From NCBI GenBank assembly GCA_023662905.1, contig JAMPIJ010000006.1:426-64425 (forward strand): a stretch of 64,000 nucleotides of DNA. The letters run 5' to 3'. This DNA is from Fusobacterium sp. GTDB taxonomy: Bacteria > Cyanobacteriota > Vampirovibrionia > Gastranaerophilales > Gastranaerophilaceae. The notes beneath the pieces were generated by a model that saw only the letters and a list, made by a program, of their open reading frames with translations, made no database searches and was not told the DNA's origin. The translations under genes were made by a program, and so were the position numbers. Positions 1 through 64,000 of this stretch are shown here, in pieces (within the stretch, counting starts at the first letter, position 1; each line of letters starts with the position of its first letter).

Positions 1-23
1 TGGAAATCGAAATAAAGGAAAAC

Positions 24-998
24 ATGAATTTCCCAAATCGCGCTGCACAAAAAATGACCGTAGGTGATTTAATCGACAGATTTTTAAAATATGAACTTCC
101 CAAAAAGAAACCCAAAATTCAAAAAGATTTTATCAAAGCCCTTAACTGGTACAAAAATGAAATCGGTTGCTTGTATCTTTTAAACATACAAACCGCAAAA
201 CTTGTTGAATGCCGCGACAAACTATCACAAAAGCTTAAAGAAGTTCCAATGAAAAATGGAGCAATAAAAATAACACAAGAAAAAATTTCACCGGCAACAG
301 TTAACCGTTATATGACATATATGCGCGTTGTATTTTCCTATGCTGTAAATGATTTGGATATTTTAGCTATAAACCCTATGGCAAAAGTAAAAAAACTTTC
401 TGAAAATAACGAACGAACAAGATGTCTTGAACTAAGCGAAATACAAAAACTTCTCGACGGGTGCAACAAACATTCACAAGAATTGTTTCTATGTGTCCTA
501 ATTGCCTTACTTGCAGATGCACGCAAAAGCGAAATATTAAATCTTACTTGGCAGAATGTAGATTTAACTCATAAAATGTTCTATTTCCTCAACCGCAAAA
601 ATAAACAAAATATTGGCGTTCCAATTCATGATTATTTATACAAACAACTTTTAGCCTACAAACAACAATGCAAATTACGTAACCTTAAAAATGATTACCT
701 TTTTATGACTGAAGATGGCAAACCCAAAGAAACACTTATTGGAAAAATATTTCCCAAAGTAGCTCAATCTTGTGGAATAGAAAATTTCCGTTTTCACGAT
801 TTACGCCATACTGGCGCAAGCTGGCAAGCTATGAGTGGTATATCACAACCAATAACACAACGAATCCTAGGGCATAAAAGCCCGTCAATGACAAACAGAT
901 ATTCTCACCTAAGAGACGACGGTCTTCGACCAGCAGTCAACCAAGTCGGTGACATCCTGTTATCTGAATGGCTGAAAGAAGAAAATATTAAGAATTAA
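24..998 (+). CDS. int: Tyrosine-type site-specific recombinase (phage integrase family)
   Basis: 324-aa ORF with visible catalytic signature: ARKSEILNLTW (Arg I), HDLRHTGAS (H-x-x-R) and MTNRYSHL (Tyr nucleophile). N-terminal SAM-like core-binding region. Confidence 0.9.
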   Translation: MNFPNRAAQKMTVGDLIDRFLKYELPKKKPKIQKDFIKALNWYKNEIGCLYLLNIQTAKLVECRDKLSQKLKEVPMKNGAIKITQEKISPATVNRYMTYMRVVFSYAVNDLDILAINPMAKVKKLSENNERTRCLELSEIQKLLDGCNKHSQELFLCVLIALLADARKSEILNLTWQNVDLTHKMFYFLNRKNKQNIGVPIHDYLYKQLLAYKQQCKLRNLKNDYLFMTEDGKPKETLIGKIFPKVAQSCGIENFRFHDLRHTGASWQAMSGISQPITQRILGHKSPSMTNRYSHLRDDGLRPAVNQVGDILLSEWLKEENIKN

Positions 999-1359
999 AA
1001 ACAATTTCTTAAATTTAATAGCAAATATAGAAAATTTATCTTAACATTTCACCAAAAATTTTATTAAGATTGTAAATTTGGGCTGCAAAAAATTGTTACT
1101 TAATAAACTTTAACAAAGTCTCCAAATAACGATGAAAAGATAAAAACAGATGATATTATATTTATAGAAGACAAATTCTTCTTTAAATCGCAAAGGAAAT
1201 ACCTTTTAAGATTTTGAAGAATTTTATAATAAGGAAATGAAAAATGGTAAAATTTTCTATTTATTTTTCTGCATACTTGTGAACCCGTAAAAAGACATCA
1301 ATTTATAAATATATATTTACACTAGGAGTTTTTCGCTCCGTGACGATTGAGGTAAAACT

Positions 1360-1578
1360 ATGTCAATAAACAACAACTTGCTAACTGTTCGGCAATTTAA
1401 TGAACAGTATCCAAATTTTAAAGAGAGCGCATTGAGAGCTTTAATTTTTAATTCACACACTAATGGCTTTGAAAAAGTTATCATCCGTTTCAGCCCAACC
1501 GGCAAACGCGGCAAAATTTTGCTTGACGTAACGGCATTCTTTGAATGGCTAAAAGAACAAAACAAGGGGGTGGCATAA
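1360..1578 (+). CDS. Excisionase/AlpA-like helix-turn-helix DNA-binding protein
   Basis: 72 aa. LLTVRQF...ILLDVTAFFEWLKEQ matches the layout of HTH_17/excisionase-family proteins. RBS GAGGT upstream. Lies downstream of the integrase. Confidence 0.6.
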   Translation: MSINNNLLTVRQFNEQYPNFKESALRALIFNSHTNGFEKVIIRFSPTGKRGKILLDVTAFFEWLKEQNKGVA

Positions 1579-1862
1579 TGAACTACGTTGTACATTTTTG
1601 TAAGAATCATCAGTGTGATAATGCTTGGATAGATAAAGACCTAACCAACGCAAAAACACGACCACCGCAATGGAAGTATTGTCGCGAATGTTGTGAACGA
1701 ATGGGGATTGATTTTGATACCCAAACGCCTCCGAGTAGAGAACTCAAAAACACGCTACAAGGTGGAGTTAATGCCCCTAAAATCGACGATAAGGGTTATT
1801 TAGATATCATTAGTAGTATAATAGTAAATTCGTTAAAATACGAAGAAAGGAAGATTATATAA
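1578..1862 (+). CDS. Cys-rich (zinc-ribbon-like) hypothetical protein
   Basis: ATG at 1578 overlaps the upstream stop (TAATG) and follows AAGGGGGTGG. Contains C-x4-H-x-C and C-x2-CC cysteine clusters. Confidence 0.5.
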   Translation: MNYVVHFCKNHQCDNAWIDKDLTNAKTRPPQWKYCRECCERMGIDFDTQTPPSRELKNTLQGGVNAPKIDDKGYLDIISSIIVNSLKYEERKII

Positions 1863-2218
1863 TGACAGACATTTTTGTACATATTGATTCGTACATCTTA
1901 AACATGCAGGAGCTAAAAGCCTGCGACAAAATTGTATATGCTAGAATTGTAAATATGGGCAACAAATATTATGATACTAATATGGACGAACTAACTTGTC
2001 TTACCGGTTATACACCCCAAACAATTTACAAACGACTAAATGAAATGGTAGATATGGGACTTTTGGCAAAGAGAGAACTTATCGTAAAAGGTAATGTTCC
2101 AAGAACAATCTATGTTGCACTCATTGACGAAAATGGTCCGCGCGATTTAAGAGAGGTTGAAATGTATCTTGATGAAGGCGAGGAGAGAATGCGTCAACAT
2201 TACAATAAAGATAATTAA
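1862..2218 (+). CDS. Winged-helix DNA-binding protein, hypothetical (island regulator/replication-type)
   Basis: 118 aa with a TAATG start/stop overlap with the previous ORF. ELTCLTGYTPQTIYKRLNEMVDMGLL looks like a wHTH. Confidence 0.5.
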   Translation: MTDIFVHIDSYILNMQELKACDKIVYARIVNMGNKYYDTNMDELTCLTGYTPQTIYKRLNEMVDMGLLAKRELIVKGNVPRTIYVALIDENGPRDLREVEMYLDEGEERMRQHYNKDN

Positions 2219-2353
2219 ACCATAATACAAATTAATACGGTACCACATAAAAAAATAACATGGTACCATACGAAAAAATATTATATATAGTAAGTACTTA
2301 ATAAGTATGTAATTACTAATGCGTATAAAAGTCGAAAAATTTCATTTTTCTTG

Positions 2354-2393
2354 AGCAGGATTTGTGATATTTCAATAATCCTGCTTTTGTTTT
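2354..2393 (+). terminator. Rho-independent terminator after the 1360-2218 operon
   Basis: 9-bp stem AGCAGGATT/AATCCTGCT followed by TTTGTTTT. A second small hairpin AAAGGAC/GTCCTTT lies just downstream. Confidence 0.6.
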
Positions 2394-2498
2394 ACAAAGG
2401 ACGATGTCCTTTCTTTTACACGTTTTCTTAGACTATAAAGGATAAGGGAACGTGTATTCTATAATACACACAAGCAATGCCTTATGGCATAGCGAATA

Positions 2499-2534
2499 CC
2501 CCACCCCCTATTGCGCGCACCCCCTCCCCGCCCC
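2499..2534 (-). repeat. Cluster of five C4-5 runs (G-quadruplex-capable on the minus strand)
   Basis: CCCC-A-CCCCC-N11-CCCCC-T-CCCC-G-CCCC within 36 nt of non-coding, otherwise AT-rich island DNA. Confidence 0.5.
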
Positions 2535-2645
2535 AGGGCAAAAGGCGCTATTTTTAATATTCGAAACATACATATTTTGGCTATATGTAATCTACCATAT
2601 TATAGCTATAAATGCTCATATATCGGGGTATTGTATGTGGGGATA

Positions 2646-2969
2646 TTAAAACAGGGAGCTGACTAGTTTATATAAAATTTGTAATCGTTCTTTATCAAAT
2701 TTTAAAAACTCAACTTTTTGGATAATATAATTGTACATATCATCTTCTTTATTATCGCTAAATGTAAAAAGTTCATTTGGTGTAATTTCTAAAAGCTCAA
2801 TAATTTTTTCAAGGGTTTGAGCTGTCATAAACGCATTACCCGTTTCAATACTACTTAGAGTGTTAGTTGCTATGCCTATTTTTTCGGCAAATGATTCTTG
2901 GCTAAAGCCTTTGATTTTTCTAAGGTTTTGGATTCGTTTACCTAATTGTAGCTGGATGTTATTTTTCAT
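2646..2969 (-). CDS. XRE-family helix-turn-helix transcriptional repressor
   Basis: LGKRIQNLRKIKGFSQESFAEKIGIATNTLSSIETG is a canonical Cro/C1 HTH. The start at 2969 (MKNN) is preferred because of an upstream GAGGT RBS. Divergent from the 3088 operon. Confidence 0.85.
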   Translation of the reverse strand: MKNNIQLQLGKRIQNLRKIKGFSQESFAEKIGIATNTLSSIETGNAFMTAQTLEKIIELLEITPNELFTFSDNKEDDMYNYIIQKVEFLKFDKERLQILYKLVSSLF

Positions 2970-3025
2970 TAAACTAACCTCAAATATAATTATAAAGGGG
3001 AAGTAAAACCAATCTAACAATGTTT

Positions 3026-3060
3026 AACATGTTGACGATACATCTAAAACATGTTATAAT
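3026..3060 (+). promoter_or_regulatory. Sigma-70 consensus-like promoter with two palindromic AACATGTT boxes (putative XRE operators)
   Basis: TTGACG (3032-3037), a 17-nt spacer, then TATAAT (3055-3060). The palindrome AACATGTT occurs at 3026-3033 and 3048-3055, 22 bp apart, overlapping the -35 and -10. Confidence 0.6.
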
Positions 3061-3087
3061 TGATTTGTATAGAAAGGATTCTTAAAA

Positions 3088-3357
3088 ATGAACAACGAAT
3101 TAATCATTACGTTTAAAATATTGTTGGAACAATTCTCACGTGAACACGCTGTAAAGCTTTCAAGCTTATATCCATTTAGTGCAAACAATGAAACAATTGC
3201 CGTTATGGGGTTGCAATCTGAACTTCAAGAACTGGAACAGGAGCTAAGAGATTATATTACAAAAGAAATCCAGAATTTAACCTACGGCTGTACAATCTCT
3301 GAGTTCCATATAAATGATGAACCGACTAAAATGGTTATAGCTTTTGATATTAATTAG
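3088..3357 (+). CDS. Hypothetical small cytoplasmic protein (first gene of the five-gene cassette)
   Basis: 89 aa, RBS AAAGGA upstream, no signal peptide, no recognisable motif. Confidence 0.5.
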   Translation: MNNELIITFKILLEQFSREHAVKLSSLYPFSANNETIAVMGLQSELQELEQELRDYITKEIQNLTYGCTISEFHINDEPTKMVIAFDIN

Positions 3358-3380
3358 TAAAATAAAAAGTGAGGAATAAT

Positions 3381-3644
3381 ATGAAAAAATTTTTAGTTAT
3401 GCTTTTCTTAATGTTTGCATTTATGCCAAATTGCACATTTGCTTACTACAATTATCCAAGTGGTAATCCTATAATAAATGAACAAAGACAAGTAGCAAAC
3501 CAGCAACGAATGATGGAAATGCAACGGCAACAACTTAAACAACAAGAAGAAATGTTACGTATTCAAAGACAAAGAGAAAATGCAAGACTTGACGCACAAA
3601 TACGTAAAAATGGTTTTAATTCTGTTCCGATGAGCAGATATTAA
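3381..3644 (+). CDS. Small exported protein with Q/R-rich coiled coil
   Basis: ATG at 3381 is preceded by GAGGA. Signal peptide MKKFLVMLFLMFAFMPNCTFA, then QRQVANQQRMMEMQRQQLKQQEEMLRIQRQRENARL. Confidence 0.55.
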   Translation: MKKFLVMLFLMFAFMPNCTFAYYNYPSGNPIINEQRQVANQQRMMEMQRQQLKQQEEMLRIQRQRENARLDAQIRKNGFNSVPMSRY

Positions 3645-3662
3645 TATTATTTGAGGATATTC

Positions 3663-4064
3663 ATGAAAAAATTATTTACATTCTTTTGTTGTATATTAAT
3701 GCTTTCATTGTCTGCTAATGCCACTAACTGGGTTGAAGTTTCTAAAGGAACTTATATAGACACTGATAGTATCATTCAGGGTAAACAGATAACTATTTAT
3801 TGGGATAAAGAACTCAGGGTTGGAACATTCGAGGGTCTACTAAATAAAAAAATCAGTAAAATAATATCGAAAAATATGGTTTATTGTGGTAGCAGGCTAG
3901 TTAAAATGTTGGAATCCTATGTGTACGATGAGCAAGAAAACCTTATCCGCTCATACACATTCTATGATATCCCCAATAAGCACAGTATTGTTCCTGATAG
4001 TGTTGGAGAAACAGCATTTAACTTTGTTTGCCAATATGGTAACACTAACTTCAATTTAAAATGA
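3663..4064 (+). CDS. Small exported protein, hypothetical
   Basis: ATG at 3663 is preceded by GAGGA. Signal peptide MKKLFTFFCCILMLSLSANA. The mature part is beta-rich in composition with two Cys. Confidence 0.55.
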   Translation: MKKLFTFFCCILMLSLSANATNWVEVSKGTYIDTDSIIQGKQITIYWDKELRVGTFEGLLNKKISKIISKNMVYCGSRLVKMLESYVYDEQENLIRSYTFYDIPNKHSIVPDSVGETAFNFVCQYGNTNFNLK

Positions 4065-4075
4065 AAGGATAACTT

Positions 4076-4960
4076 ATGAATGATTCATTTGATGTAATTC
4101 AGGATACGAATATAACGTTTGACGATGTTGGCGGAATGGAAGAATTAAAAGAAGAAATTCAGCTAAATATTATTTATCCTTTTAAAAATCCCGATTTATA
4201 TATTCAGTATGGCAAAAAAGCCGGCGGTGGAATTTTAATGTACGGTCCACCGGGGTGCGGCAAGACGTATATCGCAAAAGCTACCGCGAATGAATGCGAG
4301 GCAACATTTATCAACATTTCGCTTGTGGATGTCTTGGACATGTATGTCGGGGAGTCTGAAAGAAAACTTCACGAGATATTTAATCTTGCACGTCGAAAAG
4401 CTCCCGCCGTTATTTTTATAGATGAAATAGACGCACTTGGCAACGACCGAATGAAAACAGGCACAAATGTTCAGGCTAGAACTTTAGTCAACCAGTTTTT
4501 AACAGAACTTGACGGAGTTGCTAGTAATAATCATCAAATAATGATACTTGGTTCTACAAATGTTCCTTGGTTCGTAGATACAGCACTTAAGCGACCTGGA
4601 CGTTTCGACAAAACTTTATTTGTTCCGCCACCTGAAATTAAAGCAAGAGAAGAAATTTTTAAATTAAATCTTGTCGGGAAACCTATTGCACAAATAGATT
4701 ATGAAAGATTAGCACGTGAAACCGAAGAGTTTTCACCGGCGGACATTGTCGGTGTTTGCAGTGTTGCTATTGATAATATTATTCGCAAAGCGATAAAGAC
4801 AGGGCAAAAAGATTTGATTACAACAGAGGCTCTATTACAAGCGATAAGTGAGGTTAAGCCGTCTACTATTGAATGGTTTGAAACCGCCAAGAATTATGTC
4901 AAATACAGCAACCAAAGTGGTCACTATGACGATGTTATGCACTATCTAAACAGAAAGTAG
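4076..4960 (+). CDS. Single-domain classic-clade AAA+ ATPase (Cdc48/FtsH/Vps4-like module)
   Basis: Walker A GPPGCGKTY, Walker B VIFIDEIDAL, SRH-type STNVPWFVDTALKRPGRFD. Only about 25 aa precede the ATPase core. Confidence 0.85.
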   Translation: MNDSFDVIQDTNITFDDVGGMEELKEEIQLNIIYPFKNPDLYIQYGKKAGGGILMYGPPGCGKTYIAKATANECEATFINISLVDVLDMYVGESERKLHEIFNLARRKAPAVIFIDEIDALGNDRMKTGTNVQARTLVNQFLTELDGVASNNHQIMILGSTNVPWFVDTALKRPGRFDKTLFVPPPEIKAREEIFKLNLVGKPIAQIDYERLARETEEFSPADIVGVCSVAIDNIIRKAIKTGQKDLITTEALLQAISEVKPSTIEWFETAKNYVKYSNQSGHYDDVMHYLNRK

Positions 4961-4963
4961 TTT

Positions 4964-5830
4964 ATGGTTGATATTCAAAAAACATATAAAAGAGCTTTAA
5001 CAGCTTTAAAGTTACGCAAATATGAGTTTGCAATTTCGCAGGCGAAAGAAATTCTTAGCCAAAACCCTAATATTAGTGGGGCGTATGCAATATTAGCCCA
5101 AGCTTATTATGGTTTGAACAATTATGTTGAGGCTGAATCCTGTATAAAGCAAGCTTTAAAAGGCAACCCGACGAATGTAGATTATTTGTGCTGGTATTGT
5201 GCGATTTTAAATGCAGAAGAACAGTATGAAAAAGCCTTAAGTGTTTCCGATGAGGCACTTACAATAGAGCCTACAGACACAACTGTAATGTATTGGCGAG
5301 GCTTGGCATTGCATAGATTGGGTAAATTAGAACGAGCAGAAGATGTAACTAAATATTTGTTAAACAAAGAGCCTAATGATGATAGCAATCACCAGCTTTT
5401 GGCTAAAATTTACGCTGAGAAACAACAAATAAATGAAGCGTCATTAGAATATGAAAAAGCATTAGAGTTAAATCCCAATAATGCCGTTACATACAATAAT
5501 TATGCTCTTATGAAAATTGATAATGAAGGAGTCTATGAAGATGAATCCATTCAATTATTAAAAGAATCTTTACGCTTAAATCCCGAAGATAAAATTGTCC
5601 AAAATAATTTGAAATTTGCTTTAAAAAAGAAAAAAATACGAAAGATAACTTTAAAAATAATATGCCTAATCATTATTCCAACATTTTTAATAGGAATTGT
5701 GGCAATTATAGCGTTGGGTATTCACTGTTTTAAGCATTACCCTGAGATATTTAATCTCTTTATATCTCTCTGTTGCGCTATAGGTATTTTGTATAACTAT
5801 AAGAATGATAAAGCAAAAAGTAATAAGTAA
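4964..5830 (+). CDS. TPR-repeat protein with C-terminal transmembrane anchor
   Basis: About five TPR-like 34-aa repeats (A-x3-Y/ALxxNP patterns). C-terminal hydrophobic segments LKIICLIIIPTFLIGIVAIIALGI and LFISLCCAIGILY. Separated by 3 nt from the AAA+ gene. Confidence 0.75.
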   Translation: MVDIQKTYKRALTALKLRKYEFAISQAKEILSQNPNISGAYAILAQAYYGLNNYVEAESCIKQALKGNPTNVDYLCWYCAILNAEEQYEKALSVSDEALTIEPTDTTVMYWRGLALHRLGKLERAEDVTKYLLNKEPNDDSNHQLLAKIYAEKQQINEASLEYEKALELNPNNAVTYNNYALMKIDNEGVYEDESIQLLKESLRLNPEDKIVQNNLKFALKKKKIRKITLKIICLIIIPTFLIGIVAIIALGIHCFKHYPEIFNLFISLCCAIGILYNYKNDKAKSNK

Positions 5831-5926
5831 TCTACGATAAAAAATCTATAATAAATTATTAATTTTTTGTTTATTTTTTGTAAGTTTGAACAAAAATACT
5901 CTATTCTATAAATAGGGAGAATTGCA

Positions 5927-6493
5927 ATGGAAGAAAAAATGATTCAAATTTTAAAAAAGCAAGTAGAGTTATTGGATGAGATACAAACCGTATCAGAGTT
6001 AAGCGACTGGAAAGAAAAAACAAAAATTTTTGTTTGTCGTATATATCAAGAAAATTCTCCTCAGTATAAACAATTTTTAAACATCAGAGCCTATCCAAAT
6101 ATATACACAATAGATACAAAACCAAATGTGCCCAAAGCTGTATTTAATGCAAAAAACATTTTAAATGGTTTTATTGAAGATATTGAAAATTTTGGATTGC
6201 CTAATAATCAAGCCCAAAAAGAAATTGTTTCTGTAAGAACTCCACACATAAATATTGAAAATAAACCTGTATTCACTCAATCTCAAACACAACAACAAAC
6301 TCAAAATACTGAAGATATTATCAAAGACGAACTTCCACCTGCAAGAATGAGAGAAATCGAAAAAGTTCTTAAAGCTAATGAACCTCACGAAACGAAACTA
6401 CAAAAGGTTGGTGATATACTACAAAAGGTTGGGATTGGCGTTGTTTCTTCCACTTTAGCTAAAATCATTACTTCATCAATGGGTGTTTTATAG
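5927..6493 (+). CDS. Hypothetical protein with hydrophobic/amphipathic C-terminus
   Basis: 188 aa, GGGAG RBS, C-terminal VGIGVVSSTLAKIITSSMGVL. No recognised family. Confidence 0.45.
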   Translation: MEEKMIQILKKQVELLDEIQTVSELSDWKEKTKIFVCRIYQENSPQYKQFLNIRAYPNIYTIDTKPNVPKAVFNAKNILNGFIEDIENFGLPNNQAQKEIVSVRTPHINIENKPVFTQSQTQQQTQNTEDIIKDELPPARMREIEKVLKANEPHETKLQKVGDILQKVGIGVVSSTLAKIITSSMGVL

Positions 6494-6495
6494 AC

Positions 6496-6837
6496 ATGTA
6501 TCAAAATTATAATTACAATCAAGCATTCTTATATCCTAAGCAGCCAACTTCTGCTCGTGAAGTTAGAGAAATGGCTAAACAAAGGAATCCAATTATTGAA
6601 ACAGACAAAAATATTGAAAAATGCCTTGTTGAAGGCAAATATCAAACCCAATTATTGAACGACACACAAAAAATTATTAATGAAAACGCTGAAATAGTAA
6701 AACAATTATCGCTTCAAATAAAATCAATAGAAGATTCCTCTAATAAGCAATATAAAACAGCTTTAATAATATCAATAATTACAGGATTATTTGCCGCAGG
6801 TTCTTTTGTATTAGCTCTAATACAAGTTTATATGTAA
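6496..6837 (+). CDS. Hypothetical tail-anchored membrane protein
   Basis: 113 aa, 2-nt gap from the previous ORF, a single C-terminal TM ALIISIITGLFAAGSFVLALIQVYM. Confidence 0.45.
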   Translation: MYQNYNYNQAFLYPKQPTSAREVREMAKQRNPIIETDKNIEKCLVEGKYQTQLLNDTQKIINENAEIVKQLSLQIKSIEDSSNKQYKTALIISIITGLFAAGSFVLALIQVYM

Positions 6838-6953
6838 AAGTTAAGAATTATTTTGTTAAAAATTTTAAGAAAACATATAATCTTTCTTGCCGTTTTATAT
6901 TAAATTTGTAATAATAGACTTATGAATTTAATCTTAAAAAGAGGAAAGAAATA

Positions 6954-8114
6954 TTGGTTCCTAAGTATGATGAAAAAAAAGTTTTACGTAGATTAGAAGA
7001 AATACAAGAAGTCCATGAAACTATTATAAATTCTGAACCTACTGATAAATTTAATATTTTATCATTACTTGCCTATATGTTATGGCAATATCCTAATACT
7101 AGAAATAGCGATATTACTCTAGCTCTTGAATTTTATAAAAAATTTTACCCTGAAATAGTTAAAGAGTCTTTAATAAAATTTGAAGACTTTTTCAAAATAC
7201 CTAAAATGTATGATATTCAACGAGCGAGAGCAAAAATCCAAAATACGGAAGGACTATTCCCTGCCAAAGAAAGTGTTATTCAAAAAAGGATTAAGAAAGA
7301 ACAAGAATATAGATTATATTTTAAAAATGAAAATACAGAGCCATTAACGAATCCCTCTGATTATTATATATATTTTGATGAGAGTGGAAAGACCGACAAG
7401 TATTTTATACTTGCAGGAATCTTGATTAATAGTGAAATTAGCAATAAATATTTTAGTGACAAACTTAATATAATAAAAACAAGACTGAATAAAAAATATA
7501 ATCAAAATATCAAAGAATTAAAATTTACTTCAATTGATAAGAAAAATATAAATTTCCATAAAGAGTTTATTACTAATCTATTTGAGGAAGATGTATTACC
7601 AACATTTGTTTCTATTATTATAGAAAATAAAGGTTTGAAACAATCTTCACAAAAAAAGAAAACAGAAAATTTATTAAGAATAATTTTACTAGATAGCATA
7701 ACATCTGTTATAGTACGGACAACTTGCTGTTCTTCATTTGGCAATACAAAAGCAAGTTTAAATATCATACTAGATAAAGATGGAGCCGGCTACGATACAT
7801 TAGAACTTGAAAACTTCAAACAGGATTTAATTTCATCAATAAACAAACAATTCAAATATTTTGTTAGCCTAGATAGTTTTGGTTATAATGATTCAAAAGA
7901 AAATATATTAATTCAGCTGGCAGATTTGTATGCAAGTTCCTTAAATAATATTTTCTCAGATATACCCGAAACCTCTGAAAATGCAAAATGTAAAAAACAA
8001 TTTGCCCAATTATTAATTGAACTAATTGGTTTAAAGTCATTAGAAGATAAAAAGGCGCCAAAGAAAAATAAAGTTAGATTCCTTAATAAATTTGTTTCAC
8101 ACAACATGTATTAA
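6954..8114 (+). CDS. DUF3800-family protein with about 130-aa N-terminal extension
   Basis: YYIYFDESGK near residue 138 and IQLADLYASSL near the C-terminus resemble the two DUF3800 signature motifs as I recall them. TTG start follows AAGAGGAAAG. Confidence 0.55.
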   Translation: MVPKYDEKKVLRRLEEIQEVHETIINSEPTDKFNILSLLAYMLWQYPNTRNSDITLALEFYKKFYPEIVKESLIKFEDFFKIPKMYDIQRARAKIQNTEGLFPAKESVIQKRIKKEQEYRLYFKNENTEPLTNPSDYYIYFDESGKTDKYFILAGILINSEISNKYFSDKLNIIKTRLNKKYNQNIKELKFTSIDKKNINFHKEFITNLFEEDVLPTFVSIIIENKGLKQSSQKKKTENLLRIILLDSITSVIVRTTCCSSFGNTKASLNIILDKDGAGYDTLELENFKQDLISSINKQFKYFVSLDSFGYNDSKENILIQLADLYASSLNNIFSDIPETSENAKCKKQFAQLLIELIGLKSLEDKKAPKKNKVRFLNKFVSHNMY

Positions 8115-8189
8115 ATATACTTTACAAACTTACCTATATGTTGAATTGTAAAAATAATATTTACAAAACAGAATATTTATATAGCATTT

Positions 8190-8220
8190 TTGTACATTTT
8201 TCACGAATTCGTGATATAAT
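8190..8220 (+). promoter_or_regulatory. Extended -10 promoter overlapped by a perfect 14-bp palindrome
   Basis: TTGTAC (8190-8195), TGaTATAAT (8212-8220), and palindrome TCACGAATTCGTGA (8201-8214) between them. It lies 20 nt upstream of the ATPase gene start. Confidence 0.5.
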
Positions 8221-8240
8221 TTTATAGAAAGGGTAATAAA

Positions 8241-9581
8241 ATGTTAATAGAATTTAGCGTAGAAAATTATAAATCGATAAAAGAAAGAATTACTTTAAGC
8301 CTACAAGCCGCAAAAGATACAAAACTGGCTAAAAATATAACAAAAATCAATTTACCTCAAATAGATAATCAAAAAACAACCCAAAGGATTTTAAAAACAT
8401 CTGTTATATATGGCGCAAATGCCTCAGGGAAATCAAATATTTTAAAAGCAATGGACTGTATAAAAAAAATTATTCGTACATCCCATAATTACATAACAAA
8501 TCAACAATTCCCTATTGATAATTTCCGCTTAGATTTAAGCTACACATCAAAACCAACAATGTTTGAATTTATTTTTATTCAACACGGTATAAAATACGCA
8601 TATCAAGTTTCACTAACAAAAGAAAAAGTTTTAGAAGAAAATTTATATTATTGGCCAAACGGTAGACAAGTTAAAATATTTGAACGTGATGAGGAAAAGA
8701 TAATCTTAGGAAATTCCTTTAAAGGTAAAAACCAAGAAGATGATTTAAGAAATAAAATCTACGCTCAGGACACCGCAGAAAACACATTATTCTTGTCTAG
8801 AGCCAACAATGTTAATATTGTAGAAATGAAAGAAGCATTCAATTGGTTTGCGACTAAACTTGTAATTATTTACCAACAAATTGGGATTGGTAATGCGACA
8901 TCTAATATGATAGCAGACAACATACTGAATGAACAAGAAGTTTTGAACTGTTTAAAAATTGCAGACCCACAAATCGCCGATTTTAATCTAGTCAAAAAAG
9001 AACTGGAGGATGTGGAAAATCATCCGATGAATTTGTTTATAAAACAAGTTATTCTACCACAGATAGCAAAAAAAGAAAATATAAGAGTAGAAAATCTTGG
9101 AAAAATTTTAGGATTAAAAATTGATGAAAAAACACGAAGATATGCTATCACAGAAACAGGTGAAAGAATATTAGTAGATTTTGACCTTTCTGAAGAATCT
9201 GATGGAACACAACGTTATTATGGTTTGCTTGGGCCAATTTTAGCCTGCCTAAAAACAGGATGTACCCTATTATTTGATGAAATGGAATTAAGATTGCACC
9301 CTCTGTTATCAAAAGGACTTATTGACCTATTCACATCAGAATTAAATTCCCAAAATGCTCAATTAATAATTACATCACATGATGTCAATTTACTTGATTA
9401 TAAAGGTCTTTTTAGACGAGATCAAATTTGGTTTACAGAAAAAAATGAGGATAGTTCTACCGAGTTATATTCACTTGATGATTTTACCGGCATTCGAGAC
9501 AGCATGATACAATCTAAAAATTATTTAAAAGGTAAATTTGGAGCAATTCCGGATTTGAACTGGGAGAATTTGAATGATTAA
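8241..9581 (+). CDS. ABC/SMC-like AAA ATPase (AAA_15/AAA_21 type), AbiLi-like
   Basis: N-terminal MLIEFSVENYKSIKE..., Walker A GANASGKSN, Walker B LLFDEMELRLHP, and ITSHD near the C-terminus. Confidence 0.8.
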   Translation: MLIEFSVENYKSIKERITLSLQAAKDTKLAKNITKINLPQIDNQKTTQRILKTSVIYGANASGKSNILKAMDCIKKIIRTSHNYITNQQFPIDNFRLDLSYTSKPTMFEFIFIQHGIKYAYQVSLTKEKVLEENLYYWPNGRQVKIFERDEEKIILGNSFKGKNQEDDLRNKIYAQDTAENTLFLSRANNVNIVEMKEAFNWFATKLVIIYQQIGIGNATSNMIADNILNEQEVLNCLKIADPQIADFNLVKKELEDVENHPMNLFIKQVILPQIAKKENIRVENLGKILGLKIDEKTRRYAITETGERILVDFDLSEESDGTQRYYGLLGPILACLKTGCTLLFDEMELRLHPLLSKGLIDLFTSELNSQNAQLIITSHDVNLLDYKGLFRRDQIWFTEKNEDSSTELYSLDDFTGIRDSMIQSKNYLKGKFGAIPDLNWENLND

Positions 9582-10218
9582 AAAACAAATTCGAGAGACA
9601 AAAAGAAGTAGAAACCTACGCCCAATTAAACAAAATATTTATATCTCTTGCGAGGGTGATGCAGAAGAAGCATATCTCAATGGTTTGAAAAGACGTTATT
9701 CAAGAGTAGCGACAATCAAAATAAGTAATAGTAGCCCAAACACCGCGGCTCCCAATGTAGTAAAAAACCTAAAGAAAAAATTCAAAAATGAGTATAACAG
9801 AGAAGATTTAAAATATTGTATTTTTGATTGTGATAACAATACACAGGCACAATTAGAAGAGGCTAGACGACTTGCTAATATCGAACATGCAGAAATTATA
9901 TTTTCCAACCCTTGTTTTGAGATATGGCTTTTATGGCATTATGAAAATAATTTAGCATTTCAAAGTTCACGTGACGCGCTAAAAAGACGTATTGAAACAT
10001 ATATAAGACCTGAATATTGGACCTATAAAGAAATACCTACGTTATACGATTTAGTACGCAATAATACAAATCAAGCAGTCTTAAATTACGAACATAGAAA
10101 AACTGAACTCTTGCAAGACAGTGTTGCAGCTTATTCTAGAGAAAGTAATCCTTATTCAAACTTTTATGACTTAATAACTAAACTAATAAGCCTTGAATCT
10201 GGTAATCCTATAAATTAA
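9574..10218 (+). CDS. RloB-like (Toprim-related) protein, AbiLii-like
   Basis: IYISCEGDAEEAY, IFDCD and SNPCFEIWLLWHY match the RloB domain pattern. An 8-nt overlap with the ATPase gene implies translational coupling. Confidence 0.75.
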   Translation: MIKKQIRETKRSRNLRPIKQNIYISCEGDAEEAYLNGLKRRYSRVATIKISNSSPNTAAPNVVKNLKKKFKNEYNREDLKYCIFDCDNNTQAQLEEARRLANIEHAEIIFSNPCFEIWLLWHYENNLAFQSSRDALKRRIETYIRPEYWTYKEIPTLYDLVRNNTNQAVLNYEHRKTELLQDSVAAYSRESNPYSNFYDLITKLISLESGNPIN

Positions 10219-10416
10219 ATTATAGATAAGTATAATCTTATTCCTATAGGTAAAAATTTTATAGGGGGTGTTGTTGAGCATAGCCCCCCTATGGGGTGTT
10301 TTAAATACATATTTATGCAATCTACTCTTACTGTATTTTATAAATTGCTATAGTTTTTTATTTTTCACTCCGACATTTTTACGACAATCTATATTTTCAG
10401 CTTTGAAATTTGCATT

Positions 10417-10438
10417 AAAAAAGCGGGTTAAAACCCGC
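10417..10438 (-). terminator. Terminator downstream of tRNA-Arg
   Basis: On the minus strand, the GCGGGTTTTAACCCGC hairpin is followed by TTTTTT. Confidence 0.6.
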
Positions 10439-10452
10439 TTAATTATTAGATT

Positions 10453-10526
<74 letters not shown>

Positions 10527-10591
10527 TTAGTCGCTACATTATTATACTAGCATGAACATTTTCTTTTGCAAGAGGGTTACTCTCTTTTTAG

Positions 10592-10790
10592 AGATTTCGC
10601 TCCTGACAGATTTTTAACGACTGTTATCAACAGTCGCAAAATCTGAAACGTCGCCATCGTAGTGCTCACCTGCTTGTCACGCTCATGCGTGCCAACACCG
10701 TGAGCACCGGCTTACGCATAAAAAAAGACCCCTATGATCGGGGTCAAGGTTGGTTATTTTGGTTATGTTATTGGTATTATTTTATAGTTA
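10592..10790. repeat. GC-rich structured intergenic element, copy A (divergent)
   Basis: Nested hairpin CAGATTTT..CGACTGTT/AACAGTCG..AAAATCTG (10607-10645). Stem GTGCTCAC/GTGAGCAC (10662-10707). A7 run plus GACCCC/GGGGTC hairpin (10720-10745). T/G-rich tail similar to the one after copy B. Confidence 0.5.
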
Positions 10791-10914
10791 TTTGTATGTA
10801 CTATAAAAGAAAGGGAGTTTTGTACTCTTTCTAAAATCCATCAAGATTTATTTTTGCTGATTTCTTTGCAAACAATTTACATTTCTTTACAGTTTTATCT
10901 GCTATTATTTTATT

Positions 10915-11331
10915 ATGTTTTTAAAAATCAAAAAATTCATTCTCGTTAAAATCCTACGCAAGCACTACTACCGCACCGGAAAATGCAACGCCTGCGGAAA
11001 ATGTTGCAGGCAGATTTACGTCAAGCACTACAAACACGTAATTCAGGATGAAAAAGAGTTTGAAAAGCTTCAATATCTTCATCGTTTTTACACTTATCTT
11101 AAAGTTGTCGGCAAAGATGAAACAGGCCTAATTTTTGAATGCACAAATCTTGACCCCATAACACACAAGTGCAAAATCCACAAAAATCGCCCAGGAATTT
11201 GCAGACGTTATCCACAGGAAGAGCTTTTCACCATGGGCGGCGCGCTTTCTGATGATTGTGGTTATAAAATGGAGCCTATTATTTCATTTTCAGAAGTTTT
11301 AGAGAAAGAAGAAAAGAAATTTAAACACTAA
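10915..11331 (+). CDS. YkgJ-family cysteine-cluster (CxxCxxCC) protein
   Basis: CNACGKCC motif plus a later C-x-x-x-x-C/H pattern (HKCKIHKNRPGICRRYP). Confidence 0.65.
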   Translation: MFLKIKKFILVKILRKHYYRTGKCNACGKCCRQIYVKHYKHVIQDEKEFEKLQYLHRFYTYLKVVGKDETGLIFECTNLDPITHKCKIHKNRPGICRRYPQEELFTMGGALSDDCGYKMEPIISFSEVLEKEEKKFKH

Positions 11332-12692
11332 TAACGTGCCAAATACTTATCTATTTCCCACTGAGAAACATAGGTTCTAAACGAATCCCACTCTTTAGCT
11401 TTTGAACTTAAGAATTCGTTAAAGATATGGTCGCCAAGTGCTGCTCTTGCGACGAGTGATTTTTCCATACAGTCGAGAGCCTCTGCTAAACTTCCAGGGA
11501 GCGATGTAATCTTCTGTTTTCTACGTTCCTTTGAGGAAAGTTTGTAGATATTGCTTTCTACGACTTCCGGCGGATCGATTTTATTTCTGATACCATCAAG
11601 GCATGCTTCAAGAATCGCAGCGAAAGCCAAATACGGGTTGCATGCCGGATCTGGTGAACGAAGTTCTACACGGGTTGCATTGCCACGTTTGGCAGGAACA
11701 CGTAGGAGTGCGCTTCTGTTTGAGAGCGACCATGCCAGATAAACTGGAGCTTCGTACCCTGGGACAAGGCGTTTATAGCTGTTTACTGTCGGGTTTGTGA
11801 TTGCTGTGATAGATTTAACGTGTTTAAGCATGCCGCCGATTGAATATTTTGCGTACTCAGAAAGCTGGTATTGAGCGTTTTCGTCATAAAAAGCGTTTTG
11901 GCCGTCTTTGAATAGTGAAACGTTGCAGTGCATGCCGGAACCGTTTATGCCGAATATTGGTTTAGGCATGAAAGTTGCGTGTAGGTTATGGCGTGCGGCG
12001 ATAGCTTTAACTGCGACTTTGAAAGTCGCAACATTATCCGCTGTGGTTAAGATATCAGCATAGCGGAAGTCGATTTCGTGTTGACCGTCAGCAACTTCAT
12101 GGTGGGAAGCTTCGATATCAAAGCCCATTTCTTTGAGGGCGAGGACAATGTCGGCTCTAACGTTTTCGCCAAGGTCTTCCGGCCCGACATCGTAGTAACC
12201 CGCTGAATCCTGAGTTGTTGTGGTAATATTTCCGTCTTTATCTTTGGCGAAAAGGAAAAATTCTGCTTCCGGCCCAAGATTCATTGAGAACCCGAGCTTT
12301 TCAGCTTCTCTCATAACGCGTTTAAGGTTGCAGCGTGGACAGCCTTCAAATGGAGTTCCATCGGCATTATGGATATCACAGATTAAGCGTGCCACATTAA
12401 CACCATTGCGTTCACGCCAAGGGAGTATTTGGAAAGTATTTTTATCAGGATAGAAGTACATATCAGAGGTTTCGATACTTCTGAACCCTTTGATAGAAGA
12501 TCCGTCGAGCATAAGTTCGTTAGCAAGCGCTTTATCAATATGTTCTGACGGAATAGACATATTTTTAACCTGTCCGTTAATATCAACGAACTGTAATTTA
12601 ATAAATTTAATATTATATTCTTTGATGAGAGCCTTTATTTCATCGTCGGTAAATTGTTTTCTATCTAATCTAGTGTGAGTAAATTCCGCCAT
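11328..12692 (-). CDS. glnA: Glutamine synthetase, type I
   Basis: 454 aa with full-length GS-I hallmarks: FVDINGQVK, GPEAEFFLF, HHEVADGQHEIDF, NGSGMHCN, NSYKRLVPGYEAP. Confidence 0.95.
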   Translation of the reverse strand: MAEFTHTRLDRKQFTDDEIKALIKEYNIKFIKLQFVDINGQVKNMSIPSEHIDKALANELMLDGSSIKGFRSIETSDMYFYPDKNTFQILPWRERNGVNVARLICDIHNADGTPFEGCPRCNLKRVMREAEKLGFSMNLGPEAEFFLFAKDKDGNITTTTQDSAGYYDVGPEDLGENVRADIVLALKEMGFDIEASHHEVADGQHEIDFRYADILTTADNVATFKVAVKAIAARHNLHATFMPKPIFGINGSGMHCNVSLFKDGQNAFYDENAQYQLSEYAKYSIGGMLKHVKSITAITNPTVNSYKRLVPGYEAPVYLAWSLSNRSALLRVPAKRGNATRVELRSPDPACNPYLAFAAILEACLDGIRNKIDPPEVVESNIYKLSSKERRKQKITSLPGSLAEALDCMEKSLVARAALGDHIFNEFLSSKAKEWDSFRTYVSQWEIDKYLARY

Positions 12693-12774
12693 ACTATTCC
12701 CTTTCCTTTTTATACTATTAGAATATTTTTTTTCAAAAAGGTCAAGGGGTTAGTATTAAGATTATATAAAAGTT

Positions 12775-14271
12775 TTAATTAAAACCTTTTATGACAGTGC
12801 GTCCTTTATCGTTAGGGTCACGTTTTAAAGCGTTAAACATTTTGTCAAAATCTTCCATATCTGCGGCGTCTTTGTATTCATAAATAGCGTTCAGGCAGGC
12901 GTTATGAAGAATTGAGGACATGTCAGCTGGAGAAAGTCCTTTTAATTTTTTAGCCAGTTCATCAGAATGTTCTAAAAGTTCGGAGCCAATCGGTCGATCT
13001 TGAAGAATTTTTTCAACAATATCTTTTGCTTCGCCCGCTGTAGGGAGACCGAGTTTAATATGCTTATCAAGACGACCGGAACGTTTTACTGCCGGATCCA
13101 AATCATCAGGATTGTTAGTTGCACCGACAATAATTATCCCCTTTTGAGCAGAATTATTCATAACCATTAAAAGGGCATTAATATCATCCTTTTTCCAGTC
13201 GGTCTGACAGTTTTTTCTATTCATCGCAATGGAATCAAGTTCATCAAGTATCAAAATACTAGGTTCACCAGTCAATTTGTATTGCTTTTCAAGATTTTCA
13301 AACACTGTTTTTAATTCGTTTTGCGTTTTATAAGCCCCGCTGTCGCCGACATTTGCAAGATTAATTTCATAAAGTTTATAACCGGTTTCGGCCGCAATAG
13401 CTTTCATAATATAGGTTTTGCCGCACCCTGGAGGGCCTGAGAGCAGGAAGCCACTCGGACGATTTAGTTTATTTGCTATAATTTTATCGCGAAAATCTTT
13501 ATTCCAAGGTTTTAAAATAAATTCATTAACATCTTTTTTAACTTGAAACATGCCCCCAACTTCATCTAAGGACTTAGGGTCATTTTCATTAATTGGGACT
13601 TCATATGAACTCAATGCTTCTTTTAGTTCGGAGCTGTTCTTAGAAGAACAATTACCACCGATTGTGTAAACCGACGATGAACCTTTCAACTTCTGAATTT
13701 CATCAACAACACCTGCAAGGCCAGCCTCATCGGCAAATTTAGCATACATATCCAGATTAATATGCTCTATATTATTCTTACAATCAGGACAATTCAACAA
13801 TGGAAACACAACTTCCGGACAATATGCATCTATTGAATAAATCAACATGTCCTGATTAGAAGCACCGTTCATAATCTCAAAATTAGGATGTGATACAACC
13901 TTGTCTGCTAAACTTATAAGGTTATCCCAGTCTTTATCCTCTGAGCCTATATTACCGAATTCATCAGTTATAAGCCCGAGCAGGCAATTTTTAGATGTGT
14001 TGTCCTCAATAATGCAATTCGGATTCCAATCGTCAGTATCCAACCTGTCAATCAAATTACAAGCGTCTTCAAAAGATTTATTTTTAATAAATCCAATAAG
14101 TTTATTTGAATTTTCCTCACGTGTTTCAGCGTCTGAGATTTTCTTAGCCTGTCCGAACGATATTGTATCGCATGGTAAATTATACGAATATTGTAACGAC
14201 GGAACATTTGCCTGAGGCCTAGCTGCACATTTATTATTAACAGAGTAATTTAAAATTGACGAGATTCTCAT
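12775..14271 (-). CDS. AAA+ ATPase (classic clade) with about 250-aa unknown N-terminal region
   Basis: Walker A GPPGCGKTY, Walker B ILILDELDS, SRH ATNNPDDLDPAVKRSGRLD. The N-terminus carries the shared MRI...SFG leader. Confidence 0.8.
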   Translation of the reverse strand: MRISSILNYSVNNKCAARPQANVPSLQYSYNLPCDTISFGQAKKISDAETREENSNKLIGFIKNKSFEDACNLIDRLDTDDWNPNCIIEDNTSKNCLLGLITDEFGNIGSEDKDWDNLISLADKVVSHPNFEIMNGASNQDMLIYSIDAYCPEVVFPLLNCPDCKNNIEHINLDMYAKFADEAGLAGVVDEIQKLKGSSSVYTIGGNCSSKNSSELKEALSSYEVPINENDPKSLDEVGGMFQVKKDVNEFILKPWNKDFRDKIIANKLNRPSGFLLSGPPGCGKTYIMKAIAAETGYKLYEINLANVGDSGAYKTQNELKTVFENLEKQYKLTGEPSILILDELDSIAMNRKNCQTDWKKDDINALLMVMNNSAQKGIIIVGATNNPDDLDPAVKRSGRLDKHIKLGLPTAGEAKDIVEKILQDRPIGSELLEHSDELAKKLKGLSPADMSSILHNACLNAIYEYKDAADMEDFDKMFNALKRDPNDKGRTVIKGFN

Positions 14272-14306
14272 AGTTACAGGTTAAAAACCCGTAAAAAAAT
14301 TTTTTG

Positions 14307-14927
14307 CTAGTGCGTCAAATAAACATGCATAATCTGCGCTGTCTTTTTATTAACATTAGAACCTTTCATACGCACTAATTTTTCCTGATTAGGAATAATT
14401 ACGCAGAATAAACCGCAATCTTTTTGCAGGTTGAAGACAGCTCTATCGTGAGAATTTTTTATATTTTCTTCTGTCAAATTCCAAACGCTTTCACGCGGAA
14501 GAAAAACAACGTCAGGGGAATTTGCAAAATGAGTTCTTGTTTTTGAAAACTCTTTCAAAAACGCTTCTACATCACTACCGTGTTCGCTTGTGACGTAAAC
14601 AATGACCTTTTTATTCGTATTCAAATAAGGACTAATTTTTTTAACCTTAGTGAGTGCAAGCATTTGCGTTCCAGAAATCGGAACTTCTTTAATATAACTT
14701 CTGGCAGTATTGATATCAATAGGAGTTTCAGTCTTCTTAACATCTTTCAGATGTTCAAACTCGTTAACCACAACCGGTTCTTCTTGAACTTTTTCTTCAA
14801 TTTTATTATCGGAATCCGCAAACCTTAAAAACGAGTTCATAATATCCGGCTGCTGCCTGAATGCACCAATCAAAAGAAATAATATTAGCATTATAAATGC
14901 AATGTTTGTAAATGTTTTATTACCCAT
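14307..14927 (-). CDS. Membrane-anchored hypothetical protein
   Basis: 206 aa with N-terminal TM FTNIAFIMLILFLLIGAF. No recognised family. Confidence 0.5.
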   Translation of the reverse strand: MGNKTFTNIAFIMLILFLLIGAFRQQPDIMNSFLRFADSDNKIEEKVQEEPVVVNEFEHLKDVKKTETPIDINTARSYIKEVPISGTQMLALTKVKKISPYLNTNKKVIVYVTSEHGSDVEAFLKEFSKTRTHFANSPDVVFLPRESVWNLTEENIKNSHDRAVFNLQKDCGLFCVIIPNQEKLVRMKGSNVNKKTAQIMHVYLTH

Positions 14928-15096
14928 TCTTACTGCCTCAAAATTCTCACTATAACGCCATTATACAATTAATAGGGAAAATTCAATCAATCAAATTAAG
15001 TAAATTTTGAATTAAAAATCGTTACATACAGTTTAAAATTAAAAATATTTAGCTTATACTAAGGTTGAGTTTATATCAGTATTTGGAGAATTAAGA

Positions 15097-16473
15097 ATGT
15101 ATAACGTCGCTATTATCGGTGCAGGGCCTGCGGGAATATTTTCCGCTCTTGAGATTATGAAACTTAGACCGGATTGGAAAGTTATTCTCGTAGAAAAAGG
15201 CGAAAAGATTGAAAAAAGAAAATGCCTTTTGCGTGAAGGATTTGCAAAATGTCCTAACTGCAAAAAATGCGGACTTCTTTGCGGTTGGGGAGGCGCAGGC
15301 GCGTTTTCTGACGGCAAATTAACCCTGACACCTGATGTAGGCGGCCACCTTGTTGATTATATGGAACGCCAAAAGGTTGAAGATTTGATTGATTACTCTG
15401 ACAAACTTTACCTTGAGTACGGCGCAACTGAAGAAGTTTTCGGTACTGATATGAAAACTTTCTCAGAACTTGAAAGACAGGCTGCGCTTGCAGAACTTAA
15501 ACTTGTTCACTCACCAGTCCGCCACCTTGGAACAGAAAGAAGCCTTGATGTTCTTAAAAATATGCAAGATGATTTAGATGGTAAAATTACCATTCTTAAC
15601 AACGTTGCGGCAAAAAGCTTAATTGTTGAATGCGGTCAGGTTAAAGGTATTGAACTTGATAACGGCCAAACAATCTGCGCTGAATATACAATCATTGCCC
15701 CTGGTAGAGAAGGCGCTGACTGGCTTACACAAGAATTTGCAAAAAATAAAATCGGTATGGTTAACAACGCAGTTGATGTAGGTGTTCGTGTTGAACTTCC
15801 AGCACCTGTGTTTGAACCGTTAACCTCAAAACTTTATGAATCAAAATTAATCTATCATGCACCAACATTCGGCGATGAAGTAAGAACTTTCTGTATGAAC
15901 CCGAATGGTGAAGTTGTTCAGGAAAACTACAACGGTATCGCAACCGTTAACGGCCACAGCTACGCTAATATGAAAACTAAAAATACAAACTTTGCACTTC
16001 TTGTTAGCGAACGCTTCACAGAACCGTTCAAAGAACCTATCGCTTACGGCCAACATATTGCAAGACTTGCAAACATGTTAGGCGGCGGAATTCTGGTTCA
16101 AAGATTCGGCGACCTGCTTGACGGAAGACGTTCAACTCCTGAAAGAATTAAATCAAGCATTATCGAACCAACGCTTACCTGTGCAACCCCTGGGGATTTG
16201 AGCCTTGTAATCCCTTACAGACAGTTGACCAGTATTAAAGAAATGCTCTTCGCTCTCGACAAAATCGCACCGGGAACAGCTTCAAGATACACACTTCTTT
16301 ACGGTATTGAAGTTAAATTCTACTCAGCAAGAGTAAAATTAACCGACGAACTTGAAACAGAAGGCGTTAAAAACTTATTCACAATCGGCGATGGTGCAGG
16401 GGTCACAAGAGGCCTCATCCAAGCATCAGCTTCCGGTGTTCATGTTGCAAGAACCATCTGTGAGAGAGGATAG
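15097..16473 (+). CDS. FAD-dependent oxidoreductase (COG2509-like NAD(FAD)-utilising dehydrogenase)
   Basis: N-terminal Rossmann motif VAIIGAGPAGIFSA, C-terminal GDGAGVTRGL. 458 aa. Confidence 0.75.
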   Translation: MYNVAIIGAGPAGIFSALEIMKLRPDWKVILVEKGEKIEKRKCLLREGFAKCPNCKKCGLLCGWGGAGAFSDGKLTLTPDVGGHLVDYMERQKVEDLIDYSDKLYLEYGATEEVFGTDMKTFSELERQAALAELKLVHSPVRHLGTERSLDVLKNMQDDLDGKITILNNVAAKSLIVECGQVKGIELDNGQTICAEYTIIAPGREGADWLTQEFAKNKIGMVNNAVDVGVRVELPAPVFEPLTSKLYESKLIYHAPTFGDEVRTFCMNPNGEVVQENYNGIATVNGHSYANMKTKNTNFALLVSERFTEPFKEPIAYGQHIARLANMLGGGILVQRFGDLLDGRRSTPERIKSSIIEPTLTCATPGDLSLVIPYRQLTSIKEMLFALDKIAPGTASRYTLLYGIEVKFYSARVKLTDELETEGVKNLFTIGDGAGVTRGLIQASASGVHVARTICERG

Positions 16474-17394
16474 CTTAATCTCACGCGCGGCTTCACGTCG
16501 AGCGTCTGAATATATGACTTTAAATTCTGGGTGCGAATCCCAGAATTTTTTATGCACAGCCGCAACAACACGATGCTCCTGTGCTGTCAATGGCGCACCA
16601 GAAGATTGTTTTTTCAATACTGCTCTTTGATAACCAGTTAAGCTTTCAAAATATTTAGATTTGGCCTCTCTAATTTGCTCACATTTTGCCCAAGCCAATT
16701 TAGAAATAGCTGAAACCTCTTCACGCTTTTCAGGATTTTCGGCATAATGACGAACCATAGCTGCTGCTTGCTTAGCACGGGCTTCCGGCGTTTTGTTAGC
16801 GATATTTGCAAGCGCTAAATTTCTCATACAAATTCCCAAATGTCTGCGGGTCGCATCTGCAGTTTTTTGGTTGCCGGCTTCATCTGAATTTTTCAAAAGA
16901 GTTAGATAATTATGGTCGGGTTTTGGAATATTCAACATTTCACAAAGTTTCGCCACCGGTGCGCGGCCGCTGAAACCATAAGTCTTCGCGATTTCTTCCT
17001 GCGGCATGCCTGACCAGACTTTTTTCAATAAATCAAGCGAAAAATCACCTAAAGGCATTTTTTCCTGAATAGTCTTCACTAAACGCGGAACTTTTTCAGC
17101 AACAGCAGGAAGCTCAATAACATCATCAAATTCACGAAATAATTTCTTTGCCCTATCAAGAGTTTTGCTATCCATTAACGGCTTATAAACCCTTTCATGT
17201 AAATCTTTCAGCGTCGGCATCTCCGTTTTCGCAGCTTTCTCCGCTTCAACTCTCATTCGTTTGGGCAACAAATGCGCACGATTTTCCAATATATATTTTA
17301 AATTTATATCCTTTGCTGCGCCAAAATTAACCGGCTGCTGCGGTTTTGACGCCTTATTGTTATAGTAACTAAATCCAATTAAACCTACTTGCAT
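16426..17394 (-). CDS. Hypothetical protein with shared N-terminal leader
   Basis: 322 aa, no recognised family. N-terminus MQVGLIGFSYYNNKASKPQQPVNFGAAK. Confidence 0.55.
   Translation of the reverse strand: MQVGLIGFSYYNNKASKPQQPVNFGAAKDINLKYILENRAHLLPKRMRVEAEKAAKTEMPTLKDLHERVYKPLMDSKTLDRAKKLFREFDDVIELPAVAEKVPRLVKTIQEKMPLGDFSLDLLKKVWSGMPQEEIAKTYGFSGRAPVAKLCEMLNIPKPDHNYLTLLKNSDEAGNQKTADATRRHLGICMRNLALANIANKTPEARAKQAAAMVRHYAENPEKREEVSAISKLAWAKCEQIREAKSKYFESLTGYQRAVLKKQSSGAPLTAQEHRVVAAVHKKFWDSHPEFKVIYSDARREAAREIKLSSLTDGSCNMNTGS
16525..16551 (+). terminator. Terminator for the FAD oxidoreductase gene, embedded in the 3' end of the convergent ORF
   Basis: TTCTGGG/CCCAGAA stem followed by TTTTTT. 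Confidence 0.5.
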
Positions 17395-17460
17395 AAATCT
17401 GTAAAGTGCGCTGAAAAACAGAATTGCGCAGAAAACAGGATTTATTACAAAAATTTAACA

Positions 17461-18243
17461 TTATTCGGTAATTATAGAAAGGTTCATAAACTCAATATCA
17501 TCGTAGTCGATATGTGCAGTTTGCGCCATATTTCTGCCGGTCTTGATTGTAATCTCGTTATCCATTCCCTTTCTGACCAAATTTTTAGGAAGTTCAAACC
17601 TTTGCGAATCTCCGTTGAGTTCAATACTTGCGATTTTAATACCATTTAAGAAAATTTCCGGTGGGCTTGCGTATGAAGTTTTAACGCGGTTTTGCCCCAT
17701 TTTTTGTGCCATTAAACTATCAATTCCGATGATGGAACCGATTATAAGAATATATTTTGATGCTGCGCTTCCGGCAGAAATTTTGAAATTCTGCGAGTAA
17801 AAAGAACCGCTGGCCTTACCGTGAAACTCAGAGCAATTGGCAGAATTCGGCGAAAAACTGTCGTCGCCGAGATGGTACCAGCCGGAAGTCACAATAATAT
17901 CATCCTCAGCGCTTTTTTCAATCGAAACGACCATTGGTTTTTCTGTTGCAGTCTTGTCAACAGTAATTGAATACGGACGATAGCCCTCTTTCTCTATAGA
18001 CAAAATTGATGGCGAATGCAGTTTAGCCGAAAGATTAAACGCGCCGTTTTTATCGGTAAAAGTTGTATAATTTTCTTTAGGCAAAGTGATTTTAACGTTT
18101 TCAACAGGCTGGTTCGTCTGCGAATCCAGAATAATAGAACTTGTTCCCATGCCGGTTTTCTCAACGCCGCCCTCAAACACTGCGCAAAACACCGGTTCGC
18201 TCAAAAATATAGCGCTCAAAAAGATTATAAATAACTTATACAT
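17461..18243 (-). CDS. Secreted protein with carboxypeptidase-regulatory-like (Ig-like) domain
   Basis: Signal peptide MYKLFIIFLSAIFLSEPVFCA. ILDSQTNQPVENVKITL...TFTDKNGAFNL matches the CarboxypepD_reg pattern. Confidence 0.55.
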   Translation of the reverse strand: MYKLFIIFLSAIFLSEPVFCAVFEGGVEKTGMGTSSIILDSQTNQPVENVKITLPKENYTTFTDKNGAFNLSAKLHSPSILSIEKEGYRPYSITVDKTATEKPMVVSIEKSAEDDIIVTSGWYHLGDDSFSPNSANCSEFHGKASGSFYSQNFKISAGSAASKYILIIGSIIGIDSLMAQKMGQNRVKTSYASPPEIFLNGIKIASIELNGDSQRFELPKNLVRKGMDNEITIKTGRNMAQTAHIDYDDIEFMNLSIITE

Positions 18244-18322
18244 ATCCGTTAACCCTCTGACAAAATATTAGAAAATCTACACATTATATAAATCCGATTA
18301 TTGATTAATAAGGTTAGACAAT

Positions 18323-18351
18323 AAAAAACAGCGTTCAGATTTGAACGCTGT
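18323..18351 (-). terminator. Terminator after the 743-aa membrane protein gene
   Basis: 10-bp stem ACAGCGTTCA/TGAACGCTGT followed, on the minus strand, by TTTTTT. Confidence 0.65.
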
Positions 18352-18422
18352 AATCTCTCTTTTGTATATGTTATTTTGTAAGGAATTTTTTCTTCACCTT
18401 CCCCGTTCAATTGCAAGGTGCA

Positions 18423-20654
18423 TCATTTATTGGCTAGAAACCTGTTTTTAAATTGATTTTGGGAAGCCAAGAATGAATTATAATCAGCCGCTTGCGGAGC
18501 TTGTTTTTCCATTTTATGAACAACTCTTTTTTGTCCTTTTGGCACTGCCATATCAACATATTTTTTGATTTCGACTCTAACGTCTGACACCTGTTTTTCT
18601 TTACCGGTCAAATCGCGAATCATATTTTTATTTCTGTCATATTTGAAGCCATAAATCTTGTTGGCTTTGATATCTTCAAGAACTTTTTCATCCAATGCTT
18701 TGATTGTATCTAAATCCGCAGAGGCGAAGTCGTCGTGCATATAGCGTTTTGCAATTTCTTGGAATTTTTCTTTGCTTACGTCAGCCTTGGTCATTTTTTC
18801 GCAGTGTTTTGCAAGCCAAATCATAAACGCAGGTACAAACAATACTATTGACGCTGCTCCGAATGTGCTGTTAAGCATTTTCGCTTTTTTAACAAGTTTG
18901 TTGTCAGGGTTTTTCAAGATATCAACGATTGCGTCTACGTGTTTAGAATTTTTTGTCTTCTTGAATACTTCTTCAATTTCGGCGTTTTTGCAGTGTTCAA
19001 GTTCTTTGCCCATAACTTTTTCTGCGTGTTGTTTAATTTCAGGGTCTATAGCAAGCATTCTCTTGAGGTTGCCGCCGTTTTCCTGAACGAATTCGAAGAA
19101 GCCGTTGATTCCGTCTTTGTAATCCTGAATATTGCTGTATTTTGCAGTAATTTCGCCGCTCTTCAACACGCCGATACCGCCGGTTGGAGAGAAGTAATTT
19201 TTGAATTTATGCATAAACGATTTTTCGTGATCGTCCGGTGTAACGTTGAGTGCAAGCCCAGAAACACCCGCAAAGATTTTTGAGAAACCGCGTGAAAGTG
19301 CGTTCGCACCAAACAGAATTGACGCAAAGCTGAACAAATCTCTTGTCCAAATCTCTTTTCTATCATGATGATCTGTTGAATTTGCAAGTCTTGTAGGCAA
19401 GCAGAAACCAAATAACAATGCAAGTGTTGAATTTGTAGTCATTGAAGCGCCATCAAATTCAAAGAAATCAGACGCTTTTTTGAGATGTTTATTTTTCATC
19501 ACTTTTTCAGCAACATTAGTGAAAACTTCTTTTTTACCTGAGAAGCTTACTTTATCTGCATTATTAGCATTATTAGCATTATTATTATTTTTTGTTTCTT
19601 CTACAGCCGGAGTATGTTCTTCCAAACCTGCCATACCAGGGTTTTTGCCGTCCAAGCCCATACTGTAGATTTTTGGAATCATAAAGTAGAAGCCAACAAC
19701 TGCCAGCCACATACCAACGTTAGTCAACGCACGTGAACCCATTCTGCGTGTTGTATGCCCTTTGATAAATTCAGCAAGATTTCCGTTTTTATTTTTGTCA
19801 ACGAACTGCTTCGTATGCTCAACGGTATCTTTTGTATAATCAAGGAGTTTGTCTGAAAATGCAGAGAATGAAGCAGAAATTTTAGACGCTTTTGCGTCCT
19901 GCGGTTGTAATTCTGCTACCCAATGAGAAGCAGCCGGTGCTGTATATCGTTTTTTAATAGCGATAAATTCATTAGAAAGTTTTGCCATCAAATCTTCTTT
20001 AGAACCCTCAACGACTTTACCTGAAAGATTTTTAAAGAAGCCTTTAGATTTAGCATCTCTGATTGCAGTCAATTCATCAGCGAATTTTTTTGCAGTAGCG
20101 TTGAGTTCTTCTTCAGGCATAGCGCCGGCGGTAGAAGTTTTCAACACATTTTTATACACCTGTTCATAGAATTCAGTCTGAGTTTTAGCAGTATCGGCAA
20201 GATTAACATTTTTGCCAGAAGCATATTTACCAAATTCACCGCCAAAAGCTTTAATAAAATCAACAGGAACATTATTTGCAGTTCCGGAATATTTTTTAAC
20301 GAAATAAAGGATAGATGCAGGGATTACGAAAACGCTAGGGCCTGAAAGGCACTCTCGGATACCCTCACGCTTGGCAAACTCCCAGTTCAAGTGTCCGGTT
20401 TCCTCTTTATTACGGTTAAGTCCCTCGTAAATACGAGGTGCAACCATACCGCAGCAATCCTGCGCCATAAAAGAAGCAACAAATCCGCCGCGTTCAATAC
20501 CATCCATAAACATAACGACAGCATTAGCCGCGTTACCGAACGCTACGTTCTGGCCGTTTTGTTGACTTAAATTATACTGAGGTTGTTTCCTTACTTCTTT
20601 ATTATTGTCAGAAGTACGATTGTTTAACTTTACACTAACTGGTTTTACTGACAT
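18423..20654 (-). CDS. Large multi-pass membrane protein, hypothetical, with shared N-terminal leader
   Basis: 743 aa with several hydrophobic helices (e.g. VGMWLAVVGFYFMIPKI, AASIVLFVPAFMIWLA). N/A-rich linker NNNNANNANNAD. N-terminus MSVKPVSVKLNNR...NVAFGNAAN. Confidence 0.6.
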   Translation of the reverse strand: MSVKPVSVKLNNRTSDNNKEVRKQPQYNLSQQNGQNVAFGNAANAVVMFMDGIERGGFVASFMAQDCCGMVAPRIYEGLNRNKEETGHLNWEFAKREGIRECLSGPSVFVIPASILYFVKKYSGTANNVPVDFIKAFGGEFGKYASGKNVNLADTAKTQTEFYEQVYKNVLKTSTAGAMPEEELNATAKKFADELTAIRDAKSKGFFKNLSGKVVEGSKEDLMAKLSNEFIAIKKRYTAPAASHWVAELQPQDAKASKISASFSAFSDKLLDYTKDTVEHTKQFVDKNKNGNLAEFIKGHTTRRMGSRALTNVGMWLAVVGFYFMIPKIYSMGLDGKNPGMAGLEEHTPAVEETKNNNNANNANNADKVSFSGKKEVFTNVAEKVMKNKHLKKASDFFEFDGASMTTNSTLALLFGFCLPTRLANSTDHHDRKEIWTRDLFSFASILFGANALSRGFSKIFAGVSGLALNVTPDDHEKSFMHKFKNYFSPTGGIGVLKSGEITAKYSNIQDYKDGINGFFEFVQENGGNLKRMLAIDPEIKQHAEKVMGKELEHCKNAEIEEVFKKTKNSKHVDAIVDILKNPDNKLVKKAKMLNSTFGAASIVLFVPAFMIWLAKHCEKMTKADVSKEKFQEIAKRYMHDDFASADLDTIKALDEKVLEDIKANKIYGFKYDRNKNMIRDLTGKEKQVSDVRVEIKKYVDMAVPKGQKRVVHKMEKQAPQAADYNSFLASQNQFKNRFLANK

Positions 20655-21068
20655 TTCCCTACCAAATATACATATACACTATCTTATAAAGTTCTGCGCA
20701 GAATATTTATTGCTAATTTTTTTAATAAATTTAAAAAAATTTTACAAAACGCAATTCTGCACAGCGTGCAAATAATTGTAACTATTACAATTATAATTTG
20801 CAATACCTTTTACTACAATCTTAACAAAAGATTACAAAAGGATATAAATTAATTAATCCGCCAGAGGGTTGATTTTTTATTTTTTTATAATTAAATATAG
20901 ATATAATTTTTATTTGCATCTTGGATATAAATAAGGGAACTTGTGTTGAGGAGAAGTTTTTCATTTTAAGAAATGTAAATTTTTTAAAATTAGTTCTTAG
21001 TAATTAGCAAAAAAAAATTATCAGAAGTTATTTGCAGACATAGAGGTTTTTTCCTAAAGGAGTTGTGT

Positions 21069-24000
21069 ATGAGAATACAAGCTATTGCCCCATCAAACGT
21101 GGTTAATTACAGAAATTCAAACAGAACAAAAGTTAATAATAATTCTGTTCAACCTTATTTCCATGATAACCTGAGGACAATGGCGTTTACCGGAAACAAC
21201 CCAAATCACGGGATTTTTGTTGGCGCAGAAATTAAAGGGCTTCAGCAAAAAGGCGGCGTTGCAACCGTTATGTTTGATTATGCAAGCATTCCAGGAATGG
21301 AAGAAGCCATTGTTTTGCCATACCACAACGCACAACTTACTTATGACTCCAAAGGCAAATACGCGGGCGAAGTTAAGATTCACAGATTTCCAGAGGGCCA
21401 CGAACATGCCGGAAAACCTTTCTGGACAGGCGTAGATTTAGACAAAACAAGCTTAAAAGAAGTTTATTCCGACCCTAAAAAATATATTCTTCTTGATGAA
21501 CTCTCAACAATCAAAGCACCTTGGGATTCAACGCAGGAAGCGACATTACTCAGGGTTCACGATAAAGGTGCAATCAGAGGTATTAACCACGATGTATTTC
21601 TTATCTACTCTGACACCCTCGGAACAATGAAAGAACCTTATGCAGACGGTGCTTATATGTCAAAAACCGCCAAAGAAGCTGTTGCTGACGCCGCTAAAAG
21701 AAAATTTGAACCATCTCCGTATGCAGAGTTCAACAGATTATTTGTAGAATTTAAAGATTCAATCATAAACAATACAAGAACTAGCGACGGCACCACTTTC
21801 AGCCCGATGACAGTCAGCTGTTCGGATTCACAAACCGCTTATATCCCGTACTATATGAGAGCAAAAAACATACAGGATATGAACCCGATTTATACGCTCC
21901 ACAACGGCGGCGATGGTTACACCGGTCAAATCGACGGCAGAACTATGTTCCAAAACTTACTCCTTGCCGAAGACGAAACCACAAGAAATAATGCAATCAA
22001 AAACTTACTTGATAACAAAGAATTCTTACAACACAACCTCAACGGAACAACGGATGAGTTTTTTAAACAATTTATGCCTCAACTGGTTGACGCGAGCGGA
22101 AGCTTCAACCCTACATTGATTCCATTTATGTACGCTCAAAAAGATGACCGCTACGTAAAAGGAGTTAACACTGTTTCAAAAGGTTACGCAGAGGGAATGG
22201 CCTACAACGAAGCGATTCCATCAGGTATTCGCCCATTCTTCAAATCATTACTTAAAGACGGCATGGCTGACGGTATTCTGAACCCTATGAACGACGGTTC
22301 ATTCTCACCATTTGCAGGCAAAGGCGGCTATTTACCAGGGTATAACAAAGAATTCACGGTAAAATATCCGGACGGCCATGAAGAAGTCATAAAACCTTTC
22401 CGCTTACTTGACGAAAAATTGTTCAAAAACGCAGACGGAACACCTAATGTTACAGAAGCGTCTTTAAAACATTATGACGAAGTTAAATTAGACAACCAGA
22501 TTAACTTCTTCAAACGTGTACTCGGAACTTACGACGCCGACGGCTTCGCCGGCGAAATCGGCAACTTGAAAGGTGAAAAGGTCAGAAACCTTTTGATCAA
22601 CGGCCTTGATGGAAAAGACGTTGAATTAATCGGCCACGTTTCACCTGAAATCTTACAAAAATTTGAAGACGCAAAAGCAGGAAAGGGCAAAGCTCCAAAA
22701 GTTTTCGTAAGCTGGGGCCGTATTGACGATCAAAAAGCGCTCGATTCTGTAATGAAAGCGTTTGCGAAGTTCAAAGAAGCAAACCCTGACGGCGTTTTAG
22801 TTTTAGGCGGCCCGTCACTTGTTGACGCAGAGGGCAATGTTGCGGACTGCACAAAGAAAACTATTGATTTAGTTAATAAATACACAAACTCTAAAGAACT
22901 CAAGGGCAGCATAGTATTTATGAACGGCTTTGCGCCAAACAAAGTTCTTGCCGCAATCGCTGACGCAGCAGTATTCCCGTCACGCTTTGCACCGTGCGAA
23001 CTAACCGACCTTGAAAGTATGAAATACTTCTTGAGAGTTATCGCATCAAACTGTCAGGGTCTTGCAGACAAAAACTTCGACGCAACAATGGACGGCGCCG
23101 AAAATGCAACCGGTTACAAAACAATTCACGAATTCTTCGGAATCAACCAGACAACAATCGAAAACGACAACGAAATATCAAAAATTTTCCGGGAAGGTAT
23201 AGCAAACGAACGCCTGACAGGTTTCAATAAACTCTACGCAGACGCAGAAAAAGAATACCTTGCAAGAACAGGCAACAGCAATCTTTTATACCGCAAGATG
23301 ATTGCCGACAATATGGCCTCTGAATTATCAGGAACCTTAGACGACAATGCGATGAAAAGCGTAAACACCATCGTACAAAAACTCGCACTCAGCGAAGCAG
23401 AAACAACTAAACTCAAAGGACTTCCTATTACCGACGCGGCAGATAGAGCATTGATTGCAAAATTTGCAGAAAACAAAAAAGTATCACCGAAAGAAGTCGA
23501 AAAACTTACACAATTAATCAATGCAAGCACTCTCGAAGCAGGCGAAAAAACAAGATTTACACAACTTCTTGACGGAACAACTCAAGCCAGCGTTGAAAAA
23601 GATCTTTTCAACTTACTGTTCAACAAAGAAAACCTCAAAGATAAGAAAATCAAACTTACAGGCCCTGCGATTACCGAAGAAGGCCTCAATACAATCAGAA
23701 AATACCTTGCAGATACAACACAGGAAAACAGACATCTCCTTGATGATAACCTAATTGAAAAAGGTATTATCGACGAAGAACAATTGAAAGCCGCGAAAAG
23801 AATCTTCGACTACGATCCGGTAATCCACTACATGCACGACACACCAAAATTCCAGAATAAATACAAAGCGTTAATCGAACGCTGCCGTAACGAAATTATG
23901 GAAAAAGAAATTTTCAACTGTATGCAGCGTGCCGCAAACGAAACACCGGAAATGCGCCTAACAATGCTAAGAAACCACGTTCGCCTTAATTCAAGTTGGG

Positions 24001-24407
24001 ACGGCAACGCAAACCTAACAGGTATTACACGTGAAAACGGAACTCGTAAAGTTTCATCATACTACCTTTACAATGAAATGTTCAGCCGCGAGAGAACAGC
24101 TGAACAAAAGAAAAAACCGTTCGTAAACTATCTACAAAACTTACTTGAAAAAATCAAACCAAAACCGCAAAAAACAAATCAAAAAACATACAATGACGCC
24201 ACAGATGCGATTCAGGAAGCGGCGAAAACCGCAAGCGGCATGTCAAAAGGCTTAAAAATCGCACTCGGCGCAGGTGCAGCGATTCTCGCTCTCGGCGGCG
24301 GATACTACGCAATGAACAAATCCGGCACAAAATCCAACGACCACGGAGATACATTCAAACCTGCTGCACAGCCGGCTTTGCAAAACCCTTATCTGGCAAC
24401 CAAATAA
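21069..24407 (+). CDS. Glycogen/starch-synthase-like GT5 glycosyltransferase with long C-terminal extension and TM anchor
   Basis: The ATG at 21069 follows AGGAG. GAEIKGLQQKGGVATVM resembles the K-x-GGL motif, and PSRFAPCELTDLESMKY resembles PSRFEPCGL. About 400 extra C-terminal residues end in TM GLKIALGAGAAILALGGGYYA. Confidence 0.65.
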   Translation: MRIQAIAPSNVVNYRNSNRTKVNNNSVQPYFHDNLRTMAFTGNNPNHGIFVGAEIKGLQQKGGVATVMFDYASIPGMEEAIVLPYHNAQLTYDSKGKYAGEVKIHRFPEGHEHAGKPFWTGVDLDKTSLKEVYSDPKKYILLDELSTIKAPWDSTQEATLLRVHDKGAIRGINHDVFLIYSDTLGTMKEPYADGAYMSKTAKEAVADAAKRKFEPSPYAEFNRLFVEFKDSIINNTRTSDGTTFSPMTVSCSDSQTAYIPYYMRAKNIQDMNPIYTLHNGGDGYTGQIDGRTMFQNLLLAEDETTRNNAIKNLLDNKEFLQHNLNGTTDEFFKQFMPQLVDASGSFNPTLIPFMYAQKDDRYVKGVNTVSKGYAEGMAYNEAIPSGIRPFFKSLLKDGMADGILNPMNDGSFSPFAGKGGYLPGYNKEFTVKYPDGHEEVIKPFRLLDEKLFKNADGTPNVTEASLKHYDEVKLDNQINFFKRVLGTYDADGFAGEIGNLKGEKVRNLLINGLDGKDVELIGHVSPEILQKFEDAKAGKGKAPKVFVSWGRIDDQKALDSVMKAFAKFKEANPDGVLVLGGPSLVDAEGNVADCTKKTIDLVNKYTNSKELKGSIVFMNGFAPNKVLAAIADAAVFPSRFAPCELTDLESMKYFLRVIASNCQGLADKNFDATMDGAENATGYKTIHEFFGINQTTIENDNEISKIFREGIANERLTGFNKLYADAEKEYLARTGNSNLLYRKMIADNMASELSGTLDDNAMKSVNTIVQKLALSEAETTKLKGLPITDAADRALIAKFAENKKVSPKEVEKLTQLINASTLEAGEKTRFTQLLDGTTQASVEKDLFNLLFNKENLKDKKIKLTGPAITEEGLNTIRKYLADTTQENRHLLDDNLIEKGIIDEEQLKAAKRIFDYDPVIHYMHDTPKFQNKYKALIERCRNEIMEKEIFNCMQRAANETPEMRLTMLRNHVRLNSSWDGNANLTGITRENGTRKVSSYYLYNEMFSRERTAEQKKKPFVNYLQNLLEKIKPKPQKTNQKTYNDATDAIQEAAKTASGMSKGLKIALGAGAAILALGGGYYAMNKSGTKSNDHGDTFKPAAQPALQNPYLATK

Positions 24408-24428
24408 GCACGATGATATATATTTCTT

Positions 24429-24459
24429 AAAAAAGGAGTATACAATACTCCTTTTTTTG
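24429..24459 (+). terminator. Rho-independent terminator
   Basis: AAGGAGTAT/ATACTCCTT stem followed by TTTTTTT. Confidence 0.7.
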
Positions 24460-24472
24460 TTATACTCTTAAT

Positions 24473-25732
24473 ATGAATAAACTTTTTGGAATTTTAGGAA
24501 TTATCGGCATTTTCGCAATTTGTTTTGCGCTGTCGAACAACAGAAAAGCCATCAATTATAAAACAATTGGAACAGGTTTTTTATTACAGGTTTTGTTTGC
24601 GGTCTTTATTTTTAAAGTACCTTTGGGTCAAACGATATTTTTAAACATCGGGCTTTTCATCCAGAAAATCCTTGAATTCGCCAAAGAGGGCGGAAGAATG
24701 GTCTTCGGGCCATTAATGGACGCCAACTTCGGTTATATTTTTTCAATACAATTAATTTGTTCAATCATCTTTATGATGATTTTAGTCAATATGCTTTATT
24801 ACTACGGAATCATGCAACGCGTCGTTTCAATTCTTGGTAAAGCAATCAATAAACTTATGGCAGTAAGCGGTGCGGAAGCACTTTCAAACGTAGCAAGCGC
24901 CTTTGTCGGCCAAATCGTTGCTCAAATTATGATTAGACCTTACCTGCCAAAACTTACACGCTCCGAACTTCTCGCTTCTATGGCAGGAAGCATGGCTTGT
25001 ATTTCAGGCGCAACAATGCCGATTTACATCGGGATGGGAATCCCTGCCACATACTTGCTTGCGGCGTCAATTATGGCGGCTCCTGGAGCGCTTGTAATCT
25101 CTAAAATTATTTATCCTGAAACAGGAAACCCTGAAACAAGCGAAAATTTTGAAATAAAATTCAGCAAACGCAACAGAACTCACGCGAATGTTTTTGACGC
25201 TATTTCATCAGGCGCGTCAGAGGGTATGAAAGTTGCAATCAACGTAACCGCAATGATTTTGGCACTTGTTGCTTTAGTTGCGATGGTTGACTGGATTCTC
25301 GGCGGAATCGGAACTTTCTGTGTAAATGTTCTCCACTGCCCTGAAACTTTGCTCGGCCTTGATATGACAAACCTTTCAATGAAGATGATTTTAGGTAAAA
25401 TCTTCGCACTTTTCGCATACTTCATGGGTGTTCCAATGAATGAAGCAACAACCGTCGGAAGCCTTATGGGAACAAAATTAGTTCTAAACGAAATGGTTGC
25501 ATACGTTGATATGATGAACCTCGCACAACCTTTGAGCGCAAAAAGTTTCTTAATCGCAACTGTTGCATTATGTAGTTTTGGGAACTTCGGTTCAATCGCG
25601 ATTCAACTTGGCGGTATTGGTGAACTTGCGCCAAACCAACGCAAAAACCTTGCCCGCCTAGGCGTAAGAGCGTTAATCTGCGGAACCCTCACCTGCTACA
25701 TGTCAGCCGCAATCGTTGGAATTTTGTTCTAA
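24473..25732 (+). CDS. nupC: NupC/CNT-family nucleoside transporter
   Basis: 419 aa, polytopic. N-terminal LSNNRKAINYKTIGTGFLLQVLFAVFIFKVPLG is typical of the CNT family. Confidence 0.8.
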   Translation: MNKLFGILGIIGIFAICFALSNNRKAINYKTIGTGFLLQVLFAVFIFKVPLGQTIFLNIGLFIQKILEFAKEGGRMVFGPLMDANFGYIFSIQLICSIIFMMILVNMLYYYGIMQRVVSILGKAINKLMAVSGAEALSNVASAFVGQIVAQIMIRPYLPKLTRSELLASMAGSMACISGATMPIYIGMGIPATYLLAASIMAAPGALVISKIIYPETGNPETSENFEIKFSKRNRTHANVFDAISSGASEGMKVAINVTAMILALVALVAMVDWILGGIGTFCVNVLHCPETLLGLDMTNLSMKMILGKIFALFAYFMGVPMNEATTVGSLMGTKLVLNEMVAYVDMMNLAQPLSAKSFLIATVALCSFGNFGSIAIQLGGIGELAPNQRKNLARLGVRALICGTLTCYMSAAIVGILF

Positions 25733-25735
25733 AAA

Positions 25736-25960
25736 CTCCCGCCTCTGCTCGTGCTTTCCGCCTCGCGATAAACGGCAACGTTCGCGCTTGCGCGAAAGAA
25801 CGTGGTCTTCCGCGTCGCGCGCTCAACTGTTCGGAATGCTCCGCATTCCTCCTGCCTTTGCTCGGCGGCAAAAAAAATCCACTCATCTTCTGAGTGGGTC
25901 GTTTTCTGCATCCTAATGGTCTTTTATTAGTGTTTATTATTTTAGGAGTTAATATGTTTT
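25736..25960. repeat. GC-rich structured intergenic element, copy B
   Basis: About 130 nt of GC-rich sequence alignable to copy C. Hairpins TCGCGC/GCGCGA, CGAAAGA..TCTTCCG and GGAATGC/GCATTCC. A8 run plus CCACTCA/TGAGTGG hairpin (25870-25897), then a T/G-rich tail. Confidence 0.6.
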
Positions 25961-26161
25961 GGGGTCATATGCTATTTATATTTAGTGTTTCGGCTACACT
26001 TAAATCTTATGTGTTTATTATCTCATATATAATTTTAATTGTCAATAAATTCTTTTTCTTAAATTTTTCGTACCCCGAAAACGCCCATATAGTGTAGATT
26101 TCACACTTTACAAAACTTCACAATGCCTCGTTTTAATGACTCGCTGTGATAAAATTATTGT

Positions 26162-27094
26162 ATGGAAACTGAATTTAAACACTATACGGTAATGCTTAAT
26201 GAAGCCGTTGATATTATGGACTGCCAGAGCGGCAAAATATACGTGGATTGCACTCTTGGAGGGGGCGGACATAGCGAACTTATCCTCAAAAAAATCGCGC
26301 CGGACGGAAAATTAATTTCGTTTGACATCGACGACGACGCTATAAATGCAGCATCAAAAAGATTACAATATTACAACAATCTCACAATCGTAAAAAATTC
26401 TTATGTAAATCTCAAGCAAGTTCTGGCAGAACTAGGAATCGAAAAGATTACAGGCGGAATTCTCTTCGACCTTGGCGCGTCATATCACCAGTTGACAAAA
26501 CAAGAACGCGGATTTTCATTCTCCAAAGAAGCGCCGCTTGATATGCGATTCAATCAGGACAACGATTTTTCAGCGTATGATGTCATAAACACATACAGCG
26601 AAGAAGATTTAGTTAAAATCTTCTCAGAATACGGCGAAGAGCATTTTTCCAAACGGATTGCGCGTACAATCGTTGAACAGCGAAAAACAGCACCGCTCAA
26701 AACAACAACCGAACTTGCAAACCTCATCGTCAACTGCACACCGCGCGTTAAATCCAATATTCACCCTGCGACACGCGTGTTTCAGGCCATCAGAATCGAA
26801 GTTAATCAAGAGTTAAAAAATGTTAAATCCGCACTCGAGGATTGCTTGGATTTATTGGACGTTGGTGCTATAATTAGTGTAATCAGTTTTCACTCGCTGG
26901 AAGACAGATTAGTGAAACAAATTTTCAAGTATCACTCGCAACGGTGCCACTGCGACAAAACTCAAATGATTTGCCACTGTCCGCCGCCAAAATTGGAACT
27001 AATAAACAAAAAACCGATTGTTGCAGGTGAAAAAGAATTGGGAGAGAATCCGCCGTCACGAAGCGCAAAATTAAGAGGCGCACGGCGAATATAA
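26162..27094 (+). CDS. rsmH: 16S rRNA (cytosine1402-N4)-methyltransferase
   Basis: HYTVMLNEAVD...YVDCTLGGGGHS...FDLGASYHQL...SFHSLEDR are RsmH/MraW hallmarks. Confidence 0.9.
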   Translation: METEFKHYTVMLNEAVDIMDCQSGKIYVDCTLGGGGHSELILKKIAPDGKLISFDIDDDAINAASKRLQYYNNLTIVKNSYVNLKQVLAELGIEKITGGILFDLGASYHQLTKQERGFSFSKEAPLDMRFNQDNDFSAYDVINTYSEEDLVKIFSEYGEEHFSKRIARTIVEQRKTAPLKTTTELANLIVNCTPRVKSNIHPATRVFQAIRIEVNQELKNVKSALEDCLDLLDVGAIISVISFHSLEDRLVKQIFKYHSQRCHCDKTQMICHCPPPKLELINKKPIVAGEKELGENPPSRSAKLRGARRI

Positions 27095-27121
27095 AAACGA
27101 ATAAGGGTAAAGGGGATTTTT

Positions 27122-27586
27122 GTGAATATCAACAGCTCTAAGGTTAGGAAAGAAGATTTAGGAAACAACTACGTTTCAGGTTATAACTACAACCCCATAA
27201 GACAGGAAGAGATCGTGCTGGAAGGCAGTTTCAAAAAAGAAAACTCAATAAAAAGCATGGCGATTCAAAAAGTCAACAGAACCCTCAGAAACTTTTTGCT
27301 TCTTCTTGTGCTTGCGTCTTTCGCCGGTTACTACTTTGCAATGACATCAGAATTTAACCTGAACAACCTCTCACACCAGATTTCAACCCTTAACGACGAA
27401 AACGCTGAGTTAGAAAACGATTTAAACAAGCTTAAATCTCTAAGAAACGTTGATACACGTGTTTCTCAGAGCAATCTTTTACAAAAAGCCGGTCAGGTAA
27501 TGCAGGTTTCCGCTGTCGGAACAGTCGCACCTGAAACAAAGAAAATCAAAGTTTCATCAACTTTTGAATGGCCTATCGGATACTAA
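27122..27586 (+). CDS. FtsL-like bitopic cell-division protein (tentative)
   Basis: Position immediately after rsmH. Single TM LLLLVLASFAGYYFA followed by coiled coil NDENAELENDLNKLKS. GTG start after AAAGGGGA. Confidence 0.45.
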   Translation: MNINSSKVRKEDLGNNYVSGYNYNPIRQEEIVLEGSFKKENSIKSMAIQKVNRTLRNFLLLLVLASFAGYYFAMTSEFNLNNLSHQISTLNDENAELENDLNKLKSLRNVDTRVSQSNLLQKAGQVMQVSAVGTVAPETKKIKVSSTFEWPIGY

Positions 27587-27604
27587 AAATAAGGAGCAAT
27601 CGCA

Positions 27605-28873
27605 ATGACAATCGCCGAAATGAAATATGAAGTTAAAGACTTAAACCTTGCTGATCAGGGTAAAAATCAAATCGAATGGGCTTTTAAAGACATGCCTGTT
27701 TTGAAATTGATTCAAGAAAGATTTATAAAAGAACAACCATTCAAAGGATTAAAATTATCTGCTTGTGTTCACGTAACAAAAGAAACCGCGGCGCTTTGCG
27801 TTGTAATGAAAGCCGGCGGAGCTGACGCTATTCTTGTTGCGTCAAACCCATTATCAACTCAAGACGATGTTGCGGCAGCACTCGTTAAACACTACGGAAT
27901 CCCAACTTTTGCGGTTGCAGGCGAAACTCCTGAACAATACCGTGCGCACATCGAAGAAGCTATCAAACACAATCCTGACATCATTATTGATGACGGTTGC
28001 GATATTGTTTCAGACTTACACTCAAAACACCTCGATATGTGTTCAAAAATCATCGGTTCAACTGAAGAAACCACAACCGGTATTACACGCTTGCAAGCGC
28101 TTGAAAAAGAGGGAAAACTTCAATTCCCAGCTGTCGGCGTAAACACAAGCATGACAAAACACCTTTATGACAACCGTTACGGCACAGGCCAGAGCGCTAT
28201 GGACGGAATCTTCCGCGGTGCAAATATCCTTATCGCAGGTAAAACCGTTGTAATTTCAGGCTACGGCTGGTGCGGAAGAGGCTGCGCGCTTAGAGCAAAA
28301 GCACTCGGCGCTAACGTAATCGTTTGCGAAGTTGACCCGCTAAAAGCACTTGAAGCCGCAATGGAGGGTTACAGAGTAATGCCTATCGCTAAAGCAGCGC
28401 TTGAGGGCGATATTTTCTTAACAGTTACAGGCGACAAACACGTTGTTGACGTTCATCACTTACTCACGATGAAAGACGGCGCATTCGTCGCAAACGCAGG
28501 CCACTTTGACTGGGAAGTTAACGTAAATGGCCTGAAAGAACACACAACTGAAATCAAACAAATTCGTCCGAACCTTGAAGAATACAAACTCACAAACGGT
28601 AAATCAATTTATGTATTTGCGCAAGGCCGCTTAGTAAACCTTATCGCCGCAGAGGGTCACCCTGCAAGCGTAATGGATATGAGCTTTGCAAACCAAGCAT
28701 TAGGTATTGAATTCCTTGTTAAAAACAAAGGCAAATTAGAAAATAAATTATACACGCTTCCTGAAGAAGTCGATATGAACATCGCAGAATTGAAACTAAA
28801 ATCAATGGGAATCGAAATCGACACACTAACAGAAGAACAGCAAAAATACCTAAACAGCTGGGATGTAATCTAA
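27605..28873 (+). CDS. ahcY: Adenosylhomocysteinase
   Basis: 422 aa. Contains LADQGKNQIEWA, TGITRL, the GYGWCGRG NAD-binding motif and HFDWE. Full-length similarity pattern. Confidence 0.93.
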   Translation: MTIAEMKYEVKDLNLADQGKNQIEWAFKDMPVLKLIQERFIKEQPFKGLKLSACVHVTKETAALCVVMKAGGADAILVASNPLSTQDDVAAALVKHYGIPTFAVAGETPEQYRAHIEEAIKHNPDIIIDDGCDIVSDLHSKHLDMCSKIIGSTEETTTGITRLQALEKEGKLQFPAVGVNTSMTKHLYDNRYGTGQSAMDGIFRGANILIAGKTVVISGYGWCGRGCALRAKALGANVIVCEVDPLKALEAAMEGYRVMPIAKAALEGDIFLTVTGDKHVVDVHHLLTMKDGAFVANAGHFDWEVNVNGLKEHTTEIKQIRPNLEEYKLTNGKSIYVFAQGRLVNLIAAEGHPASVMDMSFANQALGIEFLVKNKGKLENKLYTLPEEVDMNIAELKLKSMGIEIDTLTEEQQKYLNSWDVI

Positions 28874-28878
28874 GAATT

Positions 28879-28912
28879 AAGCGGCTCGGAGAAATTTCCG
28901 AGCCGCTTTTGT
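28879..28912 (+). terminator. ahcY terminator
   Basis: AAGCGGCTCGGA/TCCGAGCCGCTT stem followed by a T-rich run. Confidence 0.7.
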
Positions 28913-28913
28913 A

Positions 28914-28942
28914 TTGACAGTAACGCAAACATAATTTATAAT
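28914..28942 (+). promoter_or_regulatory. Perfect consensus sigma-70 promoter
   Basis: TTGACA (28914-28919), a 17-nt spacer, TATAAT (28937-28942). RBS AAAGGA and the ATG at 28972 lie downstream. Confidence 0.65.
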
Positions 28943-29021
28943 AACAATGTAAAAAGAAAGAAAGGATTAATATGAAAAATTTAAAAGCTGGAAAGCCTTG
29001 TCCTGTAGCCATTTCGGCTAA

Positions 29022-29032
29022 GGGGGGGGGGG
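29022..29032 (+). repeat. Homopolymeric G(11) tract inside the pilin leader-coding region
   Basis: Counted directly: 11 consecutive G residues. Confidence 0.95.
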
Positions 29033-29059
29033 TATGGTTTAACACGTAAAGCATTCACT

Positions 29060-30007
29060 ATGGCAGAGATACTTTTATCTCTAACGATTATCGGTGTAGT
29101 TGCGGCGATTACGTTGCCATCACTCACGGGAAACATCAACGAGCGGACATGGAACACTCAACGAAAAGCTCTTTACGCGCGGATGTCACAGGCAATTTCA
29201 CTTATGCCGGCACTTAACGGTTATGGCCAACTAGCCGAGGCCACATCTTCAACTTCTGCAGTCGACACAGCGACTGAAACTTTCGTTACAGGCGGATTAT
29301 CAAAAGTTTTAAAACTGAACAACATTTGTGACAACACACACCTTGCGGATTGCGGAATTCCGGCAAAAATCACCCCGCTTAGCGGAACAAGTACCATTGA
29401 TACATATTCAGCATTAACAGACCTAAAAGGTTTAAATAGTATGTTTTACGATGGTGTTTACACATATCAGACTGCCACATACACAAACCCGAAACCAGTA
29501 AACACCAAAAGCGTTGCATTTGAAACGCAAAATGGTGAATCAATTTTAACATTCTACAACCCATTATGTCAGAGTGATATGGCCGAAACCGTTTCACACT
29601 TTGCGATGTCAAAAATGTGTATAAATTTCGTCTATGACCTCAATGGAACCAAAGGACCAAACACGGTTGGTAAAGATATAGGTGTCATAACAGTCTTCTA
29701 TCCAACGGATTCCAACGTTGTCGCACCTATGCCTCTGACACGTGACGCCGGAAGTGAAATTTGGGAAAAAGCGCCGTCGCTATGTACAGCTCAAGAAACA
29801 GATAGCAGGATTCCAAACCGCGACGAACTCTCTGCGATGTTCTTCAACCGAAACCTTTTTGGCTTGCCGCAAGCAGTTGAATACTGGTCAAGTTCAATCA
29901 TTTCAGTTAACAATTCAATTCAGGCCTGGAAACAAGGTTTTGGTACAGGCTATAGATACGCACAGGCAAGAACCAACTCGGGTTCCGTAAGATGTGTTAA
30001 ACGATAA
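29060..30007 (+). CDS. Type IV pilin-like N-terminal domain protein with DUF1566-like C-terminus; 5' end out of frame at the G tract (true start probably 28972)
   Basis: The ORF frame read upstream of 29060 gives RKA/FTMAEILLSLTIIGVVAAITLPSL, a prepilin cleavage/methylation motif with Glu+5, but has no start codon. The ATG at 28972 is in the -1 frame relative to it. C-terminal RIPNRDEL...YWSSS...VRCVKR resembles DUF1566. Confidence 0.7.
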   Translation: MAEILLSLTIIGVVAAITLPSLTGNINERTWNTQRKALYARMSQAISLMPALNGYGQLAEATSSTSAVDTATETFVTGGLSKVLKLNNICDNTHLADCGIPAKITPLSGTSTIDTYSALTDLKGLNSMFYDGVYTYQTATYTNPKPVNTKSVAFETQNGESILTFYNPLCQSDMAETVSHFAMSKMCINFVYDLNGTKGPNTVGKDIGVITVFYPTDSNVVAPMPLTRDAGSEIWEKAPSLCTAQETDSRIPNRDELSAMFFNRNLFGLPQAVEYWSSSIISVNNSIQAWKQGFGTGYRYAQARTNSGSVRCVKR

Positions 30008-30046
30008 TAAAAATCCCGCTCAATTGGGCGGGATTTTTATTTTTTA
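30008..30046. terminator. Bidirectional terminator between convergent genes
   Basis: ATCCCGC/GCGGGAT stem flanked by A and T runs. Confidence 0.65.
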
Positions 30047-30433
30047 TATTTCTTCTAACGAAATTCCGGTGACGCCGGCGTTTCGAGCGCTGTCCATAAC
30101 CTTTACGATAGCGCCGTGGGTCGCGTTATCGTCGGATTGTATCAGCACTCCATCTGGATAATCTTTAACCTTGCCCGCAATCGCTAGTTGCAATTGCTCC
30201 GCCGAAACTTCCTGTTCGTCAACAAAAAATCTGTCTTCTGGCGAAATTCTTACCGTCAAAATTTTAACATCTTTATTATGAACCTGTTCCGCAACGTTTT
30301 CAGGAACTGTCAAATTCAAGCCCTGTTGATCCAACATCGGCGCGATTACCATCATTATAATCAGCAATACCAAAAAGATATCCGTTAACGGCGTGATGTT
30401 AATTTCATTAAATTCACCGCGATTTTCAGCCAT
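30044..30433 (-). CDS. exbD: ExbD/TolR-family biopolymer transport protein
   Basis: INITPLTDIFLVLLIIMMV TM motif. 129 aa. Confidence 0.85.
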   Translation of the reverse strand: MAENRGEFNEINITPLTDIFLVLLIIMMVIAPMLDQQGLNLTVPENVAEQVHNKDVKILTVRISPEDRFFVDEQEVSAEQLQLAIAGKVKDYPDGVLIQSDDNATHGAIVKVMDSARNAGVTGISLEEI

Positions 30434-30885
30434 TATCCGTTAACCTCCTCGTTTTGTTTTTTCAGTTCGTTCTGTTCCTTTTTAGAAAGCGGTTCACCGG
30501 CAACGATTAATTTCGTAAACTCTGCCTCCTGTGCCGCGTTCATTATGTTCATAATCTCAGAACTTTTCACCATAGCGTCAGCTTTTACTACAACCTCAGG
30601 TGTTTCAAGTTCAGGTTTCAAATCGACAAGCGCCTGAACCAAATCCTGCTTTCTTATTGCAGTACCATTAAGATAAAGTTCACCGGCTTTATTAACAGAA
30701 ATCGTTGCGTTTTTCTGTTCAATAGAAAGCCCGCTGTTGATTTCAGGCATTGTAATTGTCGTGTCCGCGTCCTGAAACGTTGGTGCTACTACCATCATGA
30801 TGATTAAAAGCACCAGAAAAATATCCGTCAGCGGAGTTATATTGATTTCTGTGAATAACGCTTGTTTTCCTGTTTTAATAGCCAT
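30433..30885 (-). CDS. exbD: ExbD/TolR-family biopolymer transport protein (second copy)
   Basis: The same INITPLTDIFLVLLIIMMV motif. 150 aa. Confidence 0.85.
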   Translation of the reverse strand: MAIKTGKQALFTEINITPLTDIFLVLLIIMMVVAPTFQDADTTITMPEINSGLSIEQKNATISVNKAGELYLNGTAIRKQDLVQALVDLKPELETPEVVVKADAMVKSSEIMNIMNAAQEAEFTKLIVAGEPLSKKEQNELKKQNEEVNG

Positions 30886-30906
30886 GTTTAATCCTTTAAT
30901 TATTCT

Positions 30907-31020
30907 TGTAGCTCGCGTAGAACGCCACCGCTCGCGTTTGCTGCCGAAAGCGTGGTTTCGCCAGTCGCACGCTCGTCTCTTCGATTGCTACGCAATCTCC
31001 GTGGCTCCGCTCGCTACAGT
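30907..31020. repeat. GC-rich structured element, copy C, in the exbB-exbD intercistronic gap
   Basis: Alignable over about 110 nt with copy B. The GATTGC/GCAATC hairpin corresponds to GGAATGC/GCATTCC in B with a compensatory change. Confidence 0.6.
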
Positions 31021-31661
31021 GCTATATTGCTTGTTGTTTGAATATTAGTATCATCTTTTGCGTCGATGAAGCTCAAGAACAACATTTTGATTAATTGGAA
31101 GTTAGCTTCGTACTGACGAACAGTCGCTTGGAAGAAGTTGTAGAATACAACCGCAACAATCGCAACGCCCAAACCAAATGCAGTAGCAATCAATGCTGAT
31201 GCGATACCTGATGCAACAGCGGCTGATTGGTTACCTTGAACCGCAAGGTCTTGGAACGTAATCAAAATACGAACAACTGTACCGAACAAACCTAAGAATG
31301 GTGCAACACCACCGACAGTACCAAGAACTGTCAAGTTTTTTTCTAATTTTCTTGTTGCAAGGGCAGTTACGAGGTCAAAAGAACGTGAAAAACCGCTTTT
31401 TTGTTTTTCAAAAATTCTTACCGCTTCTTCCGTAACATCTCCGATAACGCCGCCGCACTGAGTAGCCATGTTTTCAACGGTTTCAAGATTGTTTCTTGCA
31501 AGTTCTTTTTGCAAAGATTTCAAATAAGGAACAATGTTTCTTTTATTAGCTTTAAAAAACATAGCCTTTTGAATAACAACTGCCACAACAGCCACTGAAC
31601 ATAAGAAAATCGGTGTTAAAACCGCCCAGTCCATTTTAATTGATTCCCACAATAAATTCAT
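31014..31661 (-). CDS. exbB: MotA/TolQ/ExbB proton-channel protein
   Basis: 215 aa, three TM segments, GLFGTVVRILITF motif. Confidence 0.85.
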   Translation of the reverse strand: MNLLWESIKMDWAVLTPIFLCSVAVVAVVIQKAMFFKANKRNIVPYLKSLQKELARNNLETVENMATQCGGVIGDVTEEAVRIFEKQKSGFSRSFDLVTALATRKLEKNLTVLGTVGGVAPFLGLFGTVVRILITFQDLAVQGNQSAAVASGIASALIATAFGLGVAIVAVVFYNFFQATVRQYEANFQLIKMLFLSFIDAKDDTNIQTTSNIAL

Positions 31662-31695
31662 AATTTTATCCTCTTATTTTGTATTGTATTACTTT

Positions 31696-32835
31696 TTAGT
31701 TATATCCTGCTGCGCCGAAGACGTTGTAGTCAAAGGTGAACTGGATGTCGATGTTCGGGCCTTTAAAGTCAGGCGGCAACGGTTTGAATGGTGCTGTCAG
31801 TTGAACGGCCTGAATTGCGGCTTTGTCTGCGTTTGGAAGTCCTGATGATTTGTGAACCGTGCAGGAAAGAAGTCTTCCATCTTTCGCGATTTTAAACATC
31901 AAGACAACACGTTTGCTCTGATCGCCTTTAGGTGGATCCCAATTCATTTTAATTCTTCTTTGTAATTCTCTCATATACGGGCCGAAATCCGGTTCTCTGA
32001 TTGCGTCAATCCCAGGGGCGCCGTTAGGATTTCCAGGGCCTGGATTGCCCGCTGAACCGTAGCCACCGCCGGAATTCGCGAGTTTAGAACCGCTTGAAGC
32101 ACCGCCACCGGTTGGCGCAAGTGTCGGAGATGGTGTGCTTGCTGCTCTTGCTGAACTTACAGCTTGAGAAGCCGTTTTACCAGAACCGCTTACAGGGCCT
32201 GTAGAATATTTACCCGCCTGAGTGCCGCCTGTTGGAACAGGAACGGTGAATTTTGAAGTTGGTCTTTCAACAACTTTAGGTGTCATTGCCGGTCTTACTG
32301 ACGGTTTAGCACTTGGCGGCTGTTTTGTAGGCTGTTGCGCTGCTGGTTGCGCAGAAGCAACAGGTTTTTGAGCCGGTTGTGCTTTAGCCGGTTTTTGCGC
32401 AGGTGCAGGCGATTTTGCCGGAGCCTGAGCCTTGGCTGGAGCCGCTGGCTTTTGCGCCTTATTCCCAGGTGCTGTTGGGAGCGAAACTTTTTTAGACGGA
32501 TCGTGTTTCCCACCAGCTCTTGAATCCCTATCCGCACGATACGGAGTTTTTTTGTTTATTGGTGGCGCACTCTTTTCTACAAGCACAAATTCAATATCTT
32601 TAGTCTTTAAATCAGGACGTTTTGCAAGCGGGTTGATTAAGCCCAAAAGCATTAACACAAAAGTCAAAAGCCAGATTGTTCCAACAACCACAGGGTGCAG
32701 GATTAACGAAATTAGCATTGACTTTTGCAAACTCATTTCGTTCTCGTCGTCAAAGCACACTGCAGGAACGTGAAAAACCTCTTTGTCTTTTGCGCCCTCA
32801 TCTATTAAATTATCTTCTTGGTTTAATAATGACAT
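31696..32835 (-). CDS. tonB: TonB-family energy transducer
   Basis: N-terminal TM, long Pro/Ala/Lys-rich spacer (PAKAQPAQKP...), and a C-terminal TonB fold region (...VVLMFKIAKDGRLLSCTVHKSSG...). Confidence 0.8.
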   Translation of the reverse strand: MSLLNQEDNLIDEGAKDKEVFHVPAVCFDDENEMSLQKSMLISLILHPVVVGTIWLLTFVLMLLGLINPLAKRPDLKTKDIEFVLVEKSAPPINKKTPYRADRDSRAGGKHDPSKKVSLPTAPGNKAQKPAAPAKAQAPAKSPAPAQKPAKAQPAQKPVASAQPAAQQPTKQPPSAKPSVRPAMTPKVVERPTSKFTVPVPTGGTQAGKYSTGPVSGSGKTASQAVSSARAASTPSPTLAPTGGGASSGSKLANSGGGYGSAGNPGPGNPNGAPGIDAIREPDFGPYMRELQRRIKMNWDPPKGDQSKRVVLMFKIAKDGRLLSCTVHKSSGLPNADKAAIQAVQLTAPFKPLPPDFKGPNIDIQFTFDYNVFGAAGYN

Positions 32836-32916
32836 ACATATCCTTACTAGATTACTAGAAAAATTCTATAAAAAATTTGTTTAGATTTAATTCGCCAACG
32901 TGGCAATAAATCTGTA

Positions 32917-33654
32917 TTAATGAGTTGCCGGAACAATCGTTATTGGCTGAGTCAAATATAGATCAATATTAGCGTTTGTCGGGATCTCAACATCATTGCC
33001 TTTATCCCAGATAGATTTAACCAAACCGCCGCCAGCACCGATTGCTGTACCTAACGCTGCAGTTTTACCGATGTTTCCACCGCCGATTGCACTCATTACA
33101 ACCCCTGTAACAGCACCTGTTCCCGCGCCAACTACCATATCTTTTCCGTAATCCTTAGTAACATCGAGCGCGGTTCCACCAACTAGAACCCCTGTGTTAT
33201 CGTTAGTTTTGATTATCGCTGAGATCGGAATTTGCATGCCGGTAGGAGTAATAATACTTGTAAATCTTATTGACAACTTACCGTTCATACTGCCGTGTTT
33301 AGCCTTTGCCGCGTCAAGAACCATACCGGAAACCGTACTTCCTGCAGGCGCAATTTTAAGTCCATTATAGTAAAAATCAGTTCCTAAAATAACGCTTACA
33401 TTCTGCCCCCTGTACATAGTAGCCGAACTAATAGGAGAGGTTACAACAGCTTTAAAATTCTGCCCCGCCGGAACAGTCACAACGCTTCCGCGCAATGTGC
33501 CTTTATCAGCGAAGATTTGTTGAGAAACATTCTGATACGCGTCGTTAACAGGCAATGTAACCGGAGTTTCTGTAAAACTATAATTGCTTTCAGCAAAAAC
33601 CTGTCCTGCAGACATTAACGCAGCCAACACTGCAACATACACACATCTTCTCAT
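32917..33654 (-). CDS. Secreted hypothetical protein with Gly-zipper C-terminus
   Basis: Signal peptide MRRCVYVAVLAALMSAGQVFA. The central region is loosely reminiscent of VirB10/TrbI-type beta domains (unverified). Contains GAGTGAVTGVVMSAIGGG. Confidence 0.5.
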   Translation of the reverse strand: MRRCVYVAVLAALMSAGQVFAESNYSFTETPVTLPVNDAYQNVSQQIFADKGTLRGSVVTVPAGQNFKAVVTSPISSATMYRGQNVSVILGTDFYYNGLKIAPAGSTVSGMVLDAAKAKHGSMNGKLSIRFTSIITPTGMQIPISAIIKTNDNTGVLVGGTALDVTKDYGKDMVVGAGTGAVTGVVMSAIGGGNIGKTAALGTAIGAGGGLVKSIWDKGNDVEIPTNANIDLYLTQPITIVPATH

Positions 33655-33726
33655 GAGTTAAAACCCTCCTAGTTAATTAACATAATATTGCAGATTAAAA
33701 GCATTGTCAATCTGTAAATGTGTATA

Positions 33727-34335
33727 TTACTCAGTAAGTGTGTGGGTAATCATGACAGGTTCCATCAGAACAACAAAACATCTTTCACCTGTTTTCACCG
33801 CTATATGTTCACCCATCTGTCTTTTATTCCCAGGCCGAACCTGCAAGGTCGGCGCCCAGGAACGCATTGAGAAAAATCTTTTTTGATAGTGAGGGATTTT
33901 CACCCACTCAGCAGGAGGCGTCAATTCACCACCGATAATATTATTATTCGGCGTATAAATATATGCTTTCAATGGGATTTCAAACCCGTCTGTATAAACA
34001 AGCCTTGTTATACGAATTTTCATAGAAGCATTCGTGCCGACAACCGGATCCTTAATCTCCTCCAAATATCCATAAAATTCAGTTTCGCGCGGGATTACAG
34101 TTGTATCATAAAGATAAAGATCGCTTGTTGCTATGAATTTAACCGGAAACCCCTCATCGCAATTTAGCGTTGAAACTTCTGCAGTATTAATCACAGGCAC
34201 AAAAGTCCCTGCGTTCAATTGAATCCCATCGTAATCACGAAGTTGATTTTCCTCAAAAGTAAAATCTTCTGCGTACAGCGGGCTAACCAAACACGGAGCC
34301 AATAACATTAATAATAATACTGCCAACTTTCTCAT
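33727..34335 (-). CDS. Secreted hypothetical protein, distant paralogue of 32917-33654
   Basis: Signal peptide MRKLAVLLLMLLAPCLVSPLYA. Similar order of motifs (GT-V-V...S, IP-GT...G, R...TDG-EIP). Confidence 0.5.
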   Translation of the reverse strand: MRKLAVLLLMLLAPCLVSPLYAEDFTFEENQLRDYDGIQLNAGTFVPVINTAEVSTLNCDEGFPVKFIATSDLYLYDTTVIPRETEFYGYLEEIKDPVVGTNASMKIRITRLVYTDGFEIPLKAYIYTPNNNIIGGELTPPAEWVKIPHYQKRFFSMRSWAPTLQVRPGNKRQMGEHIAVKTGERCFVVLMEPVMITHTLTE

Positions 34336-34360
34336 AAATATTATTATAACGAATTTCGCT

Positions 34361-34395
34361 AAAAAAACAAGGGCGGAGCCGTTGGCTCCGCCCTT
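34361..34395 (-). terminator. hup terminator
   Basis: AAGGGCGGAGCC/GGCTCCGCCCTT stem followed by TTTTTTT on the minus strand. Confidence 0.75.
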
Positions 34396-34417
34396 AATAA
34401 TTTCTCAAATCCAAGAA

Positions 34418-34696
34418 CTATTTGCCGTTAACAGCAGTTTTGAATTTTTTACCAGCTGTGAATGTAGGAACTGTTCTAGCAGGAATTTTCAATTCTTTAC
34501 CAGTTTGTGGGTTTCTACCAGTTCTAGCTGCTCTTTTGCGAGCTTCAAATGTACCGAAGCCTACCAAAGTAACTTTTTGACCTTTAGAAACAGATGTTTC
34601 GATAGTTTCGATTAATGCGCCCAAAACTTCAGCTGCATCTTTTTGAGTAACTTTAGTCTTTTTTGAAATCTCTTGTACTAATTCTTCTTTGTTCAT
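34418..34696 (-). CDS. hup: HU-family nucleoid DNA-binding protein
   Basis: MNKEELV...GFGTFEARKRAARTGRNPQTGKELKIPA is a canonical HU sequence. Confidence 0.95.
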   Translation of the reverse strand: MNKEELVQEISKKTKVTQKDAAEVLGALIETIETSVSKGQKVTLVGFGTFEARKRAARTGRNPQTGKELKIPARTVPTFTAGKKFKTAVNGK

Positions 34697-34793
34697 AATA
34701 AAACTCCTTTTCTCATGTACTCTCTCATTATATATAAATTTTCAAATTGTGCAAGCCTTTTTTGAAATTTATCAGTTTGATATATGAGGAATT

Positions 34794-36407
34794 TTGGTTT
34801 ATAATTGGGAAAGGGATATGCAGAAGTTTAGTATTTTTAATCAATATAGAGATTGCGTGCTTGTCTTAAACGACAGGTTTGAAATCCTGTTCACCAACAA
34901 TGTTTTCAGACGAACTTTTGGCAAAACTATTGATATCAGACGCTTTGCGCATAGTTTCAACTTTGACATCTGCCTGTTGGATACTGAAAATATCGAAATG
35001 GTTTCGCCTATTTTTCAGGCTGTGTGCGCAAAAGAAAATTTTGCAACGACAGTGAGTTTCAGGGGCGAAAACGCTGAAAACATTTATTACGAACTCTCAA
35101 CAATTAAGAAACAAAAGTACACAATTCTTTTTCTGAACGATATTTCCGCGCAGATGAAACTTGTTGAAACAGAGCAAAAAGTGAAAAAATTAGAAGATTT
35201 ACGTCAGAAACTGGAAAGTGAAAACGAATCGCTTACAAAAATCAAATCGGACGCGCAGGCGCAGGCAATAAAAATCGCGCTTATCAATAAAGTTTCAAAT
35301 ATTTTCGCCGAGTCTTTGGACTTACCTAAGATTTTGAACTCCGCTTTACACGAACTTTTGACAATTTTTGGTGCTTTCAGAGTTTATTACGCAGAATTTG
35401 TAGACGGAAAGTTTCATCCTAAAGCCGTACAGGGCAATAGTTTCACTTACCCGCAACAAATTGAATTTGACGAAAAAACGCTTGCTACAATAAAAGAAAA
35501 ACAGATTTCCATAACCAATAAACTTTCAGAATTTTTAAACGCACCACAGTTTGAGAAACCGGTTTTACGAATAGTTGTTCCAGTGTTTCATTTGAACACC
35601 CTCAAAGGCGTTATAACTTTACTCTCGCATAAAAAACGTGAAATTAATGACGAGCGGGAAATATTAGAGGCTCTTTCTTCGCAATTTGCCAACGCAGTTG
35701 TACGTTCTGAATTGTATGTTCAGTTGATTAACTCAGAGAAAATGGCGTCGCTCGGTCAACTGGTTGCAGGCGTTGCGCACGAAATCAACACACCCGTTGC
35801 GTCAATAAAATCAAACAATGCAATCATTCGCAAAATCATCCAAAAGCTTGACAACGAGGAACTTTCAGACACATTAGAAGAAATAAACAATCTCGACGCC
35901 GAAGCGATTAACCGTATTAATAATATAGTAGTTTCGTTGAAAAAATTTGTGCGCCTTGACGAAGCCGAGCTTCAAGAGGCCGACATCAACAGCGAAATCG
36001 ACCTTACGCTTGATTTAATCCGCCACGAAACAAAAAACAGAATAAAAATCATCAAGAATTATGGTAATTTACCACCTGTCAAATGCTATCCGAACATGCT
36101 TAATCAAGTTTTCACAAACATTTTAGTAAACGCCTGTCAGGCCATCGAGGGCGAGGGAACTATTGATATCACTACGTTTGCGCAAGACGACTGCATAAAA
36201 ATCAAAATAAAAGACGACGGAATCGGAATCCCATCAGAGGAAATCGACAAAATATTCACAGCGGGCTTCACAACCAAAGGCGTAGGCGTCGGAACGGGCC
36301 TCGGACTGGCGATTTGCGCGAAGATTATCGAAAAGCATCGGGGCGAAATCATTGTAAACAGTGAGGTTGGTCAAGGCACCTGCTTTACCATTACTATCAA
36401 CCGTTAG
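34794..36407 (+). CDS. Sensor histidine kinase (N-terminal PAS/GAF-like region, HisKA, HATPase_c)
   Basis: H-box AHEINTP, N-box NILVNACQA, G-boxes DDGIGI and GTGLGLAI. The start is uncertain (34794 TTG or 34818 ATG). No response regulator is adjacent. Confidence 0.8.
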   Translation: MVYNWERDMQKFSIFNQYRDCVLVLNDRFEILFTNNVFRRTFGKTIDIRRFAHSFNFDICLLDTENIEMVSPIFQAVCAKENFATTVSFRGENAENIYYELSTIKKQKYTILFLNDISAQMKLVETEQKVKKLEDLRQKLESENESLTKIKSDAQAQAIKIALINKVSNIFAESLDLPKILNSALHELLTIFGAFRVYYAEFVDGKFHPKAVQGNSFTYPQQIEFDEKTLATIKEKQISITNKLSEFLNAPQFEKPVLRIVVPVFHLNTLKGVITLLSHKKREINDEREILEALSSQFANAVVRSELYVQLINSEKMASLGQLVAGVAHEINTPVASIKSNNAIIRKIIQKLDNEELSDTLEEINNLDAEAINRINNIVVSLKKFVRLDEAELQEADINSEIDLTLDLIRHETKNRIKIIKNYGNLPPVKCYPNMLNQVFTNILVNACQAIEGEGTIDITTFAQDDCIKIKIKDDGIGIPSEEIDKIFTAGFTTKGVGVGTGLGLAICAKIIEKHRGEIIVNSEVGQGTCFTITINR

Positions 36408-36716
36408 TAATATATGTAACGAAATATTTCCTTCTATTCATCACGCCACCATTAAAACACCCTTATGTTTATATAAACAATTTTAAAACAAATTTGAATT
36501 ATCCGTTAAAGCACTAGAAAAGCTCAATGAAAAATGTTATTCTTTTAGTATAAAGTGTTTGTTTTACCCTTTTAGAAAACACAACACTACATTTAACCAA
36601 AAACAGAATGTAACAAAATTTTAATAATCATATTAGTAAAAGGCAATTAAATTATTCAAAAAAACTTTATAAAGGAGTGTAGTGAATAATTTATTTGGTG
36701 TCGGAGGAAAAATTTA

Positions 36717-37571
36717 ATGACAATTAGTGTGAACAGTAAAAAGAAACAGGTTAAAAAATCTTTCAATGAATTATTAACAGATTTAAGAACAAGCAATTCT
36801 GAGAAAGTTAGATATAATGCAGCAAGAATCCTTGGCGAAATGGGTGACTCTAAAGCTGTTGAACCATTAATTGATGTATTAAAAAATGATAAAAACGGAT
36901 CAGTAAGATTATACGCGGCAAGAGCTTTGGGCGAACTTGGTGATTCAAAAGCAACAACTCACTTAATTGAATCATTAAGAGAAGACCGCAACGTTGACGT
37001 TCGTGTACGTGCGGCAAGAGCTTTGGGCCGTTTGGGCGGTGCAATTGTTGTTGAACCGTTGGTAGAAGCTTTAAACGATGAAAACTCACAAGTTTGCATC
37101 ACAGCAACTGACGCTCTTATTGAAATCGGCGAAGTTGCAACAGACGCGTTAATCGCATCATTAGACCACGAAAAAGTTAACGTAAGATGCGACGCAACAA
37201 GAGCTTTGGGTGAAATTGGCAACAAAAAAGCTGTTGATAAGGTTATTAATATGTTGTATGACGAATGGGTAAACGTCAGAATTTATGCGGTTACTTCTCT
37301 GGGTAAATTAAACGACCCTAAAGCTGTCCCGGCTTTGATTGATGTTATGAAGAATCGCTCAGAAAACGAATTAGTAAGAGCAGGCGCTGCAGCAGCTTTA
37401 GGTGTACTTCGTGACCAAAGAGCATTACTTCCATTAAGAGAATTGATTATGGAAGCTGAAGAACTAGGCGAACTTGAAGACACAGCGTTGAAATCATTCA
37501 AAAAAATCATGGCAGCAAACTGGCAATCAATTCCTGGTGCTGCACCACAAAAGAAAACCACTATGGTTTAA
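36717..37571 (+). CDS. HEAT-repeat (PBS-lyase-type) protein
   Basis: At least seven repeats of VR-x2-AA-x-ALG-x2-GD-x-KAV-x-PLI-x2-L. Confidence 0.8.
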   Translation: MTISVNSKKKQVKKSFNELLTDLRTSNSEKVRYNAARILGEMGDSKAVEPLIDVLKNDKNGSVRLYAARALGELGDSKATTHLIESLREDRNVDVRVRAARALGRLGGAIVVEPLVEALNDENSQVCITATDALIEIGEVATDALIASLDHEKVNVRCDATRALGEIGNKKAVDKVINMLYDEWVNVRIYAVTSLGKLNDPKAVPALIDVMKNRSENELVRAGAAAALGVLRDQRALLPLRELIMEAEELGELEDTALKSFKKIMAANWQSIPGAAPQKKTTMV

Positions 37572-37609
37572 CGATACAGACACAAATAAATATTAATTTC
37601 ACTTCAAAA

Positions 37610-37634
37610 GAACTCCTCACGGGGTTCTTTTTTT
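37610..37634 (+). terminator. Rho-independent terminator
   Basis: GAACTCC/GGGGTTC stem followed by seven T residues. Confidence 0.7.
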
Positions 37635-37712
37635 AGTCGACTGAGTCGACAGCCATATATGGTTTTATGGCAATTTTGTCAAGGTTAACACTTTTTATGC
37701 TATAATTTTCGT

Positions 37713-38423
37713 ATGAAGAGAATGGTTTTAACTGCAATAATTGCGATAATGACTGCGGGCTTTGCAAATGCAAGCGCGCTGACCGATGATTACATCGACA
37801 TCGCCGCGTCTTATGTGAAAGACGGGAAATATTCACAGGCTTTAGGTTACATCAACAAGGCTTTAGCCGTTGAACCGCAAAACTTTCAGCTTATTGAGAT
37901 GAAAAACGATTTGTTAAAAGTTATGGGCCAGAATGTTATTGTTTCACAGCGTCCGATGACAACAGGTAACGAAACATATTTGCAAAACGCGATTGATTGC
38001 TATAACAAAAAGAATTTTCAAGGCGCAAAGAATAATCTTGACACATACTTGAGCAAACAGCCAAAATCAGATTTTGCGTTTATGCTGCGCGCGAAAACCA
38101 ACCTGAACCTTGGCGAGCCCCAATCGGCTTTGAGAGATATCAAATCCGCAGAGTCAATTTATTCAAACCCTGAATATCTGCTTACCGAGGCGATAATTCT
38201 TGCAGAAATCGGCAAATACGAGCAAGCCAAAAAGATTTTGACAAAACTTAGCGAAAACATTCAAACCTATCTTGTTTTCAAGTATCTTGGGATTTGTGAT
38301 TACAAACTCGGCGATTACAAAAACGCGGTGATGAATTTCGACCGCGCAATCATTCTTTTTGAGGACGACAAAACCATTTTGCCAATGTATAATAGTGCCA
38401 AGAGAATGAATAATGAAAGCTAG
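37713..38423 (+). CDS. Secreted TPR-repeat protein
   Basis: Signal peptide MKRMVLTAIIAIMTAGFANA, followed by TPR-like repeats. Confidence 0.65.
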   Translation: MKRMVLTAIIAIMTAGFANASALTDDYIDIAASYVKDGKYSQALGYINKALAVEPQNFQLIEMKNDLLKVMGQNVIVSQRPMTTGNETYLQNAIDCYNKKNFQGAKNNLDTYLSKQPKSDFAFMLRAKTNLNLGEPQSALRDIKSAESIYSNPEYLLTEAIILAEIGKYEQAKKILTKLSENIQTYLVFKYLGICDYKLGDYKNAVMNFDRAIILFEDDKTILPMYNSAKRMNNES

Positions 38424-39384
38424 AAGAAGAAAAAATATTTTTAAATTAATGCGCGACCTGATGATTGCAATCTTTGCGATTATAGGTTTGTCGGTTTGCC
38501 TTAACACATTTGCAGGCGGAACTGACGAATTAAAATTTGTCCATATTTCTGACGTTCACTACAGCGCGGAACTCGACAACACACCTTTCAAACTGCGCAA
38601 AAATTCACCGGAGCTTTTCGACGATGCGATTGAACAAATCAACGAAATCTCTGGCGTATCGTTTGTAATGTTTGGCGGCGATCTGGTTGACAGGGCAAAA
38701 GAGAGCGAACTTCTAGGCTTCCTTGACCACGCAAAAAACATTAAAGCGCCGTGGTATTATACTTTCGGAAACCACGATTCCATGCTTGGCGGCCACCTGA
38801 CAACCGACAGATATCTTGCTGACGTTAGAAAAAACAACCCGAATTTCAAATTTAACAACACATATTATTCATTCTCACCGAAAAACGGTTACAAAGTTAT
38901 CGTTCTGGATTCAATAATCCGTGACAGGCTAACATCTAACGGCCAAATTTCAGACGAACAGCTTGCGTGGCTAGACAAAGAATTAAACGCGTCACAAAAA
39001 CAAATTGTGTTGATATTCCTGCATGTTCCTATTCAGGAACCAATTTCTGCGGAACACCACAAAATGCTAAACAGCACAGAAGTAATGAAAGTTCTGGGCA
39101 AATACAAAAACCCGATTGCAGTTTTTCAGGGTCACTACCATGTTGCACGTGTAAAACAGATGAACAATCTTTTGTTCGTAAGCACTCCGGCGCTTGTAAG
39201 CTATCCGAACGCGTTTAGAGAAATCAAAATCACAAACGATGCTGACAAAGTGACTTTTGACATTAAAACTAAAAATACAAGACTTACAAACCTGAGAAAT
39301 CAGGCGAAATTATTTATCGTAACACCGTCACTTCCTGAGGGTGAAGAAAGCGATAGAAACGGTGTTTACACAATTTCAAAATAA
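38413..39384 (+). CDS. Calcineurin-like metallophosphoesterase
   Basis: Motifs FVHISDVHY, GGDLVD, GNHD, LHVP and GHYH. Confidence 0.8.
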   Translation: MKARRRKNIFKLMRDLMIAIFAIIGLSVCLNTFAGGTDELKFVHISDVHYSAELDNTPFKLRKNSPELFDDAIEQINEISGVSFVMFGGDLVDRAKESELLGFLDHAKNIKAPWYYTFGNHDSMLGGHLTTDRYLADVRKNNPNFKFNNTYYSFSPKNGYKVIVLDSIIRDRLTSNGQISDEQLAWLDKELNASQKQIVLIFLHVPIQEPISAEHHKMLNSTEVMKVLGKYKNPIAVFQGHYHVARVKQMNNLLFVSTPALVSYPNAFREIKITNDADKVTFDIKTKNTRLTNLRNQAKLFIVTPSLPEGEESDRNGVYTISK

Positions 39385-39397
39385 AAGAGAGGCAGCA

Positions 39398-40321
39398 ATG
39401 AGCGAATTTAAAGTAAAATTCAGAGGTGTCAGAGGAAGTTATCCTATTGCAAAGAGCGAATTTTTAACCTACGGCGGCAACACGGCCTGCGTTGAAGTTC
39501 ATGCCGGAAACCAGCTTATAATCCTTGATGCCGGAACGGGTTTGATTGATTTAGGAAGCGACTTACTCGAAAGCCACATCAATTCCGCGCTCAACAAGGC
39601 CGAACGCAAGAACATCAAAGCCACAATGCTTTTGTCACACATTCATCAAGACCATATTCAAGGTTTCACGTTCTTCCGCCCGCTGCACCTGCCGTCAACG
39701 ATTCTAAATGTTTTTGGAAACTGCGATTTTGAAGACGATTTAGCGCAAGAACTTTCAACCCTATTGTTTAACAAATCGTTTCCGCTGGACTTAGGCGACA
39801 TGGCCGGCCAATTAAACATCCATAATCTTCAGGAAACTGACTGCATAATCCTCAACGAAGGAGAAGCCATAGTTAAAAGAATTGAATCAGACGAAGACTT
39901 AATTCCACAGGACGAACAAGTCATAATCACCTGCTACAAATCTTATGCGCATCCGCAAAATGGCGTTATGATTTATAAAATCGCGTACAAAGACAAATCG
40001 CTCGTCTACGCAACCGACAAAGAAAGCTACATCGGCGGCGACAAAAAGTTAGCAAAATTCGCGAGAAACTGCAACCTTTTAATCCACGACGCACAATACA
40101 CAACAGAAGATTACCTTGATACATTCTCGCCAAAACAAGGTTATGGCCACTCAACTTACGAGATGGCAATCGATGCGCAAAAACAAATTAACGCAGAAAA
40201 ACTCGTTTTCTTCCACTTTGACCCATCCTATGATGATAATAAATTGGATAGAATTAAAGAAGAATTCGGCAGCGAAACCCGTATCCTCGCTTACGAGGGT
40301 CTTGAAATAGATTTGTTATGA
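39398..40321 (+). CDS. MBL-fold metallo-hydrolase
   Basis: SHIHQDHIQG (H-x-H-x-DH). The ATG at 39398 follows AAGAGAGG and avoids overlap with the previous gene. Confidence 0.75.
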   Translation: MSEFKVKFRGVRGSYPIAKSEFLTYGGNTACVEVHAGNQLIILDAGTGLIDLGSDLLESHINSALNKAERKNIKATMLLSHIHQDHIQGFTFFRPLHLPSTILNVFGNCDFEDDLAQELSTLLFNKSFPLDLGDMAGQLNIHNLQETDCIILNEGEAIVKRIESDEDLIPQDEQVIITCYKSYAHPQNGVMIYKIAYKDKSLVYATDKESYIGGDKKLAKFARNCNLLIHDAQYTTEDYLDTFSPKQGYGHSTYEMAIDAQKQINAEKLVFFHFDPSYDDNKLDRIKEEFGSETRILAYEGLEIDLL

Positions 40322-40902
40322 AAAAAACGTTAATACTAAGTTTAATATTTGCCTCACTTCTGGCATCAGGCTATCGAAAACCCGATGTCGTAGTTATTGA
40401 CGCGGTGAAAAATTCCAACCATCATAACAACTTAGGCATAAATTATATGAACGACAGGTATTACGCGGCGGCGATTCAGGAGTTTAAAATTGCTATAAGC
40501 CTCAACCCCGAAAGTCAGGCGACAGCGGTTTATTACAATAATCTTGGCGATTGTTATATGAAAATCGAACACCCCGAACTTGCACTCGATTGCTACGAAC
40601 GAGCGTTACAGCTTTACAACCTGAACCTTAATTATTATATAAATCTGGCAAAATGCCTGATTGCGAACAAACTTCTTGACAAAAAACTTGAACAATTCGC
40701 GGATTTTACGAACCCTTACAACAAGCTTATGAGCGGAATTTTATACATCGAAAGCGGTAACTATCAACACGGAATCACTGTTCTGGATAGTTTTGCGACA
40801 GCGGAACCCGACTTAATCATTACCCCTGCGGTTAAAAGCTACATAAAATCAAGCGTCAAAAAGATGAACGAAACTCTGCCCGAACTTCCTACAGACATCT
40901 AA
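40318..40902 (+). CDS. TPR-repeat protein with N-terminal signal/anchor
   Basis: ATGA overlap with the MBL-fold gene. TPR patterns (AIQEFKIAISLNPES, ALDCYERALQL). Confidence 0.6.
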   Translation: MKKTLILSLIFASLLASGYRKPDVVVIDAVKNSNHHNNLGINYMNDRYYAAAIQEFKIAISLNPESQATAVYYNNLGDCYMKIEHPELALDCYERALQLYNLNLNYYINLAKCLIANKLLDKKLEQFADFTNPYNKLMSGILYIESGNYQHGITVLDSFATAEPDLIITPAVKSYIKSSVKKMNETLPELPTDI

Positions 40903-40950
40903 TTTGCAAAAACCTCACACATCTGTTACAATGAGTCTAAGGAGAAATTT

Positions 40951-41439
40951 ATGAAAAAAGTTTTATTATCAATATCATTATTATTTATGACAACATTATG
41001 CCCTGCGCTTGCTGACGATAAACAAGACGCGATTCAGTTTTTCAACGACTATGTAAAAGCGGCAAACACGTACAATCCGGTTATTACAACGTTGTATTCC
41101 CCTAATGCTAAAATCATCAGACAGGTCGTAAAACCTGATGGCACAACCGCTAACGCATACACCGACACTGCAACTTATATCAAACAAATGAAACTTGGAC
41201 AAGCAGGTGCAAAACTCAGACATTACACAAATTCTTATACAAATATTCAGGCTGAAAAAGTCGCTAACGGATACAAAGTTTCTTCACTCAGACAACCGTC
41301 AGGAGAAGACTACAAACTTAAAGCTTATATGATTGTGACTAAACAACCAGACGGCAAATGGTTAATCACAGAAGAAATGATGCAAACCAAGGTTCAATCA
41401 TTGTTGAAATACACTGACGAAGGAAAATCAAAAAAATAA
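40951..41439 (+). CDS. Secreted hypothetical protein (NTF2/SnoaL-like guess)
   Basis: Signal peptide MKKVLLSISLLFMTTLCPALA. 162 aa. Confidence 0.45.
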   Translation: MKKVLLSISLLFMTTLCPALADDKQDAIQFFNDYVKAANTYNPVITTLYSPNAKIIRQVVKPDGTTANAYTDTATYIKQMKLGQAGAKLRHYTNSYTNIQAEKVANGYKVSSLRQPSGEDYKLKAYMIVTKQPDGKWLITEEMMQTKVQSLLKYTDEGKSKK

Positions 41440-42509
41440 TGCAAAAATTCAGATTTTTAACAGCAGGAGAAAGCCACGGGAAAGCCCTAACAGCAATAAT
41501 CGAGGGGGTTCCGGCGGGATTTAGCATAGACGAAGATTTTATCAATAACGAACTCAAACGCCGTCAGGGCGGCTACGGACGCGGCGGCAGAATGAAAATC
41601 GAAACCGACACGGTTGAAATCACGTCCGGTGTTCGCTTCGGCAAAACTCTCGGTTCGCCTATCACTCTTGTTATTAAAAATAAGGATTTTGAAAACTGGC
41701 AAAAGATAATGAGTTCTCTTGAAGCCGATGCGACCGAAGAAAAATCTTTTACCACATGCCGCCCGGGACACGCGGATTATGCGGGAGCGATAAAATACGG
41801 TCACAAGGATTTGAGAAACATTCTTGAACGCTCAAGTGCCAGAAAAACTGCGATAGAAGTCGCTGTCGGCGCGGTTGCAAAATTAATCCTCAAAGAATTT
41901 GGCATTGAGGGAAGTTCCAGCGTGCTTCAAATCGGCAAAGCACAAGAGGATTTCAACGCAGAAATCGACAACGCACGCGAAGCGGGCGTTACACTCGGCG
42001 GCCGTTTTGAAGTCGTCTACAAAAATCTTCCTGTCGGTCTTGGCTCTTATGTTCATTATGACAGAAAACTTGACGGAAAAATCGCACAGATGGTAATGAG
42101 TATTCCTGCCGTGAAATCTGTTTCAATCGGCGACGGTGAAATCGCGCACCAATCAACAGGCCGCGAATTCCACGATGAAATGTTTTTAGAAGATGGCAAA
42201 ATTGTGCGGAAAACAAACCATGCCGGCGGCTTAGAGGGCGGAATGACTAACGGCGAAGCCCTAATCGTTCGTGCAAACATGAAACCGATTCCGACAATGC
42301 GCTCACCTTTGAACACAGTAGATTTAGCAACAATGACAGAAACCTCAGCGCACTTTGAGCGTTCTGATGTTTGTGCAGTCAAAGCCTGCGCCGTTGTCGC
42401 AGAAAACAGAATCGCCTGCGCATTGGCAGACGAATTTCTGTTAAAATTTGGCGGTGACAGCTTGGATGAAATAAAACTCTATTTCAACGCTTCTAATTTA
42501 GCCTTATAA
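41439..42509 (+). CDS. aroC: Chorismate synthase
   Basis: FRFLTAGESHGKAL, RRQGGYGRGGRMKIE, RPGHADY and SARKTA are AroC hallmarks. Confidence 0.93.
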   Translation: MQKFRFLTAGESHGKALTAIIEGVPAGFSIDEDFINNELKRRQGGYGRGGRMKIETDTVEITSGVRFGKTLGSPITLVIKNKDFENWQKIMSSLEADATEEKSFTTCRPGHADYAGAIKYGHKDLRNILERSSARKTAIEVAVGAVAKLILKEFGIEGSSSVLQIGKAQEDFNAEIDNAREAGVTLGGRFEVVYKNLPVGLGSYVHYDRKLDGKIAQMVMSIPAVKSVSIGDGEIAHQSTGREFHDEMFLEDGKIVRKTNHAGGLEGGMTNGEALIVRANMKPIPTMRSPLNTVDLATMTETSAHFERSDVCAVKACAVVAENRIACALADEFLLKFGGDSLDEIKLYFNASNLAL

Positions 42510-44959
42510 AATTCCGTATTGATATTCAGTTTTGAGCCGATATCAAGCAGAAGCTGAACAAACTTCTTATCACGCGCAAATTCAGGATTTTCAAGCGAAT
42601 CTATAATATTCATATAGATTTTGTTGAAGTAAACATTTTGCGCTTCTTTCAAATCAATCTCGAGTTCTAGCAAATCAATTTCATGGAAAATTTCCACAAT
42701 AACATTCGCTTGCTGTCTTTCAAGGCTGTTTGCAAGACGGTTGATATTTTTAATCAACTTTTTCGTATAAATTTCATTCGAACGCGTTTTATCAAGCGCA
42801 ATTCCAAGCATTTTTGCTTCTGCGACAATGTCTTTTGCGGCCTGCATAGTGTTCTCGTCAAAGAGTTCGTGACTTTCGCCAACGAGTTCGTTAAACCTTT
42901 GGCCAAGTGTGTATTCCGCCGAAAGTTTAAACTCGTTTGGAATATTCATACCCAACGCCTGAAGATGGAAAATTGTTCCGCGGCCGTCAAGATAAATTTG
43001 ACGATAGTAATCCGCAAACTTACTCAACTTATCTTTCAACAGAATTTGAATAATCTTACGTCTTTCTTTGATAAAGATATCTTTAAGCGTGAAATATTCT
43101 TTGCCAAAATATTCATCCAAAGCACGAATTGTTTCTGTCAAAGACGTTGTTAGGAATGTTTTTATCAGACTGTTTTTAATCTTGTTGAATTCCAAATCGT
43201 CAGAAAATTCTTTAATTGTACAGTGGAAATCCCCGCCCGCATATTGAACAAGCGCGAACATAATATCTTTTTTCTCAAGCGTAACTTTTGATTTAATATC
43301 AATATGCCCGATGAGGAATGTCATAGAACCGCATTCAACTTTTTTGTACGCGTGACGGCGGACTGTGTAGCAATAAACGTCCTCTTCGTCCTCAAAATCC
43401 TCATACAATGACGAAACCGCCCACAAACAGGTCAACTGTTTAACAGTTACGATTGACGGACGAACCCAGCGTTCATAAATATCCCTGCCGTTTCCGTATT
43501 CCGGAATATTACTTTTGGCATCAGAGAGAATATTCAAAAACTCGGTTTCCAAATCCTTATCGGTAAACTTACACGCAAGCTGCATAGCACGCGCTGCATA
43601 CTTCATAATCTGAACGGTTTCAATACCTGAAAGTTCCGTGAAGAACCAGCCGCAGCTTGTATACATAAGCATTGCCTGACGCTGAATCTCAAGAAGTTCC
43701 ATTGCCTTAACTTTATCCTCATCAGAAAGCTCATGGTTAAAATACTTCTTCTGGAATTTCAAAATATTTGATTCTTTACGATTCAAAACGACGTCAATAT
43801 AAGCGTTTCTAACATCCCACGGATTTTCGGTAAAATATTTTTCGCCACATTCCGCAAAGATTTTTGCAAGTTCATCACGCAAATAATCAAACGCCGCTCT
43901 TAACGGTTTACGCCATTTTTGGTTCCACCCCGGTTTTCCGCCCGTTGAACATCCACAATCCTCTTTCCATCTGCCAACACCGTGAGAACAACTCCAGGAT
44001 GATGGCTGTTTAATTTTAACCTCACATTTTGGCGGGAATTTTTCCAAAAATTCCGCATAATTTGTGATAGTAAAACCAGAATCCTGCGCCTTAATCTTCA
44101 AGACATAAGAAAGCGCCATATCACCAAATTTCGTATGGTGGCCGTAGCTTTCGCCATCAGTTGCAATGTTCACAAGCTGTGAGAAATTACGGCAATCAGA
44201 AACACCCTCCATCAGGCGTTTATTAAACTTGTTTCCATCAACAAGTAAATTATCGAACGCAACAGAGCGCGAAATCGCACCGTCATAGAAGAATAAATCA
44301 ATATACTTATCCGGCGCAGACTCAATATAATATCTGTAAGCCCTTGCAGGGTCAATGTTTCCCCAGCTTACATCAATCCAGTTGTTTGAACCCGCATCCC
44401 TAAATTTATCAGCCTGATATGGTGAAAGAACCGTAAATTTAATACCGTTTTCAACAAGAACCCTCAACGTATCATCATCAGCCGCAGTTTCTGCAAGCCA
44501 GATACCCTCAGGTTTTCGGCCAAAACGATATTCAAAATCTCTAATTCCCCACTTAACCTGCGTTTGCTTGTCATTTTCGTTTGCAAGCGGCATAATTATG
44601 TGGTTGTAAACTTGCGCCATAGCGTTTCCATGGCCGTTATGCTCCTGAACGCTTTCAATATCTGCTTTCAAGATTCGCTCATACGTTAGCGGTGCAAAAT
44701 TCTCCATCCATGACAACAACGTAGGCCCAAAGTTGAAACTCATATACTTATAGTTATTCACAATATCTATAATACGATTGCGATTGTCCACAATTCTTGA
44801 CGAAGAATTCGGACTGTAACACTCTTTTGCAATTCTTTCGTTCCAATCATGAAACGGCGCAGCACTGTCCTGAACCTCTATAGCCTCAAGCCACGGATTC
44901 TCACGCGGCGGCTGATAAAAGTGTCCATGTATGGTTAGAAAGACATCATTCTTTTTCAT
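42479..44959 (-). CDS. Glycoside hydrolase family 57 protein with DUF3536-type C-terminal region
   Basis: N-terminal HGHFYQPPRENPW, WLAETA and ATDGESYGHH resemble GH57 catalytic-region motifs. 826 aa. Confidence 0.75.
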   Translation of the reverse strand: MKKNDVFLTIHGHFYQPPRENPWLEAIEVQDSAAPFHDWNERIAKECYSPNSSSRIVDNRNRIIDIVNNYKYMSFNFGPTLLSWMENFAPLTYERILKADIESVQEHNGHGNAMAQVYNHIIMPLANENDKQTQVKWGIRDFEYRFGRKPEGIWLAETAADDDTLRVLVENGIKFTVLSPYQADKFRDAGSNNWIDVSWGNIDPARAYRYYIESAPDKYIDLFFYDGAISRSVAFDNLLVDGNKFNKRLMEGVSDCRNFSQLVNIATDGESYGHHTKFGDMALSYVLKIKAQDSGFTITNYAEFLEKFPPKCEVKIKQPSSWSCSHGVGRWKEDCGCSTGGKPGWNQKWRKPLRAAFDYLRDELAKIFAECGEKYFTENPWDVRNAYIDVVLNRKESNILKFQKKYFNHELSDEDKVKAMELLEIQRQAMLMYTSCGWFFTELSGIETVQIMKYAARAMQLACKFTDKDLETEFLNILSDAKSNIPEYGNGRDIYERWVRPSIVTVKQLTCLWAVSSLYEDFEDEEDVYCYTVRRHAYKKVECGSMTFLIGHIDIKSKVTLEKKDIMFALVQYAGGDFHCTIKEFSDDLEFNKIKNSLIKTFLTTSLTETIRALDEYFGKEYFTLKDIFIKERRKIIQILLKDKLSKFADYYRQIYLDGRGTIFHLQALGMNIPNEFKLSAEYTLGQRFNELVGESHELFDENTMQAAKDIVAEAKMLGIALDKTRSNEIYTKKLIKNINRLANSLERQQANVIVEIFHEIDLLELEIDLKEAQNVYFNKIYMNIIDSLENPEFARDKKFVQLLLDIGSKLNINTEFYKAKLEALK

Positions 44960-44984
44960 ATTTCACAAACTCCAAACTAAAAAA

Positions 44985-45494
44985 CTACTTCGTGGTTTCA
45001 GGTTTCTTATCAAGAGCATTAAACTTCTTAACGTCAACCCAAACGTCACCTAAAGCATTAGAAAAAACTGTTCCGTAAAACTCAATTCTATCACCGGAAT
45101 TCAACTCAATGTACTTTTCAGCTTCTTCTCTCGGCAGAAAACATTTCATCTCTGACAACGGCAAATTGTGATCATTAACATCAGGTCGTTGGATTAAAAA
45201 CGCAATGTATTTCTCAGAACTTCTCATCGCAGGCTCATAATCCAATCCTAAAGTAGAAAACTTGTCAAATTTACCCGTAATCTTAACGTTCTTATTCAAA
45301 TAAAAACTCGGTCTTGCAACGATATCAAGAGGGTTTACCGCCGCATAGGCAGAATAATTGAAGTTCTCCGCAACCTTTGTTTGCGCCGGCGTTGAAACTC
45401 TATCCAATAACGCCTGAGTTGCCTCGGTTTCTGCATAAGCGTGAACACCTAACAATAACATTCCACTAACCATTAATATAGATAAATTTTTCAT
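44985..45494 (-). CDS. Secreted hypothetical protein
   Basis: The start at 45494 gives signal peptide MKNLSILMVSGMLLLGVHAYA. Confidence 0.5.
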   Translation of the reverse strand: MKNLSILMVSGMLLLGVHAYAETEATQALLDRVSTPAQTKVAENFNYSAYAAVNPLDIVARPSFYLNKNVKITGKFDKFSTLGLDYEPAMRSSEKYIAFLIQRPDVNDHNLPLSEMKCFLPREEAEKYIELNSGDRIEFYGTVFSNALGDVWVDVKKFNALDKKPETTK

Positions 45495-45608
45495 TAATAA
45501 GCCCTCATCATTGATAATCTTATGACAACATAGTATCACAATTTTTTATTTTTGTAACTACCCTGCTTATTAATAGGTAAAAGAATTTTTATATAGTATA
45601 ATCTGTTT

Positions 45609-46580
45609 ATGGATATCATAGAAATAAAAAATCTGCACCTTGGTTTTAACTGCGAATGCGGGTGGCGCGAAGCCATTCATAACGTATCATTTTCGCTAAA
45701 AAAGGGCGAACTTCACGCACTTGTCGGCGAATCTGGCTGCGGTAAAACTATCACCGCAATGAGTGTCCTGAACCTCCTGCCTAAAAACGCAAAAATAACA
45801 GAGGGCGAAATCCTCTTTAACGGAGAAAACCTGCTTTCATTGCCGCAACGTGAGATGAATAAAATTCGCGGCGCCAAAATCGCACTAATTCCGCAAGACC
45901 CTATGACATCCCTAAACCCTCTATACACAATCGAAAACCAATTACTTGAAGTCATAAAAATTCATCAAGGCCTAGAGGGCAAAGAGGCACACGAAAAAGC
46001 CATAGAAGCGCTCGAAATGGTACAGATTCCCTGCGCTGAAACGCGAATGAAATCATATCCACACGAATTTTCAGGCGGTATGAAACAACGCGCAATAATC
46101 GCAATGGCCCTCGCTTGCAACGCAGAAGTTATCATCGCGGACGAACCCACAACTGCGCTTGACGTAACAATTCAAGCACAAATTATGAACTTACTGAACG
46201 AAATCAAACGTGAAAAAGGAACCTCAATTCTTTTAATCACCCACGATTTGGCATTAGTAAAAGAAAATGCGGACAGAATTTCAGTCATGTATGCGGGCGA
46301 AATCGTAGAAAGCGGAAACAACTCCGAATTTTTCACCTGCCCGAAACACCCATACACGATAGCGCTCTTAAACTCACTTCCAAACACAGGAAAAGGTCGC
46401 CTAGAAACTATTTCGGGCCAACCACCGAGTATCCAACAAACGATAACGGGTTGTAAATTCCACCCACGTTGCAAGGAAAGAATGGAAATCTGCGAATTCA
46501 ATCACCCATCCGAAACCCGCGTGAGCCGTACCCATGGGGCAAAATGTTTTCTATTAGATAAAAAAGGGCTTGATTTTTAA
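45609..46580 (+). CDS. Oligopeptide/dipeptide ABC transporter ATP-binding protein (OppD/DppD type)
   Basis: Walker A GESGCGKT, signature FSGGMKQR, Walker B IIADEPT, C-terminal oligo_HPY-type HPYT...C-x-F-x-x-RC. Confidence 0.85.
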   Translation: MDIIEIKNLHLGFNCECGWREAIHNVSFSLKKGELHALVGESGCGKTITAMSVLNLLPKNAKITEGEILFNGENLLSLPQREMNKIRGAKIALIPQDPMTSLNPLYTIENQLLEVIKIHQGLEGKEAHEKAIEALEMVQIPCAETRMKSYPHEFSGGMKQRAIIAMALACNAEVIIADEPTTALDVTIQAQIMNLLNEIKREKGTSILLITHDLALVKENADRISVMYAGEIVESGNNSEFFTCPKHPYTIALLNSLPNTGKGRLETISGQPPSIQQTITGCKFHPRCKERMEICEFNHPSETRVSRTHGAKCFLLDKKGLDF

Positions 46581-46616
46581 TTTTCAGCGTTCAATAATGG
46601 AGTATAAATTAAATAT

Positions 46617-46693
<77 letters not shown>

Positions 46694-46697
46694 TTTT

Positions 46698-46732
46698 ACC
46701 GGAAGTTTTAAAATTAAAACTTCCGGTTTTTT
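46698..46732. terminator. Bidirectional terminator
   Basis: 13-bp stem ACCGGAAGTTTTA/TAAAACTTCCGGT followed by a T run. Confidence 0.7.
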
Positions 46733-47216
46733 AGTTATATTCCATAATATAATCGTCCATCACAAACCCGTTTCCGATATCAGTAACAACGGAATCTACA
46801 GTTTTGAATCCCCATTTTTCATACGCGTCAATCGTATTCTTATTATATTTATTTACTGTCAAACGGATTTTTAAGTAATTATTTTTATACGCAAAATCTT
46901 TGATAAAGTCAAACGATTTAGTGCCAATTCCTTTATGACGAAAATCTTTTTTAATATAAAGTTTGGAAAGAAATAAATAATCATCTTTCTTACTCATTCC
47001 GATATAGCCGGCTTTTTCTCCGTCACAAAGGATATAAAAATAAGTATAATTCTCATTTTTAATCTGCTCTGTTATCGCAGATTCGGATTGAAACTTTTCC
47101 ACCATATAATCAATTTGTTCTGGTGACAAAATACAAATCCAGTATTCATGCCAGATTTCTGAGGTTAAAAGGGCAAGTTCTTTTATATTTTCGGCTTCGC
47201 GGTAAGTTATATTCAT
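46731..47216 (-). CDS. GNAT-family N-acetyltransferase
   Basis: FRHKGIG (R/Q-x-x-G-x-G/A acetyl-CoA motif) and AYEKWGF. The start at 47216 lies 7 nt after the XRE stop and has a GAGGA RBS. Confidence 0.8.
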   Translation of the reverse strand: MNITYREAENIKELALLTSEIWHEYWICILSPEQIDYMVEKFQSESAITEQIKNENYTYFYILCDGEKAGYIGMSKKDDYLFLSKLYIKKDFRHKGIGTKSFDFIKDFAYKNNYLKIRLTVNKYNKNTIDAYEKWGFKTVDSVVTDIGNGFVMDDYIMEYN

Positions 47217-47223
47217 AAATATA

Positions 47224-47571
47224 TTAATCCTCTTCCACAAAAAATTTTATCATTTTATAAATTTTTTCTAGTTTACCACGGTTATCCTTCACTCGCTCAA
47301 GATATTCATTAATATCCGCAAACAACGCCTCGGAATCACGCAGATAATCGTTTTCAAACAACTCCTGTGTCGTTATATTTAACGCTTTTAGAATCTTTTC
47401 AAGGGTTTCGGACTTCGGAAAATTCGCCCCAACCTCAATATTACTCAAATTCCGCGATGATATATCTATCTTCTCGGCAAGTTCCTCTTGCGTCAGACCT
47501 CTACTTTTCCTCGCACGTCTAATCTTTTCACCCAATTCTCGTTTTATATTCATAAAAACTCCCTTTATCAC
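47224..47571 (-). CDS. XRE-family HTH transcriptional regulator
   Basis: LGEKIRRARKSRGLTQEELAEKIDISSRNLSNIEVG. Confidence 0.85.
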   Translation of the reverse strand: MIKGVFMNIKRELGEKIRRARKSRGLTQEELAEKIDISSRNLSNIEVGANFPKSETLEKILKALNITTQELFENDYLRDSEALFADINEYLERVKDNRGKLEKIYKMIKFFVEED

Positions 47572-47770
47572 ATCGGTTTTTTGTTAAAACCAGATTTATT
47601 AAGTCATGATATATTAATTTTTATGAAGCTGGAATGTCGCACCATTTCGGCATATTTAATTTTTAGGATGTATTACATTGAGTTTTCTGCAATTTTAGAA
47701 GTCAGCATGTTTTTATAAAGGAGTAAGCAATTGCGACGAGGAAGTACTAAAATATTAAGGAGATTGAATT

Positions 47771-48430
47771 ATGACAGAACCAGTAAAACCAATTAGTTCA
47801 AAAACTACAGCACAACCTAAGGCACCTGCGGCGCCTCAAGAGTCGAAAAAGGTGAAAATTGGTAACGTTGAGTTTAGAAAAGATCAAATCGAGTCTGACA
47901 AAACAAGAACTTATGTGCTAAACGGCAAGAAGATGAACACCGTTTTTGTAAAACCTGGTGTGCAAATCGATTTTCCAGATCAGACAGCCCCTAACAAAAA
48001 TCCAAGAGTAGAAAGTATCGGATTAAGACAAGAATGGTATAATCCTGACGATTCGAACATTCACATTAATGACCTTGATGGGGCCAAAATTTACGGAGCG
48101 CCTAACAAAAATGATTATATAAGCTTAGAAGGCCATTCAAGCGGCAATGAAATCTTTGTAGATCAAAAAGAAAGTTGGTATATTAACGGCGACATGCGCC
48201 GTGACAATGTCCAACTCGGGCCGGATACATCCGAAAACACTGTCCACATGGACGAAAAGGACACAACAGAGATATGGTACAATCAATCCAGTGTATATAT
48301 AAATGATGAAAAAGTAAAAGCTGAAATGGAACGCTTGGATGTCAAAGGCAAAGGCACAAGTGAACAGGAAGTTCAATTGAAAGACGCATTAAAAGAGGGC
48401 TACAGACTTCACAAGCACTTACAGAAATAA
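47771..48430 (+). CDS. Hypothetical protein
   Basis: 219 aa, AAGGAG RBS, no recognised motif. Confidence 0.5.
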   Translation: MTEPVKPISSKTTAQPKAPAAPQESKKVKIGNVEFRKDQIESDKTRTYVLNGKKMNTVFVKPGVQIDFPDQTAPNKNPRVESIGLRQEWYNPDDSNIHINDLDGAKIYGAPNKNDYISLEGHSSGNEIFVDQKESWYINGDMRRDNVQLGPDTSENTVHMDEKDTTEIWYNQSSVYINDEKVKAEMERLDVKGKGTSEQEVQLKDALKEGYRLHKHLQK

Positions 48431-48433
48431 GGA

Positions 48434-48463
48434 AAGAGGGGCAAGTCCCCTCTTTTTATTTTT
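48434..48463 (+). terminator. Rho-independent terminator
   Basis: AAGAGGGG/CCCCTCTT stem followed by TTTTATTTTT. Confidence 0.7.
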
Positions 48464-50462
48464 CAGCCAAAAGGATTTCATTGTTCAAGCTTTTAATAAA
48501 TTCAGGTGTGTACATAAACCCAAGGTGAGCGCCGTTGCTTAACAGCACGGTTTTGGAGCCAGAAATAGCTTTAAGATTTTTTAATTGTTTCTGGTTTACG
48601 AGATAGTCGTCAACAGCGTGATAGATTTTGTAGTTGGAACTGTTTTTCAAAAACGGCGCCAGCGACAAAAGGCTCGTGTCATAACTTAACGCTTGAACGT
48701 TACGATAATCCTGCCCGATAAAATATTTTTCCATATAATCGTGGTAATTCATGTTATTCAGGACATCATAAATTCCTGTGGCCTGAGTTTTTGGAGTCTT
48801 TTCGAGTGTAAAGATTAAGTCTGAAAGCTTCTGGTGCATGACAAAACCTGTGATAAGTTTGCCCTCTTCTTCTGTAAATGGCAGGGTTCCGATTTTGAAA
48901 TCTTTCTGTTCATCTTTCATATCCGAAAGCTGAACGACTTTAGAAGCGGTCTGCGCGACGCGATTTTTCAGGTCGTTTGGATTTTTGAACCATTCTTCTC
49001 CGTTTTTGTCGACCTGTTCGAGCGCGTAGGTAAGTTCAATCGGCGGACAGATGGAAATGTATTTTGTCACGCCAAGAGTATCATCTTTATACTCACTATT
49101 AGCTACAAAAAGCGTCATCATCGCACCAAGTGATGTTCCCAGAATTGTTTTTTCGCCAAATTTGCAATCGTATTTTGTTTCGAGTTTCTGAACAATTTTT
49201 GCGGTAACGTTTTTCAAATACTCGGCGTCTTTTGCCGGAAGTCCAGGGCGGTAATCGTCAGGCATACTTTTCACGTATTCCCACTGAAAATGGCTGCCTT
49301 GAATCACAACAGAATAGCCTGCGTCATAGAACATTTTAGCAAGAATAACCGAGTGATGTGATTGGATTCCCTCGCCGATTGACGGGTAAATTATGGCAAT
49401 CGGCGAACTTTTATCTTTTTGCAGAATATATCGGAATTTATAATCATCTCTGTCAGGCGTTACGCTGACTGATGAAGTTTTTATTTTTTTACTGAAAGAT
49501 CTATTCCAGATGGAAAGTTCGTTCCAGATTGATGAATCTACGTCCGGCAGGTCAAAAAGCGCGGTTCGCATAGAATCAACGACAGGACACTGCGGATTGT
49601 AGTCAGGCAGAATCATATCAGCATCAAGCGACGGCGTATTATTTTCTACAAGTATAAGCTCATCATCACAGGTATCAAGCCCACGTAATTCAACGAGTTC
49701 CGCAGGTTCTTCCGACTGCTTAAAACCGTTTTCAAGTACATGTTTTCTATCAAAGTTTTCGCTTTTGATATAACTGTCAAGCCCGTACATTTTACGTGCG
49801 ATTTCGTAGGGGTCTGCGTAAGTTGATTCTATCATTTTAATCAAAGGCTGCATGTATGACGTTCTGTTGACTGTCAAACCGGCTTTCACCATCGCAAGAA
49901 CAGGGGTTCCGACATAAGTTGTAGGGTTAAGTGACATATCAAGAACCCGTCCTGCCATACCGCGTGTTGTAGCACCGGCTAGCCCTGGAAGCACTACAAA
50001 TGGCCCTGAACAACATTTACATCTTGTTAATGCCTGTTCCATATCTTCGGTCGTTGGTTCAAGGTGGAAAAATCTTTTTGCAGGGTCAAACATTCCGCCA
50101 AGCCCTAGTGTTGAATTGGTCAAAAATCTGACGGTTTCCTGCCCCGAAGTTTTAAAATCCTTTTGAATAAGACTGCTTACGAGGCGTTTGGGGTATTCAA
50201 TATTTTTATAAGCACTATGGATTCTATCCATGCCGTATTCAGGCATAATCGACGACCACAGAATATGCACCGGTCGCACAGCGTATTTGTTAAGCCCGAG
50301 ATTAAACGCGAACATTTTTCTGTTCAATTTTTCAAACTTATCGGGTCCAAGATACATGTAGCCGTAATCAGGGTATTTAGATTGCTGTTTAGTAAGTTCT
50401 TCACCGCTTGCGCTAGTTGCAAGGGATAATAAAATTGCCGTTATAATAAATATTCTTTTCAT
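48456..50462 (-). CDS. MlaA/VacJ-family domain fused to a C-terminal alpha/beta-hydrolase-like domain
   Basis: N-terminal KFEKLNRKMFAFNLGLNKYAVRPV...NIEYPKRLVSSLIQ...NSTLGLGGMFDPA matches the MlaA pattern. The C-terminal half has the nucleophile elbow GTSLGA. Confidence 0.65.
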   Translation of the reverse strand: MKRIFIITAILLSLATSASGEELTKQQSKYPDYGYMYLGPDKFEKLNRKMFAFNLGLNKYAVRPVHILWSSIMPEYGMDRIHSAYKNIEYPKRLVSSLIQKDFKTSGQETVRFLTNSTLGLGGMFDPAKRFFHLEPTTEDMEQALTRCKCCSGPFVVLPGLAGATTRGMAGRVLDMSLNPTTYVGTPVLAMVKAGLTVNRTSYMQPLIKMIESTYADPYEIARKMYGLDSYIKSENFDRKHVLENGFKQSEEPAELVELRGLDTCDDELILVENNTPSLDADMILPDYNPQCPVVDSMRTALFDLPDVDSSIWNELSIWNRSFSKKIKTSSVSVTPDRDDYKFRYILQKDKSSPIAIIYPSIGEGIQSHHSVILAKMFYDAGYSVVIQGSHFQWEYVKSMPDDYRPGLPAKDAEYLKNVTAKIVQKLETKYDCKFGEKTILGTSLGAMMTLFVANSEYKDDTLGVTKYISICPPIELTYALEQVDKNGEEWFKNPNDLKNRVAQTASKVVQLSDMKDEQKDFKIGTLPFTEEEGKLITGFVMHQKLSDLIFTLEKTPKTQATGIYDVLNNMNYHDYMEKYFIGQDYRNVQALSYDTSLLSLAPFLKNSSNYKIYHAVDDYLVNQKQLKNLKAISGSKTVLLSNGAHLGFMYTPEFIKSLNNEILLAEK

Positions 50463-50521
50463 AGAATTATTTTTTTATAACGGCAAAATAAATTTTACTA
50501 CCCGTGCGGATATTTATTGGA

Positions 50522-51541
50522 CTAAGATTTTAAATACTCTTTAAAAAATGCTTCGATTTTATCAAACGGAATTTTCTCTAAATTATCGTATAAATCCACG
50601 TGATTTGCGCCCTCTATGATAAAGAGTTCTTTGTTATCACCTTTAAGTTTCTTGAATGCGTCTTCTGAGAAATAACGGCTGTGAGCGTTTTCGCCGTGAA
50701 GCATTAGTACAGCACTTCGAATTTCATCGCTATAGCAAAGTATAGGCATATTTATGAATGAAAGTGAAGAAGTCATATTCCAGTTCCCGTTAGAATTTAT
50801 TGAACGTTTGTGGAACCCGCGTGGAGTTTTGTAATATCCGTAGTAATCCTGTACGAATTGCGGCTCTTCACCGGTCAATTCTTCAGGCAAGCCGGCAGCG
50901 GGCGCATAAGTTTTATTTTTAAAATCTTCAGTGCGTTGTTTGTTTAGCGTTTCTCTCAGCGCATAACGTGCATCCGCGTCCATTGAGTCGTAATAACCGT
51001 TAGCGTTAACACGGCTCATATCGTACATTGTTGACGTTACGGTAGCTTTAATTCTTGTATCCATTGCAGCAGCGTTCAAACCCATTCCGCCAAATCCACA
51101 AATACCAATGATACCGATTCTGTCAGCATCAACATCTTCTCTGTTGCTCAAATAATCAACCGCCGCGCTAAAATCCTCAGTGTTAATATCAGGGGACGCG
51201 ACATGTCTTGGTTCGCCACCGCTCTCACCTGTATAAGACGGATCAAAAGCAAGGGTTACGAACCCGCGTTCAGCCATTGTCTGCGCATACAAGCCTGAGG
51301 CTTGTTCTTTAACCGCCCCAAAAGGGCCGCTTACCGCAATCGCGGCATGTTTCCCCTTTGAATCAATAGGGGTATATAAATCACCAACAAGGTCAATGCC
51401 ATATCTGTTTTTGAAAGTGACTTTACGAACTTCAACTTTATCACTTTTCTTGAAAGTTTTATCCCATTCGCTTGCCATAGTCATATTTGCACCTCCTATC
51501 ATTAATAAAAAAGCAATCAAACTAATTAAGATTTTTTTCAT
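50522..51541 (-). CDS. Secreted alpha/beta hydrolase
   Basis: Signal peptide, then an ICGFGG nucleophile-elbow-like motif. Overall alpha/beta-hydrolase layout with C-terminal HVDLY. Confidence 0.6.
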   Translation of the reverse strand: MKKILISLIAFLLMIGGANMTMASEWDKTFKKSDKVEVRKVTFKNRYGIDLVGDLYTPIDSKGKHAAIAVSGPFGAVKEQASGLYAQTMAERGFVTLAFDPSYTGESGGEPRHVASPDINTEDFSAAVDYLSNREDVDADRIGIIGICGFGGMGLNAAAMDTRIKATVTSTMYDMSRVNANGYYDSMDADARYALRETLNKQRTEDFKNKTYAPAAGLPEELTGEEPQFVQDYYGYYKTPRGFHKRSINSNGNWNMTSSLSFINMPILCYSDEIRSAVLMLHGENAHSRYFSEDAFKKLKGDNKELFIIEGANHVDLYDNLEKIPFDKIEAFFKEYLKS

Positions 51542-52128
51542 ATACGCTCCTCAAATTTATATTTATCTTTCTCTGTAATTTCTCTAATCACTCTGCACGG
51601 ATTTCCTGCCGCGATTACATTTGCTGGAATACTTTTTGTAACGACACTTCCTGCTCCAATAACAACATTATCACCGATAGTTACGTTCGGAAGCACCGTC
51701 ACGTTACCGCCCAACCAGACATTATTTCCAATCTTAATAGGAAACGCATATTCCAGCCCCTTGTTTCTTGTTTCAGCGTCTAACGGGTGTTGAGGGGTAT
51801 AAAACGAACAGTTCGGCCCGATAAAAACATTATCTCCAAACGTAACTTTATTGGGATCAAGGATAACAAGGTTGTGGTTAGAATAAAAATTCTCCCCGAC
51901 CTCAATATTATACCCGTAATCACACCAAAACGGCGGCTCAATCCAAAAATTTTCTTTTACACTACCAAGGAGTTTTTGCAAAAGTGATTTGCGCTCTTCA
52001 ACGTTATCCGGTGCAAGGTTGTTATACTTATGACACAAAGTTTTACACAAAATTCGTTCCTGTTTCAACGCTTCATCATAATTGCCGTCGTAAATCAAAC
52101 CACTAAGCATTTTTTGTTTTTCGTCCAT
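51538..52128 (-). CDS. Maltose/galactoside O-acetyltransferase (hexapeptide-repeat family)
   Basis: Mac-type N-terminus MDEKQKMLSGLIYD, left-handed beta-helix repeats (IGNNVWLGGNVTVLPNVTIGDNVVIGAGSVV), then NPCRVIR. Confidence 0.8.
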   Translation of the reverse strand: MDEKQKMLSGLIYDGNYDEALKQERILCKTLCHKYNNLAPDNVEERKSLLQKLLGSVKENFWIEPPFWCDYGYNIEVGENFYSNHNLVILDPNKVTFGDNVFIGPNCSFYTPQHPLDAETRNKGLEYAFPIKIGNNVWLGGNVTVLPNVTIGDNVVIGAGSVVTKSIPANVIAAGNPCRVIREITEKDKYKFEERI

Positions 52129-52138
52129 AAAATCTCCC

Positions 52139-52169
52139 TAAAATGAACTCCTGCGAGTGGCAGGAGTTC
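52139..52169 (-). terminator. Possible terminator after the autotransporter gene
   Basis: 10-bp stem GAACTCCTGC/GCAGGAGTTC with a weak U tract. Confidence 0.45.
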
Positions 52170-52177
52170 TGATGTTA

Positions 52178-55100
52178 TTACAACTTATATCTAAATGCGA
52201 ATTGCAAGCCAACACCGGATCTTCCGCCAGATCTGAACATAGCTTGCAAAAAGCCTGTCAGACGTTCACCAGCGGTTTTCTGAACCCCTAAACCATAGTT
52301 GAAATAAGGGTCAATACTCAACTGAGGCAACGCAACATCGTTCGCACGGAATCTTGTATCATCCATAATGTTCCAAACAATTGAGAACCCGAGGTATGGC
52401 TGCCAACCGTTTTTAAGGTTTCCGATAAACTTCAAGCCCGGATTGATTTGAATAACGTTTAGTGCGTCAGAATTCAAACTTACGCCCGCCGCGTTATGGT
52501 AATCAAACGTATTAATAAAACTATAAGACATCAAATAGCTAGGCTGAATTATAAATCTACCACGTGCAAGTTCCCAGTTATAACCGGTTTTAGACGCGAC
52601 ACCTGCCATAAGCATTGTGAAATTATCGTTTCCGTACATGGTACTTGCCTCACCGACATTCGCTCCGACGTTTGCGGTCAATGCTGAGAAGAAATTTCCT
52701 TTATACGCAACACCCGTTAAACCAAGCTGTCCGCCGTTTTGATAAATACCGTTTCCGTTATAAGTTTGATGGCTACCGTTGTAACCCGCGTAGAATGATA
52801 AAATTCCGTCAAACCCGTATTTTAATCTTGTCAGGTCAGAATCAACCCCGAAGAATGAGCCGTAGGCTACGTTATGAACTTTTGGTCCATTACTTAGGCT
52901 TACGTTTTCAAACGTACTATAAGGCTTAACCCATGCGCCTTTTTCTTCGTGCGGGTTAAGTGTCGGAGAATAAGGGCCGCCTTGCGTTGAGGCAAAAATA
53001 TTTCTGTGTTTAATTGCATCTCTTTTCTCACTTGGCATTAACATATACATATCCATATTATTAAATGCCATATCGTAAGAATTCAACTGTGTAAGATACG
53101 CACCGACAAGCGCGCCAACAGGGCCTGTCATGACAGCAGGGTTGTAGCCTTTGTAATCCTTTCCGCCAGCACCGGAAAACAACATTTGCCCCGTTTCAGG
53201 TTTATATTCTACCCCATATCTGTAAATAGGGCCGTAAGCTTCGGTTGCAGTATTCGGGTTAAGTTCAACTTTTCCGAGCAGAGGACTGTTTCCGTCAGCA
53301 TCTTTTTCAACGATATCAAACATGGTCACCGGTTTTAAATCTCTGTTATCATAAAGAACATTAATTTTATCAATAATAAGTTTTCCGTCACCTGTAACGC
53401 TGTTTGCGGCAATAGTATCGTGTTCACCGTTAATCATATTAACATCTAACCCAAGTCTTCCGCCATTACCATCAAGATAAAGGTTGCCGAAATTCACTGA
53501 ATTTGCCTGATTGTTGATGAGGTTCAACATTGAACCGTTTTCAAAATGTGTATTTGCGGCAGTAAAATATTTAGAATCTTTCAAAAGAATAGTTTCACCC
53601 GCAGTAAAGTGAACATCACCGGTGTAATTGCTGTTATCCCCGCCGAGTCTTAATGTTCCGTAATCCTCTTTCACAATATTGCCGGTTCCGCTGATTCCAC
53701 CGTTGAACGTAATACTTTTTGCTCCATTCAGAGTTAATTCGCCACCGTCAAGATGAATATCATTACCCACGCCATTTGCCGTGTTTCCAGAGAAAACAAC
53801 GTCACGTCTGTCCGCTGTAATAGTAAGTTTGCCGCTATTATTTATAGCGCCGCCGTTTTCACCGGCTTTGTTATCAATAAAAGATGAATTATAAATTTTT
53901 GCGACACCGGTATTATTTAAAACACCGCCGCTTAATTCTGTTGAGTTATTTTTGAACACAGATTCCATAACAGTTAATTCGCCTGCGTTATCAACAACAG
54001 AACCGTTGAAATCATGAACCGATTTGGCTCCGTTACCAAGTCCCATATTAACCATTTCAAGCCTTTGGCCATCAGAAACTATGATTCCACCTTTTCCGGC
54101 ACCATCCAAATCCGCGCCGTCAAGATTAATCTTCAAATAATCTCCACCCATCTGTCCTAGGGAATCAGCATCCTTAAGCGTAATATCTACATCAGAGCGA
54201 TAAACTCTTGCACCATCTGCAATAATTGCATCAGCAAGACCGTTTGTTGTATCGCTTGCGACATTAACCACACCATCTTCACCAAGTGAAAGTGTATATT
54301 TTCTCTTGTCGCTATACTGAACCAACTCATCACCCGTTGCCCAGCCAAAATCCTCGGCTACTCTATTGAATAGTTGAAAACTTTCTGCGTTGCCATCTTT
54401 GATTTTTATATCAACGTGTTCAGCGTCAAACTTCAAGCCTCCGGACATTTCTTTAGAAACATTGATAAAATCACTTTTGCCCTGTGCAAGATCAGCGTCA
54501 AACGCGAGTTGAATATCCTCTGAATTTCTTGCCTCAAAGTTTCCAAGGTTAAGCGTATCAAGTTTCCCATTCGCCATATCAAGCTTTCCGCCATCAAGAT
54601 AAAGGTCAACATTTTCAAATATTGCCTTTCCATCAGCTAGATTATTACTTTCCGCCTGATTAAGTGTTAAAGTTCCGCCTTTTTGTGTGACTCCAATATT
54701 TTTCACCTGTCCGTTGAAAACGATATCCCCGTTCAACTCAAGCTGGGCATCAGTAGTTGTCCAGTTAGAACCCGCAATTCCGTCGTTGAAAAGCAATCTG
54801 CTTCCCTCACCCTGAGTCATCAACTGTACCTTACCGCTATCAACGTACAACGCATTAGATTCCGGTGAGCCATAAGTATCATCAAGGTTATGCATATTTC
54901 CGGTAAACTCATGAGTTTTTCCATCATTAGAAACGATTCTAACCATTTTACCACCGCGGATTTCAGGATCTTGAGATACATTTACATAAATTGCACCACC
55001 GCTATTTTGGTCGTTAGTATTATTAATAAAATCAGTGTTATAAATCAGAAGAGATTTTGTCGGATAAACATCAGAGGTATTGTTGGAATTAACAACATAA

Positions 55101-56128
55101 GTAATCGCACCTCCTCGAGTACCCGCGTGGTTTCCCTCAAATCTGCTGTTATTAATCTGTAAAGTTCCCTCATTAACTGCTATTGCCCCACCAAGAGTTT
55201 CCGCTCTATTACCTGTAAATACAGCGTTTTCAATAATATTTGGGTCATCATTCGCGATATAAATAGCCCCGCCTTGACTTGCTTCATTATTAGAAAATTC
55301 ACTATCATTAACCCTAAAATTACCAAGCGAATAAATGGCACCGCCACGTTCATCTGCAGTATTACCTATGAAATGAGAATTATTTATAGTTATTCCCTGC
55401 CCGAGTGAGCCATTGCTGGAATAAATTGCCATTGCACCACCCAATTGTGCGGTATTGTCATTAAATGTTAGATTATCAAAAGAAGCGACTGTTCCGTCAA
55501 CATAAATCGCCCCACCCTCTGCTGCAGAGTTTTTTTCAAAAATAGTATCGTGAATTGCATGCGTTATGGAATTATCATTTATCGAAACATTATTAAGTCT
55601 TATTGCACCGCCGTAGCCGCCAGCATGGTTTCCAGTAAAATTGGAATCAGAAATAACAATATTTTTTGTACCACTCATATAAATAGCACCGCCATCGCGT
55701 ACCGCAGAATTACCGATAAAATCAGAATTCGTAATAGATCCGGACTTAGTATTGTGTAATAATAAAGCGCCACCGCCGGTTTTATTCATATCTGCCGTAC
55801 TGCGGTTTGAATCAAATGTGCTTCCATCAACAAAAATAGAACCGTTATAATTATAAATTACACCGCCGCCACCAGGGAACATTCCCATAATATTACCGTG
55901 GGTATTAGTATTATTTCTAAAAGTATTATTAACACTACGAACCTCACTGTTAACAGTAGCGCTAATCCCACCGTATGCTTGCATGATAGAATTATGTGCT
56001 GCGTCAGTTTGATTTTCATAGGTTTGACCGTCAACAATGTCCAAACCAAAAGACTTTTCACTATTAATTGTACAGCAAAGCATAAATGCTGCACAGGCCA
56101 TTAACAACGACTTGTATTTCTTTTTCAT
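52178..56128 (-). CDS. Autotransporter with polymorphic-membrane-protein (Pmp) GGAI/FxxN repeats
   Basis: Signal peptide, at least 9 GGAI(Y) motifs alternating with F-x-x-N (FTGN, FEKN, FNDN, FIGN, FSNN), and a C-terminal beta-barrel-like domain of about 280 aa. Confidence 0.8.
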   Translation of the reverse strand: MKKKYKSLLMACAAFMLCCTINSEKSFGLDIVDGQTYENQTDAAHNSIMQAYGGISATVNSEVRSVNNTFRNNTNTHGNIMGMFPGGGGVIYNYNGSIFVDGSTFDSNRSTADMNKTGGGALLLHNTKSGSITNSDFIGNSAVRDGGAIYMSGTKNIVISDSNFTGNHAGGYGGAIRLNNVSINDNSITHAIHDTIFEKNSAAEGGAIYVDGTVASFDNLTFNDNTAQLGGAMAIYSSNGSLGQGITINNSHFIGNTADERGGAIYSLGNFRVNDSEFSNNEASQGGAIYIANDDPNIIENAVFTGNRAETLGGAIAVNEGTLQINNSRFEGNHAGTRGGAITYVVNSNNTSDVYPTKSLLIYNTDFINNTNDQNSGGAIYVNVSQDPEIRGGKMVRIVSNDGKTHEFTGNMHNLDDTYGSPESNALYVDSGKVQLMTQGEGSRLLFNDGIAGSNWTTTDAQLELNGDIVFNGQVKNIGVTQKGGTLTLNQAESNNLADGKAIFENVDLYLDGGKLDMANGKLDTLNLGNFEARNSEDIQLAFDADLAQGKSDFINVSKEMSGGLKFDAEHVDIKIKDGNAESFQLFNRVAEDFGWATGDELVQYSDKRKYTLSLGEDGVVNVASDTTNGLADAIIADGARVYRSDVDITLKDADSLGQMGGDYLKINLDGADLDGAGKGGIIVSDGQRLEMVNMGLGNGAKSVHDFNGSVVDNAGELTVMESVFKNNSTELSGGVLNNTGVAKIYNSSFIDNKAGENGGAINNSGKLTITADRRDVVFSGNTANGVGNDIHLDGGELTLNGAKSITFNGGISGTGNIVKEDYGTLRLGGDNSNYTGDVHFTAGETILLKDSKYFTAANTHFENGSMLNLINNQANSVNFGNLYLDGNGGRLGLDVNMINGEHDTIAANSVTGDGKLIIDKINVLYDNRDLKPVTMFDIVEKDADGNSPLLGKVELNPNTATEAYGPIYRYGVEYKPETGQMLFSGAGGKDYKGYNPAVMTGPVGALVGAYLTQLNSYDMAFNNMDMYMLMPSEKRDAIKHRNIFASTQGGPYSPTLNPHEEKGAWVKPYSTFENVSLSNGPKVHNVAYGSFFGVDSDLTRLKYGFDGILSFYAGYNGSHQTYNGNGIYQNGGQLGLTGVAYKGNFFSALTANVGANVGEASTMYGNDNFTMLMAGVASKTGYNWELARGRFIIQPSYLMSYSFINTFDYHNAAGVSLNSDALNVIQINPGLKFIGNLKNGWQPYLGFSIVWNIMDDTRFRANDVALPQLSIDPYFNYGLGVQKTAGERLTGFLQAMFRSGGRSGVGLQFAFRYKL

Positions 56129-56202
56129 AATTAATCCTTAATCCACTTAATAAATGTATATTATATAGTAAGAAATCCCCATTTGTCAACGCCTTAGCAT
56201 AC

Positions 56203-56233
56203 ATAAAAGAGGAGCTTTTAAAAGCCCCTCTTT
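56203..56233 (-). terminator. Terminator after the K/E-rich small protein gene
   Basis: Long imperfect hairpin AAGAGGAGCTTTT/AAAAGCCCCTCTT followed by TTTTAT on the minus strand. Confidence 0.55.
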
Positions 56234-56242
56234 TGTAAAAAT

Positions 56243-56527
56243 TTATGCATTGTCTTTCTTTTTATTTTTAGCTTCGTCGATCTTTTGTGCGACTTTTTCT
56301 TTAGCTTCATGAGCCTTTTCTTTTACGCGCTCGCCTGTTTCATGAGCTTTTTCTCCCATCTTCGCCGCCCCATCCTTTATGCGTTCGCCTGTTTCGTGAG
56401 CTTTTTCCTTAACTTTTTCAGCGCCGGCTTTGAGGTCTTCTTTTACCTCTCTGGCTTTTTCTTTAGCTTTTTCAGCTGTATCAGACATTTTTTCTTTTAA
56501 CGTTTCTTTTTCTTTTTCGTTTTTCAT
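56243..56527 (-). CDS. Small Lys/Glu-rich repeat protein (CsbD/LEA-like stress protein guess)
   Basis: The start at 56527 (MKNEKEKE) follows AAAGGA. Repeats EKAHETGER-x-K occur three times. Confidence 0.5.
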   Translation of the reverse strand: MKNEKEKETLKEKMSDTAEKAKEKAREVKEDLKAGAEKVKEKAHETGERIKDGAAKMGEKAHETGERVKEKAHEAKEKVAQKIDEAKNKKKDNA

Positions 56528-56692
56528 AAAGAATCCTTTCTGGCACAAAACCATTAGTAACACATTTATTATTAAGTACATCTTCTATAATAAAATCCCG
56601 CAAAAGTATTGATATATTTAAAATTCTTAGACTTTAGTCTAATAGACAGAGAATTTATTTCTCCTAAAATATTGTAGGAGGGGGGCAAGGAT

Positions 56693-56890
56693 ATGAAAAA
56701 GGATTTGACAGAACGAGAACAGGAAGTTTTAGAACTTATAATCGCAGGCCACACCAATTCACAAATAGCAGAGAAACTAGAAATAACCCTCCATACAGCA
56801 AAAGCGCACGTTCAGGCAATTTTATATAAATTAGGCGTAAAAAACCGTATTCAGGCTGCAATCATAGGGTTGAAACAGCATAATATATAA
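56693..56890 (+). CDS. Stand-alone LuxR/GerE-type HTH regulator
   Basis: 65 aa. LTEREQEVLELIIAGHTNSQIAEKLEITLHTAKAHVQAILYKLGV. Confidence 0.85.
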   Translation: MKKDLTEREQEVLELIIAGHTNSQIAEKLEITLHTAKAHVQAILYKLGVKNRIQAAIIGLKQHNI

Positions 56891-56942
56891 CACACTATTG
56901 AAATACTCCCTCAAATATGGTATAATCATTACATTGAGAGGT

Positions 56943-57620
56943 ATGAAAATTATGAATAAATTAAAAGGGTTCACATTATCCGAGATATTAATTGCGATGT
57001 TGGTTCTGGGCATAATCATCGCGGCATCAGTTCCTGTAATTTTACAAATGACCCCGAACAAAAATGCTATTATGATGAAAAAAGCTTACTACGCAACGGA
57101 AACGATAATCGAAAGCCTTATTAATGATGTAACTTATTATCCAGAAGATGAAAGCGCACCCGGTTTTCAAAATACAGAACAAGTAAAAGTTGCAGGTACG
57201 ACGATTGATACAACCGCAGCTTCTAAACTTGCCTGCCTATTTGCTTCCAAATTAAATATTAAACAAGATTTGGCTAGCGTCTGTGCCGGTTCACCAACCC
57301 TCGTAACAACAATGGACGGTATGGACTGGGATTTAAGCGGCCTAACAAATGGAGCTACAAACTATTTACGAGTTGATGTTGACGGCGAAGATAATGGACT
57401 TGACCAGTTCTATACAACTATAACTGGCACCTGTCCTGCTGTTTACACTTGGAATGGCACAGGCACTTGCGGAGCTGCAACAGCCAAAACCAAAAAGAAA
57501 TTTGACCGAATACTTATAACAATCGGATCAGACGGAAGTCTTTCTATTCCAGCTGATCAGGAAGCGTTTATCGACATTCTTTCTGGCAAGACAAAACTTA
57601 TTGGCGGTGACGAAGATTAA
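56943..57620 (+). CDS. Type IV pilin-like (prepilin N-terminal cleavage/methylation domain) protein
   Basis: MKIMNKLKG/FTLSEILIAMLVLGIIIA with Glu+5. The start at 56943 follows GAGAGG. Confidence 0.75.
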   Translation: MKIMNKLKGFTLSEILIAMLVLGIIIAASVPVILQMTPNKNAIMMKKAYYATETIIESLINDVTYYPEDESAPGFQNTEQVKVAGTTIDTTAASKLACLFASKLNIKQDLASVCAGSPTLVTTMDGMDWDLSGLTNGATNYLRVDVDGEDNGLDQFYTTITGTCPAVYTWNGTGTCGAATAKTKKKFDRILITIGSDGSLSIPADQEAFIDILSGKTKLIGGDED

Positions 57621-57628
57621 TTTTAATA

Positions 57629-57970
57629 AAGCAGACGGGTAATCGCGCTTTCGCCTGACGGAAGTGAGGAAAGTCCGTGCATCTAAGGGCAGATCGCCGG
57701 AGAAAGTCCGGACGGTGTGAACCGGTGGATAGGACCACAGAAAACATACAGCCGATGGATTTTATATCACAGGCAATGGTGCAACGGTGAGGTAAGAGCT
57801 TACCGGCGGAGCCGAGAGGTGACGCGTCAAGGCAACCCCCGATTGGATGCAAGATTAAATTGAAGACTAAGGCGGCCCGCCATCTTCAGACAAAATCGCT
57901 GGTGGTTCACAGTAATGCGAATCCAAGACAGATGATTACCGAGAAACAGAACACGGCTTATGACCTGCTT
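57629..57970 (+). ncRNA. rnpB: RNase P RNA, bacterial type A
   Basis: Conserved blocks GAGGAAAGTCCG, CACAGAAAACATACAGCC, GGTAAGAGC, AGACAGATGATTACC and ACAGAACACGGCTTAT. P1 pairing AAGCAG/CTGCTT. Ends are approximate. Confidence 0.88.
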
Positions 57971-57977
57971 TATTTTT

Positions 57978-58008
57978 TAAATCTCCCTTGAACAAAGGGA
58001 GATTTTTT
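57978..58008 (+). terminator. rnpB terminator
   Basis: AAATCTCCCTT/AAGGGAGATTT stem followed by TTT. Confidence 0.7.
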
Positions 58009-58066
58009 AATTGAAACTTTTTTACATACATCACGTCATTACCTCTAGAGAATAGGAGAGAGTAGT

Positions 58067-58975
58067 ATGGATTTATGTAAATTTGAATATTTTGAAGAGC
58101 AGTTTGAAGATGAGCCGAAAACATTTAGCTGTATCGCTCATGAAGAAGATATTTTACAAATGTATTTGAAAAGTATCGGCAAGATTAAGCTTCTCAAACC
58201 CGCAGAAGAAAAAGAACTCGGGCGTCAAATTCAAGAGGAAAAAGGGTTGAAAGCTGAACTTGCGAAGAAAAAACTCGTCAAAGCAAACCTTAGACTTGTT
58301 GTGAGTATCGCAAAAAAATACATCGGGCAGGGAATCCTGTTTATGGATTTGGTTCAAGAGGGCGCGCTCGGTTTAATCAAAGCCGCGGAAAAATTTGATT
58401 ACTCGAAGAACTTCAAGTTTTCAACTTACGCTACGTGGTGGATTAAGCAAACAATTATGCGCGCGATTGCAAACAACGCAAAGTCAATTCGCATTCCTGT
58501 ACACATGATTGATAAGATTCGCAAATACAACAAAACGAAGTCGAAACTTCTTCTCAAAACAGGTATCGAGCCAACCGAACAGGAAATCGCCGACGCAATG
58601 GATTTGCCGCTAGATAAAGTTCTACAAATCAAACGCGCAATTCTAAAAGAGCCAATCAGTCTTGAAACACCGGTGACAGACGATTTAAACGTAATGGATT
58701 ATCTGGAAGATACCACCTACAAGTCGCCTGAAACCCAAATCAACGACAAAATAGTACGCAAAAATATCGACGAATTAATGACCATTCTGAACGACAAAGA
58801 AAAAGAAATTATCCGCTGTCGTTTCGGAATCGACAACACAACGACAAAAACCCTCGAACAGTTGGGCCAGAGCCTCGGCTATTCAAAAGAAAGAATTCGT
58901 CAACTTGAAAACGTAGCGCTCAAAAAAATCAGAGAAAACAAAAAATTCTCACACCTGAAAGAAGTGCTTGAATAA
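58067..58975 (+). CDS. RNA polymerase sigma-70 family factor (RpoD/SigA-like, short N-terminus)
   Basis: Regions 2-4 are visible: [54 protein letters not shown]. Confidence 0.88.
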
Positions 58976-59021
58976 AACTCGATTTTATCATAAAATAGCG
59001 CTTATAAAGGGAGTATTAATT

Positions 59022-59972
59022 ATGGTAAAGAAGAGAATCGGTATTGACGTTGGCGGTACAAACGTTAAAATTGCGCTTGTAACCGACGAGGGTCAGATAA
59101 TTTATTCAAACTCAGTTCCGACACGCGCGGAAATGGGTTACGAATACACAGTTAACAATATCAAACAGGCAATCTACGACCTGATGAAAGAAACCAAAAC
59201 CGAAGCAAAAGAAATTCAAGGTATCGGTTTTGGTTTCCCTGGGCAGGTTGACTGCCAGAATGGCGTAGTGAAACTTCTTCCAAACATTCCAGGCTGGGTA
59301 AATGTTCCTATCGCAAAAATGCTTGAAGATGAATTTCATATTCCGACAAGAATCGACAACGACGCAAGATGTGCGGCACTCGGCGAATACTTTGCAGGTG
59401 CTGGCAAAGGCTGTCAAAACCTCGTTTGCGTAACAGTTGGAACCGGCGTTGGGTCAGGTTTGATTATCAACGGCAAAGTCGTTCGCGGTGCAAGCAACGC
59501 GGCAGGCGAAATCGGCCACATCAAACTTCAAATGCACGACGGCCCTATGTGCGGCTGCGGCGATACAGGATGTATGGAAGCGTTCGTGTCCGCTCCGTCA
59601 ATTGTTGCGATGGCAGAAGATTACATCAAAGGCGGCAAGTCAACAAAATACAGAGAACTTGCAAACCCTGATATTTCAGCCTACATCGTAGCAGAAGCCG
59701 CAAAAGCAGGCGACAAAGTTGCACAGCGAATCTTCAAAACAATGGGCGAATACCTTGGAATCGGGCTTGCAAGCGTTGTAAACCTTTTGAACCCTGAACG
59801 CGTAATCATCGGCGGCGGTGTAGCTGACGCAGGCGAAATCTTCCTAGAACCTGTCAGAAACACTATCAAAGACCGCGCGATGGAAATCGCAGGCGGCGCA
59901 GTAGAAGTTGTTCCTGCACAACTCGGAAACACAGCAGGCGTCATCGGCGCAAGCCTTTTAATCGAAAGTTAG
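59022..59972 (+). CDS. ROK-family glucokinase
   Basis: IGIDVGGTNVKIAL, GAGKG and the zinc motif GHIKLQMHDGPMCGCGDTGCMEA. The ATG at 59022 follows AAGGGAG. Confidence 0.85.
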   Translation: MVKKRIGIDVGGTNVKIALVTDEGQIIYSNSVPTRAEMGYEYTVNNIKQAIYDLMKETKTEAKEIQGIGFGFPGQVDCQNGVVKLLPNIPGWVNVPIAKMLEDEFHIPTRIDNDARCAALGEYFAGAGKGCQNLVCVTVGTGVGSGLIINGKVVRGASNAAGEIGHIKLQMHDGPMCGCGDTGCMEAFVSAPSIVAMAEDYIKGGKSTKYRELANPDISAYIVAEAAKAGDKVAQRIFKTMGEYLGIGLASVVNLLNPERVIIGGGVADAGEIFLEPVRNTIKDRAMEIAGGAVEVVPAQLGNTAGVIGASLLIES

Positions 59973-59978
59973 AGAATC

Positions 59979-60929
59979 ATGATTTATTTTTTCTACGGAG
60001 ATGAAGATTTTAATATAGATTTGGAGGTCGAAAAGCTTAAAAAAGAACTCGACCCCAATTTTCTTGAGATGAGTTTCAAGACTTACGATCACCCCAAATT
60101 CCCTGACCTTATTGCGATTTTGCGCACACAACCAATGATGTTTGGCAAAATGCTTATCGTAATCGATTGTGTCAAATATTTCTCAGAAACCTTTGAAGAT
60201 AAAGAGATTAAACAGATTACAGAAGCCCTCGAGGACAATAACGAAAGCCTCGACATCGTTTTCACCGCTAAAATCCCACGTGACGAGGGCAAAAAATTGG
60301 ATTCACGCAGAAAATTATTCAAACTCTTAGTCAAACAAAATTCAAAAGAATTTCCGACGATTCCGACCTACAAGCCGGAACTCGGGGCATGGATCTCTAA
60401 ACAGGCAAAAGGCTACAAACTCAACCTCACGCCTGACGCCGTTCAAATGCTGATTTCGATGATTGGAAACAATCTGCGCCAGTTGGATTCCGAAATCCAA
60501 AAACTCGCAATCTCCGTTCATCCGAAAGACACCGCAGATGAAAACGACGTAAAAGAAATTTGTACCAACAACGAAGACCTTTTCGCGCTTTCTGACGCCT
60601 TGATGCAAATGCAATACGACACTGCGCTTCTGGAATACAAAAAACTTCTGGACAAAGACCACCCGATTAAAATCCTTGCAACGCTTCAAACAATGGTTAG
60701 AAAATGGGTTACGCTCAAAGCGAACTCCAAATCAAGCCCGTTTGAACTCGTAAAACTCACAGGGATGAACGAATACGTTATAAAATTAACGCTCCAAAAG
60801 ATGAAAAACACGCCGCTTCGCGACCTTGCAGCGCTTAAAGAAAACCTTACGACCTGCGAATACCGTATCAAAAGCGGTCAGGCACTTGATGTAGAAAGAG
60901 AGGTGGCAAATGCTTTCTTTGTACGATAA
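59979..60929 (+). CDS. holA: DNA polymerase III subunit delta
   Basis: 316 aa. Begins IYFFYGDEDF. Size, layout and its position next to holB fit HolA. Confidence 0.65.
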   Translation: MIYFFYGDEDFNIDLEVEKLKKELDPNFLEMSFKTYDHPKFPDLIAILRTQPMMFGKMLIVIDCVKYFSETFEDKEIKQITEALEDNNESLDIVFTAKIPRDEGKKLDSRRKLFKLLVKQNSKEFPTIPTYKPELGAWISKQAKGYKLNLTPDAVQMLISMIGNNLRQLDSEIQKLAISVHPKDTADENDVKEICTNNEDLFALSDALMQMQYDTALLEYKKLLDKDHPIKILATLQTMVRKWVTLKANSKSSPFELVKLTGMNEYVIKLTLQKMKNTPLRDLAALKENLTTCEYRIKSGQALDVEREVANAFFVR

Positions 60930-61767
60930 ATACCCATTTTTGATGAAATATTTCAGCCGCGAAAATGTTTCTAAAATTTCGCACTGCATTCTGTTTTTCG
61001 GAAGCGATGCGCCATCACAATACGAACTTGCACTCGAAGTCGCGCGGCTTTTGAACTGCAAAGAAGACGGCGCACCGGATTGCGAATGCCTAAACTGCAA
61101 ATGGATTAGAGAAAACCAACACCCTGCGGTCAGAACCGTTTCACGCGTCGACTACAAACCAACCGACGATAAAACCAAAACCGTAATTTCCGTCCGCCAA
61201 ACTCAGGAAATCAAAAAAGACCTTATGGTAACCTCAGATTACCACCGCGTCATAATCTTCTGCGACAAGGACGACGACGGAAACGTTCAGGGTATAAATT
61301 ACCGTGTTTTTCAGGAGGAAGCCGCAAACTCGCTTCTTAAAACCTTTGAAGAACCACCGTCAAACACGACTTTCATTTTTCTCACCAAAGACAAAACCGA
61401 TATGATTTCGACAATTGTTTCACGCTCACAATGTTTCTTTGTCCCTGCACAAATGGAAGAAAACCGTGACTTTTCGTTTGTTTCAAGCATAATGGAAGGC
61501 TACATGTCGCGCGACAAAAACGATGTATGGAACTTCAAAGACGAACTTCTTGCGATAATCAAAGAACACGGCTTCGACACAACAATTAATCAGGTCGAAA
61601 GCTATCTAAATTCACTCCTAAAAAGCAATTACCAGAACGGCCAGCTTCGCATAAAACTTCTTAACGACCTTAAAGCTGTAAGTTTAGCAAAAAAACAGGC
61701 GGCATTAGACATCCAAGCCCCGAGCGTCATCGAAAATCTATCCTTTGCACTATTCAATATCAATTAG
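60910..61767 (+). CDS. holB: DNA polymerase III subunit delta prime
   Basis: Degenerate P-loop region ILFFGSDAPSQYELA, zinc-module-like C-x-C-x2-C, LLKTFEEPP and the SRC-type motif IVSRSQCF. Confidence 0.7.
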   Translation: MLSLYDKYPFLMKYFSRENVSKISHCILFFGSDAPSQYELALEVARLLNCKEDGAPDCECLNCKWIRENQHPAVRTVSRVDYKPTDDKTKTVISVRQTQEIKKDLMVTSDYHRVIIFCDKDDDGNVQGINYRVFQEEAANSLLKTFEEPPSNTTFIFLTKDKTDMISTIVSRSQCFFVPAQMEENRDFSFVSSIMEGYMSRDKNDVWNFKDELLAIIKEHGFDTTINQVESYLNSLLKSNYQNGQLRIKLLNDLKAVSLAKKQAALDIQAPSVIENLSFALFNIN

Positions 61768-61777
61768 GAGCGCTAAT

Positions 61778-62725
61778 TTGAAAATCGAAAACAATAATCT
61801 GGAAAACGAGATTACATCCATTGAACTACTAGACACCTGTGTGAAATTCTTTTTTAAAAATAGAACAATGGATATAATCTGCCACTATTCTGATTTTAAA
61901 AGTATACTCTTAACTATTAATCATTCAGCCTTTTTGATTGACCAACCAATGTCGGATAAGGCAGTATTTCATCTTATTATAGAATTCACATTACCTGACG
62001 ATAGATATATTAAAATCACACACGATATAATTTATAATGATGATGGGTATAATATAGCAGAAGCTCTTGCATTTAGAAAAATATACAAAATCATTGATTA
62101 CGTATTAAAATGCCCAAATTTCGCCCATACTATAGATATAAAACAAGAAGAACCGGTCGATTTTGAGGAACTTATTGAGAAAGACAGAAAATTTATTGAA
62201 GAAAGCTCTGAATTCTCAACACTTCCACAAGATACACAAGAATGGATTATTGAGCGATATCAACTAGAGAAGGAAGCAGCTAAATTGCAGCAAAGTATGA
62301 GCTTTCTATTCTCAACCCATGTTGAAGAAAACTCACGTAAAAACTATACAAAGAATATCAATCGCTACATAGCACAAAAACGTTACTTCCCTGAATTTAA
62401 AAGGTTCTGTCCTCAAGAACGCCATGGCGCTGCAATTTATCTAGACATTTTAATAACAGTATCGTGTGCATTTCTGTTTTGCGGCGGCCTTTCAGAAGCA
62501 CAGATGACAACATTTGGAGAAGTTATGTTGTATCTCGGCGGCATAGGTTTACTTATAACATTATATATGGACTTCGCACTCTTAAAAGATGAAATCTTTG
62601 ATTTCAAAAATCCTCTGGACAACTCTTCTCAACTGGTGTTAGTTTGGATATTACCGGTTTTAAAATTTATTATTTTAACCCCAATATTTTATCAAGTTTT
62701 AAAAGCCTATTCTTATATCCATTGA
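61778..62725 (+). CDS. Hypothetical membrane protein
   Basis: The TTG at 61778 lies 7 nt after AGGAG and after the holB stop. C-terminal TM segments (ITVSCAFLFCGGL, LYLGGIGLLITLYM, LVWILPVLKFIILTPIF). Confidence 0.5.
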   Translation: MKIENNNLENEITSIELLDTCVKFFFKNRTMDIICHYSDFKSILLTINHSAFLIDQPMSDKAVFHLIIEFTLPDDRYIKITHDIIYNDDGYNIAEALAFRKIYKIIDYVLKCPNFAHTIDIKQEEPVDFEELIEKDRKFIEESSEFSTLPQDTQEWIIERYQLEKEAAKLQQSMSFLFSTHVEENSRKNYTKNINRYIAQKRYFPEFKRFCPQERHGAAIYLDILITVSCAFLFCGGLSEAQMTTFGEVMLYLGGIGLLITLYMDFALLKDEIFDFKNPLDNSSQLVLVWILPVLKFIILTPIFYQVLKAYSYIH

Positions 62726-62784
62726 CCTTTGCACTATTCAACGCATAAAAAATATGTTATACTTAAAATAAAAGAGGATTTTTT

Positions 62785-63411
62785 ATGTTTTTTAACAGAC
62801 GGTGCAAAATAACATTCATTGCCCACGGCGCAACGATTTATTCAGAAGAAAATCGCTATTCAAACTGCGAAAATTACCCGCCTTTGAACGAAGCCGGCTA
62901 TGAAGAAATCGAAAAAATCTGTCTTTTCCTCAAAAAACGCTCAGTAAAAAACGACAAAATTTATTCATCCTGCGGCACACGCGCTGTTGAAAGCGCAGAA
63001 CTTATCGCAAAACTTTACAAATCAGACATTGAAATTGTCGAGGATTTAAAACCATTACTCTGCGGCAACTGGAATAATAAGACGCTAAAACAAATAATCA
63101 AAAACCAACGCGAAACGCTAGAAAAATTTGTACGTGAGCCTGATGAGAGAATCTGCCCTAACGCCGAAACGCTTACGGAATTTGTCGACCGTGTGGGTGA
63201 ATCAATCGAAAAAATTATAGAAGAGAACATCGGCAACCGGATTATCATTGTTACCTATCCAGACGTAATTCAGGCGGCAATCGTTTCAGCGCTAAACTTA
63301 CCGAAAGATAAAATCTTCAACTTCTACATCAAAACGGGTTCTGCGACGCAAATCAGCTACTACGAGAAACTCAACTCGCTGAAATACTCTGGCTATTTAC
63401 CGATATATTAA
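62785..63411 (+). CDS. Histidine-phosphatase (phosphoglycerate mutase-like) superfamily protein with atypical AHG motif
   Basis: KITFIAHGAT...PLNEAG...IYSSCGTRAVESAE follows the branch-1 histidine phosphatase layout. Confidence 0.65.
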   Translation: MFFNRRCKITFIAHGATIYSEENRYSNCENYPPLNEAGYEEIEKICLFLKKRSVKNDKIYSSCGTRAVESAELIAKLYKSDIEIVEDLKPLLCGNWNNKTLKQIIKNQRETLEKFVREPDERICPNAETLTEFVDRVGESIEKIIEENIGNRIIIVTYPDVIQAAIVSALNLPKDKIFNFYIKTGSATQISYYEKLNSLKYSGYLPIY

Positions 63412-63485
63412 ATTTGTAACAATTTTTGCATATTCTGAAATCAGCCAACGTCAAAATTCTTCTTATTATTTATGGAGAGAGAAAT

Positions 63486-63776
63486 ATGATTTCAGCAGTA
63501 GACAACAACAAAAACCAATACTTTGAACGTGTCGGCGCTGTCAGTATGCAGGCGCAACGAGGTTATCCACCCGAATTTCTTCAAGACCTGCAAAAGAAAA
63601 CAGGCGGATATGCCACCGGCCGCGTTGACAAAACTTTCGGAAGCCTTTTGACTTACGGACGCTCAAACGCCAAAAGCGCCAACCCGTTTGATGGAATTGG
63701 CAGCAAAGAATTTAATCTTTCACATCCTAACGTGAAAGACGAAAATACTGCGCAGAAATTCGACTTTATAGCCTGA
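63486..63776 (+). CDS. Hypothetical small protein
   Basis: The ATG at 63486 follows GGAGAGAG. 96 aa. Begins MISAVDNNKNQY. Confidence 0.45.
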   Translation: MISAVDNNKNQYFERVGAVSMQAQRGYPPEFLQDLQKKTGGYATGRVDKTFGSLLTYGRSNAKSANPFDGIGSKEFNLSHPNVKDENTAQKFDFIA

Positions 63777-63778
63777 AC

Positions 63779-64000
63779 CTACGCTGCGTAGTACATTTTT
63801 CCCCTGAAGTCACTGTCATCATAATATGCTCTGCTTTCAGGCATAGATGTTGACGGCCCTTTTGCACCTGCGTAAGCAAATGTATCTTTGACAAAGTTCT
63901 TGTCATAAGCTTCGGTCAACAATTCTTTATCAGACGGTTGTTTAGCAGGACGGGTTACATAACCAAAGGTTTTTTGTTCTTGCGGCTGTGCAACAGGAGT
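63779..64000 (-). CDS. Hypothetical protein, 3' fragment (runs off the window)
   Basis: The open frame on the minus strand from the window edge to the TAG at 63779-63781 translates as ...TPVAQPQEQKTFGYVTRPAKQPSDKELL...GKMYYAA. It is not in the supplied ORF track. Confidence 0.4.
   Translation of the reverse strand, partial: TPVAQPQEQKTFGYVTRPAKQPSDKELLTEAYDKNFVKDTFAYAGAKGPSTSMPESRAYYDDSDFRGKMYYAA

Follow-up and report, generated by a model that had tools for sequence, protein, structure and literature searches.

The locus analyzed here raises the question of which of its tightly packed genes belong together as a functional unit, and of what such a unit would do for the cell. From the letters of the DNA, an earlier sequence-only reading had proposed an undescribed, XRE-gated system of five genes carried on a mobile island, in which an AAA+ ATPase and a membrane-anchored TPR protein would act on, or with, co-encoded small exported proteins. 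Within the window (the whole stretch of DNA that was analyzed, 64,000 nucleotides), the features concerned are the following:

24-998, integrase gene of the island
2646..2969, minus strand, XRE/Cro-C1-type HTH regulator, 107 aa from the ATG at 2969 (Pfam, PADLOC, NCBIfam)
3016..3060, plus strand, promoter overlapped by AACATGTT palindromic repeats, the presumed XRE operators (motif scan)
3088..3357, plus strand, 89-aa protein with no signal peptide and no family (ORF)
3381..3644, plus strand, Q/R-rich exported protein, 87 aa from ATG, or 91 aa from the GTG at 3369
3663..4064, plus strand, exported protein resembling Adhesin_E (Protein E), 133 aa from ATG, or 137 aa from the TTG at 3651
4076..4960, plus strand, 294-aa single-domain classical AAA+ ATPase (Pfam, PDB, AF2/Foldseek)
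4964..5830, plus strand, 288-aa TPR protein with a C-terminal two-helix membrane hairpin (Pfam TPR families, AF2)

All five ORFs between 3088 and 5830 are encoded on the plus strand, with intergenic gaps of 23, 18, 11 and 3 nt in order, and a GAGG/AAGGA-type ribosome-binding site was found upstream of every one of the five starts. The XRE gene diverges from this operon; its mechanical ORF reaches a TTG at 3020, and the ATG at 2969 is likely the true start. Its product matched HTH_19 (6e-13) and HTH_3 (1e-9) in Pfam, HTH_VI and Control_protein in PADLOC, and, under the cutoff, an RstR-type repressor in NCBIfam (1e-12). The promoter (TTGACG, 17 nt, TG-n-TATAAT at 3032-3060) scored 11/12 and ranked first among 27 sites in the region, where promoter-like sites overall showed no excess over the 24.9 expected from shuffled sequence. 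Moreover, the repeats TAACATGTT (3025-3033) and AACATGTTA (3048-3056), which are 100% complementary with a 22-nt spacing, cover the -35 and -10 hexamers, and the AACATGTT repeats are presumed to act as XRE operators. The ORFs and the promoter scan confirmed, in this way, the proposed arrangement of same-strand genes behind one strong promoter with operator-like repeats.

As a single system, the five genes did not hold together. The 89-aa protein had no family in Pfam, PADLOC, NCBIfam or PHROG and only 2 copies among 5.8e9 proteins, namely the window and one 67%-identical copy (locus L082), being an orphan that lies outside the conserved part of the module; the small ORFs and the XRE gene are exchanged between loci, and four contexts (L084-87, L094-96, L185 and L186) carry no XRE gene at all. 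The conserved unit is the ATPase gene followed by the membrane-anchored TPR gene. These two were adjacent, and nearly abutting, in 12/12 close contexts, which are related islands and not independent samples, and in most distant ones, so that synteny was kept for the pair and not for the full set. The TPR/TM gene lies directly 3' of the ATPase gene in the window, L001, L082, L084-87, L088, L090-93, L094-96, L097-100, L181-183, L184, L185 and L186, and a multi-TM TPR protein abuts a TPR-AAA protein in L003, L004, L006-L009, L011, L012, L014-L016 and L018; in L002, a TPR protein with one TM helix is encoded upstream of the ATPase.

The gene content ahead of the pair, on the other hand, is swappable, since the L001 contig is 98.9% identical to the window from 21 nt ahead of the ATPase start onward, whereas upstream of that point its XRE protein is only 30% identical and is accompanied by five different small ORFs. 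Exchange affects the XRE gene together with the small ORFs, in one block whose downstream border lies 21 nt ahead of the ATPase start, and the small-ORF set varies in almost every locus.

With regard to the ATPase, the description of a protein that is little more than an AAA+ module was upheld. Pfam returned AAA (4e-41) plus AAA_lid_3, the start lies about 50 residues ahead of Walker A with no N-terminal domain, and the motifs GPPGCGKTY, VIFIDEIDAL and KRPGRFD were found, with the catalytic motifs intact and residues K63, D116, E117, N162, R173 and R176 invariant in both alignments (A1 and A2). The best PDB sequence match was p97 D2 (205 bits), and an AF2 model (pLDDT 83.7) retrieved p97/VCP chains, including D2-only entries, as top Foldseek hits (TMq ~0.8). 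Judged by sequence and predicted structure, the ATPase most resembles the D2 domain of p97/Cdc48, with which it also shares a YVGESE pore loop and both arginine fingers; unlike p97, Cdc48 and VAT, it is a bacterial single-AAA protein with neither an N domain nor D1, and it has a membrane-anchored TPR partner. Membership of the Cdc48/p97/VAT family itself was rejected, as the protein has only one AAA module, of 294 aa, and scored 224 bits with CDC48 (cutoff 803). Furthermore, the protein ends in a family-specific C-terminal tail, KPSTIEWFETAKNYVKYSNQSGHYDDVMHY, in which E266, W267, Y277, N279 and Y284 are invariant in A1 and A2, while A1 shows no variation at T264 and A271, which are conserved at 90% or more in A2. 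A search with the tail alone gave 349 cluster representatives; the full-length ones are mostly 430-470 aa long, and the tail stands a few residues from their C-terminus.

Several other assignments were considered and discarded. The label Vps4-like was set aside, as scores and the SRH motif RPGRFD brought the window ATPase closer to p97-D2, PAN and FtsH than it stands to Vps4/CdvC, and a Vps4/CdvC protein working with ESCRT-III was rejected by the NCBIfam CdvC score (180 bits, cutoff 650), with no MIT domain and no neighbouring Snf7. FtsH failed similarly (FtsH_fam, 206 bits, cutoff 600; N-terminal TM helices and C-terminal M41 protease absent). EccA of type VII secretion, to which the earlier reading had pointed, also combines TPR and AAA+ modules, for secreted-protein handling, but it is CbbX-type and the candidate clients in the window carry Sec signal peptides; the score was 29 bits (cutoff 467), and no Ecc/Esx genes occur in the island. 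The Iet anti-phage system (IetA ATPase plus IetS protease) provided the best PADLOC match of the ATPase (1e-31), at a score far under those of generic PAN (229 bits) and Cdc48, with IteA at 94 bits against a cutoff of 510 in NCBIfam and no peptidase S8/subtilase partner in the island. For CBASS Cap6 (TRIP13)/HORMA, the TRIP13 match (3e-17) was weaker than generic AAA matches, and there was no HORMA/cyclase gene. In PADLOC, no model matched the pair beyond the generic AAA matches (IetA, TRIP13).

The TPR gene starts 3 nt past the ATPase stop codon. Its AF2 model (pLDDT 90.6) contains 12 helices forming six TPRs (residues 4-205), one more than the roughly five counted before, followed by two long helices (210-258 and 260-287) that hold both hydrophobic segments, as had been proposed for the C-terminus. 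From the flanking lysines/arginines and the positive-inside rule, the TPR array is probably cytoplasmic. A C-terminal hydrophobic segment (1 or 2) is retained in 12/12 close partners, which have 1-2 TM helices versus 3-6 in distant ones. Foldseek found only generic TPR superhelices (OGT, PEX5, Tom70), Pfam no domain in the TM region of the partner proteins, and a PADLOC match to PDC-M71B was dismissed as noise level.

Among the small ORFs, the 87-aa protein deserves attention. Its signal peptide, predicted by reading the sequence, is MKKFLVMLFLMFAFMPNCTFA, with the mature part starting at YY; this part comprises 18% Q, 14% R and 11% N, and the protein ends in MSRY-COOH. By these sequence features it falls into a class of small exported proteins that recurs across the loci and is marked by an aromatic C-terminus; at least one such protein, ending in [R/N/G/H]-[Y/F]-COOH, was present in 11/11 complete contexts. 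Such proteins account for 13/90 genes near the pair versus 0/126 farther genes (Fisher P = 7e-6, with a motif defined post hoc and loci that are related). They belong to at least six unrelated families, one of which (99 aa) stays next to the pair despite a changed side and strand (L094 versus L185). The link of the pair to these proteins is a new observation. Of the co-encoded exported proteins put forward earlier, it is the 87-aa type that consistently accompanies the pair. The TPR partners of the window and L001 are 98.6% identical while their small proteins are different, and hence the TPR protein does not co-vary with them.

The 133-aa protein, in turn, matched Pfam PF16747 (1.5e-5, 25.7 bits, cutoff 23.7), and its signal peptide, again read from the sequence, is predicted as MKKLFTFFCCILMLSLSANA, followed by TN. 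BLAST homologues occur in the XRE-gated loci L082, L001 and L088, and proteins of L097 and L181/183 have the same N-terminal motif (by eye only); Pfam gave no family for the L183 copy. The type is missing from L090/91 and from contexts without XRE.

Could the genes upstream of the ATPase instead serve lysis or the life cycle of a satellite-like element, as a cassette with holin-, spanin- or endolysin-like members that the ATPase/TPR pair assists? The 87-aa protein gave a weak match to Rz-like spanins (PHROG 312, E = 0.0045), small two-TM-helix proteins are present in L001, L088 and L091, and an SLT lytic transglycosylase adjoins the L181 operon. However, the spanin match is near noise, the PHROG search otherwise returned unknown-function or generic families only, the window holds no endolysin and no structural or packaging genes, and the pair occurs also without any such genes; in viral contigs, moreover, no relative closer than 42% identity was found, the matches being mostly giant-virus Cdc48-like genes. 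We consider this explanation very improbable.

The pairing itself is not new. Ravi et al. (2024, mSystems, PMC11237479) described an uncharacterised dyad, a Vps4-like AAA+ followed by a TPR protein with TM(s), in several phyla (Bacteroidetes, Verrucomicrobia and Planctomycetes), with ACB74714.1/Oter_1429 of Opitutus terrae as an example. In a full-text literature search the pairing was found only in that paper, with no published phenotype, and Kaur et al. (2020, PMC7159879) contains no description of it. As in the dyad, a classical AAA+ gene stands directly beside a TPR-TM gene, but the window ATPase has no N-terminal MIT/TPR domain, and its partner has two TM helices in place of a 6TM domain; the mobile island, the XRE control, the exported proteins with aromatic C-terminus and the defence neighbours do not appear in that paper. 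The presumed link to the published example rests on identical architecture and the listed phyla. The gene set is therefore not undescribed as regards the pair, although it did remain without a match to the named defence and secretion systems tested, and the window is a new, reduced, mobile form of a known but uncharacterised ATPase/TPR pair.

In our data, relatives of the three phyla at 44-54% identity showed the same AAA+ beside TPR-TM architecture, and the pairing recurred in ~50-60%-identical relatives from Bacteroidota, Verrucomicrobiota, Planctomycetota, Acidobacteriota, Campylobacterota and Clostridium, whose ATPases usually bear their own N-terminal TPR-like domain. The next-best ATPase homologues (55-60% identical) are natural TPR+AAA fusions of roughly 440 aa, and the existence of such fusions in the closest outgroup supports, together with the adjacency in the close contexts, the idea of a split AAA+/TPR machine. 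Flavobacteriaceae relatives encode the pair directly after signal peptidase I (lepB), among parA, parB, dapB and wbqC. The wider family lacks exported proteins with an aromatic C-terminus; considering also the housekeeping siting in Flavobacteriaceae, the ancestral role requires no such proteins and no setting of conflict.

This breadth, the lepB neighbourhood and the fact that Ravi et al. proposed only a "membrane-proximal action" (PMC11237479) would suit a general quality control of membrane or secretory proteins, of the protease-less FtsH or Msp1 kind, that hitch-hikes on islands, with conflict and small ORFs irrelevant. Against it, the minimal clade occurred, in the contexts examined, only on integrase-bearing or Tn7-like elements and defence islands, its pair is under XRE or WYL control, and the link to one class of exported proteins is invariable. 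Quality control alone is, in our judgment, unlikely.

The mobile setting claimed for the window was corroborated, as the island combines the integrase with a low GC content (~0.30 versus 0.40) and sits at a tRNA-Arg (10453-10526; the Rfam scan revealed tRNA and no other RNA), and it carries an AbiLi gene (7e-90) with an RloB-type partner, as well as DUF3800 and PDC-S35-like genes. Across loci, XRE or WYL/WCX genes adjoin the pair, and its neighbours include AbiE, GajB-like helicase, HNH type IV restriction-like proteins, PDC-S37/Hhe, Mrr, AbiL, DUF3800 and HipA. The four XRE-less contexts are defence islands with WYL regulators beside the pair, where AbiE, a GajB-like helicase-nuclease and the HNH, PDC-S37/Hhe and Mrr genes are found. 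These surroundings, together with the defence genes on the window island, speak for the pair alone being anti-phage: the TPR protein would sense a phage protein and engage the AAA+ ring, and the TM hairpin or its ATP-driven remodelling would damage the membrane, leading to abortive infection, with the small ORFs as unrelated cargo. The TPR partner also diverges much faster than the ATPase (mean identity across loci 35% versus 74%); as a sign of an arms race this is weak, since low constraint is the rule for TPR scaffolds. However, an exported protein with an aromatic C-terminus lies beside the pair even in those XRE-less loci, the pair matched no PADLOC family, chromosomal relatives reside among housekeeping genes, and close relatives were found neither in viral contigs nor in plasmids, where generic TPR matches alone appeared. 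We see this as a possible, if doubtful, explanation.

The reading that we prefer, with a confidence halfway between doubt and conviction, is a membrane-tethered two-protein AAA+ machine that handles small exported proteins and is carried as island cargo for envelope-level conflict. The 294-aa ATPase would be the subunit of a p97-D2-like unfoldase ring, presumably a hexamer, without a substrate-binding domain of its own, and the TPR protein, by its six cytoplasmic TPRs and TM hairpin, would recruit it to the inner face of the cytoplasmic membrane. The tail of p97 binds PUB/PUL domains, and the EEVD of Hsp70/90 binds TPRs; by analogy with such adaptors of helical repeats, the ATPase may dock on the TPR protein via its conserved acidic/aromatic tail. 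The window holds a reduced, horizontally mobile member of a cross-phylum family whose ATPase usually has an N-terminal TPR/MIT-like domain. In the mobile clade, the pair travels with at least one small Sec-exported Q/N/Y/G-rich protein (here the 87-aa protein), under a transcription factor, XRE in the window and WYL/WCX elsewhere. The complex might hold, unfold or extract aggregation-prone envelope-bound proteins at the membrane; since the candidate clients bear Sec signals and the TPR array and ATPase are presumably cytoplasmic, any contact must precede export. This speaks against the model, as do the TPR protein's failure to co-vary with the small proteins and, in the wider family, the absence of proteins with an aromatic C-terminus and the housekeeping neighbours seen in Flavobacteriaceae. 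As island cargo, the module could serve phage or competitor exclusion or abortive killing; the defence, exclusion or envelope role suggested earlier is putative. A classical AAA+ ring tethered to the membrane through a TM element or a tail-anchored partner is likewise found in PEX1/PEX6 with PEX15/26 and PEX5, in Msp1/ATAD1 and in FtsH, but homology is limited to the AAA and TPR folds, the window has no protease domain, and the resemblance, including the putative extraction, is a functional analogy only.

A more specific version of this machine, which we regard as rather improbable, is a three-part envelope-conflict system of tagged proteins, TPR reader and p97-like ATPase. In peroxisomes, the TPR receptor PEX5 reads the C-terminal tripeptide PTS1, and the C-terminal Y-x-F signal of outer-membrane proteins is recognised by BAM and by DegS/DegP-type PDZ proteases. 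By analogy, an XRE/WYL factor would release small Sec-exported, Q/N/Y-rich, amyloid-like proteins whose [R/N/G/H]-[Y/F]-COOH tag the membrane-anchored TPR receptor might read in the cytoplasm, PEX5-style; alternatively, the tag might be read in the periplasm as a mimic of the Y-x-F signal. The p97-like ATPase would unfold, feed or recycle the tagged proteins at the membrane, and the remodelled or sabotaged envelope might exclude phage or kill the infected cell.

In brief, many bacteria encode p97-like ATPases of the single-ring kind together with a membrane-anchored TPR partner, and the mobile, gated version of ~3 kb, with candidate clients encoded alongside and a place in defence islands, offers an easily cloned entry to the family. 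Should the aromatic C-terminus prove to be a functional tag, a principle of targeting or signalling that is new for bacterial envelopes would emerge; should the pair protect against phage, the classical-AAA+/TPR architecture would be added to the known defence repertoire.

Among the close relatives of the ATPase encoded in the window, about 30 homologues are 66-100% identical to it and roughly 295 aa long, and genomic context was recovered for 11 of them, including a protein identical to that of the window on the related locus L001. In every one of these contexts, the gene lying 1-20 nt 3′ of the ATPase encodes a TPR protein of 264-305 aa with a hydrophobic C-terminal hairpin, and all else around the pair varies. 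In the window itself, the pair belongs to a low-GC island at the window start (GC of about 0.30 versus 0.40 in the remainder), with the following gene order:

24-998, tyrosine integrase, first gene of the island
after the integrase, Xis/AlpA-like ORF (by reading of the sequence only)
between the Xis/AlpA-like ORF and the XRE gene, two small ORFs
2646-2969, minus strand, XRE gene, start most likely at 2969
3088-3357, plus strand, 89-aa protein
3381-3644, plus strand, 87-aa exported protein
3663-4064, plus strand, 133-aa exported protein
4076-4960, plus strand, AAA+ ATPase
4964-5830, plus strand, TPR protein
5927-6493, 188-aa ORF (PADLOC PDC-S35, 6e-8)
listed with the 188-aa ORF and before DUF3800, 113-aa ORF
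6954-8114, DUF3800 gene, PDC-M04A-like (PADLOC, 2e-6)
8241-10218, AbiLi (7e-90) with a RloB-type partner
10453-10526, tRNA-Arg(TCT), last in the island

The five plus-strand ORFs and their coordinates, the gaps between them (23, 18, 11, and 3 nt), their ribosome-binding sites, and the promoter at 3032-3060, which is near consensus with an extended -10 element and has AACATGTT repeats over both hexamers, are as described in the sequence-only reading, and the three ATPase motifs that it quoted are present. The repeats of the TPR protein, which had been counted as about five, are corrected to six by an AF2 model (pLDDT 90.6).

Judged from its genes, the island cargo downstream of the pair looks like stacked defence genes. 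The mobile defence context that had been proposed is borne out by the integrase, AbiLi, DUF3800, and tRNA-Arg of the window, as well as by relatives without an XRE gene located in defence islands. Moreover, integration at tRNA-Arg is supported by a 56-nt partial tRNA-Arg copy upstream of the integrase in a related locus (L097:2138-2193; 84% identical to window 10465-10520). This copy is likely an att repeat bounding the island type, and the matching repeat for the window island would fall before coordinate 1. A second integrase adjoins the island in L097 and in another relative (L088), suggesting tandem islands at one hotspot. The DUF3800 gene of L097 is split into two pieces of 126 and 141 aa.

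Between the integrase- and xis-side genes and the convergent XRE gene, window 2320-2650 folds unusually strongly on the plus strand (z = -6.0; 0 of 100 shuffles equal), with terminator-like hairpins at 2352-2395 and 2397-2420 and a C-rich patch at about 2498-2540, odd amid this AT-rich DNA. L001 retains a portion of this intergenic stretch (2507-2650), and Rfam returned no match for the stretch. The chromosome at 12000-64000, of about 40% GC, encodes prepilin-type and ExbD/TolR-like proteins, as read from their sequences. Exact matches to the window's proteins carry the NCBI label 'Fusobacterium sp.' (MAG); 40% GC seems high for Fusobacterium, and the host assignment may merit a check.

A divergent XRE gene and three to five small ORFs stand upstream of the pair in seven variants (window, L001, L082, L088, L090/91, L097, and L181/183). 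In the four XRE-less variants (L084-87, L094-96, L185, and L186), the pair is found in defence islands beside WYL/WCX regulators, with further neighbours comprising a GajB-like UvrD/PD-(D/E)XK helicase, HNH type IV restriction-like proteins, Mrr, AbiEi/AbiEii within a Tn7-like element, and a PDC-S37/Hhe helicase. The contig of L184 starts at the ATPase gene, leaving the upstream side outside its data. The DNA of L001 and that of the window match at 98.9% identity from window 4055 (21 nt 5′ of the ATPase start) as far as 10441, and at about 90% immediately past the XRE gene on its 3′ side, whereas window 2650-4055 has no similarity to L001, being replaced there by another XRE gene (30% identical) and by five other small ORFs (breakpoints at window 2650 and 4055 versus L001:146 and L001:2400). 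This is a clean cassette replacement, which marks the XRE gene with the small ORFs as a block open to exchange, and the ATPase and TPR genes as the constant unit. Consequently, the fixed five-gene cassette initially envisaged had to be abandoned, also considering that a search of 5.8 billion proteins returned just two copies of the 89-aa protein. The 133-aa ORF encodes an Adhesin_E-like exported protein that recurs in most XRE-gated variants and is absent elsewhere; BLAST identified homologues in L082, L001, and L088, and proteins sharing its N-terminal motif were recognized, by reading only, in L097 and L181/183, with Pfam assigning no family to the L183 copy.

Having noticed that many signal-peptide proteins beside the pair ended in ...RY, we defined a motif consisting of a hydrophobic N-terminus and a C-terminal [R/N/G/H][Y/F]. 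It occurred in 13 of 90 genes near the pair (up to 3.5 kb upstream or 1.5 kb downstream) versus 0 of 126 farther genes (Fisher P about 7e-6, for a post hoc motif and related loci). Furthermore, at least one motif-bearing gene was detected at 11/11 complete loci of the mobile clade, supporting the suspected link to an exported small protein. No further ORF with a hydrophobic N-terminus and such an ending was found in the rest of the 64-kb window; as a further caveat, the wider family is without aromatic-C-terminus exported proteins. The motif proteins, with endings mostly ...RY, are all rich in Q, N, Y, or G and represent no fewer than six families unrelated to one another:

Q-rich coiled-coil family, including the window's 87-aa protein, ending VPMSRY
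'ANQxGVPYEEYxC' family of exported proteins
'DTYVRGYTRRDGTYV' family of exported proteins
N/W-rich 99-aa family, adjacent to the pair despite changed side and strand in L094 versus L185
six-fold YD-like repeat protein, ending FYHF or FYRF, at the XRE-less loci L084 and L186
PDZ protein, ending NRRY

Their genes are located as follows:

window 3381-3644
L001:612-956
L001:1727-1990
L088:5395-5976
L088:7615-7908
L091:1912-2556
L097:5759-6778
L183:3477-3770
L185:3973-4272
L094:4844-5143, minus strand
L084:5963-6391, minus strand
L186:6513-6926, minus strand

Outer-membrane proteins carry a C-terminal Y-x-F signal, which the [R/N/G/H]-[Y/F]-COOH ending appears to resemble.

Clostridium, Ktedonobacteria, and numerous metagenomes supply the ATPase homologues that rank next (55-60% identical); these are roughly 440 aa long and contain the same AAA module, to which a TPR-like domain is fused N-terminally. 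Reference-genome relatives (44-60% identical) are mostly such TPR-AAA fusions. At the reference-genome loci L002-L020, the relative lies near a protein of 405-565 aa, with TPRs at its N-terminus and one to six TM helices, in 13 of 19, directly abutting it in 11 of 19, and these TPR-TM-linked loci belong to Bacteroidota, Verrucomicrobiota, Acidobacteriota, Campylobacterota, Planctomycetota, and Clostridium. A planctomycete locus (L018) has two flanking paralogues. The Flavobacteriaceae carry the pair on the chromosome, arranged as parA-parB-(ORF)-dapB-lepB-[TPR-AAA]-[TPR-TM]-wbqC; in L004:5020-9098, L011, and L014, it directly follows the signal peptidase I gene lepB, fused to DUF5684, and this place beside a gene of the secretory pathway could be meaningful or incidental. 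All family members share the C-terminal tail KP[ST]TxEW..A.N...Y.N..G.YD....Y, with some residues invariant; as sole query, the 55-aa tail retrieved 349 representatives of clusters formed at 50% identity, the full-length ones having it only a few residues from their C-terminus. In the window ATPase, the tail ends in ...YDDVMHYLNRK. No variation occurs in Walker A, Walker B, sensor 1, or either arginine finger, from which the family is judged catalytically competent. Among characterised proteins, the p97/VCP D2 domain comes closest to the ATPase in both sequence and predicted structure.

These data directly support a two-component unit, formed by a p97-like AAA+ ring subunit without a substrate domain and a membrane-anchored, cytoplasm-facing TPR array. 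Joint action of the two proteins is indicated by their conserved adjacency and by naturally occurring TPR-AAA fusions. On this point, the split AAA+/TPR machine proposed from sequence holds up, within an interpretation that is partly supported overall. Classical AAA+ rings (p97, PAN, FtsH, Msp1, and PEX1/6) thread and unfold polypeptides brought by adaptors, and from this established behaviour the pair would be an unfoldase or extractase acting close to the membrane. In the mobile clade, its clients could be the co-encoded exported aromatic-C-terminus proteins, rich in Q, N, or Y, which are the most economical candidates, an assignment that we regard as less likely than not. Regulation by XRE or WYL and the location in defence islands suggest a conflict role, and defence or exclusion is a tenable function for the module, somewhat short of probable.

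Ravi et al. (2024; PMC11237479) noted, in several phyla, a gene for a Vps4-like AAA+ protein with a TPR+TM gene behind it; beyond this paper, our full-text searches found nothing on AAA+/TPR-TM pairing. Their dyad and the wider family described here are alike in architecture and phyla, on which two features the link rests, and this weakens the view of a wholly undescribed system that had been put forward. In brief, the window pair is a novel form, reduced and mobile, of an already known, uncharacterised dyad, and the linkage to exported aromatic-C-terminus proteins is a new, testable feature of this form.

Follow-up and report, generated by a model that had tools for sequence, protein, structure and literature searches.

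Why should unrelated proteins begin alike? Four genes lying within 12 kb of a 1.74-Mb Gastranaerophilus MAG (96.8% complete) encode an AAA+ ATPase, a GlgA-like glycosyltransferase and two further proteins of 743 and 322 residues, and the original prediction held that all four open with one shared leader, perhaps a targeting, processing or assembly tag. We followed this leader through the window, i.e., the whole stretch of 64,000 nucleotides under analysis, through the rest of the genome and into related genomes, asking whether it exceeds chance, how widely it is kept and which cellular system might read it.

One leader opens about two dozen unrelated proteins

The four N-termini first quoted were all confirmed in the window (Table 1), and the same start recurs well outside it: one disordered, two-part leader, built around an invariant Phe, opens about two dozen unrelated proteins in this uncultured gut member of the Melainabacteria. 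At the extreme N-terminus stands a short hydrophobic element, M-[KR]-[IV]-x-x-[IV]. A polar spacer of variable length follows, rich in Asn and Gln and poor in acidic residues, and leads to [VIL]-[SAN]-F-[G/K/T], then an optional G, immediately ahead of the region that folds. Relative to the proteome, the spacers of curated carriers are enriched in Asn (3.6-fold), Gln (3.0-fold) and Pro (1.9-fold) and depleted of Glu (0.19-fold), Leu (0.54-fold) and Ile (0.44-fold). The motif Phe lies at residue 11-68 in the 21 leaders of this genome, and in one GlgA-like orthologue the leader reaches ~85 residues. The first element always begins at Met1, both in the 21 carriers and in the parsed homologues of the 743-aa protein; an M[KR][IVL] start is found in 9/21 carriers vs 67/1544 proteins overall, and residue 3 is I, V, L or F in 16/21 leaders vs 394/1544 proteins.

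Table 1. Leaders, carrier genes and upstream DNA elements in the window
Feature	Position	Strand	Remarks
AAA+ ATPase, 498 aa	12775..14271	-	Classic-clade AAA domain (Pfam AAA, E = 7.8e-31) and genus-specific N-domain
AAA+ ATPase leader	14152..14271	-	Residues 1-40, MRISSI...DTISFG; N-terminus as first quoted
AAA gene element	14300..14309	-	TAGCAAAAAA, then TTTTTTT; begins 38 nt before the start codon
322-aa protein	16426..17394	-	Without Pfam or NCBIfam family
322-aa protein leader	17320..17394	-	Residues 1-25, MQVGLI...PVNFG
743-aa all-alpha protein	18423..20654	-	Family found across all sampled genomes of the GTDB family
743-aa protein leader	20535..20654	-	Residues 1-40, MSVKPV...NVAFG
743-aa gene element	20706..20715	-	TAGCAATAAA; begins 61 nt before the start codon
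GlgA-like gene element	21005..21014	+	TAGCAAAAAA; 64 nt before the ATG
GlgA-like leader	21069..21194	+	Residues 1-42, MRIQAI...TMAFTG; ATG at 21069
GlgA-like GT-B glycosyltransferase, 1112 aa	21069..24407	+	Long C-terminal extension and C-terminal hydrophobic segment
Fifth candidate, 96 aa	63486..63776	+	MISAVDNNKNQY...DKTFGS; uncertain member

Several details of the initial description changed with the larger set. Of the F-G motif, the Phe proved invariant but the Gly did not (G/A/E in AAA orthologues, G/E/K/S/T in GlgA-like ones), and, judging by these sequences, the motif should be restated as hydrophobic-[S/A/N]-Phe with Gly usually at +1 or +2. NN[KR] and a P/Q element, previously listed as motifs, turned out to be compositional bias of the spacer, at no fixed positions. 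Nor does the leader mark a cluster of 12 kb; it is found genome-wide, on 21 curated carriers and at least 4 further likely ones. The ORF proposed as a fifth member is a weak and uncertain candidate, having Asp/Glu in its spacer and K-T-F-G as its motif, with Lys at -2.

AlphaFold models predict the leader to be disordered, with a pLDDT of 25-34 in two models, one of them built from 66 sequences. Residues 1-45 of the AAA+ ATPase stay below 30; in the model of the 743-aa protein (pLDDT 80, pTM 0.71), residues 1-40 score 30-34 and the first helix runs from residue 40. No NCBIfam or Pfam model covers the leader, and we found no description of such a leader or tag in the literature.

What stands behind the leader differs from carrier to carrier; an all-against-all BLASTP of 19 carriers gave a best E-value of 0.069, in line with the claim that they are unrelated. 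Altogether, the genome holds ~21-25 carriers (~1.3% of the proteome). Among them are enzymes (a second guanylate kinase, a 5'-nucleotidase, the GlgA-like protein and a MalQ-like one), HD-GYP, CheR-like and HNH proteins, the AAA+ ATPase and a weak RelA/SpoT-like match; the remainder includes several all-alpha or tail-anchored orphans. The best Foldseek matches of the AAA+ ATPase are Cdc48/p97, Rix7 and proteasome ATPases. The GlgA-like protein matches Pfam Glycos_transf_1 with 37.7 bits, Glyco_transf_5 with merely 16.7 bits (under the cut-off) and NCBIfam glgA with 51.5 bits (far under the cut-off). For the 743-aa protein, a Foldseek search of the PDB gave nothing at E <= 0.001 (best E = 0.06, TM at most 0.14), and the ESM Atlas returned unnamed Melainabacteria clusters only.

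In two carriers, comparison with relatives shows the leader behaving as a sorting signal would. The guanylate kinase is a second copy, and the canonical copy of the genome has no leader. In the 5'-nucleotidase, which belongs to a normally extracytoplasmic family, the leader directly precedes the catalytic domain and a Sec signal is absent; its homologues normally have a Sec signal at this very position. Several carriers also end in a single C-terminal hydrophobic anchor. Most are enzymes whose substrates (ATP, GMP, SAM, c-di-GMP, sugar nucleotides) are cytoplasmic, and would thus find none outside a cell, unless delivered into another one.

The leader is confined to N-termini and conserved among orthologues

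As originally expected of a genuine tag, matches to the leader concentrate at N-termini. A filter combining a regular expression with composition accepted 12/1343 N-termini vs 6/7051 windows starting at internal Met residues, a ~10-fold difference (Fisher p = 1.9e-6), and 291/303,735 internal windows. A 16-residue HMM of the Phe part gave 13 matches of at least 8.4 bits, all within the first 54 residues, the next match scoring 4.6 bits. In its own genome the short HMM found 17/17 seeds and one junk ORF; in 120 other genomes of the class it gave 5 and 3 matches in the same genus and 0-4 elsewhere, mostly in tiny ORFs or inside proteins. This HMM is too specific to its own genome for mapping the range of the tag.

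Support for the start codons from Shine-Dalgarno sequences is weak (a match of at least 4 nt at 7/21 carriers), and we therefore relied on conservation among orthologues instead. The leader of the AAA+ ATPase has nine invariant residues in 6 orthologues (M1, I3, N8, Y28, Y30, N31, L32, D35 and F39). The GlgA-like leader is kept in orthologues from 8 further genomes (7 from other genera) as M-[KR]-[IVL]-x-x-[VI] ... [IVL]-[SAN]-F-x-G, with M1 and F40 invariant, and in these orthologues it lies ahead of the catalytic domain, whose start is conserved, as had been noted for the synthase. For the 743-aa family, which has 624 homologues at E <= 1e-5, an alignment of 66 sequences shows no variation at M1 and F39; the leader could be parsed in 118/120 homologues, with the Phe at residues 21-56 and V, I or L at residue 3 in 118/118. 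Distant homologues from two other families read x-[SQ]-F-[KG]-G. Even orthologues with as little as 42% identity show no change of Met1 or Phe, which are therefore translated residues under selection. The leader is lineage-specific, as first supposed, and it is conserved and strictly N-terminal. The carriers themselves differ in range: the 743-aa family is present in 24/24 other family genomes, the GlgA-like protein in 11/41 family genomes and 3/121 class genomes, and the N-domain of the AAA+ ATPase is confined to the genus (3/121 class genomes).

Carrier genes have a common upstream element

The carriers are further connected by a DNA element, TAGCAAAAAA(T)n, also given in the form (A)CTAGCAAAAAATTTTTT, which lies upstream of 10/21 carriers vs 24/1720 other genes (p = 6e-13); among these 24, leader-like N-termini are encoded by at least 4. 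It is situated 28-65 nt from the carriers' start codons, and the 5' untranslated regions are therefore probably short. Upstream of AAA orthologues the element is exact in L001 and L002, and its core is kept in L003-L005; a AGCAATAAG core precedes most of the 20 shown orthologues of the 743-aa gene, and in another genus a similar element lies upstream of leader genes. With about half of the carrier genes having this element in common, the carriers probably form one regulon. Of 8 export-gene clusters, none (0/8) has the carriers' element within 200 nt. A sigma-factor-like gene lies beside flhB (G000 C25:11330-11995).

A flagellin-less export apparatus is the candidate reader

The genome encodes a flagellum-type type III apparatus comprising FliE, FliF, FliH, FlhA, FlhB, FliO, FliP, FliQ, FliR, FliMN and FliJ, as well as four rod proteins and one hook-like protein; no flagellin was found in this genome. 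There is also a soluble FlhA-C paralogue of 492 aa. FlhA and FlhB of this apparatus occur in 41/41 sampled family genomes (FlhB being 63-97% identical). A full flagellum, with flagellin and a second copy each of FlhA and FlhB, is found in 20/41, these three always going together. Since the filament-less set co-exists with a full flagellum in these 20 genomes, it is not simply a decayed flagellum. Leader-bearing GlgA-like genes are found in family genomes both with and without the full flagellum. Most families of the class have the apparatus; from two of these other families, samples of 380-400 kb showed no clear leader of this form, with one doubtful case (G011) and no convincing one (G009). 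No linkage of the 743-aa homologues to export genes was found; they lie 24-140 kb from them when on a shared contig.

In Salmonella, early flagellar subunits have an N-terminal hydrophobic signal and a Phe-containing gate-recognition motif, which in FlgD are 2-SIAV-5 and 36-FLTLL-40, the latter docking at FlhB-C, with a minimum of 19 residues between the two elements (PMC8983047). The leader resembles this signal in having small hydrophobic residues after Met1, a Phe motif further in, a spacer of free sequence, predicted disorder and no cleavable hydrophobic core. It differs in the motif itself, hydrophobic-[S/A/N]-F-G, and in its carriers, which are enzymes and orphans rather than axial subunits. 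The apparatus's own six axial proteins all show x-[SND]-F-x-x-x-hydrophobic; their Phe is found at residue 42-53 (41 in the hook-like protein, counted from an internal Met), and the leader has the [S/N]-F half of this motif. The leaders depart from F-x-x-x-hydrophobic, the gate-recognition pattern: I, L, V, M or F occupies position +4 in 6/21, about as often as by chance. The leader Phe lies at residue 30 or beyond in 11/21 leaders and at residue 24 or before in 9-10/21, the latter being closer to the N-terminus than the 19-residue minimum of Salmonella would allow; this threshold need not apply to the present apparatus. Modelling FlhB-C (14-row alignment) with the GlgA-like leader (9-row alignment) gave scores of 0.01 and 0.00, which speak neither for nor against binding.

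We tentatively propose, with rather less than even confidence, that the flagellin-less apparatus reads the leader as a bipartite tag for export or sorting. Both the direction, export, and the machine are what we infer here, this apparatus being the most likely reader. We read the leader as an address tag that the Gastranaerophilus family conserves at protein N-termini, disordered and made up of two parts. By analogy with the two-element signal that early flagellar subunits use, its Phe element would dock the carrier at the export gate, which the hydrophobic element at the N-terminus would enter. Several results count against this proposal: the chance-level occupancy of position +4, the Phe near the N-terminus in 9-10/21 leaders, the missing linkage, the export-gene clusters without the carriers' element, the samples of two families with the apparatus but no clear leaders, and the cytoplasmic substrates of most carriers.

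Comparison with other secretion signals

Injectisome effector signals follow a compositional rule, polar and poor in acidic residues, and to our knowledge have no conserved sequence motif. Like them, the leader is N-terminal, disordered, polar, acid-poor and, as proposed here, uncleaved, and it is found on unrelated enzymes. Unlike known type III signals, it is far more conserved in sequence across unrelated cargo, and unlike an injectisome, the apparatus of this genome has flagellar-type FliE, rod proteins and FliO. Non-flagellar proteins pass through flagellar export apparatuses in Campylobacter (Cia/Fed proteins) and Yersinia (YplA), and Buchnera builds basal bodies without a filament. Our proposal resembles these cases in combining a flagellar-type gate without a filament with other cargo, and differs in that the filament-less apparatus here forms a paralogous set of its own, beside a full flagellum in 20/41 genomes; we know of no sequence-conserved tag on the candidate cargo of those systems.

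Other signals fit the leader poorly. That it is not a Sec, Tat or lipoprotein signal, as stated at the outset, holds for the whole set: no leader has a 19-residue hydrophobic segment, and RR-x-hydrophobic-hydrophobic occurs within the first 40 residues of 0/21. Double-glycine leaders are likewise N-terminal, lack a hydrophobic core and end near Gly; their consensus has acidic and Leu positions, a pattern absent here, and they are cut at GG, GA or GS, whereas the motif here is F-G with Phe in place of the first Gly. A search of the genome (96.8% complete) for a C39 peptidase (PF03412) found none. The Prp-cleaved extension of L27 ends in F-F↓A-x-K-K; the L27 of this genome starts MAHKKG, without an extension. 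With neither a sheath (PF04984) nor VirB4 (PF03135) found in this genome, a cargo tag for a contractile injection system, a T6SS or a T4SS was set aside.

Alternative explanations

The alternative to be taken most seriously is only slightly less probable than our proposal: the leader may be a sorting, docking or processing tag for another partner, such as a cytoplasmic scaffold or membrane site where these enzymes gather, or a dedicated protease that cuts it off beside the Phe, with the export apparatus uninvolved. Conservation, N-terminal position and disorder suit such a tag equally, and the regulon-like element found at carriers and absent from export genes favours it, as do the need of most carriers for cytoplasmic substrates, the C-terminal anchors, which fit membrane-tethered cytoplasmic enzymes, and the place of the Phe exactly at the border of the folded part, where a processing or docking site might lie. 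However, neither a candidate partner nor a protease came to light in our analysis of the genome, docking does not require a motif to start at Met1 as the first element always does, and a purely cytoplasmic role would be unusual for the 5'-nucleotidase family. Quite improbable is an N-terminal regulatory element, one that marks proteins for degradation or acts on their expression or translation and so controls the amount of a protein and not its place. The disordered, strictly N-terminal leader, the many carriers without a Shine-Dalgarno match and an upstream element so near the start codon would agree with it; an invariant Phe 11-68 residues in, after a spacer of free length, is unexpected for a translation ramp, and a degradation tag does not explain why second copies of housekeeping enzymes have the leader and the canonical copy does not.

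We regard cleavage by a prepilin peptidase, or handling by type IV pilus or type II secretion machinery, as highly improbable. Type IV prepilin leaders are also short and polar and end just before a Phe, and 61 genes of this genome match the prepilin pattern, some reading ...V-A↓F-T-L-A-E, which resembles V-A-F-[GT]; yet in the genome's true prepilins position -1 is G or A, position +5 is Glu and the Phe is followed by a hydrophobic helix of ~20 residues, whereas the leaders show S/A/N at -1 and a conserved hydrophobic residue at -2 and lack both the Glu at +5 and such a helix. Finally, it is scarcely credible that there is no tag, and that the Asn-rich composition of an AT-rich genome, chance or miscalled starts merely imitate one. 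The bare four-residue motif is indeed only ~2-fold enriched near N-termini, short junk ORFs of a six-frame translation give 9 HMM matches of at least 8 bits, and the starts have weak Shine-Dalgarno support, but the enrichment persists under control (p = 1.9e-6), the orthologue alignments, with their invariant Met1 and Phe, already contradict this reading, and an independent upstream DNA element singles out the same genes.

Implications for the Gastranaerophilales

Going beyond the preferred reading of the leader as an export or sorting tag, one may imagine that in gut Melainabacteria a second descendant of the flagellum, one without a filament, turned into a protein-delivery machine independently of the classical injectisome, with the leader as its signal and ~25 co-regulated enzymes as its cargo. 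We consider this unlikely; it draws on the fact that the cargo needs cytoplasmic substrates and so would work inside another cell. If true, no type III signal before the leader would have had a sequence motif by which to recognise it, and the cargo would act on nucleotides, c-di-GMP, glycogen and methylation.

The 'incomplete flagella' of Gastranaerophilales have long been noted. The filament-less apparatus is a conserved paralogous set, found beside a true flagellum in half of the sampled genomes, which argues for a working machine and not a relic. If the leader is an export or sorting signal, these incomplete flagella would become a testable secretion system with named candidate substrates, and a simple sequence rule would list the whole cargo set of an uncultured lineage that is widespread in human and animal guts. 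The tag looks like an address label undescribed so far. Even if export is wrong, a sequence-conserved, disordered tag at the N-terminus together with its own promoter-proximal DNA element stands as an undescribed unit of cell organisation.

A two-part leader on otherwise unrelated proteins

Translation of the four window ORFs gave exactly the N-termini listed in the original prediction. The window (bases 426-64425 of contig C51) belongs to a genome of 1.74 Mb in 54 contigs (39.5% G+C, estimated completeness ~96.8%), and by its AAA ATPase the nearest named relatives are MAGs designated Candidatus Gastranaerophilus, Gastranaerophilales or Melainabacteria, isolate Zag_221 among them, i.e., non-photosynthetic cyanobacterial relatives from the gut. 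In the 498-aa ATPase, PF00004 marks a classic AAA domain (E = 7.8e-31). The 1112-aa protein, initially called a GT5 synthase, does contain a GT-B Glycos_transf_1 domain, but starch-synthase domain and GlgA models match it weakly, below threshold; Pfam and NCBIfam gave no family match for the 743-aa or the 322-aa protein. Genes and sites are collected in the table.

Working with a crude set of 1741 non-overlapping ORFs, we filtered proteins of at least 150 aa for [IVLM][ASNT]F[GT] within residues 16-60, preceded by a polar stretch. Matches were enriched at N-termini, with 12/1343 versus 6/7051 internal-Met windows (Fisher p = 1.9e-6) and 291/303,735 internal windows. A proteome scan with an HMM covering 16 residues of the Phe part yielded 13 matches at 8.4-13.2 bits, all in the first 54 residues, the next scoring 4.6 bits. 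A looser two-element search found 12 matches versus 3.2 expected in one version and 20 versus 5.4 in another, and reading of the matches gave a curated set of 21 carriers. Since the four-residue motif by itself is enriched only ~2-fold, and six-frame junk ORFs gave 9 HMM matches of comparable score, the signal lies in position, composition and motif combined. Beyond the leader the carriers are indeed unrelated (best pairwise E = 0.069 among 19 carriers).

The first element begins at Met1, with I, V, L or F at residue 3 in 16 of the 21 leaders; an M[KR][IVL] start occurs in 9/21 carriers versus 67/1544 proteins overall. The spacer is free in length, placing the Phe anywhere from residue 11 to 68, and relative to the proteome it is rich in Asn (3.6x), Gln (3.0x) and Pro (1.9x) and poor in Glu (0.19x) and Asp (0.48x). 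The second element reads [VILMP]-[SAN]-F; the residue after it is G in 17 leaders, K in three and T or S in one. Thus, of the originally proposed F-G motif the Phe is constant, but the next residue may also be K, T/S and, in AAA orthologues, G, A or E.

Besides the AAA ATPase, the GlgA-like protein and several orphans, the carriers include a second guanylate kinase (the canonical copy is leaderless), a GH77 4-alpha-glucanotransferase-like protein, a CheR-type methyltransferase, an HD/HD-GYP protein, an HNH protein, a protein with a weak RelA/SpoT-like match and one with an HExxH motif. In a further carrier, a 5'-nucleotidase/metallophosphatase, the leader stands immediately before the catalytic domain, where homologues presumably have a Sec signal. 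Some carriers have a single hydrophobic segment near the C-terminus (residues 629-647 of 656 in the GH77-like protein, 423-441 of 481 in a protein on contig C10, 594-612 in the 743-aa protein).

In AlphaFold models, residues 1-40 had a pLDDT of 25-27 in the AAA protein (5-row alignment; whole model 65) and of 30-34 in the 743-aa protein (66 rows; whole model 80, pTM 0.71), and the first helix of the latter starts at residue 40, directly after F39. The leader is therefore predicted to be unpacked against the fold in both, with the Phe as the modelled boundary of the folded part.

Features of the window and of the genome carrying it (G000; C-numbers, its contigs; L-numbers, loci compared)
Feature	Coordinates	Strand	Remarks
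AAA ATPase	window 12775-14271	-	carrier
322-aa protein	window 16426-17394	-	carrier
743-aa protein	window 18423-20654	-	carrier
GlgA-like protein	window 21069-24407	+	carrier
Upstream element of a carrier gene	window 14300-14309	-	
Upstream element of a carrier gene	window 20706-20715	-	
Upstream element of a carrier gene	window 21005-21014	+	
Untagged gene between carriers	window 14307-14927	-	206 aa, N-terminal membrane segment, no family
Untagged gene between carriers	window 17461-18243	-	260 aa, Sec-type signal, carboxypeptidase-regulatory-like domain
Element TAGCAAAAAA	window 61685-61694	+	60 nt upstream of the next ORF
ORF MHYSISIRSANLKIENNN...	window 61745-62725		326 aa
Canonical guanylate kinase	C11:102486-103019		leaderless
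Soluble FlhA-C paralogue	C44:89668-91146 = L025:1087-2565	+	492 aa
FlhB	C25:12039-13103	-	N-P-I-H
Prepilin-pattern gene	C24:4162-5160	-	
Prepilin-pattern gene	C47:2458-3387	-	
Prepilin-pattern gene	C44:100056-100982	+	
AAA orthologue, Zag_221 contig	L004:3001-4549		no single open frame, 41 stops across matched range

Conservation and range of the leader

Six AAA orthologues share an invariant M1, I3, N8, Y-x-Y-N-L block and F39; the stops in the Zag_221 copy may mean that the gene is broken or frameshifted, or that the assembly is wrong there. In the GlgA-like orthologues of 8 other genomes, 7 of which belong to other genera, the leaders span ~40 to ~85 residues and retain M-[KR]-[IVL]-x-x-[VI] and [IVL]-[SAN]-F-x-G. 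They end ~10 residues ahead of the conserved VFVGAE start, in line with the original reading that the leader precedes the catalytic domain. The 743-aa family counts 624 homologues at E <= 1e-5, and 118 of the best 120 carry M-[SV]-V-K-[APS]-[IV] ... [VPQ]-[SA]-F-[GTQK]-[GN] with the Phe at residues 21-56; M1 and F39 are invariant in a 66-sequence alignment with identity down to 42%. Shine-Dalgarno support, found for 7/21 carriers, is insufficient by itself, but conservation of Met1 and the residues behind it in orthologues settles the start-codon question, and the leader starts stand upon reassessment. In several genera (e.g., genomes G137, G144, G152 and G153) two adjacent ORFs of ~350 and ~330 aa make up the 743-aa family member, a split that would fall in the linker modelled as disordered by AlphaFold (residues 346-373).

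A profile of the 743-aa family found it in 24/24 further genomes sampled from the GTDB family; outside that family, 6 families of the class gave no match and two more gave weak partial matches, whose N-termini read ...V-S-F-K-G and ...V-Q-F-G-G ahead of the conserved first helix. Leaders were met through chance matches in further genera of the family, and a 400-kb sample of genome G035 gave 4 matches versus 0.63 expected, 3 of them convincing. In 380-400-kb samples from other families, G011 gave 1 doubtful match, G009 gave 3, none convincing, and G085, which is without FlhA, gave 1 false match. Polar acid-poor N-termini without a hydrophobic core numbered 30/327 in G009 (family f5, 400 kb), 27/314 in G011 (f6, 380 kb) and 6/316 in G085, genomes that differ in base composition. 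Some G011 proteins begin M-Q-I-x-P and show [LI]-F-[AS]-S farther from the N-terminus, which may represent a divergent version of the tag.

A shared upstream DNA element

In 10/21 carriers the start codon is preceded, at 28-65 nt, by a TA[GA]CAA[AC]A(3-7) pattern, typically (A)CTAGCAAAAAATTTTTT, versus 24/1720 other genes (Fisher p = 6e-13). Of the four window carriers, three have the element (table). At least 4 of the 24 other genes have leader-like N-termini, one adjoining a known carrier; thus, either one, element or leader, independently leads to the other. The element is conserved ahead of AAA orthologues, and in G035 four leader genes are preceded by a similar sequence, CAAAAAA(T)TTTT. 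As the element also precedes some housekeeping genes, it may serve more generally as a promoter element. The element-bearing 326-aa window ORF has no clear Phe motif.

Two flagellum-type export sets

The genome encodes a flagellum-type export apparatus (FliE, FliF, FliH, FlhA, FlhB, FliO, FliP, FliQ and FliR, with FliMN-like and FliJ-like proteins, four rod proteins and a hook-like protein); flagellin was not found in it. FlhA of this type (~703-733 bits to the Pfam model) and an FlhB 63-97% identical to that of G000 occur in 41/41 sampled family genomes, of which exactly 20 add flagellin, a second FlhA (854-885 bits) and, adjoining it, a second FlhB (31-40% identical). The set without a filament thus forms a paralogous apparatus that is conserved; half of the genomes have a true flagellum as well, and the rest have this set alone. 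A soluble protein, consisting of a small N-terminal domain, a coiled coil and the FlhA cytoplasmic domain (FHIPEP positions 309-653), is present in 40/41 family genomes (none seen in G130) and 5/5 named relatives. At least 13 of 30 family FlhB orthologues examined read N-P-T-H where the FlhB of G000 has N-P-I-H, at what we take to be the FlhB/SctU autocleavage site. Across the class, 9/11 families have one or two FlhA genes and the other two none (0/23 and 0/2 genomes).

Incomplete flagellar gene sets were noted earlier (Soo et al.), and complete sets have been put at ~25% (2026 preprint). The 'incomplete flagellum' of Gastranaerophilus is the filament-less set standing alone. Of the genomes with a leader-bearing GlgA-like gene, some have flagellin (G127, G128, G129, G135, G155) and others lack it (G000, G023, G130, G157), and the tag is therefore independent of the true flagellum.

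What may read the tag

Sec, Tat and lipoprotein signals, already discounted in the original prediction, are ruled out, as the leaders have neither a hydrophobic core nor a twin arginine. They likewise lack the prepilin pattern, [G/A]|F-T-M-A-E plus a hydrophobic helix. We found no C39 peptidase in the genome for a double-glycine leader, its L27 has no extension of the L27/Prp type, and neither a contractile sheath nor VirB4 of type IV secretion was found. The leader falls outside every NCBIfam and Pfam model. The prepilin pattern itself occurs in 61 genes (~3.5% of all genes), mostly 310-370-aa paralogues with an identical FTMAEILLSLTIIGVVAAITLPSLTGN segment behind a variable short leader; several lie at contig ends and are probably assembly-breaking.

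In Salmonella, the early flagellar subunits have a hydrophobic signal at the N-terminus and, at least 19 and ideally 24-30 residues away, a gate-recognition motif that contains a Phe (PMC8983047), the same two-element logic as the leader. Moreover, six axial proteins of G000 share x-[SND]-F-x-x-x-hydrophobic with the Phe at 42-53 (41 in the hook-like protein, counted from an internal Met), overlapping the leader's [S/N]-F. However, just 6/21 leaders have the +4 hydrophobic residue of the gate-recognition motif, and in 9-10 of 21 the Phe comes at residue 24 or earlier, closer than the Salmonella minimum, which need not apply to this apparatus. Further points speak against the link: no genomic linkage was found between carriers and export genes, the upstream element lies within 200 nt of 0/8 export-gene clusters, and the leader was not seen in samples of other families bearing the apparatus. 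Most carriers use cytoplasmic substrates and, if exported, would make sense only inside another cell. Weighing these points, we therefore suggest, tentatively and at somewhat less than even odds, that the flagellum-type export apparatus reads the tag, and regard some other reader as only slightly less likely.

No description of such a tag was found in the literature searched. The lineage-specific N-terminal tag originally proposed is borne out by its conservation across the 743-aa, GlgA-like and AAA orthologues. We conclude that the leader is a genuine N-terminal tag, conserved throughout the lineage, whose putative function is most likely export or sorting.

What the first reader, a model, noticed from the sequence alone, without database searches (positions are those of the whole stretch)
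28914..30007. Pilin-like gene switched out of frame by a G(11) tract downstream of a perfect consensus promoter
TTGACA-17-TATAAT (28914-28942) and an AAAGGA RBS lead to the ATG at 28972. That frame reads MKNLKAGKPCPVAISAKGGGVWFNT and then stops at 29047-29049. The long ORF frame, read upstream of its first ATG (29060), encodes ...GGGYGLTRKA/FTMAEILLSLTIIGVVAAITLPSL. This is a prepilin cleavage/methylation motif with Glu+5, but it has no in-frame start codon. The two frames meet in an 11-G homopolymer (29022-29032). Ten or 13 G residues would fuse them into one 344- or 345-aa prepilin-like protein whose C-terminus resembles DUF1566. Established knowledge: homopolymeric tracts of this length mediate slipped-strand phase variation of surface proteins. 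Alternatively, this is a homopolymer sequencing error.
Basis: partly seen in the sequence, partly recalled or inferred. Interest (0 to 1): 0.65.

Follow-up and report, generated by a model that had tools for sequence, protein, structure and literature searches.

The report
Poly-G switched lectin-pilin gene, Gastranaerophilus
A run of 11 G's in the disposable leader of a pilin-like adhesin gene of an uncultured gut bacterium (Gastranaerophilus, Melainabacteria) acts as a slip-prone on/off switch. The same switch sits in front of dozens of sister genes, which gives these bacteria a large, previously undescribed repertoire of randomly switched surface proteins.

Summary
A 12/12 consensus promoter, a ribosome-binding site and ATG 28972 open a leader ORF. 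G11 (29022-29032) throws that ORF out of frame with an intact 317-codon pilin body. G10 or G13 fuses them into a 344/345-aa prepilin (A|FTMAE) with a C-terminal Lcl_C / C-type-lectin-like domain.

The tract is neither chance nor simple assembly error. It is the only G/C run longer than 6 in 64 kb. Contigs of the source sample carry both G11 (depth 7.1) and G10 (4.4), and two sister samples differ in consensus (G11 versus G10). The body is under strong purifying selection (dN/dS about 0.02-0.05).

The organism is Candidatus Gastranaerophilus. Its genomes hold tens of paralogs, and 51 of about 88 copies examined carry G8-G15 behind a conserved promoter-RBS-ATG-leader cassette. The stretch between tract and Phe+1 stays open in the pilin frame (16 stops versus 176 and 156). 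Only 8 of 35 classifiable copies are in frame. One paralog is G12 (on) or G13 (off) in different samples.

Verdict: a classical slipped-strand contingency locus, closest to gonococcal pilC and opa, in a new lineage and gene family. No paper found describes it. Read-level and expression proof is lacking.

The parts
28879..28908 (+). Intrinsic terminator of the upstream ahcY gene. It isolates the pilin gene as its own transcription unit.
   Evidence: 13-bp stem with 8 GC pairs plus a T run. The upstream ORF 27605-28873 is S-adenosylhomocysteine hydrolase, from the Pfam AdoHcyase hit on the syntenic ortholog.
28914..28942 (+). Sigma-70-type promoter TTGACA-17-TATAAT.
   Evidence: 12 of 12 consensus matches. 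The same TTGACA-17-TA(A/T)AAT box is conserved at the same position in paralog cassettes of other genomes.
28960..28966 (+). Ribosome-binding site GAAAGGA, 5 nt before the ATG.
   Evidence: Read from the sequence. GAAAGGA or GGAGG is conserved at this position in paralog cassettes.
28972..29021 (+). Start codon and 5' part of the leader-peptide coding region (MKNLKAGKPCPVAISAK).
   Evidence: It belongs to the 'MKxxxxENPCxMG...' leader type, with ATG 46-50 nt before the tract, shared by L002, L007, L040, L063, L069, L070, L071 and L080.
29022..29032 (+). G11 homopolymer, the slip-prone switch. It is out of frame as assembled; G10 or G13 is in frame.
   Evidence: for length and frames, for uniqueness in the window. 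Searches show G10 and G11 both present in run X1, and X3 G11 versus X4 G10.
29033..29053 (+). Spacer that encodes YGLTRKA in the pilin frame. It is the end of the leader, with Lys at -2 and Ala at -1.
   Evidence: The spacer is a multiple of 3 and open in the pilin frame, as in 36 of the 51 tract-bearing copies.
29047..29049 (+). TAA stop that ends the 25-aa abortive peptide in the G11 (off) state.
29054..29125 (+). Class III (prepilin) signal core: Phe+1, Glu+5 and the hydrophobic alpha1-N segment FTMAEILLSLTIIGVVAAITLPSL.
   Evidence: NCBIfam TIGR02532 scores 19.5 bits against a cut-off of 16.3. Pfam N_methyl scores 16.9, below its cut-off of 21.2. The profile matches the N-termini of solved type IV pilins and GspG weakly. 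This segment is invariant in 22 aligned homologs.
29054..30007 (+). Mature modular pilin coding sequence (317 aa plus stop). It comprises a pilin-type N-terminal helix, a beta-rich middle domain and a C-terminal lectin-like domain.
   Evidence: ORF. There are 2377 homologs, the closest 85-88% identical. dN/dS against orthologs is 0.016-0.054, with dS saturated. The AlphaFold model has mean pLDDT 74.6.
29771..30001 (+). Lcl_C (DUF1566) / C-type-lectin-like domain, the putative ligand-binding module.
   Evidence: Pfam PF07603 E 1.2e-6 over aa 267-343 of the fused protein. Foldseek top hit 8q4e (Legionella Lcl C-terminal domain), followed by snake-venom and animal C-type lectins. The profile hits 8q4e at E 1.4e-4.
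30006..30041 (.). Bidirectional intrinsic terminator, shared with the convergent exbD-exbD-exbB-tonB-like operon.
   Evidence: 16-bp stem plus a T run. Only sub-threshold Rfam leader and terminator look-alikes match here.

Best explanation
The locus is a monocistronic contingency gene. A strong constitutive promoter and ribosome-binding site drive translation from ATG 28972 into a leader peptide whose coding sequence contains a G11 tract.

Slipped-strand mispairing during replication changes the tract by +/-1 G.
- With G10 or G13, the ribosome reads through a 27/28-residue leader into the pilin body.
- With G11 (the assembled, majority state) or G12, it terminates after 23-25 codons. The body has no start codon or ribosome-binding site of its own, so the gene is off.

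In the on state the prepilin would be cut after Ala-1 by the prepilin peptidase, leaving FTMAE... with Glu+5. It would then enter a type IV pilus or pseudopilus, displaying a C-type-lectin-like Lcl_C domain as an adhesin.

The window's gene is one of tens of paralogs per Gastranaerophilus genome. They share a near-invariant N-terminal segment of about 45 residues, a variable C-terminal half, and in most copies the same promoter-RBS-ATG-leader-poly-G cassette. Independent switching at each copy would give a combinatorial, stochastically varied set of surface lectin-pilins.

Shown here: the anatomy, the frame logic, tract-length polymorphism at contig level, family-wide conservation, frame conservation of the spacers, and purifying selection. 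Inferred: the slippage mechanism, reversibility, PilD processing, pilus incorporation and ligand binding.
For: 1. Anatomy and frame logic.

2. The tract is extraordinary for this genome: expected 0.0016 per window, and GGG is the rarest Gly codon.

3. Length polymorphism at this locus.
- X1 unitigs 29010/11-29052 exist as G11 at depth 7.1 and G10 at depth 4.4, with no other variant in 136 nt.
- X3 consensus is G11 and X4 consensus is G10.
- Logan contigs break at the tract. A control A9 tract does not break.

4. Family-wide pattern.
- 51 tract-bearing copies carry G8-G15, with most lengths at 11-13.
- 51 of 58 G/C tracts of 9 or more in 410 kb of related DNA lie within 600 nt upstream of a family gene. 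Of the other 7, 3 are further family leader cassettes (cut by a locus end, or before a variant motif) and 4 are homopolymer runs at contig ends.

5. The sequence between tract and Phe+1 (12-488 nt) has 16 stops in the pilin frame, against 176 and 156 in the other two frames over 8614 nt. Its length is a multiple of 3 in 36 of 51 copies. So translation must run from the tract into the body.

6. Only 8 of 35 classifiable copies are in frame in the assemblies. This includes the HiFi chromosome OZ007029, where 1 of 4 is in frame. That fits random phase and does not fit a fixed coding Gly stretch.

7. The same paralog, with identical flanks between the PMT gene and dapF, is G13 in L084, L086 and L087 and G12 in L089 and L090. 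L085 and L088 are also G13 but differ nearby: L085 has another upstream region, and L088 has changes in the short spacer. Its protein cluster holds 328/329-aa, 320-aa and 307-aa gene calls. Another paralog is G12 (depth 9.85) and G13 (depth 7.94) within one chicken-gut run.

8. dN/dS of 0.016-0.054 against orthologs, with dS saturated, argues against a pseudogene.

9. Prepilin motif and lectin-like fold.

10. pilA, pilB, pilC, pilT and pilD are reported in a Gastranaerophilus genome (PMC5877343).

11. G9-G15 is the range seen in the experimentally proven gonococcal pilC switch (PMC5320596).
Against: - No raw reads were available. The length heterogeneity rests on Logan unitig k-mer depths from Illumina-type data. 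Long G runs are error-prone there, and PCR stutter can mimic heterogeneity.
- Tract-spanning k-mer depth (11.5) is about half the flank depth (23.8), so the quantitative ratio is soft.
- A paralog in the same sample shares the leader and tract, which complicates depth accounting. Only unitigs reaching 29052 are locus-specific.
- There are no RNA or protein data.
- Ala rather than Gly at -1, and a 27-residue leader, are atypical for type IVa pilins.
- Syntenic orthologs in three assemblies do without the tract.
- Some paralogs have an additional ribosome-binding site and ATG just before the cleavage site, so there the tract may not control expression.
- No prepilin peptidase or pilus machinery lies in the parts of the window examined.
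Confidence: 0.8

Rival explanations
1. Homopolymer sequencing or assembly error. The true sequence is a fixed in-frame G10 (or G13), the gene is simply an ordinary constitutively expressed prepilin, and the G run merely encodes Gly-Gly-Gly.
For: - The reference MAG of a sister species has N's at these tracts.
- Short-read contigs often break at them.
- G10 is present in the source run.
- Illumina chemistry is weak on long G runs (general knowledge).
Against: - G11 is the majority form in X1 (7.1 versus 4.4) and the only form seen in X2 and X3.
- About three quarters of the classifiable paralogs are out of frame in six independent assemblies, including a HiFi chromosome.
- Tract lengths span G8-G15.
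- Three or four consecutive GGG codons are very unlikely by codon usage, since GGG makes up only 8.8% of Gly codons.
- A fixed Gly stretch would not need a perfect homopolymer in every paralog.
Confidence: 0.07
2. The tract is bypassed at the RNA or ribosome level. RNA-polymerase slippage or +/-1 ribosomal frameshifting on the G run produces a constant fraction of in-frame product from any DNA length. On this reading the tract tunes expression level rather than switching it heritably.
For: - Transcriptional slippage on long homopolymers is established in other bacteria (general knowledge).
- Most copies are out of frame yet conserved.
- Many leaders also carry a second ATG in another frame immediately before the tract (ACATGCA-Gn), which gives the MQGGGG... 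gene calls.
Against: - DNA-level length differences are observed within and between samples, so heritable variation exists whatever happens at the RNA level.
- No RNA data support slippage here.
- The two mechanisms are not exclusive.
Confidence: 0.08
3. Decaying pseudogene or irrelevant tract. Either this redundant paralog was inactivated by a frameshift, or the protein is made from ATG 29060 by reinitiation 10 nt after the leader stop. In both cases the tract state has no functional consequence.
For: - The genome holds many paralogs, so loss of one is cheap.
- The leader stop at 29047-29049 lies 10 nt before ATG 29060, a distance compatible with reinitiation.
- Gene callers start the protein at MAEILL.
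Against: - The 317-codon body is intact and under strong purifying selection, while synonymous sites are saturated.
- The promoter, ribosome-binding site and leader are perfectly preserved.
- No ribosome-binding site precedes 29060.
- A product starting at Met+3 lacks the cleavage site and Phe+1, both needed for pilin maturation (established for type IV pilins).
- Frame conservation of the spacers across 51 copies shows that translation comes from upstream of the tract.
Confidence: 0.05

Closest known systems
Neisseria gonorrhoeae / N. meningitidis pilC1 and pilC2 (poly-G translational phase variation of a pilus-associated adhesin; Jonsson et al. 1991, as summarised in PMC5320596)
   Same: - A poly-G tract of G9-G15 sits in the 5' part of the coding region.
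- +/-1 slippage switches a pilus-associated adhesin on and off.
- Tract length differs between strains and within passaged cultures.
   Different: - PilC is a large non-pilin tip or assembly protein with an ordinary signal peptide, present in two copies per genome.
- Here the tract sits in the leader of a class III (prepilin) signal peptide of the pilin-like protein itself.
- The family has tens of copies.
- The organism belongs to the non-photosynthetic Cyanobacteriota.
Neisseria opa multigene family (CTCTT repeats in the leader-peptide coding region; PMC3960869)
   Same: - A multigene family of adhesins.
- Each copy has its own promoter and a slip-prone repeat inside the cleaved leader-coding region.
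- Each copy switches independently, which gives combinatorial expression.
   Different: - The repeat is a pentamer, not a homopolymer.
- Opa proteins are beta-barrel outer-membrane proteins, with 3-4 or 11 copies per genome.
- The repeat encodes part of a hydrophobic Sec signal, not a hydrophilic prepilin leader.
Campylobacter jejuni / Helicobacter poly-G contingency loci, and Haemophilus influenzae lic1 (multiple start codons in different frames upstream of the repeat)
   Same: - Low-GC genomes in which long G/C tracts are confined to a set of surface-structure genes.
- Tens of loci per genome.
- Some paralog leaders here have a second ATG in another frame just before the tract, which recalls the graded expression of lic1 (from my own knowledge).
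   Different: - Those loci are mostly glycosyltransferases, restriction-modification genes or LOS genes of diverse families.
- Here essentially all tracts belong to one paralogous pilin family.
Modular type IV pilins (for example Streptococcus sanguinis PilB and PilC) and the Legionella pneumophila Lcl adhesin (PMC11162425)
   Same: - A pilin N-terminal module is fused to a grafted globular binding module.
- The C-terminal module here has the Lcl C-terminal / C-type-lectin-like fold: 8q4e, 26% identity over 102 columns.
- Lcl binds sulphated glycosaminoglycans (abstract shown).
   Different: - Lcl is not a pilin. It has collagen-like repeats and forms a trimer.
- No phase-variable tract is known to me in the S. 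sanguinis modular pilins.
- The ligand of the present protein is unknown.

Membership tests
Type IV pilin-like proteins (class III signal peptide, prepilin) | A short, charged leader that ends in Gly (rarely Ala) at -1, followed by Phe or Met at +1. | tested here: met
   ...TRKA|FTMAE has Lys at -2, Ala at -1 and Phe at +1. Paralogs have Ala or Gly at -1. The leader is 27 aa in the G10 form, which is long; orthologs have MKQA| or MKNYA|.
Type IV pilin-like proteins (class III signal peptide, prepilin) | Glu at +5 and a hydrophobic alpha1-N segment of about 20 residues. | tested here: met
   In F1-T-M-A-E5-ILLSLTIIGVVAAITLPSL, E32 of the fused protein is conserved in at least 90% of 22 aligned homologs (not invariant) and residues 33-60 are invariant.
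Type IV pilin-like proteins (class III signal peptide, prepilin) | Curated HMM for the N-terminal cleavage/methylation domain scores above its cut-off. | tested here: inconclusive
   NCBIfam TIGR02532 scores 19.5 bits against a cut-off of 16.3, so it passes. Pfam PF07963 scores 16.9 bits against 21.2, so it fails.
Type IV pilin-like proteins (class III signal peptide, prepilin) | An in-frame start codon upstream of the cleavage site. | tested here: not met
   The feature is not met in the assembled G11 state, where there is no ATG, GTG or TTG in frame before 29060. It is met with G10 or G13. G10 exists in the source sample.
Type IV pilin-like proteins (class III signal peptide, prepilin) | Cleavage and N-methylation by a prepilin peptidase, and assembly by pilus machinery. 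| not testable with these tools
   No pil genes were found among the 10 largest ORFs of the window. pilA, pilB, pilC, pilT and pilD are reported for Ca. Gastranaerophilus termiticola (PMC5877343).
Simple-sequence-repeat translational phase variation (contingency locus) | A hypermutable repeat (homopolymer of about 8 or more) within the 5' coding region. | tested here: met
   G11 lies 50 nt after the ATG. It is unique in the window.
Simple-sequence-repeat translational phase variation (contingency locus) | Changes in repeat length toggle between a full-length ORF and early termination. | tested here: met
   G10 and G13 give 344 and 345 aa. G8, G9, G11, G12 and G14 give 22-26 aa.
Simple-sequence-repeat translational phase variation (contingency locus) | Tract length varies within and between populations while the flanks stay identical. 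| tested here: met
   The evidence is at contig level only.
- X1 holds G11 at depth 7.1 and G10 at depth 4.4.
- X3 is G11 and X4 is G10.
- One paralog is G12 or G13 in different samples.
- Another paralog is G12 and G13 within run X13.
No raw reads were seen.
Simple-sequence-repeat translational phase variation (contingency locus) | The gene is otherwise functional, under purifying selection with its expression signals intact. | tested here: met
   dN/dS is 0.016-0.054. The promoter matches 12 of 12. The cassette is conserved in paralogs.
Simple-sequence-repeat translational phase variation (contingency locus) | Reversible, high-frequency on/off switching of the product in clonal descendants. 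| not testable with these tools
   The organism is uncultured. No RNA or protein data were available.
Lcl_C / DUF1566 domain (PF07603) | Pfam model scores above its gathering score. | tested here: not met
   The score is 29.3 bits against a cut-off of 34.9, with E 1.2e-6. Several orthologs carry a precomputed PF07603 hit, marked weak where shown.
Lcl_C / DUF1566 domain (PF07603) | The fold of the Lcl C-terminal domain (C-type-lectin-like). | tested here: met
   The Foldseek top hit is 8q4e_A with E 1.2e-4, rmsd 2.4 and target TM-score 0.60, followed by many C-type lectin-like domains. pLDDT is 81-94 over aa 260-344.

The most novel reading that the evidence does not exclude
Gut Melainabacteria (Gastranaerophilus and relatives) run a previously undescribed contingency system that takes up several percent of a 2-Mb genome. 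Tens of lectin-tipped modular pilin genes are each gated by a poly-G tract inside a cleaved prepilin leader.

The 5' cassette (promoter, RBS, ATG, leader, tract) appears to be exchangeable between gene bodies by recombination next to the tract:
- X3 and X4 share the window's cassette and then diverge 10 nt after the tract.
- L085 and L091 carry other promoter or leader versions on the same body.

The leader tolerates in-frame insertion of up to about 150 codons of palindromic repeat-element DNA, because it is discarded by the peptidase. If so, stochastic combinatorial display of lectin-pilins would be the main surface-variation strategy of this uncultured phylum. The junk-tolerant leader would be a new twist on prepilin biology.
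Probability: 0.4. Interest if true: 0.75.

Novelty: new member of a known kind. Interest (0 to 1): 0.62.

Why it matters
Gastranaerophilales are widespread but uncultured gut commensals of humans and animals, and their surface biology is essentially unknown. The data indicate that they keep a large, stochastically switched repertoire of lectin-domain pilins.

- This gives a concrete, testable handle on how they attach to host glycans, food particles or other microbes.
- It also bears on how they might evade IgA or phages.

There is a practical consequence for metagenomics. In these MAGs the genes are systematically mis-called: they are truncated at MAEILL, extended into upstream junk, or lost at contig breaks and N gaps. 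Tract-aware annotation would be needed to see the family. The mechanism itself is classical, so the advance is in scope and lineage rather than in principle.

Tried and rejected
- **Raw-read inspection.** All holding runs (X1-X4, X13-X34) are kept only as Logan contigs, so only unitig-level evidence could be obtained.
- **Known RNA elements in the 5' region.** None matched. Only sub-threshold terminator look-alikes matched at 29950-30092.
- **Other pilin-like N-termini in the window.** None were found in six frames.
- **Pilus machinery in the window.** None was found among the 10 largest ORFs. The smaller ORFs were not scanned.
- **Chance occurrence of the tract.** Rejected.
- **Pseudogene.** Rejected on dN/dS and the intact expression signals.
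- **Poly-G as a plain Gly linker.** Rejected on codon usage and on about three quarters of classifiable copies being out of frame.
- **G-quadruplex.** A single G run cannot fold into an intramolecular quadruplex, so this was not pursued.
- **Literature.** Searches for Melainabacteria or Gastranaerophilus together with pilin, phase variation, DUF1566 or homopolymer found no description of this family or switch. The library holds only open-access papers and bioRxiv, so absence is not proof.
Full report
**1. The observation**

- The terminator hairpin of the upstream S-adenosylhomocysteine hydrolase gene (28879-28908) is followed at once by TTGACA-17-TATAAT (28914-28942), 12 of 12 consensus matches.
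- GAAAGGA (28960-28966) lies 5 nt before ATG 28972.
- That frame reads MKNLKAGKPCPVAISAKGGGVWFNT and stops at 29047-29049.
- A run of exactly 11 G occupies 29022-29032.
- The long ORF (29060-30007, 315 aa) reads, upstream of its first ATG...GGGYGLTRKA|FTMAEILLSLTIIGVVAAITLPSL, with no in-frame ATG, GTG or TTG.
- In silico, G10 and G13 give uninterrupted ORFs of 344 and 345 aa. G8, G9, G11, G12 and G14 stop after 22-26 codons.
- A second terminator (30006-30041) closes the unit, so the gene is monocistronic.

The tract is not a chance feature. The window is 38.5% G+C, all other G or C runs are 6 or shorter, and 0.0016 runs of 11 or more are expected. GGG is the rarest Gly codon, 84 of 953.

**2. 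What the protein is**

The fused protein passes the NCBIfam prepilin N-terminal cleavage/methylation model (TIGR02532, 19.5 bits against a cut-off of 16.3). It falls just short of Pfam N_methyl and of Pfam Lcl_C (PF07603: E 1.2e-6, 29.3 bits against 34.9).

It has Ala at -1, Phe at +1, Glu at +5 and a 20-residue hydrophobic helix.

An AlphaFold model built on 22 homologs (mean pLDDT 74.6; 81-94 over the last 85 residues) has three parts:
- a long N-terminal helix;
- a beta-rich middle domain;
- a C-terminal domain whose best PDB match is the Legionella Lcl C-terminal domain 8q4e (E 1.2e-4, target TM-score 0.60, 26% identity), followed by dozens of C-type-lectin-like domains.

A profile search of PDB sequences agrees. 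It hits 8q4e at the C-terminus and type IV pilins and GspG at the N-terminus. Lcl binds sulphated glycosaminoglycans (PMC11162425, abstract).

The protein is therefore best described as a modular type IV pilin-like protein with a lectin-like binding module.

**3. Organism and synteny**

Related loci come from Candidatus Gastranaerophilus / Gastranaerophilales MAGs (Melainabacteria). These include Ca. G. phascolarctosicola Zag_221 and a complete HiFi chromosome, OZ007029.1.

The order ahcY - pilin gene - exbD - exbD - exbB is conserved.

Against syntenic or near orthologs (85-88% amino-acid identity), dN is 0.085-0.10 while dS is saturated (above 1.8). That gives dN/dS of 0.016-0.054. The body is a functional gene, not a decaying one.

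**4. Is the tract length really variable at this locus?**

Only Logan contigs of four runs of one study were available, with no raw reads.

In X1, which holds 100% of the locus words:
- The long contigs stop at the tract. One of 2856 nt ends at 29031, and one of 5506 nt starts at 29023.
- The short unitigs that span the whole tract and reach window-specific sequence on both sides (29010/11-29052) exist in two forms: G11 at depth 7.1 and G10 at depth 4.4.
- No other difference appears anywhere in 28940-29075.

X3 and X4 carry the same strain variant (T>C at 28896, same divergence after 29042). X3 has consensus G11 at 8.7x, and X4 has consensus G10 at 16.9x.

A control A9 tract (21009-21017) is crossed by a single 15.7-kb contig with no indel variant.

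Caveats:
- k-mer depth across the tract (11.5) is about half the flank depth.
- A paralog in X1 and X2 shares the leader and tract and then reads GYG|FTMAE.
- Illumina or PCR slippage on G11 cannot be excluded without controls.
- Even so, a 38% minority form and consensus differences between samples are far above ordinary error.

**5. The family-wide pattern (the main new result)**

The protein has 2377 database homologs, with a near-invariant N-terminal segment FTMAEILLSLTIIGVVAAITLPSLTGNINERTWNTQRKALYAR. Read depth over this segment rises 20- to 60-fold in the source runs. The genome scan found at least 444 copies; the 80 best loci kept come from six genomes. So there are tens of paralogs per 2-Mb genome.

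In the 80 fetched loci plus the window:
- 51 copies without N's carry a G8-G15 tract within about 500 nt upstream of Phe+1, with most lengths at 11-13.
- 51 of the 58 G/C tracts of 9 or more in 410 kb lie in that position. Of the other 7, 3 are further family leader cassettes (two cut by a locus end, one before a variant FTMSE motif) and 4 are homopolymer runs at contig ends.
- An RBS and ATG sit at a fixed distance before the tract. One type has 30 or 33 nt (MK[KR]xNVL[ST]C[AT]). The window's type has 46-50 nt (MKxxxxENPCxMG...).
- A conserved TTGACA-17-TA(A/T)AAT promoter lies upstream.

The stretch between tract and Phe+1 varies from 12 to 488 nt. Much of it is GC-rich palindromic repeat-element DNA. 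Even so:
- Its length is a multiple of 3 in 36 of 51 copies. A further 13, all from one MAG, share another fixed register.
- Over 8614 nt it holds 16 stops in the pilin frame, 13 of them in two copies that have their own downstream start. The other two frames hold 176 and 156.

This frame conservation is hard to explain unless translation starts upstream of the tract and runs through it into the pilin. It also fits a leader that is cleaved off, so its sequence is free to vary.

In the assemblies, only 8 of the 35 copies with a recognisable RBS-ATG and an open spacer are in frame. In the HiFi chromosome it is 1 of 4. That is close to the one third expected for random phase, and it does not fit a fixed Gly-coding stretch.

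**6. Direct cross-sample evidence at paralogs**

One paralog lies between a PMT-family gene and dapF.
- It is G13 (out of frame) in contigs from five assemblies: L084, L086 and L087 with identical flanks, L085 with a different upstream region, and L088 with changes in the short spacer. It is G12 (in frame) in two others from the same study, L089 and L090.
- Its 90% protein cluster accordingly holds three kinds of gene call: 328/329 aa (MKKRTVNILTGGGG...), 320 aa (MQGGGG..., from a second ATG in another frame) and 307 aa (MAEILL...).

A chicken-gut paralog (L009) is present as G12 (depth 9.85) and G13 (depth 7.94) within one run, and as G13 in another.

Zag_221 has N runs exactly at three tracts, including the ortholog of the window's gene.

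**7. Relatives without the tract**

Syntenic orthologs L081-L083 have the same kind of promoter and RBS, then ATG AAA CAA GCG | TTT (MKQA|F, or MKNYA|F). They have no tract, and an XRE-type HTH gene is inserted divergently upstream.

The mature protein can therefore be expressed from a conventional 4-5-residue leader. The long poly-G leader is an alternative 5' module, not a requirement of the protein.

**8. Mechanism (inferred)**

- Slipped-strand mispairing changes the G run by +/-1 at replication.
- G10 and G13 give the prepilin; G11 and G12 give a peptide of 23-25 aa.
- ATG 29060 has no ribosome-binding site, and a product starting there would lack the cleavage site and Phe+1.
- In the on state, a prepilin peptidase cuts after Ala27, and the 317-aa lectin-pilin enters a pilus or pseudopilus. 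pilD and pilABCT are reported in Ca. G. termiticola (PMC5877343).
- Independent switching of tens of paralogs with divergent C-terminal halves would produce combinatorial surface variation.

**9. Comparison with the known**

- The closest precedents are gonococcal pilC1 and pilC2. Each has a poly-G tract of G9-G15 in the 5' coding region that switches a pilus adhesin (PMC5320596).
- The opa family is also close. It is a multigene family with CTCTT repeats in the leader-peptide coding region, switching at about 1e-3 per generation (PMC3960869).
- The present case uses the same mechanism. It differs in lineage (non-photosynthetic Cyanobacteriota), in placing the repeat in a class III prepilin leader of the pilin-like protein itself, in family size, and in the long junk-tolerant leaders.
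- No paper in the searchable library links Melainabacteria or Gastranaerophilus with this family or with repeat-mediated phase variation.

**10. Verdict**

It is a new member of a known kind of system. Its interest is raised by the family-wide scope in an uncultured gut lineage. Its limits are the absence of read-level, RNA and protein evidence.

Noticed in passing
L005, L009, L020, L021, L035, L036, L044, L045, L056, L064, L074 and others: the region between the poly-G tract and Phe+1: The long leaders are mosaics of GC-rich palindromic repeat modules, for example CCGGCTGAGCCGG, GTCATGCTGAACTTGTTTCAGCATC and GATCCCGAAATAAATTCGGGATGACA. In translation these read CHAELVSAS and DRSRNKFGMT. They resemble REP or MITE-type elements, yet they are kept free of stops in the pilin frame for up to 462 nt.
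   Followed up: partly
L012, L019, L027, L051, L091 and others: 5-8 nt before the tract: Many leaders have a second ATG immediately before the tract (ACATGCA-Gn or ACATGCGCA-Gn), in a different frame from the RBS-linked ATG. Gene callers use it, giving 'MQGGGG...' proteins. It could give a second, weaker 'on' phase, as with the multiple start codons of H. influenzae lic1. The window's leader has no such ATG.
   Followed up: partly
L015, L030, L033, L037, L041, L042, L058, L065, L066, L072 (MAG JAZUCM01): In this genome the tract (G9-G11, behind a ...KSSI leader) is followed 100-340 nt later by a strong internal GGAGGTAAACATG start, in frame with the pilin (EVNMSKNLG|F). Expression may therefore not depend on the tract in these copies.
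   Followed up: no
L081 1028-1336 and L083 1029-1334 (minus strand), between ahcY and the pilin gene: The orthologous loci that lack the poly-G leader have gained a divergently oriented XRE-family HTH regulator gene. This may be deterministic regulation in place of stochastic switching.
   Followed up: no
Runs X3 and X4 after window 29042; runs X1 and X2 after window 29040; L085 and L091 compared with L084: The same promoter-leader-tract cassette is joined to different downstream sequences, and the same gene body to different upstream cassettes. The breakpoints lie next to the tract. This is either recombination between paralogs or assembly chimeras through the repeats.
   Followed up: partly
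L002, L003, L046 (Zag_221, MOYE01); L029 1-66 and L076 1-54 (poly-C runs at contig ends): Published MAGs have N gaps exactly at the tracts and artefactual poly-C runs at contig ends next to family genes. Many short-read contigs end within 30-340 nt upstream of a family gene. Gene calls for the family are inconsistent: truncated at MAEILL, or extended far upstream.
   Followed up: partly
window 52178-56128 (-): A 1316-aa ORF with Chlamydia polymorphic-membrane-protein (Chlam_PMP) repeats. It is probably another large surface or autotransporter-like protein.
   Followed up: no
window 8241-9581 (+): A 446-aa AAA_21 / AbiEii-like ATPase ORF, a possible defence or toxin-antitoxin component.
   Followed up: no
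window 30044-32835 (-): A convergent exbD-exbD-exbB (MotA_ExbB) cluster plus a Pro/Ala-rich TonB-like ORF lies directly downstream. It shares the bidirectional terminator with the pilin gene, and this arrangement is conserved in the syntenic orthologs L081-L083.
   Followed up: partly
window 18423-20654 (-): A 743-aa ORF with no Pfam match at E <= 1e-5.
   Followed up: no
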